Shown: positions 1 through 64,000 of the stretch, in pieces
Layout: every line of letters starts with the position of its first letter
How positions within the stretch are numbered: the stretch's first letter is position 1
Source of the DNA: Escherichia coli
Lineage (GTDB): Bacteria; Pseudomonadota; Gammaproteobacteria; Enterobacterales; Enterobacteriaceae
Reading direction: 5' to 3' (one strand)
NCBI RefSeq assembly: GCF_003790525.1
Contig: NZ_CP033635.1
Length of the DNA stretch: 64,000 bases
The notes under the pieces: model-generated
What the model was told of the DNA's origin: nothing
The model's database searches: none
What the model saw: only the letters and a program-made list of their open reading frames with translations
Program-made: the position numbers and the translations under genes

Positions 1-135
1 GTATTCGGCGTACTGGAACCGTTCAACATTCGCATGATTTGTTACGGCGCATCCAGCCATAACCTGTGCTTCCTGGTGCCCGGCGAAGATGCCGAGCAGG
101 TGGTGCAGAAGCTGCATTTTAATTTATTTGAGTAA
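1..135 (+). CDS. lysC: Aspartokinase III, C-terminal 44 codons (partial, 5' end outside window)
   Basis: Frame 1 translates to ...VFGVLEPFNIRMICYGASSHNLCFLVPGEDAEQVVQKLHFNLFE then TAA at 133-135, matching the LysC C-terminus as remembered; synteny with yjbD and rluF. Confidence 0.85.
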   Translation, partial: VFGVLEPFNIRMICYGASSHNLCFLVPGEDAEQVVQKLHFNLFE

Positions 136-387
136 ATACTGTATGGCCTGGAAGCTATATTTCGGGCCGTATTGATTTTCCTGTCACTATGCTTATCAAT
201 AAACGAGCCTGTACTCTGTTAACCAACGTCTTTATCGGAGAATAATTGCCTTTAATTTTTTTATCTGCATCTCTAATTAATTATCGAAAGAGATAAATAG
301 TTAAGAGAAGGCAAAATGAATATTATCAGTTCTGCTCGCAAACGAATTCCCGTACACTGAACTCTCTGGCTCACTGAGGGCACCATC

Positions 388-660
388 ATGGCACTCCCCC
401 GTATTACCCAAAAAGAGATGACTGAACGCGAGCAGCGTGAACTTAAAACACTGCTGGATCGGGCGCGGATTGCGCATGGTCGCGTACTGACCAACTCCGA
501 AACCAACAGCATTAAGAAAGAGTACATCGATAAATTAATGGTCGAGCGTGAGGCTGAAGCGAAAAAAGCCCGCCAGTTAAAGAAAAAGCAGGCTTATAAA
601 CCGGATCCTGAGGCGTCATTTAGCTGGTCAGCAAATACGTCGACGCGCGGCAGGCGCTGA
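388..660 (+). CDS. yjbD: DUF3811 family protein YjbD
   Basis: 90-aa ORF with ATG at 388; protein MALPRITQKEMTEREQRELK... matches YjbD as remembered; conserved position between lysC and rluF. Confidence 0.8.
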   Translation: MALPRITQKEMTEREQRELKTLLDRARIAHGRVLTNSETNSIKKEYIDKLMVEREAEAKKARQLKKKQAYKPDPEASFSWSANTSTRGRR

Positions 661-1533
661 TTAACGTCCCTTCTTTTTTCGCCCCGGCGAGGTAAAACGC
701 TTACCGTTGGACGCCGGGCGACCGCCTTTTTCCGCCGTTTTTTCCATCTTGACGACTGGACGTTTGATGCCTACCGTTTTCGGCTTGGCCTTCGCTTTAG
801 GTTTTGCCTCGGAAGAGGAATTTTCGATGAGCTTAAAGAGGTCGATTAACTCATCGTCGGTTAAATCGCGCCACTCACCCAGCGGAATGCCGCTTAAACT
901 GACGTTCATAATGCGCGTACGTTCCAGCTTTTTCACTTCGTAACCAAAGTGCTCGCACATGCGACGGATCTGACGGTTCAGCCCCTGCACCAGGGTAATG
1001 CGGAAGACAAACGGCGCTTCTTTTTTGACTTTGCACTTTTTCGTCACCGTCCCGAGGATCGGTACTCCCGCCCCCATACCACGAATAAATTCATCGGTAA
1101 TCGGTTTATCAACCGTCACCAGATACTCTTTCTCATGATCGTTACCCGCACGGAGGATCTTATTCACCAGATCGCCGTGATTGGTGAGGAAAATCAGCCC
1201 CTGGGAATCTTTATCCAGGCGGCCAATCGGGAACACGCGTTTGCTGTGGTTAACGAAATCGACAATGTTATCGCGCTCGCCATCTTCGGTGGTGCTGACA
1301 ATACCGACGGGCTTGTTCAGGGCGATAAGTACCAAATCTTCGGCTTCCCGAGGCTCAATCAACTGACCGTTTACTTTCACAACGTCGCCGGGTTTCACCT
1401 GATCGCCAATGGTGGCTCGCTTGCCATTAAGGAACACATTGCCTTGCTCGATATAGCGATCCGCTTCGCGGCGTGAGCAAATTCCGCTTTCGCTGATGTA
1501 TTTATTTAAACGGACTGATGAGTCGGGCAGCAT
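661..1533 (-). CDS. rluF: 23S rRNA pseudouridine synthase RluF
   Basis: 290-aa ORF, ATG confirmed (cat at 1531-1533 on + strand); S4-like N-terminus and RluA/RsuA-type pseudouridine synthase core; lysine-rich C-terminal tail. Confidence 0.9.
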
Positions 1534-1880
1534 AAATTCTCCTGTAAAACGCGGAATATACCGTACCTCTTAGCGGGGAAAAACAGGGTTATGCGGCAAC
1601 GTCGAAATTAAATGTGATCTGCCACGCCTTTTATCACAAAAGTGTCTCCGGAAGTACGATGCAAATTCGCCTGGCAAAATAAGGATAATCAACATATTAC
1701 GAATCGCTGCACACCTGTGCTGATGACTACTACGCAGAGAAACAAATGTGCAAGAGAAAGCGCTATTTCTCCCCATGCAAAGAGTGAAAAATCGCTTTGA
1801 AAGGCCATCATGATGGGGTTATATCAGATCAAGCGGTGAGAAAGCGTATTTGCACAAATGTGCAGAACCAGGAGGCGGCA

Positions 1881-2828
1881 ATGGAAAACAGTGACGATAT
1901 CCGTTTGATTGTGAAGATTGCCCAACTCTATTACGAACAGGATATGACGCAGGCGCAAATCGCGCGCGAACTGGGTATTTACCGCACCACCATCAGCCGC
2001 TTGCTTAAACGAGGCCGCGATCAGGGAATTGTCACCATCGCCATCAACTATGACTACAACGAAAATCTCTGGCTGGAGCAGCAACTGAAGCAAAAGTTTG
2101 GCCTGAAAGACGTTGTGGTGGTGTCGGGAAATGATGAGGATGAAGAGACTCAACTGGCGATGATGGGGTTACACGGCGCGCAACTGCTGGATCGCTTGCT
2201 GGAACCTGGCGATATTGTCGGTTTTTCCTGGGGCCGCGCGGTGAGCGCACTGGTTGAAAACTTGCCGCAGGCGGGGCAATCGCGGCAGTTAATTTGCGTG
2301 CCGATTATTGGCGGCCCGTCCGGTAAACTCGAAAGCCGCTATCACGTAAACACATTAACCTACAGCGCGGCAGCGAAGCTGAAAGGGGAATCGCATCTCG
2401 CGGATTTTCCGGCTCTGCTGGATAACCCATTAATTCGTAATGGGATCATGCAGTCTCAGCACTTTAAAACCATCTCTGCCTACTGGGATAATCTGGATGT
2501 CGCCCTGGTGGGAATTGGCTCACCGGCCATTCGCGACGGCGCTAACTGGCATGCGTTTTATGGTGGTGAAGAGAGTGACGACCTGAATGCCCGCCAGGTT
2601 GCTGGCGATATTTGCTCGCGCTTTTTTGATATTCACGGCGCAATGGTTGAAACGAATATGAGCGAAAAAACACTCTCTATCGAAATGAATAAATTAAAGC
2701 AGGCACGGTATTCCATTGGCATTGCCATGAGCGAAGAAAAATACAGCGGAATTGTTGGTGCACTGCGTGGAAAATATATTAATTGTCTGGTAACGAATAG
2801 CAGCACAGCTGAACTATTACTGAAATAA
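1881..2828 (+). CDS. sorC: SorC-family transcriptional regulator of the sorbose operon
   Basis: ORF track gives 1797..2828; ATG at 1881 (MENSDDIRLIVKIAQLYYEQDMTQAQIARELGIYRTTISRLL) is preceded by AGGAGG at 1869-1874. HTH plus sugar-binding domain typical of the SorC family; first gene of a sorCDFBAME-ordered cluster. Confidence 0.85.
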   Translation: MENSDDIRLIVKIAQLYYEQDMTQAQIARELGIYRTTISRLLKRGRDQGIVTIAINYDYNENLWLEQQLKQKFGLKDVVVVSGNDEDEETQLAMMGLHGAQLLDRLLEPGDIVGFSWGRAVSALVENLPQAGQSRQLICVPIIGGPSGKLESRYHVNTLTYSAAAKLKGESHLADFPALLDNPLIRNGIMQSQHFKTISAYWDNLDVALVGIGSPAIRDGANWHAFYGGEESDDLNARQVAGDICSRFFDIHGAMVETNMSEKTLSIEMNKLKQARYSIGIAMSEEKYSGIVGALRGKYINCLVTNSSTAELLLK

Positions 2829-2897
2829 AAATCTTCCCGATGTTTACCGTAATAAAAATTACGGCGGGTCCCTATTATCTAAAATCAGGAGTCTGTT

Positions 2898-3704
2898 ATG
2901 CAAACGTGGTTAAATTTGCAGGATAAAATCATTATTGTCACCGGCGGCGCATCCGGTATTGGTCTGGCGATTGTGGATGAATTATTAGCACAAGGCGCGA
3001 ATGTACAGATGGTCGATATTCACGGTGGCGATGGTCAATATGAAAACCATAAAGGTTATCAGTTCTGGCCGACCGATATTTCCAGCGCCAAAGAGGTAAA
3101 TCATACGGTAGCAGAAATTATCCAGCGTTTTGGTCGCATCGACGGTCTGGTCAATAACGCCGGGGTCAATTTCCCGCGTCTGCTGGTCGATGAGAAAGCG
3201 CCTGCCGGGCAGTATGAACTCAACGAAGCGGCATTCGAAAAAATGGTCAATATCAACCAGAAAGGCGTTTTTCTGATGTCGCAGGCGGTGGCGCGACAGA
3301 TGGTCAAACAACATGATGGCGTGATTGTGAATGTTTCCTCAGAAAGTGGGCTGGAAGGCTCAGAAGGCCAAAGCTGTTACGCCGCGACCAAAGCCGCGCT
3401 CAATAGCTTCACGCGCTCCTGGTCGAAAGAGCTGGGTAAGCACGGTATCCGTGTGGTCGGTATCGCGCCGGGGATTCTGGAAAAAACAGGACTGCGTACG
3501 CCGGAATATGAAGAAGCGCTGGCGTGGACGCGCAATATCACCGTCGAGCAGCTGCGTGAAGGCTATACCAAAAACGCCATTCCTATTGGGCGCGCCGGAA
3601 GATTAGCAGAAGTGGCTGATTTTGTTTGTTATCTGCTGTCTGAACGCGCCAGCTATATCACCGGAGTAACCACTAACATTGCGGGCGGCAAAACGCGCGG
3701 CTAA
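2898..3704 (+). CDS. sorD: Short-chain dehydrogenase/reductase, sorbitol-6-phosphate 2-dehydrogenase type
   Basis: 268 aa with the SDR glycine motif TGGASGIGLA and a YxxxK motif (YAATK); position 2 in the sor cluster. Confidence 0.8.
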   Translation: MQTWLNLQDKIIIVTGGASGIGLAIVDELLAQGANVQMVDIHGGDGQYENHKGYQFWPTDISSAKEVNHTVAEIIQRFGRIDGLVNNAGVNFPRLLVDEKAPAGQYELNEAAFEKMVNINQKGVFLMSQAVARQMVKQHDGVIVNVSSESGLEGSEGQSCYAATKAALNSFTRSWSKELGKHGIRVVGIAPGILEKTGLRTPEYEEALAWTRNITVEQLREGYTKNAIPIGRAGRLAEVADFVCYLLSERASYITGVTTNIAGGKTRG

Positions 3705-3713
3705 GGAGGCTTT

Positions 3714-4121
3714 ATGGTCAATGCCATTTTTTGCGCCCACGGCAAATTAGCCTGCGCCATGCTGGAATCGGTTCAGATGGTGTACGGCGATGCCAGGGTC
3801 GAGGCCGTTGAATTTGTGCCCGGCGAGAACGCCGGAGACATTGTGGCAAAGCTGGAGAAGTTAGTGAGCATTCACAATCATGACGAGTGGCTAATCGCCG
3901 TGGATTTACAGTGCGGCAGCCCGTGGAATGCGGCAGCGATGCTTGCGATGCGCAATCCTCGTCTGCGGGTAATCAGCGGCCTTTCTCTGCCGCTGGCGCT
4001 CGAACTGGTTGATAACCAGGACAGCATGAATATTGATGAACTGTGTGAACACCTGACGCAAATCGCAAAGCAAATCTGCGTCGTCTGGAGACAGGTGGCA
4101 ACAGCGGAGGAGGATTTCTGA
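3714..4121 (+). CDS. sorF: PTS mannose/sorbose-family EIIA component
   Basis: 135 aa with N-terminal histidine in the CAHG context typical of mannose-family EIIA; stop overlaps the sorB start (TGATG). Confidence 0.8.
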   Translation: MVNAIFCAHGKLACAMLESVQMVYGDARVEAVEFVPGENAGDIVAKLEKLVSIHNHDEWLIAVDLQCGSPWNAAAMLAMRNPRLRVISGLSLPLALELVDNQDSMNIDELCEHLTQIAKQICVVWRQVATAEEDF

Positions 4122-4615
4122 TGAACATTACGCTCGCCCGCATTGATGACCGCCTGATCCACGGCCAGGTCACTACCGTCTGGTCTAAGGTGGCTAACGC
4201 CCAACGCATTATTATCTGCAATGACGAAGTTTATAACGATGAAGTTCGCCGGACATTATTGCGTCAGGCTGCGCCACCGGGAATGAAGGTTAACGTGGTC
4301 AATATTGAAAAAGCCGTCGCGGTTTATCACAACCCGCAATATCAGGACGAAACCGTTTTTTATCTTTTCACTCGCCCACAAGATGCCTTAGCAATGGTTC
4401 GCCAGGGGGTAAAAATAGGTACCCTGAATATTGGCGGTATGGCCTGGCGTCCTGGTAAGAAACAGTTAACCAAAGCAGTTTCATTAGATGACGATGATAT
4501 TAACGCATTTCATGAGTTAAATAATCTTGGCGTCATACTGGATTTACGCGTCGTAGCGTCAGATCCCTCAATCAATATTATCGACAAAATAAACGAACAG
4601 TTAATCGCAAATTAA
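4121..4615 (+). CDS. sorB: PTS mannose/sorbose-family EIIB component
   Basis: 164 aa with the RIDDRLIHGQV motif characteristic of mannose-family EIIB. Confidence 0.85.
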   Translation: MNITLARIDDRLIHGQVTTVWSKVANAQRIIICNDEVYNDEVRRTLLRQAAPPGMKVNVVNIEKAVAVYHNPQYQDETVFYLFTRPQDALAMVRQGVKIGTLNIGGMAWRPGKKQLTKAVSLDDDDINAFHELNNLGVILDLRVVASDPSINIIDKINEQLIAN

Positions 4616-4680
4616 ATAATAGCGCCTGTGTACATATGCTTTAACAGGCAGGGATGACGACACTTAAAAGGTGACAAATC

Positions 4681-5478
4681 ATGGAAATAAGTACCCTACA
4701 AATTATTGCTATATTTCTTTTTTCCTGTATTGCCGGAATGGGCAGCGTGCTGGATGAATTTCAGACTCATCGTCCGTTAATTGCCTGTACGGTGATTGGT
4801 TTAATTCTCGGTGATTTAAAAACCGGAATTATGCTCGGTGGTACGCTGGAATTGATAGCTCTCGGCTGGATGAACGTCGGCGCGGCGCAATCTCCGGATT
4901 CTGCACTCGCCAGCATAATCTCCGCCATTCTGGTTATCGTTGGTCAGCAAAGCATCGCCACCGGAATCGCCATCGCGTTGCCTGTGGCTGCGGCAGGCCA
5001 GGTGCTGACGGTGTTTGCCCGTACCATCACAGTAGTGTTCCAGCACGCGGCGGATAAAGCAGCAGAAGAGGCGCGGTTTCGCACTCTCGATATTCTGCAT
5101 GTCTCCGCGCTTGGCGTGCAGGCGCTGCGCGTTGCTATTCCGGCACTGATTGTCTCGCTGTTCGTCAGCGCCGATATGGTGAGCAATATGCTGAGCGCCA
5201 TTCCCGAATTTGTGACCCGTGGACTGCAGATTGCTGGCGGTTTTATCGTGGTGGTCGGTTACGCCATGGTGCTTCGCATGATGGGCGTGAAATATTTGAT
5301 GCCTTTCTTTTTCCTCGGTTTCCTCGCAGGTGGCTACCTCGATCTCAGTCTGCTGGCGTTCGGTGGCGTCGGCGTGATCATGGCCCTGCTCTACATCCAG
5401 TTAAATCCACAGTGGCGTAAAGCTGAACCACATCCCCAGACCACCACTATCACCGCCCTTGACCAACTTGATGATTAA
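4681..5478 (+). CDS. sorA: PTS mannose/sorbose-family EIIC component
   Basis: 265-aa hydrophobic multi-pass membrane protein; position and size fit EIIC of the Man family. Confidence 0.8.
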   Translation: MEISTLQIIAIFLFSCIAGMGSVLDEFQTHRPLIACTVIGLILGDLKTGIMLGGTLELIALGWMNVGAAQSPDSALASIISAILVIVGQQSIATGIAIALPVAAAGQVLTVFARTITVVFQHAADKAAEEARFRTLDILHVSALGVQALRVAIPALIVSLFVSADMVSNMLSAIPEFVTRGLQIAGGFIVVVGYAMVLRMMGVKYLMPFFFLGFLAGGYLDLSLLAFGGVGVIMALLYIQLNPQWRKAEPHPQTTTITALDQLDD

Positions 5479-5488
5479 CGGAGCCATC

Positions 5489-6313
5489 ATGGAACAGAGA
5501 AAAATTACACGCAGCGATCTGGTGAGCATGTTTCTGCGCTCCAACCTGCAACAGGCATCCTTTAACTTTGAACGTATTCACGGGCTGGGTTTTTGCTACG
5601 ACATGATCCCCGCCATCAAACGACTTTACCCATTAAAAGAGGATCAGGTTGCGGCGCTCAGGCGACACCTAGTGTTCTTCAATACCACGCCAGCCGTATG
5701 TGGCCCGGTCATCGGCGTCACTGCCGCCATGGAAGAGGCGCGAGCCAACGGCGCGGAAATTGATGACGGTACCATTAACGGCATCAAAGTCGGCCTGATG
5801 GGACCGTTGGCAGGTGTTGGCGATCCACTGGTCTGGGGAACGCTGCGCCCGATTACCGCCGCGCTCGGCGCATCTCTGGCACTTTCGGGCAACATTCTCG
5901 GCCCCCTGCTGTTCTTCTTTATTTTCAATGCAGTACGTCTGGCAATGAAATGGTATGGGCTGCAACTGGGCTTTCGTAAAGGGGTGAATATCGTCAGCGA
6001 TATGGGCGGTAATTTGCTGCAAAAACTGACCGAAGGCGCGTCGATTCTCGGGCTGTTTGTAATGGGCGTACTGGTGACCAAATGGACATCGATCAACGTG
6101 CCGTTAGTGGTTTCACAAACGCCTGCCGCCGATGGTGCCACCGTCACTATGACCGTACAGAACATTCTCGACCAGCTTTGCCCTGGATTGCTGGCGCTCG
6201 GTTTGACGCTGCTGATGGTACGTCTGCTCAACAAAAAAATTAACCCGGTATGGCTGATTTTCGCCCTGTTTGGTTTAGGGATTATCGGTAATGCGCTGGG
6301 CTTCCTGTCCTGA
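5489..6313 (+). CDS. sorM: PTS mannose/sorbose-family EIID component
   Basis: ORF track starts at a TTG (5459); the ATG at 5489 (MEQRKITRSDL...) has ACGGAG 5 nt upstream. Membrane protein resembling the EIID family. Confidence 0.8.
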   Translation: MEQRKITRSDLVSMFLRSNLQQASFNFERIHGLGFCYDMIPAIKRLYPLKEDQVAALRRHLVFFNTTPAVCGPVIGVTAAMEEARANGAEIDDGTINGIKVGLMGPLAGVGDPLVWGTLRPITAALGASLALSGNILGPLLFFFIFNAVRLAMKWYGLQLGFRKGVNIVSDMGGNLLQKLTEGASILGLFVMGVLVTKWTSINVPLVVSQTPAADGATVTMTVQNILDQLCPGLLALGLTLLMVRLLNKKINPVWLIFALFGLGIIGNALGFLS

Positions 6314-6364
6314 TTCTTCGCCCCGGCACGACTGCCGGGGTCATCGCTCAACATGAGGTGGTTT

Positions 6365-7594
6365 ATGAAAACAACAGCTCTGCGTCTTTATGGCAAACGT
6401 GACCTGCGTCTGGAAACCTTTGACCTTCCTGAAATGCAGGAGGATGAAATCCTCGCGACGGTGGTCACTGACAGCCTGTGCCTCTCTTCCTGGAAAGAGG
6501 CCAATCTGGGGGAAAACCATAAAAAAGTACCCGACGATGTGGCGACCAATCCCATCATCATCGGCCACGAATTTTGCGGCGATATTCTGGCCGTGGGTAA
6601 AAAGTGGCAGCACAAATTCCAGCCGGGTCAGCGTTATGTGATTCAGGCCAACCTGCAACTCCCCGACCGCCCGGACTGCCCCGGCTACTCCTTCCCGTGG
6701 GTAGGCGGCGAAGCGACGCATGTGGTTATTCCCAACGAGGTCATGGAACAAGATTGCCTGCTGGCATACGACGGCGAAACCTATTTTGAAGGCTCGCTGG
6801 TTGAACCGCTTTCCTGCGTGATTGGCGCGTTCAACGCCAACTATCATCTTCAGGAAGGTAGTTATAACCACACGATGGGGATTCGCCCGCAAGGGCGCAC
6901 GCTGATCCTCGGCGGCACCGGACCAATGGGACTGTTGGCGATTGATTATGCGCTGCATGGACCCGTTAACCCGTCGCTGCTCGTTATTACCGATACCGAC
7001 AACGACAAATTGAGTTATGCGCGCAAGCACTATCCATCAGAACCGCAAACACTGATTCATTATCTCAATGCCACCGATGCAGCATTTGATACGTTAATGG
7101 CGCTGAGTGGCGGTCACGGCTTCGATGATATTTTCGTCTTTGTGCCTAATGAAGGACTGGTGACTCTCGCCTCTTCCTTGCTGGCGACAGATGGTTGCCT
7201 GAATTTCTTCGCCGGACCGCAGGATAAACATTTCAGCGCGCCAATTAATTTCTACGATGTGCATTATGCATTTACCCACTACGTGGGCACGTCAGGCGGC
7301 AATACCGACGACATGCGCGCGGCGGTCAAACTGATCGAAGAGAAAAAAGTGCAGGCCGCAAAAGTGGTAACACATATTCTTGGGCTGAATGCCGCGGGCG
7401 AAACCACGCTTGAATTGCCTGCCGTCGGCGGCGGGAAAAAACTGGTGTATACCGGGAAATATCTGCCGCTGACATCACTCACGCAGATTCAGGATGAAGA
7501 ACTGGCGGCGATTCTGGCGCGTCATCAGGGAGTCTGGTCCGGCGAGGCGGAGCAGTACCTGCTCGCCCATGCAGAGGCGATTTCCCATGATTAA
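6365..7594 (+). CDS. sorE: Zinc-dependent dehydrogenase, sorbose-1-phosphate reductase type
   Basis: About 409 aa; ATG at 6365 preceded by GAGG; medium-chain dehydrogenase fold (GHEFCGDI zinc-ligand region, GGTGPMG Rossmann motif); last gene of the canonical sorCDFBAME order. Confidence 0.75.
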   Translation: MKTTALRLYGKRDLRLETFDLPEMQEDEILATVVTDSLCLSSWKEANLGENHKKVPDDVATNPIIIGHEFCGDILAVGKKWQHKFQPGQRYVIQANLQLPDRPDCPGYSFPWVGGEATHVVIPNEVMEQDCLLAYDGETYFEGSLVEPLSCVIGAFNANYHLQEGSYNHTMGIRPQGRTLILGGTGPMGLLAIDYALHGPVNPSLLVITDTDNDKLSYARKHYPSEPQTLIHYLNATDAAFDTLMALSGGHGFDDIFVFVPNEGLVTLASSLLATDGCLNFFAGPQDKHFSAPINFYDVHYAFTHYVGTSGGNTDDMRAAVKLIEEKKVQAAKVVTHILGLNAAGETTLELPAVGGGKKLVYTGKYLPLTSLTQIQDEELAAILARHQGVWSGEAEQYLLAHAEAISHD

Positions 7595-8399
7595 TCGCGA
7601 TACTCAACTCTGCATGTCGCTGGCCGGCCGCCCCGGTAACTTCGGCACGCGTTTTCACAATTATCTTTATGAAAAGCTGGGGCTGAATTTCATCTATAAA
7701 GCGTTCACCACCCAGGATATTGCAGCGGCGGTGAAAGGGATTCGCGCGTTGGGTATTCGCGGTTGCGCTGTGTCGATGCCGTTTAAAGAAAGCTGCATGC
7801 CTTTTCTCGACGCGATCGATCCGTCGGCGAAGGTCATTGATTCCGTGAATACCATCGTGAATGACGACGGCAGGCTGACCGGGTTTAACACCGACTATAT
7901 CGCGGTGAAAAGCCTGATTACCCACCACCAGCTCAATACCACCACGCGAGTGATGATTCGCGGCAGTGGCGGCATGGGCAAAGCGGTGATTGCCGCCTTT
8001 CGCGACGCGGGGTTTACGGATGTTATCATTGCCGCCCGCAACCGCGAGAGCGGCCCGGCGCTGGCGAAGCAGTATGGGTTTCAGTGGCAACCGCAGCCGG
8101 AAGGCATCGCCTGCGACATTCTGGTCAACGTGACGCCCGTTGGCATGAGCGGCGGTAAAGAGAGCCATGAGCTGGCCTTCAGCGAAGCGATGGTCTCAAC
8201 GGCAAGCGTCGTTTTTGATGTCGTGGCCTTGCCGCCGGAAACGCCGCTCATTCGCCTGGCGCAACGGCTTGATAAGCAGACGATTAGCGGTGCGGAGGTG
8301 ATTGCTTTACAGGCCGTCGAGCAGTTCGCAATGTATACCGGCGTACGGCCTGATGCGCAACTGATTGCTGAGGCGGCACAATTTGCACGAGAAGGATAA
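7587..8399 (+). CDS. Shikimate/quinate dehydrogenase-family (AroE-like) oxidoreductase, translationally coupled to sorE
   Basis: ATG at 7587 overlaps the sorE stop (ATGATTAA). 270 aa with SDH-family hallmarks: the VSMPFK lysine motif, the NTDY aspartate motif and a GSGGMGKAV nucleotide-binding loop. Not part of the canonical sor operon as I remember it. Confidence 0.7.
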   Translation: MINRDTQLCMSLAGRPGNFGTRFHNYLYEKLGLNFIYKAFTTQDIAAAVKGIRALGIRGCAVSMPFKESCMPFLDAIDPSAKVIDSVNTIVNDDGRLTGFNTDYIAVKSLITHHQLNTTTRVMIRGSGGMGKAVIAAFRDAGFTDVIIAARNRESGPALAKQYGFQWQPQPEGIACDILVNVTPVGMSGGKESHELAFSEAMVSTASVVFDVVALPPETPLIRLAQRLDKQTISGAEVIALQAVEQFAMYTGVRPDAQLIAEAAQFAREG

Positions 8400-8521
8400 G
8401 AAACATCAGCGCCTTGTTTGCCACGCCAGAAGCAATGCGCAACATCGTGAGCCATGTCAGTAAGCGGTTAAAATCACAGTGGTAGCATGGCTCCCGTGAT
8501 TTCTTACTAACCGGAGAAGTA

Positions 8522-9211
8522 ATGGAACTGCTTTTATTGAGTAACTCGACGCTGCCGGGTAAAGCCTGGCTGGAACATGCGCTGCCGCTGATTGCTGAAC
8601 AGTTGCAGGGTCGCCGTTCAGCGGTATTTATTCCTTTCGCTGGCGTAACGCAGACCTGGGATGATTACACAGCGAAAACGGCTGCGGTTCTCGCTCCGCT
8701 GGGTGTTTCTGTCACCGGTATTCATAGCGTTGTCGATCCCGTTGCCGCGATTGAAAATGCTGAGATCGTGATTGTCGGCGGCGGGAATACTTTCCAGTTG
8801 CTGAAACAGTGCCGCGAGCGCGGGCTGCTGGCACCAATTACTGACGTGGTTAAACGTGGCGCGCTGTATATTGGCTGGAGCGCAGGCGCTAACCTTGCTT
8901 GCCCAACCATTCGTACCACCAACGATATGCCGATTGTCGATCCGCAAGGTTTCGATGCGCTGAATCTGTTCCCGTTGCAAATCAACCCGCACTTCACCAA
9001 CGCGCTGCCGGAAGGCCATAAAGGTGAAACGCGTGAGCAGCGTATTCGCGAACTGCTGGTCGTCGCGCCAGAACTCACAATTATTGGTCTACCGGAAGGT
9101 AACTGGATCACGGTGAGTAAAGGTCACGCTACGCTGGGTGGCCCGAACACCACTTATGTGTTTAAGGCTGGTGAAGAAGCGGTTCCGCTGGAAGCGGGTC
9201 ACCGTTTTTAA
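8522..9211 (+). CDS. pepE: Peptidase E (alpha-aspartyl dipeptidase)
   Basis: 229 aa, ATG at 8522 with a GGAGAAG ribosome-binding site; matches PepE as remembered (S51 peptidase). Confidence 0.9.
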
Positions 9212-9251
9212 ATGAATTGCCGGATGCATGATCCGGCATCTTGTTCATCGT

Positions 9252-9289
9252 GCCTGATGCGACGCTTTACGCGTCTTATCAGGCCTACA
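9252..9289. repeat. REP (repetitive extragenic palindromic) element, preceded by a GCCGGAT/ATCCGGC hairpin at 9219-9237
   Basis: GCCTGATGCGACGCTTTACGCGTCTTATCAGGCCTACA fits the REP consensus; lies between the convergent pepE and yjbB. Confidence 0.7.
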
Positions 9290-9300
9290 GGGTCACGGTA

Positions 9301-10932
9301 TTAATACTCGTCCCGTCCTTCGTCTTCATCCGGCTGTTCCAGCACACTGTAAGCCACCGAACAAAACAGCGAGTTCAGACGCTGCATATCTCCCAGTAAG
9401 CCTAAATGTAGCGAACTGGTTTCAATGCTTTGCACGTTTTGCTGATGCAGGCGATCGACGTGAGCATGGGAATAACGGCGATTAAGAATGCGAAAGCGAT
9501 GCTTGCTGCGGCGCAAACGACGGGCGCTGGTAACATCGCCAGAGAAGAAAACCGACATTGCCAGTTTTAAATTACTGAGCAATTGCTCATAGAGCGCATC
9601 CAGTTCCTTCAAGCCATCAAGCGAAAATGCCCGCCGTGCTGCCAGCGATTTATCGGCAATTTCGCTCCCCATGCGCTCGACGATATCGGAGGCCTGTTCA
9701 AGGTTGAGCGACATTTCGATGATCTCCGCCCAGCGGCGCGACTCTTCCTCCGCCAGCTCTTCTTTTGGCATCCGCGCCAGATACAGCTTAATGGCGGTAT
9801 AGAGAACGTTGATATCATCTGCCAGCTTACGCAGCTCTTTCTCCTGCCGTGGCTCGCCGTGCATCACTTTATTCAGCCCTTCCATCATCTGTTCCATCGC
9901 GTCACCAATGCGCAGGGTTTCGCGCGCGGCGTTCGCCAGAGCAAGCGTGGGCGTATCCAGCGCGCTGACATCCAGATGTTTGGGTCGTAGCTGGGTATCC
10001 AGTTCCGGTTCATCGCGAATAATCGTTTTGCAAAACCGTGCCATCGGGTCAACAAATGGCAGCATGACCAGGCAGCGTACAAGGTTGTAGAAGACGTGGA
10101 AATAGATCACCAGTTCCGCTTTTGGCAGTGGCAACTTCCCCATTGTCTCTGCCAGCAAATGGACAAACGGCAGGATAATCAGGCTACCCACCAGCTTAAA
10201 CAGCAGGCTACCCAGCGCGACACGGCGGGCTGCGGCATTGGCGGCACTGTTGTTGAGCATCGCCAGCAGACCGGAACCGAGGTTAGCACCAATCACCAGA
10301 CAGAGCGCCACGGGGAAGGAGATAATGCCTGCGGCGGTCAGAGTCGCGGTCAGCAGTACAGCAGCAAGGCTGGAGTAGCTGATAATGGCGAACATCGCGC
10401 CAATCAGCGCATCCAGCAGAATATCGCCGGTCAGCGAGGCAAAGATCACCTGAACGCCGTTTGCCTGGGTGATCGGCGTTACGGCCTGCACAATCAACTC
10501 CAGCGCCAGCAAAATCAGCCCAAGACCAATACCGACGCGGCCCAGTTGCCCGGCGCGTGACTGTTTGCGTCCGAGGAAAAAAATCACGCCGATAAAAATA
10601 AGTAACGGTGACAGCCAGGATAAGTCGAAGGTGAGAATACGCGCCATTAGCGCCGTCCCGACATCTGCACCCAGCACAATCACCAGAGCCGGTGCGAGGG
10701 CTACCAGATCCTGAGCGACAAACGAGGTCACCAGCATGGTGGTGGCATTACTGCTCTGCACCAGTGCGGTAACGCCTATCCCCGCGCAAAAGGCGAGCGG
10801 CTTCTTTTCGACGCTTCGGCTAAGAACAGTACGCAGACGCGCGCCGAAGACGCGCATTACGCCTGTTCGAACAATATGAGTCCCCCAGACCAGCAGGGCG
10901 ACGGCAGAAAGCAGGTGAAGCAGCGTTAACAC
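9301..10932 (-). CDS. yjbB: Na/Pi cotransporter-family inner membrane protein YjbB
   Basis: 543 aa, GTG start (cac at 10930-10932 on + strand) preceded by AAGGAG; membrane domain plus PhoU-like C-terminal domain. Confidence 0.85.
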   Translation of the reverse strand: MLTLLHLLSAVALLVWGTHIVRTGVMRVFGARLRTVLSRSVEKKPLAFCAGIGVTALVQSSNATTMLVTSFVAQDLVALAPALVIVLGADVGTALMARILTFDLSWLSPLLIFIGVIFFLGRKQSRAGQLGRVGIGLGLILLALELIVQAVTPITQANGVQVIFASLTGDILLDALIGAMFAIISYSSLAAVLLTATLTAAGIISFPVALCLVIGANLGSGLLAMLNNSAANAAARRVALGSLLFKLVGSLIILPFVHLLAETMGKLPLPKAELVIYFHVFYNLVRCLVMLPFVDPMARFCKTIIRDEPELDTQLRPKHLDVSALDTPTLALANAARETLRIGDAMEQMMEGLNKVMHGEPRQEKELRKLADDINVLYTAIKLYLARMPKEELAEEESRRWAEIIEMSLNLEQASDIVERMGSEIADKSLAARRAFSLDGLKELDALYEQLLSNLKLAMSVFFSGDVTSARRLRRSKHRFRILNRRYSHAHVDRLHQQNVQSIETSSLHLGLLGDMQRLNSLFCSVAYSVLEQPDEDEGRDEY

Positions 10933-11087
10933 GAGTTCAGGTTCTCCTTATCGTTATATGTTCCTGAAGCAATTGAATGACCAAAGGACCGGAAACACGC
11001 TGACTGGCATCTTTACTGTGCCTTTTGACCTTCGTTTTTCCGGCTAAGATTATTCCAGCCTGTTTCCAGTATAAGTGTTTCATATTA

Positions 11088-11118
11088 ATAAAGAGACAGG
11101 GCACTCATTGAGCGCCCT
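11088..11118 (-). terminator. Putative intrinsic terminator downstream of metH
   Basis: On the minus strand, a CAGGGCGC...GCCCTG stem followed by a U-rich tract (UCUCUUUAUU). Confidence 0.5.
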
Positions 11119-11151
11119 GTTTGTTGTAAGGAAAAGTGACAGATTTGTGAA

Positions 11152-14835
<3,684 letters not shown>

Positions 14836-14992
14836 ACTTGCTCCCGACACGCTCAACCCAGATTTAATAAAAATTCAACAAACCATACTGGCATAAACGC
14901 ATCTGTGGTAAAAGCGACCACCACGCAACATGAGATTTGTTCAACATTAACTCATCGGATCAGTTCAGCAACTATTGCATTAGCTAACAATA

Positions 14993-15013
14993 AAAATGAA
15001 AATGATTTCCACG
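14993..15013 (+). promoter_or_regulatory. Candidate IclR autoregulatory operator in the iclR promoter
   Basis: AAAATGAAAATGATTTCCACG contains a half-palindrome resembling the IclR box (TGGAAAT-N-ATTTCCA), 20-40 bp upstream of the iclR ATG. Confidence 0.45.
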
Positions 15014-15034
15014 ATGCAGAAAAAGGAGACTGTC

Positions 15035-15859
15035 ATGGTCGCACCCATTCCCGCGAAACGCGGCAGAAAACCCGCCGTTGCCACCGCACCAGCGACTGGA
15101 CAGGTTCAGTCTTTAACGCGTGGCCTGAAATTACTGGAGTGGATTGCCGAATCCAATGGCAGTGTGGCACTCACGGAGCTGGCGCAACAAGCCGGGTTAC
15201 CCAATTCCACGACCCACCGCCTGCTAACCACGATGCAACAGCAGGGTTTCGTGCGTCAGGTTGGCGAACTGGGACACTGGGCAATCGGCGCACATGCCTT
15301 TATGGTCGGCAGCAGCTTTCTCCAGAGCCGTAATTTGTTAGCAATTGTTCACCCTATCCTGCGCAATCTAATGGAAGAGTCTGGCGAAACGGTCAATATG
15401 GCGGTGCTTGATCAAAGCGATCATGAAGCGATTATTATCGACCAGGTACAGTGTACCCACCTGATGCGAATGTCCGCGCCTATCGGCGGTAAATTACCTA
15501 TGCACGCTTCCGGTGCGGGTAAAGCCTTTTTAGCCCAACTGAGCGAAGAACAGGTGACGAAGCTGCTGCACCGCAAAGGGTTACATGCCTATACCCACGC
15601 AACGCTAGTGTCTCCTGTGCATTTAAAAGAAGATCTCGCCCAAACGCGCAAACGGGGTTATTCATTTGACGATGAGGAACATGCGCTGGGGCTACGTTGC
15701 CTTGCAGCGTGTATTTTCGATGAGCACCGTGAACCGTTTGCCGCAATTTCTATTTCCGGACCGATTTCACGTATTACCGATGACCGCGTGACCGAGTTTG
15801 GCGCGATGGTGATTAAAGCGGCGAAGGAAGTGACGCTGGCGTACGGTGGAATGCGCTGA
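15035..15859 (+). CDS. iclR: Glyoxylate-shunt repressor IclR
   Basis: 274 aa from the ATG at 15035 (AAGGAG at 15024-15029); MVAPIPAKRGRKPAVATAPATGQVQSLTRGLKLLEWIAES... matches IclR. Confidence 0.95.
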   Translation: MVAPIPAKRGRKPAVATAPATGQVQSLTRGLKLLEWIAESNGSVALTELAQQAGLPNSTTHRLLTTMQQQGFVRQVGELGHWAIGAHAFMVGSSFLQSRNLLAIVHPILRNLMEESGETVNMAVLDQSDHEAIIIDQVQCTHLMRMSAPIGGKLPMHASGAGKAFLAQLSEEQVTKLLHRKGLHAYTHATLVSPVHLKEDLAQTRKRGYSFDDEEHALGLRCLAACIFDEHREPFAAISISGPISRITDDRVTEFGAMVIKAAKEVTLAYGGMR

Positions 15860-15875
15860 CTTTTTCGCCTCTGAT

Positions 15876-17600
<1,725 letters not shown>

Positions 17601-17628
17601 TTAGCGCCCTCATCAGGAGCAGAGAATT

Positions 17629-17761
17629 GCCGGATGCGGCGTAAACGCCTTATCCAGCCTACGTTCGGCAACGGTTGTAGGCATGATAAGACGCGCAAGC
17701 GTCGCATCAGGCATCGTGCACCGATTGCCGGATGCGGCGTAAATGCCTTATCCGGCCTACA
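17629..17761. repeat. BIME: three REP elements in alternating orientation between aceA and aceK
   Basis: GCCGGATGCGGCGTAAACGCCTTATCCAGCCTAC (17629-17662), an inverted copy at about 17677-17715, and GCCGGATGCGGCGTAAATGCCTTATCCGGCCTACA (17727-17761); this is the well-known aceA-aceK intercistronic REP cluster. Confidence 0.85.
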
Positions 17762-17783
17762 GTCAGCAACGTTTGTAGGTTGC

Positions 17784-19088
17784 TTAGAACTGCGATTCTT
17801 CAGTGGAGCCAGTCAGTGCGGTAACCGACGACGTGCCGCCCTGAATAATGGTCGTCACTTTATCGAAGTAACCTGTACCCACTTCCTGCTGGTGAGATAC
17901 GAAGGTATAGCCATCTTTCGCGGCGGCAAATTCCGGCTGCTGCACTTTCTCAACATAGTGCTTCATACCCTCGCCCTGGGCATAGGCGTTTGCCAGGTCA
18001 AACATGTTGAACCACATGCTGTGGATACCTGCCAGGGTGATGAACTGGAACTTGTAGCCCATATCCGACAGCTGCTGCTGGAAGCTGGCAATAGTTTTGT
18101 CGTCGAGGTTTTTCTGCCAGTTGAACGAAGGCGAGCAGTTATAAGCCAGCAGTTTGCCCGGATATTTCGCGTGGATGGCTTGTGCAAAGCGACGCGCCAG
18201 TTCCAGATCCGGCGTGGAGGTTTCACACCATACCAGGTCAGCATATGGCGCATACGCCAGGCCACGGCTGATCGCTTGTTCAATACCTGCATGAGTACGG
18301 AAGAAGCCTTCACTGGTACGCTCGCCGGTAATAAATTCGCTGTCATACGGGTCGCAATCGGAGGTAATCAGATCCGCCGCATCAGCATCGGTACGGGCAA
18401 CCAGAAGGGTTGGAACGCCCGTCACGTCAGCTGCCAGACGCGCCGCGACCAGTTTCTGAATAGCTTCCTGAGTTGGCACTAAAACTTTGCCGCCCATGTG
18501 ACCGCATTTCTTCACTGATGCCAGCTGATCTTCGAAGTGAACTGCCGCTGCACCGGCTTCAATCATCGCTTTCATCAGTTCAAAGGCATTCAGGACACCG
18601 CCAAAACCGGCTTCCGCATCAGCAACGATCGGCAGGAAGTAATCGACATAGCGCGGATCGCCCGGCTCAATGCCCGCGGACCATTGGATCTGATCCGCAC
18701 GGCGGAAGGTGTTGTTGATCCGCTCCACCACAGCTGGCACCGAGTTTGCCGGATAGAGCGACTGATCCGGATACATGCTGGCCGCCAGGTTAGCGTCCGC
18801 CGCTACCTGCCATCCCGACAGATAGACCGCTTCAATACCCGCTTTCGCCTGTTGCAGCGCCTGACCGCCAGTCAGTGCACCGAGGCTGTTGATGTAGCCT
18901 TTTTTCGACTCGCCGTGCAGCAGACGCCACATTTTCGCCGCGCCCAGTTGCGCCAGCGTGCATTCAGGATTGACTGAACCGCGTAATTTCACCACATCTT
19001 CCGCGCTGTATGGCCGAGTAATGCCTTCCCAACGCGGTTGAGTCCACTCTTTCTGTAATTCTTCAATTTGTTGTGTACGGGTTTTCAT
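17784..19088 (-). CDS. aceA: Isocitrate lyase
   Basis: 434 aa from the ATG at 19088 (ORF track starts 5 codons upstream); [33 protein letters not shown]... matches AceA. Confidence 0.95.
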
Positions 19089-19117
19089 GTGCAGATGCTC
19101 CATAGTTATGTGGTGGT

Positions 19118-20719
19118 TTACGCTAACAGGCGGTAGCCTGGCAGGGTCAGGAAATCAATTAACTCATCGGAAGTGGTGATCTGTTCCATCAAACGTGCGG
19201 CATCGTCAAAACGCCCCTGGGAGAAACGTTCTTCGCCCAGTTCGCTGGCAATGACTTTCATCTCTTCGCCCAGCATCTGGCGGAACAAGGCTTTGGTCAC
19301 CGGTTTGCCATTGCTCAACGTTTTTTGATGATGGATCCACTGCCAGATTGAGGTACGGGAAATTTCAGCCGTCGCCGCATCTTCCATCAGGCCATAAATC
19401 GGCACGCAGCCGTTGCCGGAGATCCATGCTTCGATGTACTGCACAGCCACGCGAATGTTGGCGCGCATACCTTCTTCGGTGCGTTCACCATCACAAGGTG
19501 CCAGCAGCTGATCGGCAGTAATCGGCGCGTCTTGTTCGCGCATCACTTCAAGCTGATTTTTACGGGAGCCGAGAATGTCGTTGAATACCGCCATTGCCGT
19601 ATCCGCAAGACCTGGGTGAGCGATCCATGTGCCATCGTGACCGTTATTGGCTTCCAGCGATTTATCCGCTTTTACTTTGTTGAGCACCTGGTTATTGCGC
19701 TCTTCATCTTTGCTCGGAATAAACGCCGCCATGCCGCCCATCGCAAATGCGCCGCGTTTATGGCAGGTTTTAATCAACAGGCGTGAGTAAGCATTCAGGA
19801 AGGGTTTATCCATCGTCACTGCCTGTCTATCTGGCAGGACGCGATCGGGATAGTTTTTCAACGTTTTGATATAACTGAAGATGTAATCCCAACGACCGCA
19901 GTTCAGACCAACAATATGGTCACGCAGCGCGTGAAGGATTTCGTCCATCTGGAACACGGCGGGCAGCGTTTCAATCAGCAACGTCGCCTTGATGGTGCCG
20001 CGCGGCAGATTAAAGCGATCTTCTGCATAGCTGAAGACTTCGCTCCACCAGGCCGCTTCCTGCCAGGACTGGGTTTTCGGCAGATAGAAATAGGGACCGC
20101 TGCCTTTTGCTAACAGAGCCTGGTAGTTGTGGAAGAAATAGAGCGCAAAATCAAACAGGCTGCCAGGAATTGCTTCGCCGCGCCAGGTGACATGTTTTTC
20201 CGGCAAGTGCAGACCGCGAACCCGACAAATCAACACCGCTGGATTGGGCTTGAGCTGATAAATTTTGCCTGCTTCATTGGTATAGCTGATGGTGCCGTTA
20301 ACCGCATCGCGCAGGTTAATTTGCCCGTCGATCACTTTGTTCCAGTCCGGGGCCAGTGAATCTTCGAAATCGGCCATAAAGACTTTCACATTGGCGTTGA
20401 GCGCGTTGATCACCATCTTGCGCTCAACCGGGCCAGTTATCTCGACTCGACGATCTTGTAAGTCCGCGGGAATACCACGAATTTTCCAGTCAGCATCACG
20501 AATGGAAGCTGTTTCCGAAATAAAATCAGGCAACGTTCCGTTATCGATATCCTGCTGCTGCTGAATGCGCGCTGCCAGAAGTTTATTGCGTTGTGGCGTA
20601 AAATGCGTCACCAGCTCAGTCAGAAATTCTACCGCTTCGGCAGTAAGAATTTGCTTCTCCTGCTCGCCATACGGCCTTATGAAAGCCAGTTCATCGGTTG
20701 TTGTTGCCTGTTCAGTCAT
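19118..20719 (-). CDS. aceB: Malate synthase A
   Basis: 533 aa from the ATG at 20719 (cat at 20717-20719 on + strand); [13 protein letters not shown]... matches AceB. Confidence 0.95.
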
Positions 20720-20809
20720 CGTGCAGCTCCTCGTCATGGATCCGAAAACTTCCCCACTGTGAACGAAGGATCGTTGTGCGCTTTTCGTTCAGCACAACTA
20801 AGACTACTC

Positions 20810-20845
20810 ATTTAAAATGCAAAATCAAAAACAATTTCCATTTTA
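20810..20845 (-). promoter_or_regulatory. aceBAK promoter region with candidate IclR operator
   Basis: Minus-strand sequence AATGGAAATTGTTTTTGATTTTGCATTTTAAATGAG lies about 100 nt upstream of aceB, where the IclR box sits in the K-12 aceB promoter as I remember it. Confidence 0.5.
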
Positions 20846-20917
20846 ATTAAAAATACTTGATAACTTATTGATAACAATATGAATAAATTTTATTCACCTA
20901 CTGAGGTGCGTTTCGGA

Positions 20918-20944
20918 AATAAAAAAGGCACCCGAAGGTGCCTG
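20918..20944 (-). terminator. Intrinsic terminator downstream of metA
   Basis: On the minus strand, a GGCACC-UUCG-GGUGCC hairpin followed by a U6 run. Confidence 0.7.
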
Positions 20945-20987
20945 AGGTAAGGTGCTGAATCGCTTAACGATCGACTATCACAGAAGA

Positions 20988-21917
20988 TTAATCCAGCGTT
21001 GGATTCATGTGCCGTAGATCGTATGGCGTGATCTGGTAGACGTAATAGTTGAGCCAGTTGGTAAACAGCAAATTACCGTGACTACGCCAGCTCGCTCGCG
21101 GTTTGTTTTGCGGATCATTGTGCGGGAAATAGTTATACGGTACTTCCGGGTCTAGTCCGGCTTCCACATCGCGGAAATATTCCTGCGCCAGCGTTTGCGC
21201 ATCATATTCGGGATGGCCCGTCACAAAGGCAATGCGCTTATCTTTGCTGGCAAACAGATATGCATCCCCTTCTTCCGTCTCTGCCAGAATTTCCAGATCG
21301 GTGTAATCACGAATCAACGCTGCCGGAAAGTCAGCATAGCGCGAATGCGGTGCCAGGAATGAATCATCAAAGCCACGCGTCAGAAGCGCATGAGGATGGA
21401 GAATATGATGCTCGTAAACGCCAGAGAGTTTGTCGGTGCGAGTTTGCTTAGGAATGCCGTAGAGGATATTTAGCGCGGCCTGTACCGCCCAGCAGACAAA
21501 CAGCGTCGAGGTGACGTGATCTTTCGACCACTCCAGCACCTGTTTGATCTGCGGCCAGTAAGCGACATCATTAAACTCCACCAGGCCCAGCGGCGCGCCG
21601 GTAACTATCAGACCGTCAAAGTTTTGTTCCTGAATATCTTCAAAGTTACAGTAGAAGTTATTCAGATGCTCTGCGGGCGTGTTGCGCGATTCACGGGAAT
21701 CAATGCGCAACAGCTGAATATCGACCTGCAAAGGTGAGTTTGAAAGCAGGCGCAGAAACTGATTTTCAGTTTCGATCTTCTTCGGCATCAGGTTAAGGAT
21801 AAGTACCTTTAGCGGACGAATTTCCTGACCAGACGCACGAGAAGTTGTCATCACAAAGACGTTTTCTTCACGCAAGAAATTGACGGCGGGTAGCTCGTCC
21901 GGCACACGAATCGGCAT
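20988..21917 (-). CDS. metA: Homoserine O-succinyltransferase
   Basis: 309 aa, ATG confirmed; [28 protein letters not shown]... matches MetA. Confidence 0.95.
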
Positions 21918-21930
21918 AACCTGATTACCT

Positions 21931-21963
21931 CACTACATACGCTTATACGTTTAGACATCCAGA
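21931..21963 (-). promoter_or_regulatory. Candidate MetJ operator (tandem 8-bp met boxes) in the metA promoter
   Basis: Minus-strand CTGGATGTCTAAACGTATAAGCGTATGTAGTG shows tandem octamers resembling AGACGTCT just upstream of the metA start. Confidence 0.5.
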
Positions 21964-22355
21964 TAGCTGAAGATAACCAGAAAATTTGCCAATGTCGAGT
22001 CTGCATGTTGAAGGTGAGAAAGTTTCAAGGAAAAGGCTACGTTAGAATATAAGAATGACGAAAAGGAGAGAAAATGGTTATTAGTATTCGCTGCTCACGG
22101 CATGAGGAAGGGGAGGAACTCGTTGCGATTTGGTGTCGTTCTGTCGATGCCACTCACGATTTTTTATCAGCAGAGTATCGGGCCGAGCTGGAGGAGCTAG
22201 TTCGTTCCTTCCTGCCGGAAGCGCCGTTGTGGGTCGCGGTTAATGAGCGGGATCGGCCGGTTGGGTTTATGTTGTTAAGTGGGCAGCATATGGATGCGCT
22301 GTTTATCGATCCTGATGTGCGCGGCTGCGGCGTGGGTCGGATGCTGGTGTAGTGG

Positions 22356-23605
<1,250 letters not shown>

Positions 23606-23860
23606 TGGTGAAGCATGCGCTCTCAATGGCCCCGGAACTGACAACCAATGTTAATGAGCAAAATGAGCAGGCGGTTGGGTTCTATAAGAAGGTGGGTTTT
23701 AAGGTTACGGGACGCTCTGAGGTGGACGATTTGGGGAAACCGTATCCATTGCTGAATCTGGCATATGTGGGGGAATAAGCTGCCCCCTATCGTGCTATCG
23801 TGCCTGCGTAAGCTGGAGCAGACGCGCCAGCGTCGCATCCGGCATTTTTTCTGCGCCAAT

Positions 23861-23890
23861 GCAAAAAGGCCATCCTGACGGATGGCCTTT
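23861..23890 (-). terminator. rrnE operon intrinsic terminator
   Basis: On the minus strand, an AAGGCCAUC...GAUGGCCUU hairpin followed by U5, immediately 3' of the 5S rRNA. Confidence 0.75.
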
Positions 23891-23901
23891 CGCTTAATTT
23901 G

Positions 23902-24021
23902 ATGCCTGGCAGTTCCCTACTCTCGCATGGGGAGACCCCACACTACCATCGGCGCTACGGCGTTTCACTTCTGAGTTCGGCATGGGGTCAGGTGGGACCA
24001 CCGCGCTAAGGCCGCCAGGCA
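23902..24021 (-). rRNA. rrfE: 5S ribosomal RNA
   Basis: 120 nt; the reverse complement begins TGCCTGGCGGC and ends ...CTGCCAGGCAT, matching E. coli 5S rRNA. Confidence 0.95.
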
Positions 24022-24112
24022 AATTCTGTTTCATCAGACCGCTTCTGCGTTCTGATTTAATCTGTATCAGGCTGAAAATCTTCTCTCATCCGCCAAAACA
24101 TCTTCGGCGTTG

Positions 24113-27017
<2,905 letters not shown>

Positions 27018-27210
27018 TCACAACCCGAAGATGTTTCTTTCGATTCGTCATCGTGTTGCGAAAATTTGAGAGACTCACGAACAACTTTCGTTGTTCAGTG
27101 TTTCAATTTTCAGCTTGATCCAGATTTTTAAAGAGCAAATATCTCAAACGTCACCCGAAGATGAGTTTTGAGATATTAAGGCAGGTGACTTTCACTCACA
27201 AACCAGCAAG

Positions 27211-27286
27211 TGGCGTCCCCTAGGGGATTCGAACCCCTGTTACCGCCGTGAAAGGGCGGTGTCCTGGGCCTCTAGACGAAGGGGAC
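27211..27286 (-). tRNA. gltV: tRNA-Glu in the 16S-23S spacer
   Basis: Reverse complement GTCCCCTTCGTCTAGAGGCCCAGGACACCGCCCTTTCACGGCGGTAACAGGGGTTCGAATCCCCTAGGGGACGCCA (76 nt). Confidence 0.95.
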
Positions 27287-27371
27287 GTATCAGTCTGCTT
27301 CGCAAGACGCCTTGCTTTTCACTTTCTATCAGACAATCTGTGTGAGCACTTCAAAGAACGCTTCTTTAAGG

Positions 27372-28913
<1,542 letters not shown>

Positions 28914-29044
28914 AAAAGTTTGATGCTCAAAGAATTAAACTTCGTAATGAATTACGTGTTCACTCTTGAGACTTGGTATTCATTTTTCGTCTTGCGACGT
29001 TAAGAATCCGTATCTTCGAGTGCCCACACAGATTGTCTGATAAA

Positions 29045-29057
29045 TTGTTAAAGAGCA
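29045..29057 (-). promoter_or_regulatory. rrn leader boxA antitermination element
   Basis: Minus-strand TGCTCTTTAACAA matches the rrn boxA consensus. Confidence 0.8.
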
Positions 29058-29097
29058 GTTGCGACGCGGCTTTCAGCTCACTGTCGCGAGGTGGCGT

Positions 29098-29125
29098 ATA
29101 TTACGCTTTCCTCTTTCAGAGTCAA
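29098..29125 (-). promoter_or_regulatory. rrnE P2 promoter
   Basis: Minus strand: -35 TTGACT (29120-29125), a 17-nt spacer, -10 TAATAT (29098-29103), then a GC-rich discriminator. Confidence 0.75.
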
Positions 29126-29207
29126 CCCTGAATTTCAGGATTTTTCTCTTCAACCGAACCGGCTGTTTGTGTGAAGTGATTCACATCCGCCGTGTCGATG
29201 GAGGCGC

Positions 29208-29235
29208 ATTATAGGGAGTTCTCCGCAGGCCGCAA
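29208..29235 (-). promoter_or_regulatory. rrnE P1 promoter with upstream A/T-rich UP element
   Basis: Minus strand: -35 TTGCGG (29230-29235), a 16-bp spacer, -10 TATAAT (29208-29213), GCGCC discriminator; A/T-rich tract upstream (29236-29260). Confidence 0.8.
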
Positions 29236-29406
29236 TAGAAAAATTGCAGAAAAATGACTGACTGCTGCATTCCCCAGCAAAACCCCGCTTTATACCTTTT
29301 TACGCACAGAGTTATCCACAATCATCAATGTAATTTCTGTATTTTTCCCACGGTAAACACTGTCAAAATTGTGATCACCATTGAAAGAGAAAAATTCGCG
29401 AGCGTT

Positions 29407-29428
29407 GCGCAAACGTTTTCGTTACAAT
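29407..29428 (+). promoter_or_regulatory. PurR operator overlapping the purHD promoter -10
   Basis: GCGCAAACGTTTTCGT (29407-29422) matches the 16-bp PurR box (ACGCAAACGTTTTCGT); a TACAAT -10 hexamer follows at 29423-29428. Confidence 0.75.
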
Positions 29429-29529
29429 GCGGGCGAAAAATAAGGATGCCCCGTTAGGGGCGTTAGCTGAGTTTTTCGCGAAAAATTCAGCTAACGCTCT
29501 CTGTAATAGTCAAATCCAGGGGATTTACC

Positions 29530-31119
29530 ATGCAACAACGTCGTCCAGTCCGCCGCGCTCTGCTCAGTGTTTCTGACAAAGCCGGTATCGTCGAATTCGC
29601 CCAGGCACTTTCCGCACGCGGTGTGGAGCTGCTGTCTACAGGGGGCACTGCCCGTCTGTTAGCAGAAAAAGGTCTGCCGGTAACCGAAGTTTCCGATTAC
29701 ACCGGTTTCCCGGAGATGATGGATGGACGCGTGAAGACCCTGCATCCGAAAGTACATGGTGGCATTCTGGGCCGTCGCGGCCAGGACGATACCATTATGG
29801 AAGAACATCAGATCCAGCCTATCGATATGGTGGTTGTTAACCTGTATCCGTTCGCCCAGACCGTTGCTCGTGAAGGCTGCTCGCTGGAAGATGCGGTTGA
29901 GAACATCGATATCGGCGGCCCGACGATGGTGCGCTCTGCCGCCAAGAACCATAAAGATGTCGCCATCGTGGTGAAGAGCAGCGACTACGACGCCATTATT
30001 AAAGAGATAGATGCCAATGAAGGCTCCCTGACTCTGGAAACTCGCTTTGACCTTGCCATCAAAGCCTTCGAACACACCGCCGCCTACGACAGCATGATTG
30101 CCAACTACTTCGGCAGCATGGTTCCGGCTTACCACGGTGAAAGCAAAGAAGCCGCCGGTCGCTTCCCACGCACGCTGAACCTGAACTTCATTAAGAAGCA
30201 GGATATGCGTTACGGCGAGAACAGCCACCAGCAGGCTGCCTTCTATATAGAAGAGAATGTCAAAGAAGCCTCCGTTGCTACCGCAACCCAGGTTCAGGGT
30301 AAAGCCCTCTCTTATAACAACATCGCCGATACCGATGCGGCGCTGGAGTGCGTGAAAGAGTTCGCCGAGCCGGCATGTGTGATTGTGAAGCACGCCAACC
30401 CTTGCGGCGTGGCTATCGGCAATTCCATTCTTGATGCTTACGATCGCGCGTACAAAACCGACCCGACCTCCGCATTCGGCGGCATTATCGCCTTTAACCG
30501 CGAGCTGGATGCGGAAACCGCGCAGGCCATCATTTCTCGTCAGTTTGTTGAAGTGATTATTGCGCCGTCCGCCAGCGAAGAAGCCCTGAAAATCACCGCC
30601 GCCAAACAGAACGTACGCGTCCTGACCTGCGGTCAGTGGGGCGAGCGTGTTCCGGGTCTTGATTTCAAACGCGTGAACGGCGGTCTGCTGGTTCAGGATC
30701 GAGACCTGGGGATGGTCGGTGCAGAAGAACTGCGCGTCGTCACCAAACGTCAGCCGAGCGAACAGGAACTGCGTGATGCGCTGTTCTGCTGGAAAGTGGC
30801 GAAGTTCGTGAAATCCAATGCTATCGTCTATGCCAAAAACAATATGACCATCGGTATTGGCGCAGGCCAGATGAGCCGTGTGTACTCCGCGAAAATCGCC
30901 GGTATTAAAGCGGCCGATGAAGGCCTGGAAGTGAAAGGTTCCTCGATGGCTTCTGACGCATTCTTCCCGTTCCGCGACGGTATTGATGCCGCCGCCGCTG
31001 CGGGTGTGACCTGTGTAATCCAGCCTGGCGGTTCTATCCGTGATGACGAAGTAATTGCCGCCGCCGACGAGCACGGTATTGCAATGCTCTTCACCGACAT
31101 GCGCCACTTCCGCCATTAA
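29530..31119 (+). CDS. purH: Bifunctional AICAR transformylase / IMP cyclohydrolase
   Basis: 529 aa, ATG confirmed; matches PurH throughout. Confidence 0.95.
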
Positions 31120-31130
31120 TGGAGCAATAG

Positions 31131-32420
31131 ATGAAAGTATTAGTGATTGGTAACGGCGGGCGCGAGCACGCGCTGGCCTGGAAAGCGGCCCAGTCGCCGC
31201 TGGTTGAAACTGTTTTTGTTGCTCCGGGTAACGCAGGCACTGCGCTGGAGCCTGCACTGCAAAACGTCGCTATCGGCGTAACCGATATCCCGGCGCTGCT
31301 GGATTTCGCGCAAAACGAAAAGATCGATCTAACCATCGTCGGCCCGGAAGCGCCGCTGGTGAAAGGCGTGGTCGATACCTTCCGCGCCGCCGGGATGAAA
31401 ATCTTCGGCCCAACCGCAGGTGCCGCGCAGCTGGAAGGCTCGAAAGCGTTTACCAAGGATTTCCTGGCCCGCCATCAGATCCCTACGGCGGAATACCAGA
31501 ACTTCACCGAGGTAGAACCTGCGCTGGCGTATCTGCGTGAGAAAGGCGCGCCAATCGTCATTAAAGCTGACGGTCTGGCTGCCGGGAAAGGCGTTATCGT
31601 GGCGATGACGCAGGAAGAAGCGGAAGCGGCTGTTCACGATATGCTGGCGGGCAACGCTTTTGGCGACGCGGGGCATCGCATCGTTATCGAAGAGTTCCTC
31701 GACGGCGAAGAAGCGAGCTTTATCGTGATGGTGGACGGTGAGCATGTGCTGCCGATGGCCACCAGCCAGGATCACAAACGCGTAGGCGATAAAGATACCG
31801 GGCCGAACACCGGCGGGATGGGCGCTTACTCCCCTGCGCCAGTAGTGACCGATGAGGTTCATCAGCGCACGATGGAACGAATCATCTGGCCAACCGTGAA
31901 AGGCATGGCGGCAGAAGGCAACACCTACACTGGTTTTCTCTACGCGGGCCTGATGATCGACAAACAGGGCAATCCGAAGGTTATTGAATTTAACTGCCGC
32001 TTTGGCGATCCAGAAACCCAACCGATTATGCTGCGCATGAAGTCCGATCTGGTTGAACTCTGCCTGGCAGCCTGTGAAGGCAAGCTGGACGAGAAAACGT
32101 CCGAGTGGGATGAACGCGCTTCTCTCGGCGTGGTGATGGCTGCGGGTGGATATCCGGGCGATTACCGCACCGGCGATGTGATCCACGGCCTGCCGCTGGA
32201 AGAAGTGTCTGACGGCAAAGTGTTCCACGCGGGCACGAAACTGGCGGATGACGAGCAGGTAGTGACCAGCGGCGGGCGCGTACTGTGCGTCACCGCGCTG
32301 GGTCATACCGTGGCAGAAGCGCAGAAACGCGCTTATGCCTTAATGACCGATATCCATTGGGACGACTGCTTCTGCCGGAAAGATATCGGCTGGCGCGCTA
32401 TCGAACGCGAGCAGAACTAA
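31131..32420 (+). CDS. purD: Phosphoribosylamine-glycine ligase
   Basis: 429 aa, ATP-grasp fold; matches PurD; operon partner of purH. Confidence 0.95.
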   Translation: MKVLVIGNGGREHALAWKAAQSPLVETVFVAPGNAGTALEPALQNVAIGVTDIPALLDFAQNEKIDLTIVGPEAPLVKGVVDTFRAAGMKIFGPTAGAAQLEGSKAFTKDFLARHQIPTAEYQNFTEVEPALAYLREKGAPIVIKADGLAAGKGVIVAMTQEEAEAAVHDMLAGNAFGDAGHRIVIEEFLDGEEASFIVMVDGEHVLPMATSQDHKRVGDKDTGPNTGGMGAYSPAPVVTDEVHQRTMERIIWPTVKGMAAEGNTYTGFLYAGLMIDKQGNPKVIEFNCRFGDPETQPIMLRMKSDLVELCLAACEGKLDEKTSEWDERASLGVVMAAGGYPGDYRTGDVIHGLPLEEVSDGKVFHAGTKLADDEQVVTSGGRVLCVTALGHTVAEAQKRAYALMTDIHWDDCFCRKDIGWRAIEREQN

Positions 32421-33742
32421 CGCGACAGTTTTGCCAAGAGCGTTTTGCGCGTGATCCCTAACTGACGGGCGGCTTCGGTTTTGTTGCCGCCCGTTTTCTC
32501 CAGTGCCGCAAGAATCACCTCTTTTTCGACTTCCACCAGCGGCTGAATATCCTGACTTTGTACCAGCGGGATCGGCGTACTCGCAATCGCCAGCGGCAGC
32601 TCGCGTTCGGAAATATATTCCCCGGTCAGCAGCACCACCGCCCGTTCCACCGCGTTTTCCAGTTCACGAATATTTCCCGGCCAGTCGTAGTGAATCAGCA
32701 GATCCATCGCCTGGGGCGTAAAACCTTTTACCGCCTTGCGATTACGCTCGGCAAAGCGCTGAAGAAAATGGTTTGTCAGCAGAGGAATATCTTCCCGCCG
32801 CTGACGCAGCGACGGAACTTCAATCGCCACCACGTTCAGGCGATAGTAGAGATCCTGGCGAAAACGCCCGGCATTCACCTCTGCGGCAAGATCGCGATGA
32901 GTCGCCGCAATCAGCCGGACATCAACCGAGATGGTCTGGTTGCTGCCGACACGCTGAACTTCGCGCTCCTGAATCGCACGTAGCAGACGCACCTGCATCA
33001 TCGGCGAGATATCGCCAATTTCATCGAGAAACAACGTGCCGCCGTCCGCCTCAACAAAGCGCCCCTCCCGCCGTTTGTCGGCCCCGGTAAACGCCCCTTT
33101 TTCGTGACCGAACAATTCAGATTCCAGCAAGGATTCGTTGAGTGCCGCACAGTTGAGCGTTACCAGTGGTTTTTCACTCCGTGCGCTACTGGCGTGAATC
33201 GCCCTGGCGACCAGCTCTTTACCGGTGCCGGAATCGCCATGGATCAGCACCGTGGCTTCCGATGGCGCGACGAGGGCGATTTCACTGAGCAGGTGTTGCA
33301 TCGCCGGGCTTTTACCGACCATACCGAACTGGCTGGCAGACACCGCAGGCGTTTCAGCGTCAATACTGTGCGTATGCGCGAGGGCCTTTTCCAGCGTCGC
33401 CTGCAGGTTATCGAAATCCAGCGGCTTGATGAGATAATCCAGCGCCCCGGTTTTCAACGCCTCTACCGCCGTCTCGACGCTGGAGTACGCGGTCATAATC
33501 AGTACCGGAATTGCCGGATTTAACGCTTTGATCTCTTTGAGCGTGGCGATGCCGTCCATCTCTGCCATTCGCACATCGCAAAGCACAAGATCAAAAACCT
33601 GTTCCCGCACCTGCTCCAGCGCCTGTCGCCCGCTGTTCGCCAGCGCGACGTTATAGCCCCAGCCGCGCAGTAAAGCCTGCAAAATAGTGCAGTGGCTAAT
33701 GTCATCATCCACCACCAGAATATCGATATTATCGTGCGTCAT
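32417..33742 (-). CDS. zraR: Sigma-54-dependent two-component response regulator
   Basis: 441 aa with receiver domain, AAA+ sigma-54 activator domain (GESGTGKE and GAFTGA motifs) and C-terminal HTH; its stop overlaps the purD stop. Confidence 0.9.
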
Positions 33743-35115
33743 CCTTGTGGGTCCTTACGCGTAATATTGACCGGAAGCCAGAGGGTGAACGTTGCGCCTT
33801 TTCCCTCCTGGCTTGCGACCTGAATTGTACCACCGTGTTGTTCAACAATATTATGCACGACCGCCAGCCCCAGTCCGGTGCCTTCGGCTTTGGTGGTGAA
33901 GTACGGGGTGAAGATGGCTTCAAGCTGATCTGCCGCAATTCCCTTACCGCTGTCGGTAACGCTGATTTTCACACCCGTGCCGCTTTCGCTGGCCGTCACG
34001 CTAATCACGCCATGCTGACCAATCGCCTGAATAGCATTGAGATAGAGATTCAACAGGACCTGAGTCAGCCTGTCCGGATCGGCCTGAATTTCCGGTAATG
34101 TGTCGTTGGCGGTAAAGCGTAACTGGATCTCCCGGCTGTTTGCATCCTGGCTTACCAGCTGTAATGAGTGGTTAATCAGCGTGTTGAGATCCACCGCCTG
34201 CAAAGCCAGATGCGTTGGCTTAACCAGTTCCAGCAACTCGCTTACCACGCGGTTTAAACGGTCGGCTTCTTTCGCCATCACCTGCGCCAGTTGATGCGCT
34301 TCTCCCCCTGCTGGCGCGCGTTCGGCAAAGTATTTCGCCAGCCCTTTAATCGAGGAAAGTGGGTTACGGATTTCGTGGGCAACACCTGCCGCAAGGTGCC
34401 CCAGCGCCACCAGCTTCTCTTTGCGCTTCATTTCATCCTGCAACAACTGGCGCGAGCGCAGATAGCGACGATACCAGAAGAATGACAACACGCTTGCCAG
34501 CAAGACCGTCGCCAGGGCGAAGAGGATAATCAGGGTGTTTCTCTGCTCACGATCTTCGGCACTCACAATGTTACTGGCGTCGAAAGCAATGAAAATTGCT
34601 TGTGGTGTCGCGGCATATTGCTGCATATGGCGCATCCGGTGCATTCCAGCAGCAAACATCGGTTGAAACTGGCGATAAATTTCCAGAACAGGCTCGCCGT
34701 CTGCGCTATCGATCCGCCGCCACGCTTCTTCATCTCCCGGATGTAACTGCTGCATTTCCTGCGGGGAATAAAGCTGTTTTCCCACCATGCCGGAGTTGCT
34801 ATGCATCACGATTGTTCCTTGTTCATCCGTGACCGCAAACCAACGTACACCAGGCTGCCCGGCCATTTCTTCCAGTAATGCCTGCTGCTGCGCATGATGC
34901 ATGCGCATCCCCATGCCGACGCGCGAGCCGGATTCGAGAGCACGGATAAGTACACTGCCTTTTTCCAGCAGCGTTTGTCTGGCGGCGGCAGTCTCGCGCC
35001 CATAATCGCGAATCACTGTCACCGCAAACAGCCCCACCAGCCCAACAATGACCACGGGGAGGATCGCGCTTAACCATTTAGCTAAGGAGTCTTTAGAACG
35101 TTGCATAAAACGCAT
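33739..35115 (-). CDS. zraS: Two-component sensor histidine kinase
   Basis: 458 aa with transmembrane segments, an H-box (HEIRNPL) and an ATPase domain; overlaps the zraR start. Confidence 0.9.
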   Translation of the reverse strand: MRFMQRSKDSLAKWLSAILPVVIVGLVGLFAVTVIRDYGRETAAARQTLLEKGSVLIRALESGSRVGMGMRMHHAQQQALLEEMAGQPGVRWFAVTDEQGTIVMHSNSGMVGKQLYSPQEMQQLHPGDEEAWRRIDSADGEPVLEIYRQFQPMFAAGMHRMRHMQQYAATPQAIFIAFDASNIVSAEDREQRNTLIILFALATVLLASVLSFFWYRRYLRSRQLLQDEMKRKEKLVALGHLAAGVAHEIRNPLSSIKGLAKYFAERAPAGGEAHQLAQVMAKEADRLNRVVSELLELVKPTHLALQAVDLNTLINHSLQLVSQDANSREIQLRFTANDTLPEIQADPDRLTQVLLNLYLNAIQAIGQHGVISVTASESGTGVKISVTDSGKGIAADQLEAIFTPYFTTKAEGTGLGLAVVHNIVEQHGGTIQVASQEGKGATFTLWLPVNITRKDPQG

Positions 35116-35146
35116 CTTCTTCTTTGCCTGCTCATCCCTTTCTGAC

Positions 35147-35162
35147 AGCAGAAATCATGCCA
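35147..35162 (-). promoter_or_regulatory. Sigma-54 promoter for zraSR
   Basis: Minus-strand TGGCATGATTTCTGCT matches the -24/-12 consensus (TGGCAC-N5-TTGCA/T). Confidence 0.7.
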
Positions 35163-35213
35163 TCTTTTATCAGCGCTTACCCTGCGCTGTAACACAAAGG
35201 CTTAAGTTTCAAT

Positions 35214-35259
35214 GAGTAAAAATGACTCGCTACCCGCAGCAGGCGAGTCATTTTTACTC
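35214..35259. promoter_or_regulatory. ZraR enhancer: perfect 17-bp inverted repeats
   Basis: GAGTAAAAATGACTCGC - 12 nt - GCGAGTCATTTTTACTC, midway between the divergent sigma-54 promoters. Confidence 0.75.
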
Positions 35260-35301
35260 GTTTATCATGCCAGATTACCCGTCATATCAGCGTTTCGCCG
35301 T

Positions 35302-35317
35302 TGGCACGGAAGATGCA
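35302..35317 (+). promoter_or_regulatory. Sigma-54 promoter for zraP
   Basis: TGGCACGGAAGATGCA matches the -24/-12 consensus, 35 nt upstream of the zraP start. Confidence 0.8.
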
Positions 35318-35352
35318 ATACCCGAAGTAAGACAACCACTGGAGGATTAACC

Positions 35353-35772
35353 ATGAAACGGAACACGAAAATTGCCCTGGTAATGATGGCGCTTTCAGCA
35401 ATGGCGATGGGATCGACATCGGCATTTGCTCACGGCGGACATGGTATGTGGCAGCAAAATGCCGCGCCTTTGACCAGCGAACAACAGACAGTCTGGCAAA
35501 AAATTCATAATGACTTTTACGCCCAAAGCAGCGTGCTGCAACAAAAACTGGTGACGAAGCGTTATGAATACAACGCGTTGTTAGCCGCGAACCCACCGGA
35601 TAGCAGCAAAATCAATGCCGTTGCTAAAGAGATGGAAACGCTGCGTCAATCATTAGACGAGTTACGGGTTAAACGCGATATTGCGATGGCTGAAGCGGGT
35701 ATCCCGCGCGGTTGCGGTATGGGTTACGGTGGTTGCGATGGTGGCGGTCATATGGGTATGGGCCACTGGTAA
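35353..35772 (+). CDS. zraP: Periplasmic zinc-resistance-associated protein
   Basis: ATG at 35353 with GGAGGA ribosome-binding site; signal peptide (MKRNTKIALVMMALSAMAMGSTSAFA); Gly/His/Met-rich C-terminus. Confidence 0.9.
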   Translation: MKRNTKIALVMMALSAMAMGSTSAFAHGGHGMWQQNAAPLTSEQQTVWQKIHNDFYAQSSVLQQKLVTKRYEYNALLAANPPDSSKINAVAKEMETLRQSLDELRVKRDIAMAEAGIPRGCGMGYGGCDGGGHMGMGHW

Positions 35773-35773
35773 A

Positions 35774-36469
35774 TCAGAACGTTTTCTCGTTGGGTTGCCA
35801 GCGACAGAAATCAGAGTTTGCCACCAACAGTAATTGCGAACCTTCGGGCGCTTCCAGCCATGCCACGCTGACATCAACAGAAGAGCGGCTCTGGCGGCGC
35901 TCGATATGCGCTATCGCCTGCGAATCTAAATCAGGTTTAATGGTTTGCCCTTCGCAGGTGGTCACAGTCTGCTCCATCGCATGCCAGCGCCCCTGGCGCA
36001 GCACGACTCTCCCCTGACGTAAGGCATCGCTAATCTGGCGGATCTGATCAGCACGATAACGGTATAAATCGATTTGGTCGTTAGAAAGCTGCTGCTTTTC
36101 CCCATCGGATTCACGTTGCATAAAGCTCAGATCGCCGCGATCGTCAAAACGCGCGCGAATGTTCACCGGCGGTTTGCTGTAAACATTGATATTGATGAGC
36201 GTGAGGTTATCGCCCTGCCAGCGATACTCTCGCGTTGTGGTATCGCCACTGCGCCACGGGCTAAACACGGCAAGCAGATGCACATTATCGCCGCTGTCTT
36301 TTCGCCAGATGCGTACCGCGCCCTGGTCTTCAGCAAATCCACTGGCGGTAAAGGGAGGAAGTGAAGAGTTGTGACTACAGGCAGTGAGAAACAGAGCGCC
36401 AGCCAGCATCAATGATCGACGCCAGAAAGACAAAAGGGGTGAAACCACCCCTTCGTTAAAACTGTTCAC
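35774..36469 (-). CDS. yjaH: DUF1481 putative lipoprotein YjaH
   Basis: Lipoprotein signal with LTAC lipobox; GTG start at 36469 chosen from the remembered K-12 hupA-yjaH spacing (ORF track extends to 36475). Confidence 0.7.
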   Translation of the reverse strand: MNSFNEGVVSPLLSFWRRSLMLAGALFLTACSHNSSLPPFTASGFAEDQGAVRIWRKDSGDNVHLLAVFSPWRSGDTTTREYRWQGDNLTLININVYSKPPVNIRARFDDRGDLSFMQRESDGEKQQLSNDQIDLYRYRADQIRQISDALRQGRVVLRQGRWHAMEQTVTTCEGQTIKPDLDSQAIAHIERRQSRSSVDVSVAWLEAPEGSQLLLVANSDFCRWQPNEKTF

Positions 36470-36481
36470 TGCCACGCAATC

Positions 36482-36754
36482 TTACTTAACTGCGTCTTTC
36501 AGTGCCTTGCCAGAAACAAATGCCGGTACGTTAGCTGCGGCAATTTTGATTTCTTTACCGGTCTGCGGGTTGCGGCCAGTACGCTCAGCGCGGTGGTTCA
36601 CTTTGAAGGTACCGAAACCAACCAGTTGTACAGCATCGCCTTCTTTCAGAGACTCAGTAATTGCAGCCAGAGTGGACTCCAGAGCAGCTTTAGCCTGGGT
36701 TTTGGACAGTTCTGCTTTCTCTGCAATTACATCAATCAGTTGAGTCTTGTTCAT
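36482..36754 (-). CDS. hupA: DNA-binding protein HU-alpha
   Basis: 90 aa; [90 protein letters not shown]. Confidence 0.95.
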
Positions 36755-36940
36755 AAGTTATCCTTACAATGTGTTTATCGCTTGCTAAGCATCGAGTGCG
36801 ACGGAAATGCCAGAATAGCACTCTCCTGCATACACGCACCGATAGCCACTTTTTTTCGCCCCCCAAATGTAGACCAGACGGGGGGCGAAAGGGAAGACTC
36901 CAGGTACGACAAATCAGGCGTTAAATCACGTTTTCTGGTC

Positions 36941-37531
36941 TTATTGCTGAAAAATTATACCAATATTGCTCTCACCCGCCTCACGCAGGTCTGCCCTAAG
37001 GCCTTTTATCAGCTCGATATCGCGTTCTTCGCACTCAGCTAAAAGTCGGAATATTTCCCACTGAATGTCCCATTCTTGCTCTACAGCTGGGTTTTCTTTG
37101 AGCTCTTCATCGCTCATTTCGCGACCAGCCTGAGTCATTTCCAGCATCGCAACGGTCGTGATGGAGGTCTTACTCACTTCCACCGCGTGTTCGAGCGTTT
37201 CGCCACTTAAACGCGAATGGACCAGTTCACTTAACGCCACGCATGCATCGATTGCCGGATAAACGCCGTACAGATCGAAATCGTCGGCTGAAGGAATCGC
37301 TTCTTCAAATTTCTCCAGTTGGCTGTCGAAATTTACTTTTGCGTCTTTGACGGTCAGCGTTTCCCAGATGAGATCGAGAATGCGGCGGTAAATTTGCCCA
37401 TCACCAAAACCGGTTTGCTGGCAGAACATGGCGTAATTGGGGTACATGCGTTCGCATAAGCAAGCCATGAAAGTGACGTGCTGCCAGCTTTCCAGGCGCT
37501 CCAGACGCAGATGAATTGGGTTTTGTAACAT
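36941..37531 (-). CDS. yjaG: DUF416 family protein YjaG
   Basis: 196 aa, ATG confirmed; conserved position between nfi and hupA. Confidence 0.8.
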   Translation of the reverse strand: MLQNPIHLRLERLESWQHVTFMACLCERMYPNYAMFCQQTGFGDGQIYRRILDLIWETLTVKDAKVNFDSQLEKFEEAIPSADDFDLYGVYPAIDACVALSELVHSRLSGETLEHAVEVSKTSITTVAMLEMTQAGREMSDEELKENPAVEQEWDIQWEIFRLLAECEERDIELIKGLRADLREAGESNIGIIFQQ

Positions 37532-37573
37532 GTTGAGTTCTCAAATACGGAAATTATCCGCAGTTTACCTGAA

Positions 37574-38245
37574 TTAGGGCTGATTTGCTGTATAGCGCAC
37601 GAACGCCGGACGTTCCGAGGCCACCGCGTCCGCCCAGCGCGTTGGCTCCGGCAGACGATAGCCTTTCATGCAGCGTTGTACCCACGCCAGCGCGCTGTCC
37701 ACGCTGACCCGATGACCGGTAGCGATAAACAACGGGTTACAGCGCGCTTTGCTGCGCCAGACCCAGGCCAGCTGCTCGCCTTTATCCATCAGTGGGGCCA
37801 GCGCGCCCGGTTCGCTGGAGAGCGGTTCGAATTTACCGCAGAGCCGTTTTTTCGCCACGCCAATGGTCGGCACATCCACCAGCAAACCAAAGTGGCTGGC
37901 AACGCCAAGACGGCGAGGATGCGAGATCCCGTGACCATCGACAAACACTAAATCCGGCTTTTGTGACAGCATCTCCCACGCTGCCAGCAGCGCAGGATAT
38001 TCGCGGAAGGAGAGAAAACCTGGAATGTAAGGCATGGTGGTGGCGATGCGGGCCACTTTATACTCCACCAGCTCAAGCGAGGGGTATTTCAGCAGCACCA
38101 TCGCCGCTCGCGTCACTTCTCCGCCCTGCTCAAATCCGACATCGGCTCCGGCGATCAGATCCGGCGGATCTTTATCGAGTCGATCCTCGCGGATCACAGA
38201 AGAAGCCAGTTCAATTTGTTGAGCGCGTAATGACGCGAGATCCAT
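37574..38245 (-). CDS. nfi: Endonuclease V
   Basis: 223 aa; [44 protein letters not shown]... matches Nfi. Confidence 0.95.
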
Positions 38246-38254
38246 AATCGCTCC

Positions 38255-39319
38255 TTAGCGGTGATACTGTTCAGACAAGCGATGCACTGCCTCCACAAAC
38301 ACGCCAGCATGTTCTGGCGGCACATCCTGATGAATGCCGTGACCAAGGTTAAAGACATGACCTTCGCCGTGACCGAAACCGGCAAGTATAGTCGCAACTT
38401 CTTCTTCAATGCGGGCAGGTGGCGCGTACAGCATCGACGGATCCATATTACCCTGCAGCGCGACTTTATTGCCCACGCGACGGCGCGCATCGGCGATGTC
38501 CGTTGTCCAGTCGAGGCCCAGCGCATCGCAACCGGTTTCTGCCATCGCTTCCAGCCACTGTCCGCCACCTTTGGTAAACAGCGTGACCGGTACGCGGCGA
38601 CCGTCGTTTTCACGCAGTAAACCATCAACAATTTTATGCATGTAATAGAGCGAGAACTGTTGATAATCGCGCCCGGTAAGCACGCCGCCCCAGGTGTCGA
38701 AAATCATCACTGCCTGAGCACCGGCTTTAATCTGCGCATTCAGATACAAAGTGACGCTTTTCGCCAGTTTATCGAGTAGCGCGTGCAGCGCCTGCGGATC
38801 GGCATACATCATTTTTTTGATCACGGTGAAGGCTTTGCTGCTGCCGCCTTCCACCATGTAGGTCGCCAGCGTCCACGGGCTGCCAGAAAAACCAATCAGC
38901 GGCACTTCGCCTTTCAGTTCGCGACGAATGGTACGCACCGCGTTCATCACGTAACCCAGCTCATCTTCCGGGTCCGGAATTGGCAGTTTATCGACGTCGG
39001 CTTTGCAGGTGACTGGCGAGGTAAAACGCGGACCTTCTCCGGCTTCAAAATAGAGCCCTAACCCCATCGCGTCCGGCACGGTGAGGATATCGGAAAAGAG
39101 GATCGCCGCATCCAGCGGGTAGCGACGCAGCGGTTGCAAAGTCACTTCGCACGCCAGCTCGGCGTTTTTGCACAGCGACATAAAATCGCCCGCCTGGGCG
39201 CGCGTGGCTTTATATTCCGGTAGATAGCGACCCGCCTGGCGCATCATCCATACTGGAGTGACATCAACGGGCTGGCGCAGCAGCGCCCGCAGATAACGAT
39301 CGTTTTTAAGTTCGGTCAT
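38255..39319 (-). CDS. hemE: Uroporphyrinogen decarboxylase
   Basis: 354 aa; [36 protein letters not shown]... matches HemE. Confidence 0.95.
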
Positions 39320-39358
39320 TTTGGCTGTTCCTTAGTGCGTCAGGCGGTCAGTGTATCA

Positions 39359-40132
39359 TCACTCATACTCTGCCCGACACATCGCCACTGTATCTTCTAT
39401 CAGACGGCGCGCTACGGTGCCGGGCGGCGGGAGTAACGGCAAATCGTCATAGCGATACCAGTTCGCCTCAAGCAATTCTTTCGGGTCGATCACGATCTCG
39501 CCGCTGTCATATTCCGCCATAAACGCGGTCATTAAAGACTGAGGAAACGGCCACGGCTGGGAAGTCACGTAACGCAAGTTTTTAACTTTAATTCCGCTCT
39601 CTTCCATCACTTCCCGCGCGACAGCCTGCTCGAGGGTTTCGCCCACTTCGACGAATCCGGCAAGTACCGTATGGACACCGTTACGATGGCGGGTATGCTG
39701 GGCGAGGAGGATCGAATCATCGCGACGGATGGCAACAATAATGCAGGGGGCGATTTGCGGGTAGTAACGCTCACGGCAATGGCTGCACAGCATCGCCCAT
39801 TCGGTTTTGCTTGGATACATTTCATGCCCGCAGTAACCACAGTATTTATGCGATCGGTAAAACTCCGCCAGTTGCACGCCACGTCCGGCCAGTTGAAACA
39901 GCCCAACATCGAGATCAATGACCTGACGTACCGACCCCATATCGTGACGCCGCTGCTGTTGTACTAACCAAACAGGTTCCCCCTGCCATTCGCCGATTTG
40001 TAGTGCGCGCTGACCCACAAGATCGAAATTTGCCGCTTCGCCATATGGCAATTCTCCCTTCGGCAACCATAATTTTTGTTCATGGCTGACGACCCACCAG
40101 CCGTGATCTAATTTTTCAATTATACGATCCAT
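39359..40132 (-). CDS. nudC: NADH pyrophosphatase (Nudix hydrolase)
   Basis: 257 aa with Nudix box and a zinc-ribbon cysteine cluster. Confidence 0.9.
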
Positions 40133-40226
40133 AGCTCTTGCACTACCTTTGCATCACTGGCATGTTTAACATGGTTTTTACATTTCTCACTGAGCAGTTT
40201 TTGAATACAAACTTGCGGAGTCAATC

Positions 40227-40703
40227 ATGCTTAACCAGCTCGATAACCTGACGGAGCGCGTCAGAGGAAGTAACAAACTGGTTGATCGCTGGCTACATGT
40301 ACGTAAGCATCTGCTCGTGGCTTACTACAATCTGGTTGGCATTAAGCCTGGCAAAGAATCGTACATGAGGCTAAACGAAAAAGCCCTTGATGATTTTTGT
40401 CAGAGCCTGGTCGATTACTTGTCTGCCGGACATTTCAGTATTTATGAGCGCATTCTTCATAAGCTGGAAGGCAACGGGCAACTCGCGCGCGCCGCGAAGA
40501 TTTGGCCGCAACTCGAAGCCAATACCCAACAGATCATGGATTACTACGATTCCAGCCTGGAAACCGCCATCGATCATGATAATTACCTTGAGTTTCAACA
40601 GGTTTTATCTGACATCGGCGAGGCGCTGGAAGCGCGCTTTGTGCTGGAAGATAAGCTGATTCTGCTGGTGCTTGACGCCGCCCGCGTCAAACATCCTGCT
40701 TGA
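40227..40703 (+). CDS. rsd: Regulator of sigma D (anti-sigma-70 factor)
   Basis: 158 aa; MLNQLDNLTERVRGSNKLVDRWLHVRKHLLVAYYNLVGIKPGK... matches Rsd. Confidence 0.9.
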   Translation: MLNQLDNLTERVRGSNKLVDRWLHVRKHLLVAYYNLVGIKPGKESYMRLNEKALDDFCQSLVDYLSAGHFSIYERILHKLEGNGQLARAAKIWPQLEANTQQIMDYYDSSLETAIDHDNYLEFQQVLSDIGEALEARFVLEDKLILLVLDAARVKHPA

Positions 40704-40754
40704 GTTCTGCGCTGTTAACGCGTAATTTACATTCAACGCCCCGTTTGTGGGGCT

Positions 40755-40925
40755 AATTTCTTGTCGGAGTGCCTTAACTGGCTGAGACCGTTTATTCGGG
40801 ATCCGCGGAACCTGATCAGGCTAATACCTGCGAAGGGAACAAGAGTTAATCTGCTATCGCATCGCCTTTGCGGCGATCGTCTCTTGCTTCATCCGTCGTC
40901 TGACAAGCCACGTCCTTAACTTTTT
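40755..40925 (+). ncRNA. TPP (thiamine pyrophosphate) riboswitch / thi-box leader of thiC
   Basis: Conserved thi-box elements GGAGUGCC, CUGAGA and ACCUGAUCAGGCUAAUACCUGCGAAGGGAAC at 40765-40839, with an expression platform extending to the thiC ribosome-binding site. Confidence 0.85.
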
Positions 40926-40932
40926 GGAATGA

Positions 40933-42830
<1,898 letters not shown>

Positions 42831-42831
<1 letters not shown>

Positions 42832-43466
42832 TGTATCAGCCTGAGTTTCCTCCTGTACCCTTTCGTTTAGGACTGTACCCGGTGGTTGACAGCGTACAGT
42901 GGATCGAACGTCTGTTGGATGCAGGCGTACGTACTCTCCAGCTACGCATCAAAGATCGGCGCGATGAAGAGGTAGAAGCCGATGTCGTGGCGGCAATTGC
43001 GCTGGGCCGCCGATATAACGCGCGATTGTTTATTAATGATTACTGGCGACTGGCGATCAAGCATCAAGCATACGGCGTCCATTTGGGGCAGGAAGATTTG
43101 CAAGCCACCGATCTCAGCGCCATCCGCGCGGCAGGTCTGCGACTGGGCGTTTCGACACATGATGATATGGAAATCGACGTCGCGCTGGCGGCACGTCCTT
43201 CTTATATCGCGCTGGGACATGTGTTTCCGACACAAACCAAACAGATGCCTTCCGCACCGCAGGGGCTGGAACAGCTGGCACGGCATGTTGAGCGCCTGGT
43301 GGATTATCCCACCGTGGCGATTGGCGGTATCAGTCTGCCGCGCGCGCCTGAGGTGATAGCAACGGGTGTCGGCAGTATCGCCGTCGTCAGCGCCATTACT
43401 CAAGCCGCAGACTGGCGTTTGGCAACGGCACAGTTGCTGGAAATTGCAGGAGTTGGCGATGAATGA
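42831..43466 (+). CDS. thiE: Thiamine-phosphate synthase
   Basis: 211 aa from the ATG at 42831, overlapping the thiC stop (TGATG); the ORF track begins one codon upstream at a GTG. Confidence 0.9.
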
Positions 43467-44214
43467 CCGTGACTTTATGCGTTATAGCCGCCAAATCCTG
43501 CTCGACGATATCGCTCTGGACGGGCAGCAAAAACTGCTCGACAGCCAGGTGCTGATTATTGGTCTTGGCGGGCTGGGTACACCTGTTGCGCTATACCTGG
43601 CGGGGGCTGGCGTCGGGACGCTGGTACTGGCAGATGACGACGATGTGCATTTAAGCAATCTGCAACGACAAATCCTCTTTACCACTGAAGATATCGATCT
43701 CCCGAAATCACAGGTCAGCCAACAGCGACTGACACAGTTGAATCCCGACATTCAACTGATGGCATTACAACAACGATTAACGGGTGAGACGTTAAAAGAT
43801 GCGGTTGCACAAGCCGATGTGGTGCTCGACTGTACTGACAATATGGCGACTCGCCAGGAGATTAATGCCACCTGCGTGGCACTCAACACGCCGCTTATCA
43901 CCGCCAGCGCGGTCGGATTTGGCGGTCAGTTGATGGTACTGACGCCGCCCTGGGAGCAGGGGTGTTACCGCTGCCTGTGGCCAGATAACCAGGAGCCAGA
44001 ACGCAACTGCCGCACGGCGGGCGTGGTTGGCCCGGTGGTCGGGGTTATGGGCACTTTACAGGCACTGGAAGCCATTAAGTTATTAAGCGGTATAGAGACG
44101 CCTGCGGGAGAACTCCGACTGTTCGACGGTAAATCGAGCCAGTGGCGCAGTCTGACGTTGCGCCGCGCCAGCGGTTGCCCGGTATGTGGAGGATGCAATG
44201 CAGATCCTGTTTAA
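43459..44214 (+). CDS. thiF: ThiS adenylyltransferase (E1-like)
   Basis: 251 aa from the ATG at 43459 ([15 protein letters not shown]...); ThiF/MoeB fold with GLGGLG motif and CxxC pairs. Confidence 0.9.
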
Positions 44215-44398
44215 CGATCAACCGATGCAGTGTGTCGCCGGACTAACTGTTCACGAACTGCTGGAGCAACTCGATCAACAACAAGCAGGTGCGGCACTGG
44301 CGATTAATCAGCAAATCGTCCCGCGGGAACAATGGGCGCAACATATCGTGCAGGATGGCGACCAGATCCTGCTTTTTCAAGTTATTGCAGGGGGTTGA
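44198..44398 (+). CDS. thiS: Sulfur-carrier protein ThiS
   Basis: 66 aa ending in the diglycine GG; the ATG at 44198 overlaps the thiF 3' end. Confidence 0.9.
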
Positions 44399-44399
44399 G

Positions 44400-45170
44400 A
44401 TGTTACATATTGCGAACAAAACGTTTGATTCACATCTGTTTACTGGCACCGGAAAATTCGCCTCTTCACAACTGATGGTGGAGTCTATTCGCGCTTCCGG
44501 CAGCCAACTGGTGACGCTGGCGATGAAACGCGTCAACTTGCGCCAGCACAACGACGCTATCCTCGAACCGCTTATCGCGGCGGGTGTGACCCTGCTGCCA
44601 AATACATCCGGGGCGAAAACAGCGGAAGAAGCCATTTTCGCCGCCCATCTGGCTCGTGAAGCGTTAGGCACAAACTGGTTAAAATTAGAGATTCACCCTG
44701 ACGCCCGCTGGCTGTTGCCCGATCCCATCGAAACCCTGAAAGCCGCCGAAACGCTGGTACAACAGGGATTTGTCGTGCTGCCTTACTGCGGGGCCGATCC
44801 GGTATTGTGTAAACGTCTGGAAGAAGTCGGCTGTGCAGCGGTGATGCCGCTCGGCGCGCCGATTGGCTCGAATCAGGGACTGGAAACCCGTGCCATGCTG
44901 GAGATTATTATCCAGCAAGCCACGGTTCCGGTGGTTGTCGATGCTGGCATCGGCGTTCCCAGCCATGCCGCGCAGGCGCTGGAAATGGGGGCCGACGCGG
45001 TGTTAGTGAATACGGCGATTGCCGTCGCGGACGATCCCGTCAACATGGCGAAGGCATTTCGTCTGGCAGTAGAAGCAGGCCTGCTGGCACGTCAGTCCGG
45101 ACCGGGCAGCCGCAGTCATTTTGCTCATGCCACCAGCCCGCTGACCGGATTTCTGGAGGCATCGGCATGA
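44400..45170 (+). CDS. thiG: Thiazole synthase
   Basis: 256 aa from the ATG at 44400 ([20 protein letters not shown]...); the ORF track extends upstream in the same frame. Confidence 0.9.
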
Positions 45171-46300
45171 AAAACTTCAGCGATCGCTGGCGACAACTGG
45201 ACTGGGACGACATCCGCCTGCGTATCAACGGCAAAACGGCTGCTGACGTAGAGCGGGCGCTAAATGCCTCGCAACTCACCCGCGACGATATGATGGCGCT
45301 GTTATCGCCAGCCGCCATTGGCTATCTGGAACCACTGGCCCAACGGGCGCAGCGTCTGACCCGTCAACGATTTGGCAACACTGTTAGCTTCTACGTCCCG
45401 CTTTATCTTTCCAATCTTTGCGCTAACGACTGCACGTACTGCGGATTCTCTATGAGCAACCGCATCAAGCGCAAAACGCTGGATGAAGCGGATATTGCCA
45501 GGGAAAGCGCCGCTATACGGGAGATGGGCTTTGAACATCTGCTTTTAGTCACTGGTGAACATCAGGCGAAAGTGGGGATGGATTACTTTCGTCGTCATCT
45601 CCCTGCCCTGCGTGAACAGTTCTCTTCACTACAGATGGAAGTGCAACCGCTGGCGGAGACGGAATACGCCGAGTTAAAGCAACTAGGTCTGGATGGCGTG
45701 ATGGTTTATCAGGAGACATATCACGAGGCGACTTATGCCCGCCATCATCTGAAAGGTAAAAAACAGGACTTCTTCTGGCGGCTGGAAACGCCGGATCGGC
45801 TAGGGCATGCGGGGATTGATAAGATAGGCCTCGGCGCGCTAATCGGCCTTTCCGACAACTGGCGAGTTGACTGCTATATGGTTGCCGAACATTTGCTATG
45901 GCTGCAACAACATTACTGGCAAAGCCGCTACTCTGTCTCCTTCCCACGCCTGCGTCCATGTACTGGCGGCATTGAGCCTGCGTCGATTATGGATGAACGC
46001 CAGTTAGTGCAAACCATCTGCGCCTTCCGGCTGCTTGCACCGGAGATTGAACTGTCACTCTCCACGCGGGAATCACCGTGGTTTCGCGATCGCGTTATTC
46101 CGCTGGCAATTAATAACGTCAGCGCTTTTTCGAAAACGCAGCCAGGTGGCTATGCCGACAATCACCCCGAGCTGGAACAGTTCTCACCACACGACGATCG
46201 CAGGCCGGAAGCGGTTGCTGCCGCGTTAACCGCTCAGGGTTTGCAGCCGGTATGGAAAGACTGGGACAGCTATCTGGGACGCGCCTCGCAAAGGCCATGA
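45167..46300 (+). CDS. thiH: 2-iminoacetate synthase (tyrosine lyase, radical SAM)
   Basis: 377 aa with the CxxxCxxC radical-SAM motif (CANDCTYC); overlaps the thiG stop. Confidence 0.9.
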
Positions 46301-46492
46301 GACAGAATGTAAGAACGTAAATTTATTCCGAGCCGCTACGGAAGATGAAAAACGCAAGGTTGTTGAAAGCGTTGTGTTTTTTTATGGTAGTGCCGTCAGC
46401 AGGAATGTTGTCCAGGGCGAAAAGCTTCTTCCTCGTTTCGCCCTGCCTTTCTTAATATTTCCCATGAAGAATTTGCCCTCTGAATAACACCC

Positions 46493-46520
46493 ATAAAAAA
46501 ACCCGCCGAAGCGGGTTTTT
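46493..46520 (-). terminator. rpoC (rpoBC operon) intrinsic terminator
   Basis: On the minus strand, an AAAAACCCGCUUCGGCGGGUUUUUUU hairpin with a U7 run about 20 nt after the rpoC stop. Confidence 0.85.
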
Positions 46521-46541
46521 ACGTTATTTGCGGATTAACGA

Positions 46542-49500
46542 TTACTCGTTATCAGAACCGCCCAGACCTGCGTTCAGCAGTTCTGCCAGGCTGGCAGATG
46601 CGTCTTCTGCAGTCACCTGCGGTGCAGCCGGAGCTTCACCCGCAGCACGGCGACGCATACGATCCTGGTGGTACGCGTAACCGGTACCTGCCGGGATCAG
46701 ACGACCCACGATAACGTTCTCTTTCAGGCCGCGCAATTCGTCGCGTTTGCCCGCAACGGCTGCTTCGGTCAGCACGCGAGTGGTCTCCTGGAACGATGCC
46801 GCGGAGATGAAGGACTCGGTTGCCAGAGACGCTTTGGTGATACCCAGCAGATCGCGGGAGTAAGTTGCCCCCACTTTGCCGTTCGCTTCCAGTTCGCGGT
46901 TTGCGATCTTGACGCGAGAGTATTCAACCTGTTCACCTTCCAGGAAGTCGGAGCTGCCCGCGTTAACGATGGTAGCTTTACGCAGCATCTGACGAACGAT
47001 AACTTCGATGTGTTTATCGTTAATCTTAACGCCCTGCAGACGGTATACGTCCTGTACTTCGTTAACGATGTAACGAGTAACAGCATGAACACCACGCAGA
47101 CGCAGAATGTCGTGCGGCGCTTCCGGACCGTCGGAAATTACGTCACCACGTTCTACACGTTCACCTTCGAACACGTTGAGCTGACGCCATTTCGGAATCA
47201 TCTCTTCGTACGGATCGCTACCGTCTACCGGGGTGATAACCAGACGACGTTTACCTTTGGTTTCTTTACCGAAGGAAACGATACCGCTGATTTCAGCCAG
47301 GATTGCCGGCTCTTTCGGACGACGTGCTTCGAACAGGTCCGCAACGCGCGGCAGACCACCGGTGATGTCCTTGGTACCGCCGGATTCCTGCGGAATACGC
47401 GCCAGGGTGTCACCAGAGCTGATCTGTACGCCATCTTCCAGCTGAACAATCGCTTTACCCGGCAGGAAGTACTGCGCAGGCATATCGGTACCCGGGATCA
47501 GAACGTCGTTACCCTGAGCATCAACGATTTTCAGTGCCGGACGCAGATCTTTACCACCTGCGGTACGTTCTGCGGAATCCAGAACCACCAGCGAAGACAG
47601 ACCGGTCAATTCGTCGGTCTGACGAGTAATGGTCTGGCCGTCGATCATGTCAGTAAAGCGTACAAAACCGCTTACTTCGGTGATAACCGGCATGGTGTGC
47701 GGGTCCCAGTTTGCAACGGTTTCGCCGCCAGCAACCTGTTCGCCATCGCCTTTCGCCAGTACCGCACCGTAAGGTACTTTGTAGCTTTCTTTGGTACGAC
47801 CGAATTCGTCGATCAGTTTCAGTTCGGTGTTACGGGAAGTGATAACCAGTTTACCGCTGGAGTTCACAACCGACTTCACGTTGCTGAGCTTGATGCTACC
47901 TTTGTTTTTCACCTGGATGCTGGATTCAGCAGCCGCACGAGATGCCGCACCACCGATGTGGAACGTACGCATGGTCAGCTGTGTACCCGGTTCACCGATG
48001 GACTGTGCCGCGATTACACCGATTGCTTCACCTTTGTTGATGAGGTGGCCACGCGCCAGGTCACGACCGTAGCAGTGCGCACATACACCAAAGTCGGTGT
48101 CACAAGATACAACAGAACGTACTTTAACCGCGTCGACAGAGTTCTCTTCCAGCAGGTCACACCACTGTTCGTGCAGCAGCGTGTTGCGCGGAACGAGGAT
48201 ATCAGCAGTACCCGGCTTCAGAACGTCTTCAGCAGTTACACGACCCAATACGCGATCGCGCAGCGGCTCTTTAACGTCACCACCCTCGATAACCGGAGTC
48301 ATCATGATACCTTCATGGGTACCACAATCGTCTTCGGTAACCACCAGGTCCTGCGCCACGTCAACCAGACGACGAGTCAGGTAACCGGAGTTCGCCGTTT
48401 TCAGTGCGGTATCCGCCAGACCTTTACGAGCACCGTGGGTGGAGATGAAGTACTGGAGTACGTTCAGACCTTCACGGAAGTTCGCGGTGATTGGCGTTTC
48501 GATGATGGAGCCATCCGGCTTCGCCATCAGACCACGCATACCCGCCAGCTGACGAATCTGTGCCGCAGAACCACGCGCACCGGAGTCGGCCATCATGTAG
48601 ATGCTGTTGAAGGAAACCTGCTTCTCTTCCTGACCGTCACGGTTAATAACGGTTTCAGTTTGCAGGTTATCCATCATCGCTTTGGATACACGATCGTTCG
48701 CCGCAGCCCAGATATCGATAACTTTGTTGTAGCGTTCGCCCGCAGTTACCAGACCAGACTGGAACTGCTCCTGAATTTCAGCAACTTCTGCTTCTGCCTC
48801 GGAGATGATTTCGTGTTTCTTCTCCGGGATGACCATGTCATCGATACCAACAGATGCACCAGAACGCGCTGCATAGGCAAAGCCGGTATACATGATCTGG
48901 TCCGCAAAAATAACGGTCGGTTTCAGACCGAGAATGCGGTAGCAGGTGTTCAGCATTTTGGAGATTGCTTTTTTACCCAGCGCCTGGTTGACGATGGTGT
49001 AAGGCAGACCTTTCGGTACAATCATCCACAGAATGGCACGGCCAACAGTCGTGTCTTTCAGGCTGGTTTTCGCCACTAATTCACCGTTAGCATCTTTTTC
49101 ATACTCGGTGATACGCACTTTAACGCGCGCATGCAGAGAAGCCAGACCAGAGCGATACAGACGTTCTGCTTCTTTCGGGCCAGTCAGCACCATGCCTTCG
49201 CCTTTGGCGTTAACACAGTCGCGGGTCATGTAGTACAGACCCAGTACAACGTCCTGAGACGGAACGATGATTGGTTCGCCGTTTGCCGGGGACAGGATGT
49301 TGTTGGTAGACATCATCAGCGCACGCGCTTCCAGCTGGGCTTCCAGCGTCAGCGGTACGTGAACAGCCATCTGGTCACCATCGAAGTCGGCGTTATATGC
49401 CGCACAAACCAGCGGGTGCAGCTGGATAGCTTTACCTTCGATCAGTACCGGTTCAAATGCCTGGATACCCAGACGGTGCAGAGTCGGTGCACGGTTCAGC

Positions 49501-50765
49501 AGTACCGGGTGTTCGCGGATAACTTCGTCCAGGATATCCCAAACGACAGCTTCTTCGCGCTCAACCATTTTCTTCGCAGCTTTAATGGTGGTAGCAAGAC
49601 CACGCAGTTCCAGCTTGCCGTAGATGAACGGTTTGAACAGCTCCAGTGCCATTTTCTTCGGCAGACCGCACTGATGCAGACGCAGGTATGGACCTACGGT
49701 GATTACAGAACGACCGGAGTAGTCAACACGCTTACCGAGCAGGTTCTGACGGAAACGACCCTGTTTACCTTTGATCATGTCGGCCAAAGATTTCAGAGGA
49801 CGCTTGTTAGAACCGGTGATTGCACGACCGCGACGACCGTTATCCAGCAGGGCGTCTACCGCTTCCTGCAGCATACGTTTTTCGTTACGTACGATGATGT
49901 CCGGCGCAGCCAGATCCAGCAGACGTTTCAGACGGTTGTTACGGTTAATGACGCGACGATACAGATCGTTCAGGTCAGAAGTCGCGAAACGACCACCATC
50001 CAGCGGAACCAGCGGACGCAGATCTGGCGGCAGTACCGGCAGAACGGTCAGGATCATCCACTCTGGTTTGTTACCAGACTGAACGAACGCTTCCAGCAGT
50101 TTGATACGCTTGGTCAGCTTTTTACGCTTGGTTTCGGAGTTGGTTTCGTTCAGCTCTTCACGCAGCTGTTCGCACTCTTGCTCCAGATCCATGCTCTTCA
50201 GCAGGGCCTGGATTGCTTCCGCACCCATCTTCGCGTCGAATTCGTCACCGAACTCTTCCAGCGCGTCCAGATACTGCTCTTCAGTCAGGATCTGCTGACG
50301 CTCCAGGTTGGTCATACCGCCTTCGATAACCACATAGGATTCGAAGTACAGTACGCGTTCGATATCGCGCAGCGGCATATCGAGCAGCAGGCCGATACGG
50401 GACGGCAGCGATTTCAGGAACCAGATGTGCGCAGTCGGGGAAGCCAGTTCGATGTGGCCCATACGCTCACGGCGTACTTTAGTCTGGGTCACTTCAACAC
50501 CGCACTTCTCACAGATGACGCCACGGTGTTTCAGGCGCTTGTACTTACCGCACAGGCACTCGTAATCTTTTACCGGCCCAAAGATACGGGCGCAGAAAAG
50601 GCCGTCACGTTCTGGTTTGAACGTACGGTAGTTGATGGTTTCCGGCTTTTTAACTTCACCGAAAGACCATGAACGGATCATGTCTGGCGAAGCCAGAGCA
50701 ATTTTGATCGCATCAAACTCTTCGGTTTTAGTCTGCGCTTTCAGAAACTTTAATAAATCTTTCAC
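46542..50765 (-). CDS. rpoC: RNA polymerase beta' subunit
   Basis: 1407 aa, GTG start; [40 protein letters not shown]... Confidence 0.97.
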
Positions 50766-50841
50766 GGATTTGCTCCCGTCGGAGTTAGCACAATCCGCTG
50801 CCGGGTTTTACCCCGACAGCAGTGACCTGTTTGAGCGAGAA

Positions 50842-53800
50842 TTACTCGTCTTCCAGTTCGATGTTGATACCCAGCGAACGAATCTCTTTCAACAATACGT
50901 TGAAGGATTCTGGCATGCCCGGCTCCATCTGATGGTTGCCGTCCACGATGTTTTTATACATCTTAGTACGACCGTTCACGTCATCAGACTTAACGGTGAG
51001 CATTTCCTGCAGGGTGTATGCTGCGCCGTATGCTTCCAGCGCCCACACTTCCATCTCCCCGAAACGCTGACCACCGAACTGTGCCTTACCACCCAGCGGC
51101 TGCTGAGTAACCAGGCTGTAAGAACCGGTGGAACGCGCGTGCATCTTGTCGTCGACCAGGTGGTTCAGTTTCAGCATGTACATGTAACCAACGGTTACCG
51201 GACGCTCGAACTGTTCACCAGTGCGGCCGTCGTACAGGCGGATCTGACCAGAAGTCGGCAGGTCGCCAAGTTTCAGCAGCTCTTTAATTTCTGCTTCTTT
51301 CGCACCGTCGAAGACCGGCGTTGCGATTGGCATACCTTTGCGCAGGTTTTCAGCCAGACGCATAACTTCTTCATCGCTGAAGGTACTCAGGTCAACTTTC
51401 TGACGAACGTCAGCGCCCAGATCGTACGCACGCTGGATGAATTCGCGCAGTTTCGCGACTTCTTGCTGCTGTTTCAGCATGGCGTTGATCTTGTCGCCGA
51501 TACCTTTCGCAGCCATACCCAGGTGGGTTTCGAGGATCTGACCGATGTTCATACGAGACGGTACGCCCAGCGGGTTCAGTACGATGTCTACCGGCGTACC
51601 GTTTTCATCGTAAGGCATATCTTCGATCGGGTTGATCTTAGAAATTACACCCTTGTTACCGTGACGACCTGCCATCTTGTCACCAGGCTGGATACGGCGT
51701 TTAACCGCCAGATATACTTTAACAATCTTCAGCACGCCCGGTGCCAGATCGTCGCCCTGGGTGATTTTGCGGCGTTTCGCTTCGAGTTTCTTCTCGAACT
51801 CGTGTTTCAGTTCGTCATACTGCTCAGCCAGCTGTTCCAGCTGATTTTGTTTCTCTTCGTCGGTCAGGCCCAGCTCCAGCCAGCGATCGCGCGGCAGTTT
51901 GTCGAGCTTCTCAGCTTCAACGCCACCGGCTACCAGCACAGCACGGATACGGCTGAACAGACCCGCTTCGAGGATCTGCAGTTCTTCAGACAGGTCTTTC
52001 TTCGCCTGTTTGAGCTGCATTTCTTCGATTTCCAGCGCACGTTTGTCTTTTTCTACGCCATCGCGAGTAAAGACCTGAACGTCGATAACCGTACCGGATA
52101 CACCGTTTGGTACGCGCAGAGAAGAGTCTTTAACGTCAGACGCTTTCTCACCGAAGATCGCACGCAGCAGTTTTTCTTCTGGGGTCAGCTGAGTTTCGCC
52201 TTTCGGCGTAACCTTACCAACCAGAATGTCGCCACCGGTCACTTCCGCACCAATGTAAACGATACCGGATTCATCCAGTTTGGAGAGCGCAGCTTCACCC
52301 ACGTTCGGGATGTCAGCGGTGATCTCTTCCGGCCCCAGCTTGGTGTCACGGGACACACACGCCAGTTCCTGAATGTGGATGGTGGTGAAACGGTCTTCCT
52401 GAACAACACGCTCGGATACGAGGATGGAGTCTTCGAAGTTGTAACCATTCCACGGCATGAACGCTACGCGCATGTTCTGACCAAGCGCCAGTTCACCGAG
52501 GTCGGTGGACGGACCATCTGCCAGCACGTCGCCACGCTCTACCGGTTCCCCCAGAGACACACACGGCATCTGGTTGATACAAGTGTTCTGGTTAGAACGG
52601 GTGTATTTGGTCAGGTTGTAGATGTCGATACCTGCTTCACCCGGATACATCTCGTCTTCGTTAACTTTGATAACGATACGGGAAGCATCCACGTACTGAA
52701 CGACACCACCACGTTTAGCAACCGCAGTTACACCGGAGTCAACGGCAACAGCACGTTCCATACCCGTACCAACCAGCGGCTTATCAGCGCGCAGAGTCGG
52801 AACGGCCTGACGTTGCATGTTCGCACCCATCAATGCACGGTTGGCGTCATCGTGTTCCAGGAACGGGATCAGGGACGCACCGACGGATACCACCTGCTGG
52901 GTGGATACGTCCATGTAGTCAACCTGGTCACGGCTGAACAAGCTGGATTCGCCTTTGCTACGGCAAGTTACCAGGTCTTCTACGAAGTGGCCTTCTTCAT
53001 CCAGGTTGGAGTTCGCCTGGGCGATAACGTAGTTGCCTTCTTCGATAGCAGACAGGTAGTGAATTTCGTCAGTTACAACACCGTCGGTCACTTTACGATA
53101 CGGAGTCTCAAGGAAGCCGTATTCGTTAGTCTGTGCGTACACGGACAGAGAGTTGATCAGACCGATGTTCGGACCTTCAGGGGTTTCGATTGGACATACG
53201 CGACCGTAGTGAGTCGGGTGTACGTCTCGAACTTCGAAGCCTGCACGTTCACGGGTCAGACCACCCGGGCCGAGTGCGGAGATACGACGTTTGTGCGTAA
53301 TCTCAGACAGCGGGTTGTTCTGGTCCATAAACTGAGACAGCTGGCTGGAACCGAAGAACTCTTTCACTGCTGCAGAAATCGGCTTGGCGTTGATCATATC
53401 CTGAGGCATCAGGGTATCCAGATCGCCCAGAGACAGACGCTCTTTCACCGCACGCTCTACACGCACCAGGCCAACGCGGAACTGGTTTTCCGCCATTTCG
53501 CCAACAGAACGGATACGACGGTTGCCGAGGTGGTCGATATCATCGACTTCGCCTTTACCGTTACGGATATCGATGAGCTTTTTCATAACATCAATGATGT
53601 CGTCTTTGCTCAGGATACCGGAACCTTCGATTTCTTCGCGCAGCAGAGAACGGTTGAACTTCATACGACCAACCGCAGACAAGTCATAGCGGTCTTCGGA
53701 GAAGAACAGGTTCTCGAACAGGCTTTCAGCAGCTTCACGAGTCGGCGGCTCGCCAGGGCGCATCATACGGTAGATTTCTACCAGTGCGCTCAGACGGTCG

Positions 53801-54870
53801 TTAGTTGGGTCGACACGTAAGGTTTCAGAGATATATGGGCCGTGATCCAGGTCGTTGGTGAACAGCGTTTCGATACGCTTGTGACCAGACTGGCTCAGCT
53901 TAGCCAGCAGATCCAGGCTCAGCTCCATGTTCGCTGCGCAGATCAGCTCGCCGGTAGACTCATCAATATAGTCTTTAGCAACCACTTTACCTGCGATGTA
54001 CTCAACCGGGACTTCGATCAGTTTGACGTCGTCTTTTTCCAGCTGGCGAATATGGCGCGCAGTAATACGGCGGCCTTTTTCTACGTACACTTTACCGTTA
54101 GCTTCGATGTCAAAAGATGCGGTTTCACCACGCAGGCGTTCCGGCACCAGTTCCATCTGCAGCTTGTTATCACGGATTTCAAAGATAACTTTTTCAAAGA
54201 ACAGGTCGAGGATCTGCTCTGTGGTATAGTTCAGGGCGCGCAGAATGATGGTCGCAGGCAGTTTACGGCGACGGTCGATACGTACGAACAGGTTGTCCTT
54301 CGGATCGAATTCGAAGTCCAGCCAGGAACCACGGTAAGGGATGATGCGCGCGTTATACAGCACTTTACCCGAAGAGTGGGTTTTACCTTTGTCGGAGTCA
54401 AAGAAGACGCCCGGACTACGGTGCAGCTGGGAAACGATAACACGCTCAGTACCGTTGATAACAAAGGTACCGTTGTCTGTCATGAGCGGAATTTCGCCCA
54501 TGTAGACTTCTTGTTCTTTAATGTCTTTTACGGTGCCTTCCGGCGCTTCGCGCTCATAGATCACCAGACGCAGTTTAACGCGCAGCGGTGCGGAATAGGT
54601 CACGCCACGGATTTGACATTCCTGGACGTCAAACACCGGTTCGCCAAGGCGGTAGCTGACGTATTGCAGCTCGGAATTACCGCTGTAGCTCTGAATCGGG
54701 AATACGGAACGGAAAGCAGCTTCCAGACCATACTGCCCTTCAGGATCTTGCTCGATAAATTTCTGAAACGAGTCAAGCTGGATAGAAAGGAGATAAGGTA
54801 CATCCAGAACTTGTGGACGTTTACCAAAATCCTTACGAATACGTTTTTTCTCGGTATAGGAGTAAACCAT
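50842..54870 (-). CDS. rpoB: RNA polymerase beta subunit
   Basis: 1342 aa from the ATG at 54870 ([21 protein letters not shown]...); the ORF track extends 11 codons upstream. Rifampicin cluster I reads as wild type. Confidence 0.97.
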
Positions 54871-55119
54871 AGGGTTCCTCAGCTCGCTGACAAGTCGACC
54901 CATCTGTCCATTGAGCGGACAGTTTGTGCAACACTATTTTGTTGACCGGAAAATGGAACACTTTCCGCAATGCCTGTTGCTATCACGCTTAAACCATTTC
55001 ATTGCGATTTACACAGAACGGACGTCCTGTCGCAGTATATTAAGTCGTCGATAGAAACAAGCATTGAAAGGCACAGCAGTAGTCAAACAGTGTGAAACGC
55101 TACTGGCGCCTTACAGCGC

Positions 55120-55150
55120 AAAAAGGCTGGTGACTAAAAAGTCACCAGCC
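55120..55150 (-). terminator. rplL-rpoB intergenic attenuator (partial terminator)
   Basis: On the minus strand, GGCUGGUGAC-UUUUUA-GUCACCAGCC followed by U5; a second perfect 8-bp hairpin (CAGCCTGA/TCAGGCTG) lies at 55153-55172. Confidence 0.8.
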
Positions 55151-55189
55151 ATCAGCCTGATTTCTCAGGCTGCAACCGGAAGGGTTGGC

Positions 55190-55555
<366 letters not shown>

Positions 55556-55621
55556 TTAAATTGTTCCTGAATATCAGAATAAGTTTATACGTAAGCGGAT
55601 GCGTTAAAAAGATAACTGCGA

Positions 55622-56119
55622 TTAAGCAGCTTCTTTCGCATCGCGTACAGCAGCCAGAGTACGAACCAGTTTGCCAGCCGAAGCTTCTTTCATGGTTGCC
55701 ATCAGGCGTGCAATTGCTTCTTCGTAGGTCGGCAGAGTTGCCAGGCGGTCGATCTGAGACGCCGGGATCAGCTCACCTTCAAAGGCAGCGGCTTTGACCT
55801 CAAATTTTGCATTCGCTTTCGCGAACTCTTTGAACAGACGAGCAGCAGCGCCCGGGTGTTCCATAGAGTATGCAATCAGGGTCGGACCAACAAACGCGTC
55901 TTTCAGGCACTCGAACGGAGTACCTTCAACAGCACGGCGCAGCAGGGTGTTACGAACAACACGCATGTATACGCCAGCTTCGCGACCTGCTTTACGCAGT
56001 TCAGTCATTTTATCTACAGTTACGCCACGGGAATCCGCAACTACTGCAGACAGCGCGCCTTTGGCTACTTCGCTGACTTCAGCAACAATCGCTTGTTTGT
56101 CTTGAAGATTTAAAGCCAT
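55622..56119 (-). CDS. rplJ: 50S ribosomal protein L10
   Basis: 165 aa, ATG confirmed; matches L10. Confidence 0.97.
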
Positions 56120-56410
56120 TAGCTTTGCTCCTGGATGTTTGCCAGAGAAAATCTCTGGAACTCACTTCACTCCTCCAAACGGAGAGAGCGTCTTAATTAC
56201 GGTGAGCAGAAACAAGCCAGAATATAAAAGAATAATCTTAGCGTTCTGTCACCGTCTACGCAGGGGATTAAGTTTCTTGCGAAACTCCTGCGGTCTTCGA
56301 CGGAGGCCTGGATAGGCCAGGCTCCAACGAACAAATCTTTTTAGCTGCTAACTTTCGTTAGCATACGTGGGGGTAAGATTGTAGACAAAATCACCGCCCA
56401 CGTAAAGGCA
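56120..56410 (-). promoter_or_regulatory. rplJ leader (L10 promoter and L10-L12 autoregulatory target)
   Basis: About 290 nt of untranslated leader between rplA and rplJ, where the rplJL promoter and translational feedback site lie in E. coli; assigned by position only. Confidence 0.55.
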
Positions 56411-57610
<1,200 letters not shown>

Positions 57611-57625
57611 TTACGGGCAAGGCCC

Positions 57626-57666
57626 ATAAAAACAAAAGGCGCGAAATTGTATTCCAATCTCGCGCC
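57626..57666 (-). terminator. Intrinsic terminator downstream of nusG
   Basis: On the minus strand, a GGCGCGA...UCGCGCC hairpin followed by UUUUGUUUUU. Confidence 0.65.
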
Positions 57667-57705
57667 TTGTGCAACGATTAAATCGCCGCTTTTTTGATCG
57701 CTGGG

Positions 57706-58251
57706 TTAGGCTTTTTCAACCTGGCTGAAGTCCAGCTCTACCGGGGTCGCACGACCGAAGATAGAAACAGACACTTTCAGACGAGATTTCTCGTAATCCA
57801 CTTCTTCAACAACACCGTTGAAGTCAGCGAACGGACCATCATTAACACGGACCATTTCACCCGGTTCAAACAGCGTTTTCGGACGCGGCTTATCACCAAC
57901 CTGCTGCAGGCGGTTCATAATCGCATCGACTTCTTTATCGCTGATTGGTGCAGGACGATCGGAAGTACCGCCGATGAAGCCCATCACACGCGGTACGCTG
58001 CGCACCAGGTGCCAGCTCGCGTCGTTCATCACCATCTGAACGAGGACGTAGCCAGGGAAGAATTTACGTTCGCTTTTGCGACGCTGACCGCCACGGATTT
58101 CAACCACTTCTTCGGTTGGTACCATGACTTCACCAAACAAATCTTCCATGTTGTGTAATTTGATATGCTCACGCAGCGACGTTGCTACGCGGCCTTCAAA
58201 ACCGGAAAACGCCTGAACGACGTACCAGCGCTTTTTAGGAGCTTCAGACAT
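57706..58251 (-). CDS. nusG: Transcription termination/antitermination factor NusG
   Basis: 181 aa; [50 protein letters not shown]... Confidence 0.97.
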
Positions 58252-58252
58252 C

Positions 58253-58636
58253 TCAGAACCTCAGGCCAGTGATAAAGGATACCAGGCGAACCAGAATACC
58301 ATCCAGTCCCCACAGGATCAGTGACATTACTGCGGTAACCGCAGCCACAATCAGCGTGGTGTGCAATGTTTCCTGGCGAGTCGGCCAAATGACCTTACGG
58401 ACTTCGGTACGCGCTTCACGGGCAAAAGCAACGGTAGCTTTACCTTTTGTCGTTAACAGCGCGACACCACCCGCTGCAGCAATCAGAATTACTACGGCCA
58501 GCGCACGCAGCGGCAGCATAATGTCGCGATAAAGATAGTTGCCGACAATCGCCACCAGGAGCAATGCCACCACAACGACCCACTTCATCGCTTCCAGGCC
58601 GCGCCCGCTTCCTTGAGCTTCGGTATTCGCACTCAT
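58253..58636 (-). CDS. secE: Preprotein translocase subunit SecE
   Basis: 127 aa three-helix membrane protein; [36 protein letters not shown]... Confidence 0.95.
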
Positions 58637-58807
58637 AAACCAACCTGTCAGAAGTTTTCTACAAACATTTTCACCCCGCGATCGCGAGGCAAACCAAATC
58701 GAAACGCGTATTAGCTTTTCGGATTATACGCCCTCAACAGAGCCTGTCTCAGCAATGATTATGACAAAGAAAATCACTGATGAGCCAGGTTCTGGTACGA
58801 AAGCGTG

Positions 58808-58831
58808 CAAAAAGGGCATCAAATGATGCCC
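58808..58831 (-). terminator. Intrinsic terminator downstream of tufB
   Basis: On the minus strand, a GGGCAUC-AUUU-GAUGCCC hairpin followed by U5. Confidence 0.7.
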
Positions 58832-58865
58832 TTTTAGTGCGCATTGCGTCAAATGTTATCGGCAA

Positions 58866-60086
<1,221 letters not shown>

Positions 60087-60164
60087 TCACCACATCAACC
60101 AGGCAACATGCCCGACTTGTTGAATGCAATAAACAGAAGGAAAAAACAGGGAGGAGAAAAGAAG

Positions 60165-60240
60165 TGGTGCTGATAGGCAGATTCGAACTGCCGACCTCAC
60201 CCTTACCAAGGGTGCGCTCTACCAACTGAGCTATATCAGC
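60165..60240 (-). tRNA. thrT: tRNA-Thr (GGU)
   Basis: Reverse complement GCTGATATAGCTCAGTTGGTAGAGCGCACCCTTGGTAAGGGTGAGGTCGGCAGTTCGAATCTGCCTATCAGCACCA (76 nt). Confidence 0.95.
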
Positions 60241-60246
60241 ACATCT

Positions 60247-60321
<75 letters not shown>

Positions 60322-60437
60322 ATCCTGGAACTCGGCTACCTGATTTTCATTCTGCACTGAATATCGAGAGAAGCTCTCTTTATTCGAGCCGGTAAGCGAA
60401 CTTATCGTCTCGGGCTACGCCATCGCGTGGCCGAAAT

Positions 60438-60522
<85 letters not shown>

Positions 60523-60530
60523 GGACTTGA

Positions 60531-60606
<76 letters not shown>

Positions 60607-60967
60607 ATCAAGTAGCGCGCATTCTATGGAGACATGCGAGTTCATGCAACTAAAAAATTGCATAATTTGTTTTATTGGTCACATTTTATGCGACACGATG
60701 AAGAAACAGCCGAACGGAGGGCAGATTAGCACACTTTTTCAACATCATTGTGCTCAACAATGCGCTCCTGCTAAACCATAATTCTTTTTATCAGATGGAA
60801 TATCTGTCACATTGCTTTTCAACGATAGCTTCCTGGGAGAGATTTTTTCTTATTATTCCTCCCCATCTGGTGTTACCCTCCTGCCCATTAACCCATTCAA
60901 CAGAACTGTGACGCGCCATGGCAAATATCGCTTTGCCGATAGAGCTATGACCGCCAGAAACATGCTT

Positions 60968-61918
60968 ATGAGTATAAAAGAGCAAACGTTAATGACGCCT
61001 TACCTACAGTTTGACCGCAACCAGTGGGCAGCTCTGCGTGATTCCGTACCTATGACGTTATCGGAAGATGAGATCGCCCGTCTCAAAGGTATTAATGAAG
61101 ATCTCTCGTTAGAAGAAGTTGCCGAGATCTATTTACCTCTGTCACGTTTGCTGAACTTCTATATAAGCTCGAATCTGCGCCGTCAGGCAGTTCTGGAACA
61201 GTTTCTTGGTACCAACGGGCAACGCATTCCTTACATTATCAGTATTGCTGGTAGTGTCGCGGTGGGGAAAAGTACAACCGCCCGTGTATTGCAGGCGCTA
61301 TTAAGCCGTTGGCCGGAACATCGTCGTGTTGAACTGATCACGACTGATGGCTTCCTTCACCCTAATCAGGTACTGAAAGAACGTGGTCTGATGAAGAAGA
61401 AAGGCTTCCCGGAATCGTATGATATGCATCGCCTGGTGAAGTTTGTTTCCGATCTCAAATCCGGCGTGCCAAACGTTACAGCACCTGTTTACTCGCATCT
61501 TATTTATGATGTGATCCCGGATGGAGATAAAACGGTTGTTCAGCCTGATATTTTAATTCTTGAAGGGTTAAATGTCTTACAGAGCGGAATGGATTATCCA
61601 CACGATCCACATCATGTATTTGTTTCTGATTTTGTCGATTTTTCGATATATGTTGATGCACCGGAAGACTTACTTCAGACGTGGTATATCAACCGTTTTC
61701 TGAAATTCCGGGAAGGGGCTTTTACAGACCCGGATTCCTATTTTCATAACTACGCGAAATTAACTAAAGAAGAAGCGATTAATACTGCCATGACGTTGTG
61801 GAAAGAGATCAACTGGCTGAACTTAAAGCAAAATATTCTACCTACTCGCGAGCGCGCCAGTTTAATCCTGACGAAAAGTGCTAATCATGCGGTAGAAGAG
61901 GTCAGACTACGCAAATAA
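60968..61918 (+). CDS. coaA: Pantothenate kinase (type I)
   Basis: 316 aa from the ATG at 60968 ([26 protein letters not shown]...); P-loop GSVAVGKST; the ORF track extends upstream in frame. Confidence 0.95.
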
Positions 61919-61946
61919 TTTTCAGGGGAGCTAATGCTCCCCTATC

Positions 61947-62912
61947 TTATTTTTCCGCACTACGCAGGGATATTTCACCGCCCATCCAGGGTTTTATTAT
62001 TCCATCCTGCTCAAGCAATAAAGCGCCCTGTTTGTCTATTCCACGTGAAATGCCAAATATTTCTTTATCACCAATGATAAGTTTCACTGGGCGATTAATA
62101 AAATTATCCAGCTTTTCCCAGCGCGAAAGATAAGGTGCCAATCCTTCTTGCTCGAAGAGTTCCAGCGCCGCGCGTAATTCACGTATGAGCATGGCCGCCA
62201 ACGTATTACGATCGAGATTGATTCCCGCTTCCTGCAGCGTGATCCACCCTTGATTAACGACACTCTCTTCAACACGACGCATTGCCATGTTGATCCCGGC
62301 TCCAATGACTATTTGCGCCGCATCGCCGGTTTTGCCAGTTAGCTCCACAAGAATGCCTGCCAGCTTGCGATCCTGCAAATAGAGGTCATTAGGCCATTTA
62401 ACACGAACTTTATCTGCACCCAGCTTGCGTAATACTTCCGCCATCACGATACCGATAACCAGACTTAAACCAATCGCCGCCGCCGGGCCTTGTTCCAGAC
62501 GCCAGAACATCGACAAATATAAGTTTGCGCCAAAAGGCGAAAACCATTTCCGACCCCGGCGACCACGGCCAGCCTGCTGGTATTCTGCAACACAGGCATC
62601 GCCCGATTTAAGCTCTCCGATACGATCAAGAAGGTACTGATTCGTGGAGTCAATAACGGGCAGCACAGTTACACTACCGCCATCCAGCTGACCCAATATC
62701 TGTTCAGCATTAAGTAACTGGATAGGCTCAGGCAGGCTGTATCCTTTACCCGGAACGGTAAAGACATCAACGCCCCAGTCACGCAGTGTCTGAATGTGTT
62801 TATTAATAGCCGCCCGGCTCATTCCTAACGTTTCACCCAACTGCTCACCAGAGTGAAATTCGCCATTCGCTAACAGCGCGATTAATTTCAGCGGAACGGT
62901 ATTATCCTTCAT
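61947..62912 (-). CDS. birA: Bifunctional biotin-protein ligase / biotin operon repressor
   Basis: 321 aa; [60 protein letters not shown]... Confidence 0.95.
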
Positions 62913-63937
62913 GAAATCGTCTCCACTGCGCTAACTTCACCTGATGCACCAATAAAGCGAACTTCAGGCTCAAGCCAGACATTAAATTTTTCACCCACTT
63001 TTTGTCTTACATGATGTGCCAGTTGCACCACATCTTCGCTTTTTGCATTGTCTTCATTAATGAGGACTAACGCCTGTTGACGGTGCACCGCAGCCCCACC
63101 CATTTGCATCCCTTTTAGCTGGCACTGATCGATAAGCCAACCTGCTGCCAGTTTTACTGAACCATCCGCCTGGGGATAATTTGGTGCTGTTGGAAATTGT
63201 GCCAGTAATGCTTTAGCCGTTTCGGCAGATACAACAGGGTTTTTGAAGAAACTACCGGCATTGCCATTCACTTTTGGATCAGGGAGTTTGGTGGTGCGCA
63301 TATGACATACCGCATTAAATACTTGCTGTGGCGTTACGGTTGTAGGATCCAGACGAGTTAAGTCACCATACGTTAGTACAGGTTGCCACTCTTTTGGCAG
63401 ACGCAGACCTACGGCTACAATGGCGAAGCGGTCCTGGTATTCATGTTTAAAAATACTGTCGCGATAGCCAAAACGGCACTCTTTGGCAGTTAAGCGCACT
63501 TGCTTGCCTGTCGCCAGTTCAACACAGTCAACATAAGCGCAAACTCGCTGTAATTCTACGCCATAAGCACCAATATTCTGGATAGGTGATGAGCCGACAC
63601 AACCAGGAATTAATGCCAGATTTTCCAGACCAGGCATACCTTCCTGCAAAGTGTATTTTACCAGGCGATGCCAGTTTTCTCCGGCTCCTACATGTAAATA
63701 CCACGCATCAGGTTCATCATGAATTTCGATACCTTTGATCCGGTTGATGATCACCGTACCGCGATAGTCTTCCAGAAAAAGTACATTACTTCCTTCACCC
63801 AGAATAAGAACGGATTGTCCTTTTGCGGTTGCATGCTGCCAGGCATTGAGTAGTTGTTGTTCGTCTTCGGCACATACAATGTGCTGAGCATTATGATCAA
63901 TGCCAAATGTGTTCCAGGGTTTTAAGGAGTGGTTCAT
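62909..63937 (-). CDS. murB: UDP-N-acetylenolpyruvoylglucosamine reductase
   Basis: 342 aa FAD-binding enzyme; [38 protein letters not shown]...; its stop overlaps the birA start. Confidence 0.95.
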
Positions 63938-64000
63938 AGCTGCTTTCCTGATGCAAAAACGAGGCTAGTTTACCGTATCTGTGGGGGGATGGCTTGTAGT

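What the first reader, a model, noticed from the sequence alone, without database searches (positions are those of the whole stretch)
36846..36882. 11-bp GC stem-loop between yjaG and hupA with a flanking T-tract on the wrong side for termination
TTTCGCCCCCC-N15-GGGGGGCGAAA is a long perfect inverted repeat in the yjaG-hupA intergenic region. Both genes are on the minus strand, and on that strand the hairpin is followed by an A-run rather than a U-run, so it does not fit a standard intrinsic terminator for yjaG. It lies upstream of the hupA promoter region. Its function (protein-binding site, RNA structure or REP-like element) is not evident from sequence.
Basis: seen in the sequence. Interest (0 to 1): 0.2.

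Follow-up and report, generated by a model that had tools for sequence, protein, structure and literature searches.

The report
Palindrome inside the hupA promoter
The GC-rich hairpin between yjaG and hupA is real, but it is not a terminator: it sits inside the promoter of the HU-alpha gene, where a 1994 study already described a cruciform-forming inverted repeat, so it is largely ordinary and known.

Summary
The inverted repeat exists: TTTCGCCCCCC-N15-GGGGGGCGAAA, 11 perfect pairs. Its true position is 36854-36890, 8 nt from the coordinates given. It folds far better than shuffled sequence, is single-copy in E. coli and matches no Rfam family.

It is not a yjaG terminator. No U-tract follows it on either strand, and published Term-seq data list no 3' end there.

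It overlaps the hupA promoter rather than lying upstream of it. The best sigma-70 match is TTCCCT-18-TACATT (TTCACA in many genera). That puts the -35 against the left arm, the -10 in the loop and the predicted start in the G-run. The loop is 99.9% identical across 73 non-Escherichia species.

A held paper relays Kohno et al. 1994: the hupA promoter overlaps an inverted repeat that can form a cruciform, and HU uses it for autorepression.

Comparative data weaken a conserved structural role:
- covariation is not significant;
- 60 of 79 sequences have at least one non-Watson-Crick position in the 8-bp GC core;
- only 7 of 38 variants fold clearly better than shuffles.

The hupA start site could not be retrieved. 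Verdict: a known promoter element of low interest.

The parts
36880..36890 (-). Left (5') arm of the palindrome, TTTCGCCCCCC. In the proposed promoter it forms most of the 18-bp spacer just downstream of the -35.
   Evidence: The C6 run is 96% identical to E. coli across 73 non-Escherichia species. The outer TTTCG is only 63% identical, about the same as yjaG third codon positions at 59%.
36865..36879 (-). 15-nt loop, GTCTGGTCTACATTT. This is the most conserved piece of the element.
   Evidence: 99.9% identity across 73 non-Escherichia species. TCTACATTT also survives in a distant AT-rich genome, L085, whose YjaG is only 59% identical.
36866..36871 (-). Candidate -10 hexamer TACATT (4 of 6 matches to TATAAT), in the 3' part of the loop.
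   Evidence: Together with the -35 candidate it is the top PWM hit in E. coli (7.03) and has the best median score over 79 sequences. It is the top hit (10.81) in Erwinia, Pantoea, Dickeya, Pectobacterium, Rahnella and Serratia. Inference only; no start-site data were obtained.
36890..36895 (-). Candidate -35 hexamer. It is TTCCCT in E. coli and TTCACA (5 of 6) in many other genera. It shares one T with the left arm.
36854..36864 (-). Right (3') arm, GGGGGGCGAAA. It would be the G-rich discriminator and predicted start region of the candidate promoter (predicted +1 about 36860-36857, MG1655 about 4,200,175-178).
   Evidence: 93% identity. Uncompensated G-to-A or G-to-T changes occur in many genera. 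The start position is inferred from the spacing to TACATT.
36850..36856 (-). A7 run after the hairpin (T7 on the plus strand). It overlaps the last three pairs of the stem. It is either early transcribed sequence or the -10 of the alternative promoter (AAAAGT, 36853-36848).
   Evidence: 98% identity. The alternative promoter TGGTCT-17-AAAAGT scores 4.05.
36812..36820 (-). TGcTATTCT, an extended -10-like motif in Escherichia. It is unlikely to be the conserved promoter.
   Evidence: The key A is T in most genera. This block is the least conserved in the downstream part of the spacer, at 76% identity. Dickeya carries an insertion of about 125 bp and Pectobacterium one of 17 nt exactly here.
36910..36934 (-). 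Conserved upstream block AAAACGTGATTTAACGCCTGATTTG, a possible activator or repressor site (its left half resembles a CRP half-site).
   Evidence: Conserved across Enterobacterales. Which factor binds was not tested. CRP and Fis regulation of hupA is from my memory of Claret and Rouviere-Yaniv 1996.
36755..36784 (-). The 30 nt of the hupA leader next to the AUG. In Salmonella this is the target of the ProQ-dependent sRNA RaiZ. It helps explain why the leader is nearly invariant.
   Evidence: PMC5391140. Columns 132-187 are 98.5% identical.
36941..36943 (-). yjaG stop codon. It lies 50 nt upstream of the hairpin, with no canonical terminator between it and hupA.

Best explanation
The palindrome is a DNA element built into the hupA (HU-alpha) promoter. 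It is not an RNA terminator for yjaG. Inferred layout: the -35 (TTCCCT; TTCACA in relatives) abuts the left arm. The left arm plus the first 8 nt of the loop form the 18-bp spacer. The invariant hexamer TACATT in the loop is the -10. The G-run of the right arm is the discriminator and start region, and the A7 run is early transcribed sequence. As ordinary duplex DNA the promoter fires. If negative supercoiling drives the repeat out as a cruciform, the -10 ends up in a single-stranded loop and the -35 and start site are displaced at the junction, so RNA polymerase cannot use the promoter. HU binds four-way junctions preferentially (established knowledge) and constrains supercoils. High HU would therefore favour the extruded, inactive form and give negative autoregulation of hupA. 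This is the model of Kohno et al. 1994 as relayed by a held paper. Shown here: the repeat, its stability in E. coli, its single-copy status, the lack of terminator features, and the extreme conservation of the loop and right side. Inferred: the exact -35, -10 and +1; that this repeat is Kohno's repeat; and cruciform extrusion in vivo.
For: Literature: PMC3969353, citing Kohno et al. 1994 (J Biochem 115:1113), says the E. coli hupA promoter overlaps a large inverted repeat able to form a cruciform, that HU facilitates its formation, and that this sterically blocks the promoter domains. Uniqueness: this is the only substantial inverted repeat in the 186-bp spacer, and RNA folding extends it into an imperfect palindrome of about 95 nt. 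Promoter placement: TTCCCT-18-TACATT is the best sigma-70 PWM hit in E. coli and has the best median over 79 sequences. TTCACA-18-TACATT scores 10.81 and is the clear top hit in six other Enterobacterales genera. Conservation: loop 99.9%, A-run 98%, C6 run 96% and G6CG 93% identical, against 59% at yjaG third codon positions. TCTACATTT persists in a distant genome that has lost the G/C arms. Promoter activity: a fragment covering almost the whole spacer drives lacZ (PMC6047807). Transcription of the downstream site: insertions at the TATTCT site in Dickeya and Pectobacterium and a 3' end at 4,200,251-253 argue that the region downstream of the hairpin is transcribed leader. Pairing: one compensatory C:G to A:T change in Rahnella and a Hafnia-like genome. 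Stability: the E. coli DNA hairpin is -14 kcal/mol, z -4.5.
Against: I could not read Kohno 1990 or 1994, and I could not retrieve any hupA start-site data. The promoter placement, and the identification of this repeat with Kohno's, are therefore inferences. My own unverified memory is of a mapped start about 87 nt upstream of the ATG (about 4,200,194). That would favour the weaker alternative promoter TGGTCT-17-AAAAGT, which still overlaps the palindrome. Base pairing is not maintained: 79.1% of cells pair against 78.6% in shuffles (80 of 500 shuffles as high). 60 of 79 sequences have at least one non-Watson-Crick position in the 8-bp GC core, and only 8 have the perfect 11 bp. Only 7 of 38 variants fold with z of -2 or lower, and Klebsiella, Salmonella and Kluyvera fold no better than shuffles. 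A 15-nt loop makes extrusion costly. The hupB upstream region has no comparable palindrome.
Confidence: 0.45

Rival explanations
1. The sequence is part of the hupA promoter, but the symmetry is incidental. The C-rich spacer and the G-rich discriminator are each conserved for their own effect on promoter melting. GC-rich blocks around the -10 make open-complex formation depend on supercoiling, ppGpp/DksA and initiating NTP, as at fis, tyrT and rrn promoters. No hairpin or cruciform ever forms. The perfect 11-bp stem in E. coli is one drift substitution away from the 10/11 form (TTCCG) seen in Citrobacter and Klebsiella relatives.
For: There is no significant covariation. Uncompensated mismatches occur in most species. 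Hairpin stability is no better than shuffles in most genera, although the primary sequence is nearly invariant. The outer left arm evolves at about the neutral rate, 63% against 59%. The loop, not the stem, is the most conserved part. hupA mRNA accumulates almost only in exponential phase (PMC5391140), as expected for a growth-rate-controlled promoter.
Against: The published work, as relayed, attributes autoregulation to the cruciform. The C6 run in a promoter spacer is 96% conserved with no known sequence-specific role for it. There is one compensatory change. The E. coli stem is far more stable than chance.
Confidence: 0.35
2. An RNA hairpin at the 3' end of yjaG transcripts. It would act as a non-canonical, U-tract-less terminator or as a barrier to 3' exonucleases that stabilises yjaG mRNA after Rho-dependent termination or processing.
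For: It lies 50 nt after the yjaG stop codon, with no other terminator in the spacer. The RNA stem is very stable at -27.3 kcal/mol.
Against: An A7 run, not a U run, follows it. The 15-nt loop is atypical for terminators. Adams et al. 2021 list no Term-seq 3' end between 4,199,800 and 4,200,250 in three conditions and no Rho-termination region there. The yjaG-side arm is the less conserved one and the stem is degraded in most genera. Loop invariance is not explained.
Confidence: 0.08
3. A palindromic operator for a dimeric DNA-binding protein, meaning a repressor or activator of hupA other than HU, that recognises the two arms or the invariant loop sequence in duplex DNA.
For: The dyad symmetry and the near-absolute conservation of the 15-bp centre and flanks. 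hupA is reported to be regulated by CRP and Fis (my memory of Claret and Rouviere-Yaniv 1996) and to be influenced by RstA.
Against: The arms are homopolymer G/C runs about 26 bp apart centre to centre, unlike known operators. The centre itself is not symmetric. By eye I found no convincing CRP or Fis match over the hairpin. Arm mismatches are tolerated.
Confidence: 0.05

Closest known systems
Inverted repeat / cruciform in the E. coli hupA promoter (Kohno et al. 1990, 1994, as summarised in PMC3969353)
   Same: Same gene, same promoter region, an inverted repeat with cruciform potential overlapping the promoter. The organism is E. coli and the spacer is identical to K-12.
   Different: I could not read the primary papers, so I cannot confirm that their repeat has exactly these arms. 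It might be the longer imperfect palindrome of about 95 bp centred on them. My comparative data show that the pairing is not conserved outside a few species.
Intrinsic (Rho-independent) terminator
   Same: A GC-rich perfect stem in an intergenic region downstream of a stop codon.
   Different: No 3' U-tract on either strand, since the T-run is on the 5' side. The loop is 15 nt. No mapped 3' end. The real hupA terminator at 36454-36433 and the lon terminator upstream of hupB show the canonical form for contrast.
REP/BIME and ERIC dispersed palindromic repeats
   Same: An extragenic palindrome in an enterobacterial intergenic region.
   Different: Single copy: one place per genome in 5420 of 5426 E. 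coli genomes. By contrast, the ERIC-like insert found in the Dickeya hupA leader has a median of 8 places per E. coli genome.
Supercoiling- and stringent-sensitive promoters with GC-rich discriminators (fis, tyrT, rrn P1)
   Same: A G/C-rich block between the -10 and +1, a sub-optimal spacer length (18 bp), and growth-phase-dependent expression.
   Different: Here the G-run is mirrored by a C-run in the spacer to give a palindrome. No ppGpp, DksA or supercoiling data for hupA were examined.
77-bp inverted repeat upstream of the Porphyromonas gingivalis capsule operon, bound by HU PG0121 (PMC3969353)
   Same: An inverted repeat at a promoter or leader, proposed to be regulated through HU binding to a cruciform.
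   Different: A much longer repeat, in an unrelated organism and locus, with no sequence similarity.

Membership tests
Intrinsic terminator | GC-rich stem-loop | tested here: met
   11-bp perfect stem with 8 G:C pairs.
Intrinsic terminator | U-rich tract immediately 3' of the stem on the transcribed strand | tested here: not met
   The minus strand is followed by AAAAAAAGTGG and the plus strand by AAAGGGAAG. The terminator scan finds nothing here.
Intrinsic terminator | RNA 3' ends mapped at the site | tested here: not met
   No 3' end between 4,199,800 and 4,200,250 in three conditions, and no Rho region there, in Adams et al. 2021 supplementary files 1-3. Low yjaG expression could hide weak ends.
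REP/BIME or other dispersed repeat | Many copies per genome sharing a consensus | tested here: not met
   Median of 1 place per genome, always at yjaG-hupA.
hupA promoter cruciform element (Kohno 1994) | An inverted repeat overlapping the hupA promoter in E. coli | tested here: met
   It is the only substantial inverted repeat in the 186-bp yjaG-hupA spacer. It overlaps both upstream sigma-70 candidates. Literature statement. The exact identity with the published repeat could not be checked.
hupA promoter cruciform element (Kohno 1994) | Extrudes as a cruciform under negative supercoiling or HU, and represses transcription | not testable with these tools
   Only single-strand folding energies are available: DNA -14 and -13.3 kcal/mol for the two strands.
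Sigma-70 promoter | -35 and -10 hexamers with 16-18 bp spacing | tested here: inconclusive
   TTCCCT-18-TACATT is the best PWM hit and is conserved. However, it fails the stricter consensus scan, which requires 9 of 12 matches.
Sigma-70 promoter | A mapped transcription start at the right distance | not tested
   No start-site data were retrievable. Adams et al.'s filtering rule implies that a Thomason 2015 start site lies between the yjaG stop and 4,200,251.
Conserved structured RNA (Rfam families or a new one) | A match to a covariance model, or covariation supporting the stem | tested here: not met
   Only chance-level Rfam hits, E 3.5-8.9. Covariation is not above the shuffles.

The most novel reading that the evidence does not exclude
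The perfect palindrome is a recent, lineage-restricted refinement. It is found in Escherichia spp., one Citrobacter amalonaticus-like species, Enterobacter soli and one MAG (8 of 79 sequences). It would turn an ordinary, deeply conserved hupA promoter into a DNA-structure switch: the -10 hexamer sits in the loop of a cruciform, so promoter activity reads out superhelical density and HU level directly. On this reading HU autorepression through this site exists in E. coli but not in Klebsiella or Salmonella, where the stem is broken.
Probability: 0.2. Interest if true: 0.45.

Novelty: already known. Interest (0 to 1): 0.15.

Why it matters
HU is among the most abundant nucleoid proteins, and how the cell sets its level is still only sketchily understood. 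If the palindrome really works as a cruciform switch with the -10 element in its loop, it would be one of very few natural promoters controlled by DNA secondary structure. The comparative data here point to a clean test, because E. coli has a perfect stem while Klebsiella and Salmonella have broken ones. As it stands, the element is a previously described feature of a well-studied promoter. The practical value of this check is to stop it being annotated as a terminator, a REP element or a new RNA.

Tried and rejected
**Terminator.** Rejected. There is no U-tract, no scan hit and no Term-seq 3' end.

**Known RNA family.** The Rfam E-value search gave only chance hits.

**REP-like repeat.** Rejected, because the element is single copy.

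**Conserved RNA or DNA stem.**
- The covariation count on 38 distinct variants is not above the shuffles.
- Fold z-scores are weak in most genera.

**TATTCT as the hupA -10 (my first guess).**
- The key A is present in Escherichia and only one other sequence (L078).
- The site tolerates a 125-bp and a 17-nt insertion in other genera.

**CRP or Fis sites over the hairpin.** Inspection by eye found nothing convincing. I did not pursue it.

**Second small inverted repeat.** AGACCAGA at the yjaG stop codon is complementary to TCTGGTCT in the loop. The yjaG-side arm is not conserved, so I treat it as chance.

**hupB comparison.** There is no similar palindrome there, only the canonical lon terminator.

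**hupA start site.**
- Kohno 1990 and 1994 and Thomason 2015 are not held.
- Supplements of Kim 2012, Ettwiller 2016, Conway 2014, Dar and Sorek 2018, Choe 2022 and the Nanopore paper gave nothing.
- A literal sequence search of the paper library found nothing.
- The Smirnov 2017 appendix search missed the oligo table, and I then spent the last supplement look-up on the wrong part.
- The 110-nt hupA-5' RNA of Stein et al. does not fix the start.

**More distant YjaG loci.** L086, L092 and L093 lack an adjacent hupA, and the spacer in L091 is unalignable.

Full report
**Observation.** The window is E. coli: 100% identical to strain SMS-3-5 over 1.2 kb, and present in 5425 of 5426 complete genomes.
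- The genes nfi, yjaG (37531..36941), hupA (36754..36482) and yjaH all lie on the minus strand.
- The 186-bp yjaG-hupA spacer is identical to K-12 MG1655. The mapping is MG1655 coordinate = 4,237,035 minus window coordinate.
- The inverted repeat is real but shifted from the reported position. Its arms are 36854-36864 and 36880-36890, 11 perfect pairs with 15 nt between them.
- In the sense of yjaG and hupA it reads TTTCGCCCCCC-GTCTGGTCTACATTT-GGGGGGCGAAA and runs on into an A7 tract.
- As RNA it folds at -27.3 kcal/mol (sense strand) and -25.6 kcal/mol (other strand), z about -4. As DNA it folds at about -14 kcal/mol, z about -4.4.
- Perfect repeats of this size are about 27 times more frequent in the window than a Markov model predicts, 7 against 0.26.

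**What it is not.**
- Neither strand has a U-run after the stem. The terminator scan reports only the genuine hupA terminator at 36454-36433.
- Adams et al. 2021 list no Term-seq 3' end between 4,199,800 and 4,200,250 in three growth conditions, and no Rho-termination region there. The nearest 3' ends are 4,200,251/253 in the hupA leader, 4,200,389, and 4,200,605 at the hupA terminator.
- Rfam gives only chance-level matches.
- The 66-nt element occurs once per genome in 5420 of 5426 E. coli genomes, so it is not REP-like.

**Literature.** PMC3969353 summarises Kohno et al. 1990 and 1994. HU negatively regulates hupA. The hupA promoter overlaps a large inverted repeat that can form a cruciform. 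HU is proposed to promote extrusion, which sterically blocks the promoter domains. The primary papers are not held. This is the only substantial inverted repeat in the spacer, and folding extends it to an imperfect palindrome of about 95 nt. I therefore infer that it is, or is the core of, Kohno's repeat. A fragment covering nearly the whole spacer drives lacZ (PMC6047807). The 30 nt next to the AUG are the target of the ProQ-dependent sRNA RaiZ in Salmonella (PMC5391140).

**Comparative analysis.** I collected yjaG loci from 80 Enterobacteriaceae genomes and from Erwinia, Pantoea, Dickeya, Pectobacterium, Rahnella, a Hafnia-like genome, Serratia and two distant lineages.
- The spacer is 186 bp in 72 of the 78 genomes where it could be measured, and 185-187 bp in the remaining six.
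- Mean identity to E. coli across 73 non-Escherichia species:

| Block | Identity |
|---|---|
| yjaG-proximal 45 nt | 82% |
| Outer left arm (TTTCG) | 63% |
| C6 run | 96% |
| Loop | 99.9% |
| G6CG | 93% |
| A-run | 98% |
| Next 32 nt | 99% |
| TATTCT block | 76% |
| Rest of the leader | 98.5% |
| yjaG third codon positions (neutral proxy) | 59% |

- So the loop and everything downstream of it are under very strong constraint, while the outer left arm is close to neutral.
- In the distant AT-rich genome L085 the G/C arms are gone but TCTACATTT remains.

**Where the promoter is.** I could not obtain any hupA start-site data, so this section rests on inference.
- A simple sigma-70 PWM ranks TTCCCT-18-TACATT first in E. 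coli (7.03) and first by median over 79 sequences.
- In Erwinia, Pantoea, Dickeya, Pectobacterium, Rahnella and Serratia the same site reads TTCACA-18-TACATT. It scores 10.81 and is far ahead of every alternative.
- This places the -35 against the left arm, the -10 in the loop, and the predicted start in the G-run (window about 36860-36857).
- A weaker alternative, TGGTCT-17-AAAAGT (4.05), also lies inside the palindrome. It would fit my unverified memory of a start about 87 nt upstream of the ATG.
- The TGcTATTCT motif further downstream is unlikely to be the conserved promoter. Its key A is present in Escherichia and only one other sequence (L078). Dickeya has an ERIC-like repeat of about 125 bp inserted exactly there, with a median of 8 copies per E. 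coli genome. Pectobacterium has a 17-nt insertion at the same point. This behaviour is expected of a transcribed leader, not of a -10 element.

**Is the pairing itself selected?** Only weakly, if at all.
- On 38 distinct variants, 79.1% of cells pair against 78.6% after shuffling (80 of 500 shuffles as high). Double changes are few.
- Only 8 of 79 sequences have the perfect 11 bp. 19 have an intact 8-bp GC core and 60 have at least one non-Watson-Crick position in it. The usual change is an uncompensated G-to-A in the right arm.
- Only 7 of 38 variants fold with z of -2 or lower. Klebsiella, Salmonella and Kluyvera fold no better than shuffled sequence.
- In favour of pairing: the C6 run is conserved with no other obvious reason, and there is one compensatory C:G to A:T change in Rahnella and the Hafnia-like genome.

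**Verdict.** The element belongs to the hupA promoter, not to yjaG termination.
- For E. coli the best available mechanism is the published one: a supercoiling- and HU-dependent cruciform that sequesters the promoter, giving autorepression (confidence 0.45).
- The main rival is that the symmetry is incidental, and that the GC-rich spacer and discriminator are conserved for ordinary promoter kinetics (0.35).
- An RNA role at the yjaG 3' end (0.08) and a protein operator (0.05) are unlikely.
- The feature is already known, and interest is low.
- The one new angle is that the perfect stem is restricted to a few lineages, which makes the 1994 model easy to test by swapping arms between species.

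Noticed in passing
window 35214-35259: A 17-bp perfect inverted repeat, GAGTAAAAATGACTCGC-N12-GCGAGTCATTTTTACTC, in the divergent zraS-zraP intergenic region. It is the longest perfect repeat in the window. From memory this is probably the ZraR (HydG) enhancer-binding site; I did not check.
   Followed up: no
window 36433-36475: The hupA intrinsic terminator (36454-36433; Term-seq 3' end 4,200,605) lies inside the annotated 5' end of the yjaH coding sequence (start 36475). Either yjaH depends on read-through of this terminator, or its start codon is annotated too far upstream.
   Followed up: no
window 36782-36784 (MG1655 4,200,251-253): Adams et al. 2021 list low-abundance Term-seq 3' ends inside the hupA 5' leader, 28-30 nt before the AUG, at the edge of the region that pairs with RaiZ in Salmonella. 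They could reflect attenuation or processing.
   Followed up: partly
L082 about 2215-2345 (Dickeya fangzhongdai) and L087 (Pectobacterium): A dispersed repeat of about 125 bp, ERIC-like, with a median of 8 places per E. coli genome, is inserted in the hupA leader of Dickeya. Pectobacterium has a 17-nt insertion at the same point, which could be a remnant of the same insertion.
   Followed up: partly
window 36755-36940 and loci L002-L081: The yjaG-hupA spacer is 186 bp in 72 of 78 Enterobacteriaceae genomes (185-187 bp in the other six), and the 130 nt before the hupA AUG are almost invariant. That is far more conserved than synonymous sites of hupA itself, 82%. RaiZ pairing explains only about 30 nt of this.
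   Followed up: partly
window 36812-36820: In Escherichia (and one other sequence, L078) a T-to-A change creates an extended -10-like motif, TGcTATTCT. In RNA it lies in what looks like the variable loop of a small conserved hairpin (AGUGC/GCAUU). This may be a second, lineage-specific hupA promoter.
   Followed up: partly
window 36934-36941 versus 36871-36878: An 8-bp inverted repeat. AGACCAGA, overlapping the yjaG stop codon, is complementary to TCTGGTCT in the hairpin loop. The yjaG-side arm is not conserved, so it is probably chance.
   Followed up: yes
L094 369-412 (MG1655 hupB upstream): The paralogous hupB gene is preceded by a canonical lon terminator (stem followed by T7) and has no promoter palindrome like the one at hupA. 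If HU autoregulates both genes, it does not do so through the same kind of element.
   Followed up: partly

Follow-up and report, generated by a model that had tools for sequence, protein, structure and literature searches.

A short rpoC-thiH spacer in Escherichia coli SMS-3-5 that lacks the mobile sroH-yjaZ cassette and retains a conserved two-hairpin element

SroH has been described in the literature as a trans-acting small RNA, and sroH deletion mutants have also been described, while YjaZ is uncharacterised and the htrC role has been retracted. The absence of sroH from ‘B2 + D’ was tabulated in a 2012 survey of 27 E. coli and Shigella genomes, SMS-3-5 among them, which inferred that the gene had been secondarily lost in ‘B2 + D’, in ATCC 8739 and in some Shigella (Skippington & Ragan 2012, PMC3318445). 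Outside Escherichia, a chromosomal sroH is listed at 4782465-4782645 of Klebsiella pneumoniae MGH 78578 (NC_009648; PMC3415461, Table S3). Our search for literature linking yjaZ, sroH and thiH found nothing. Here we report on a rpoC-thiH gap that carries neither yjaZ nor sroH: its anatomy, the frequencies of its alleles, the forms it takes in other species, the mobile nature of the cassette that K-12 has there, and the covariation and constraint of a structured element that remains.

The whole stretch of DNA analysed (64 kb, hereafter the window) is 100% identical to the SMS-3-5 record NC_010498.1 across 1,001 bp spanning the site. By the ORF list and the RefSeq annotation of that identical record, thiH (2-iminoacetate synthase, the final gene of thiCEFSGH) occupies 45167-46300 on the plus strand, with its stop at 46298-46300, and rpoC (RNA polymerase beta' subunit) occupies 46542-50765 on the minus strand, with its stop at 46542-46544. 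The two genes converge across 241 bp (46301-46541), just as a first-pass annotation of the window had stated, and the gap holds no ORF of at least 60 aa on either strand, the longest in the ORF list being 36-37 aa. When aligned with K-12 MG1655, the corresponding interval is 1,161 bp, as against 241 bp in the window, and so is far longer than the ~240 bp that would have made the gap unexceptional. The K-12 yjaZ gene, put by the first-pass annotation at roughly 180 codons immediately after rpoC, encodes 179 aa and starts 212 bp past rpoC.

The same annotation had proposed that yjaZ/htrC was missing here. The gene is indeed absent and the gap is shorter for that reason, but what is missing is a two-gene cassette of sroH and yjaZ and not a single gene. 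In the K-12-only segment, sroH lies on the opposite strand and abuts the yjaZ stop codon, and it scores 201 bits against the Rfam RF00372 covariance model, for which we required at least 80 bits. Outside the indel, K-12 and the window are 97.7-100% identical on both sides, and the difference amounts to a replacement of ~24-27 nt of the window by ~944-947 nt in K-12; the K-12 block has a GC content of 41.5%, compared with 52.7% for the window. The comparison of SMS-3-5 with K-12, and that of short and long E. ruysiae-type alleles, place the unoccupied insertion site at 46452-46479, comprising TTAA (46452-46455) and a fast-evolving 24-nt spacer (46456-46479) that is swapped for ~944 nt in long alleles. 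In the E. ruysiae-type pair the left flank matches at 52/52 positions and the right flank at 62/62, and 24 nt against 944 nt is the sole difference. An apparent ~57% identity of the short and long right flanks was rejected as an artefact of force-aligned, non-homologous sequence, the same-species pair being clean at 52/52 and 62/62.

Both states are common in E. coli. The contiguous short allele is present in 1,629 of 5,426 complete genomes (30%) and the K-12 segment in 3,741 of them (69%). Carriers of the short allele include ATCC 25922, O25b:H4-ST131 and UPEC 536, all three of which belong to phylogroup B2, as well as E. coli W and some bovine isolates. Several variants of the K-12 block were also seen. 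O157:H7 strains matched only 93% of it, in two pieces ~70 bp short, and their gene is annotated as “protein HtrC”; in strain ET650 the annotation puts an IS1 transposase inside the matched block; in five records the match had just 80-90% identity, and plasmid records account for five of the matching places, raising the question of plasmid-type copies. Because the absence of sroH in ‘B2 + D’ had been tabulated earlier (PMC3318445), the absence of yjaZ is an ordinary, previously recorded presence/absence polymorphism.

The gap that is left has recognisable features of its own. The rplKAJL-rpoBC operon ends in a bidirectional intrinsic terminator at 46495-46520 (A7-CCCGC-CGAA-GCGGG-T5, with the stem CCCGC/GCGGG at 46502-46515), inside the interval, where the first reading had also put it. 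On the minus strand it folds as CCCGC-UUCG-GCGGG followed by U7, the form of an intrinsic terminator, and the plus-strand version was called by the terminator scan; it is predicted that it can stop plus-strand transcripts. Its core of 25-30 nt is 89-100% identical 3' of rpoC in nearly all outgroups sampled. On the thiH side, AACGC (46351-46355), GCGTT (46369-46373) and T7 (46377-46383) stand at the positions first given for them, and the suggestion that they form the thiH terminator agrees with an RNA fold of the hairpin AAAAACGCAAG...UUGUGUUUUU followed by T7 (46347-46383, plus strand). A hairpin is kept at the same place, with a different sequence, in other genera, where a T-run usually comes after it, although in several genera the U-run is missing. 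In the window the stem contains few G-C pairs, and the hairpin was not picked up by the strict consensus scan. A further small hairpin or motif, TTCCGAGCCGCTACGGAA, lies at 46327-46344, past the thiH stop and ahead of this probable terminator, and an CGAGCCGC-like core is found at the equivalent place in Enterobacter, Leclercia, Citrobacter and others.

Downstream of the probable thiH terminator lie two adjacent hairpins, which together form an element at 46395-46445 on the plus strand. Hairpin A (46395-46412; GTCAGCA-GGAA-TGTTGTC, with GGA in the loop) emerged from an alignment of 19 distinct sequences. Hairpin B (46413-46445) is the third hairpin of the first-pass annotation, which was correct as to its existence but had placed it at about 46408-46436, ~7 nt too far to the left. 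By sequence and fold its arms are GGGCGAAA (46415-46422) and TTTCGCCC (46436-46443), within a whole stem of CAGGGCGAAA/TTTCGCCCTG, and the folded RNA reads CAGGGCGAAA, a 13-nt CU-rich loop AGCUUCUUCCUCG, and UUUCGCCCUG. The element stands 3' of thiH in the 19 distinct sequences, whose sources are some ten named genera together with unclassified Enterobacteriaceae; K. pneumoniae has it as well. Across the alignment, 90.9% of cells are paired in hairpin A and 95.2% in hairpin B (93.5% overall), compared with 24-41% when the partners are slid. Compensatory changes occur in 5 of the 10 pairs of hairpin B. As expected of a structured RNA, six pairs of the element show double changes, and its covariation score was reached by none of 500 shuffles. 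The G-U pairs are compatible with the plus (thiH) strand only. The element matched no Rfam family.

Constraint on the element continues within Escherichia. In the three non-coli Escherichia types, differences amount to 0.5% within the element and 15.3% in the adjacent 37 nt (Fisher p = 3e-7). Because of this disparity, the element is taken as still constrained in Escherichia, though the genes that lie downstream of it in other genera are gone.

What the element does may be approached through the sequence just upstream. A promoter-like pair overlaps the thiH terminator at 46360-46388 on the plus strand, consisting of TTGTTG (46360-46365), a 17-nt spacer and TATGGT (46383-46388), with an implied start near G46395; it was identified by conservation of position. 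A -10-like [T/C]AnnnT lies 6-7 nt 5' of the element in all 21 sequences, even where the terminator has no U-run, and TTGnnn lies a further 17-18 nt 5', in the terminator loop, in 15 of the 21. The pair matches the sigma-70 consensus at 7 of 12 positions, and a consensus scan of the window called 0 promoters. This conservation of position makes the pair a putative promoter, which may fire. Whether a transcript begins near 46395, with the element at its 5' end, is a closer matter, which we judge slightly in favour. In the short allele, such a transcript would end at the plus-strand face of the rpoC terminator and would give an RNA of ~130 nt, and a candidate RNA of this length folds with a z-score of -3.7.

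The foremost alternative, which we hold to be possible although the less probable, is that hairpin B belongs to the thiH 3' UTR, where it would back up termination or block 3' exonucleases, or that it is a palindromic DNA site for a protein. Hairpin B does lie on the thiH strand, 113 nt past the thiH stop, and the first hairpin has no U-run in several genera, so that read-through from thiH into the element is probable there; palindromes, for their part, can also be preserved by dimeric DNA-binding proteins. Against a role in the 3' UTR are the absence of a U-run after hairpin B in most species and the -10-like hexamer, which is fixed 6-7 nt upstream in all 21 sequences whether or not they have a U-run, and the strand-specific G-U pairs point to RNA and not to a DNA site. 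Whichever of these holds for hairpin B, the 241 bp are likely to be functional punctuation between convergent operons, made up of the rpoC terminator, the probable thiH terminator, a promoter-like pair and the two-hairpin element.

Other genomes show that the site is a hotspot for variable cargo. A search for the rpoC 3' end in species-representative genomes yielded 35 loci, with thiH within reach in 23, and in these 23 genomes the rpoC-thiH spacer ranges from 548 bp to more than 6.6 kb. In every lineage the variable cargo starts right past the two-hairpin element. It is sroH-yjaZ in E. coli and E. ruysiae; in E. whittamii, which has a different rpoC terminator, it is a 6.4-kb metabolic island (DeoR-PfkB kinase, NCS1 permease, an 895-aa protein and DUF4867); in Salmonella it is an SseK/NleB effector gene; and in Klebsiella, Enterobacter and relatives it is GGDEF-PTS cargo, with or without DcuA/DcuB. 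The genes after the element in Klebsiella encode a dCache-GGDEF cyclase and a PTS IIB/IIA pair, and these dCache-GGDEF/PTS genes appear to have a TATAAT box of their own further downstream. Two candidate relationships of the short-allele spacer to such cargo were rejected. Homology to the dgc (GGDEF) promoter region reached z 2.2 in only one of eight species, and 46472-46487 (TTGCCCTCTGAATAAC), considered as a relic of the 3' end of an ancestral PTS IIA gene, gave z 1.9, with 14 of 300 shuffles reaching its score. This PTS IIA-like stretch is absent from the long-allele flanks and was left unaligned by MAFFT. One locus first considered as an Escherichia relative (L046) was also set aside, since it is from another genus, its thi operon being 79.6% identical.

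The first-pass annotation, in looking for a gene that had gone, implied a loss at this site, and here its direction is probably wrong. Six outgroup contigs were obtained by exact-sequence look-up of ThiH variants, their species labels being NCBI protein names taken together with sequence divergence. These contigs encode ThiH of the E. albertii, E. fergusonii and E. ruysiae types and match the window at 94.4-96.5% identity across 7-11 kb; in all six the spacer is 241 bp long, aligns without gaps and is like that of SMS-3-5. Because the same spacer is found in these three other Escherichia types, it is the K-12 state that looks derived. The 24-nt spacer specific to the short allele is homologous among four Escherichia species and missing from long alleles. 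Among the 23 Enterobacteriaceae loci with thiH in reach, neither yjaZ nor sroH was found in the spacer, with the exception of one genome (E69). The simplest reading, and one that we consider likely, takes the 241-bp form as ancestral in Escherichia and the cassette as a later gain. This suggests that a gain of sroH in other E. coli lineages would be more parsimonious than the published inference of loss. SMS-3-5 would then never have acquired, or is at least without, the ~0.94-kb sroH-yjaZ cassette, which in carriers replaces ~24 nt just past the TTAA at 46452-46455, and the cassette has probably spread by homologous recombination via the conserved flanks.

The exceptional genome bears on the age of the insertion. 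E69 is labelled E. coli yet resembles E. ruysiae: its rpoC shares 97.1% identity with that of SMS-3-5, where E. whittamii reaches 98.4% and K-12 99.1%, and its YjaZ variant falls in a cluster named for E. ruysiae and cryptic-clade Escherichia. Its cassette has the same junctions as that of K-12 and is 93% identical to the K-12 copy, which would make the insertion old or else one that has crossed between species, and later loss in some lineages is conceivable.

Secondary loss, in which an ancestor of SMS-3-5 (and of the B2/F/D lineages) had sroH-yjaZ and a deletion left the 241 bp, is in our estimation unlikely. It has the published parsimony inference for ‘B2 + D’ (PMC3318445) in its favour, as well as the identical junctions in an E. 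ruysiae-like genome, where the 7% divergence of the cassette is comparable to the divergence of the species. It does not readily account for the gap-free 241-bp spacers in the E. albertii-, E. fergusonii- and E. ruysiae-type contigs, and the short allele carries no scar or cassette fragment. A short allele with K-12-type flanks, as expected of a recent excision, was found in none of the 5,426 genomes, and all 1,628 contiguous short alleles are just 80-90% identical to a construct of that kind. Deletion is further excluded as the source of the 24-nt spacer, because it could not have recreated a sequence that long alleles lack and that is homologous in four Escherichia species. Gain of the cassette remains the preferred reading.

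A third possibility, that a degenerate or misread yjaZ persists in the gap, has almost nothing to recommend it. The first-pass annotation had pointed to a 27-codon minus-strand ORF, MGNIKKGRAKRGRSFSPWTTFLLTALP (MGNIKKGR...; 46382-46465), as a possible remnant, and its existence is the only support. It has no YjaZ similarity by tblastn or HMM and is best regarded as a chance ORF: all except its first 3-10 nt lie in sequence common to K-12 (97.7% identical), ~250 bp from the K-12 yjaZ, and neither K-12 nor E. ruysiae has its ATG. The window as a whole shows no YjaZ similarity, the best tblastn match having an E value of 0.43 and the YjaZ-family HMM finding nothing in the six-frame translation; K-12 YjaZ scores 430 bits against NF007263. 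Likewise, sroH (RF00372) was found in the window neither by Rfam, at gathering or E<=5 thresholds, nor by an nhmmer profile. Neither gene was found on three small SMS-3-5 plasmids or in the first 50 kb of pSMS35_130, and “absent” refers throughout to these sequences and the 64-kb window. An assembly or collapse artefact can be dismissed, as 1,291-1,629 independent complete genomes share this junction and so do other Escherichia species.

Other Rfam matches were obtained in these scans. Weak ones in the interval (rsmX, Trp_leader, STnc370 and STnc50) were rejected as terminator-driven and below gathering scores. Elsewhere in the window there are naRNA4, isrC, an rRNA operon (5S, 23S, 16S, StyR-44 and a spacer tRNA), a TPP riboswitch upstream of thiC, “P26” ~4.4 kb past the rpoC start and four tRNAs (17680-17757, 23415-23537, 23904-28913, 40755-40855, 55124-55185 and 60168-60606), all of which look like features expected in such a chromosomal region.

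The cassette itself belongs to a family that is widely distributed on mobile DNA. YjaZ homologues (PF27200, named YjaZ in precomputed hits; NF007263) occur on 577 plasmid records. On 2.46-kb ColE1-type plasmids the homologue is the only CDS, and others are found on a P1-like phage-plasmid, on an IncF plasmid near ParDE genes, in IMG/VR viral contigs, bordering an Aeromonas prophage and, at ~50% identity, on a cyanobacterial chromosome. In 13 of 13 close homologues examined, an SroH-like RNA is convergent with the yjaZ homologue and lies a few tens of bases or less from its stop. The SroH-YjaZ loci include those of K-12 (L001, 1149-1850), of plasmids (L003, L004, L005) and of the further records L042 (4001-4709), L043 (4001-4713) and L050-L055. 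Parts of sroH are 92-95% conserved, compared with 65-85% for the coding DNA, and RNAalifold of ten diverse sroH copies gave 33 pairs, 16 of them with compensatory changes; the Rfam model annotates the terminator alone. Because MGH 78578 has a chromosomal sroH, Klebsiella chromosomes also hold the module, at a place other than the rpoC-thiH site; no sroH-yjaZ is present in the K. pneumoniae rpoC-thiH spacer that we examined. Based on these observations, the cassette is a horizontally mobile module of an RNA and a protein, and its mobility accounts for its patchy distribution.

No IS or transposon origin of the long allele was evident, since it contains no transposase or integrase and yjaZ is the sole annotated CDS in the cassette; direct repeats or a target-site duplication around the cassette were not significant (p 0.04-0.14). 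Nor did YjaZ resemble a known family: it gave no match in PADLOC, PHROGs, a local Pfam-A or a PDB sequence search, and Foldseek against the PDB returned nothing significant, with a weak resemblance to the RelE/ParE fold. Residues K138, R141 and H143 of YjaZ are conserved. By PADLOC and PHROGs, sroH-yjaZ matched no known toxin-antitoxin or defence family. The constant pairing nevertheless suggests a dedicated RNA-protein module, perhaps of a toxin-antitoxin-like kind. As a tentative synthesis, whose parts taken jointly we rate as rather doubtful, SroH-YjaZ may be an obligate mobile module in which a protein with a RelE/ParE-like sheet is coupled to its own structured RNA of ~150 nt, constituting a new toxin-antitoxin- or defence-like pair, and the SMS-3-5 spacer may be its empty landing site, where the promoter-like pair and the two hairpins would yield a terminator-bounded RNA of ~130 nt (46395 to ~46525) that is under selection in Escherichia.

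The strain difference from which this analysis started is routine, and it serves as a warning against taking K-12 as a template for what “should” follow rpoC. The leads that go beyond the known absence are the coupling of SroH with YjaZ and the conserved promoter-like pair with its two-hairpin element. SroH, which has no known function, and the uncharacterised YjaZ are inseparable, and they are mobile, with a range that extends from plasmids of enterobacteria to a cyanobacterium, which makes for a testable hypothesis about both. The structured element, shared across genera and without an Rfam family, may be an unrecognised transcript beside the essential rpoBC operon. The history of the site suggests that sroH has been gained in E. 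coli rather than lost, the reverse of the published inference.

Compared with known systems, the locus is most like b3988-b3989-b4691-b3990 of K-12, in which the flanking genes, the rpoC terminator, the probable thiH terminator and the two-hairpin element are all as in the window; it differs in having 24 nt where K-12 has ~944 bp containing the sroH promoter, sroH, yjaZ and the yjaZ upstream region. The symmetry of A-run, GC stem and T-run at 46495-46520 is likewise that of bidirectional terminators between convergent operons elsewhere, and there is nothing unusual in it. Skippington and Ragan (PMC3318445) recorded the same absence of sroH that we describe; they differ in inferring a loss, whereas the outgroup spacers reported here point to a gain. 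Previous work presents SroH as a trans-acting sRNA and YjaZ as uncharacterised; in the loci examined here they always travel together. This arrangement invites comparison with toxin-antitoxin modules that have a convergent RNA partner, such as par/Fst of pAD1 and txpA/RatA, and with toxins of the RelE/ParE fold.
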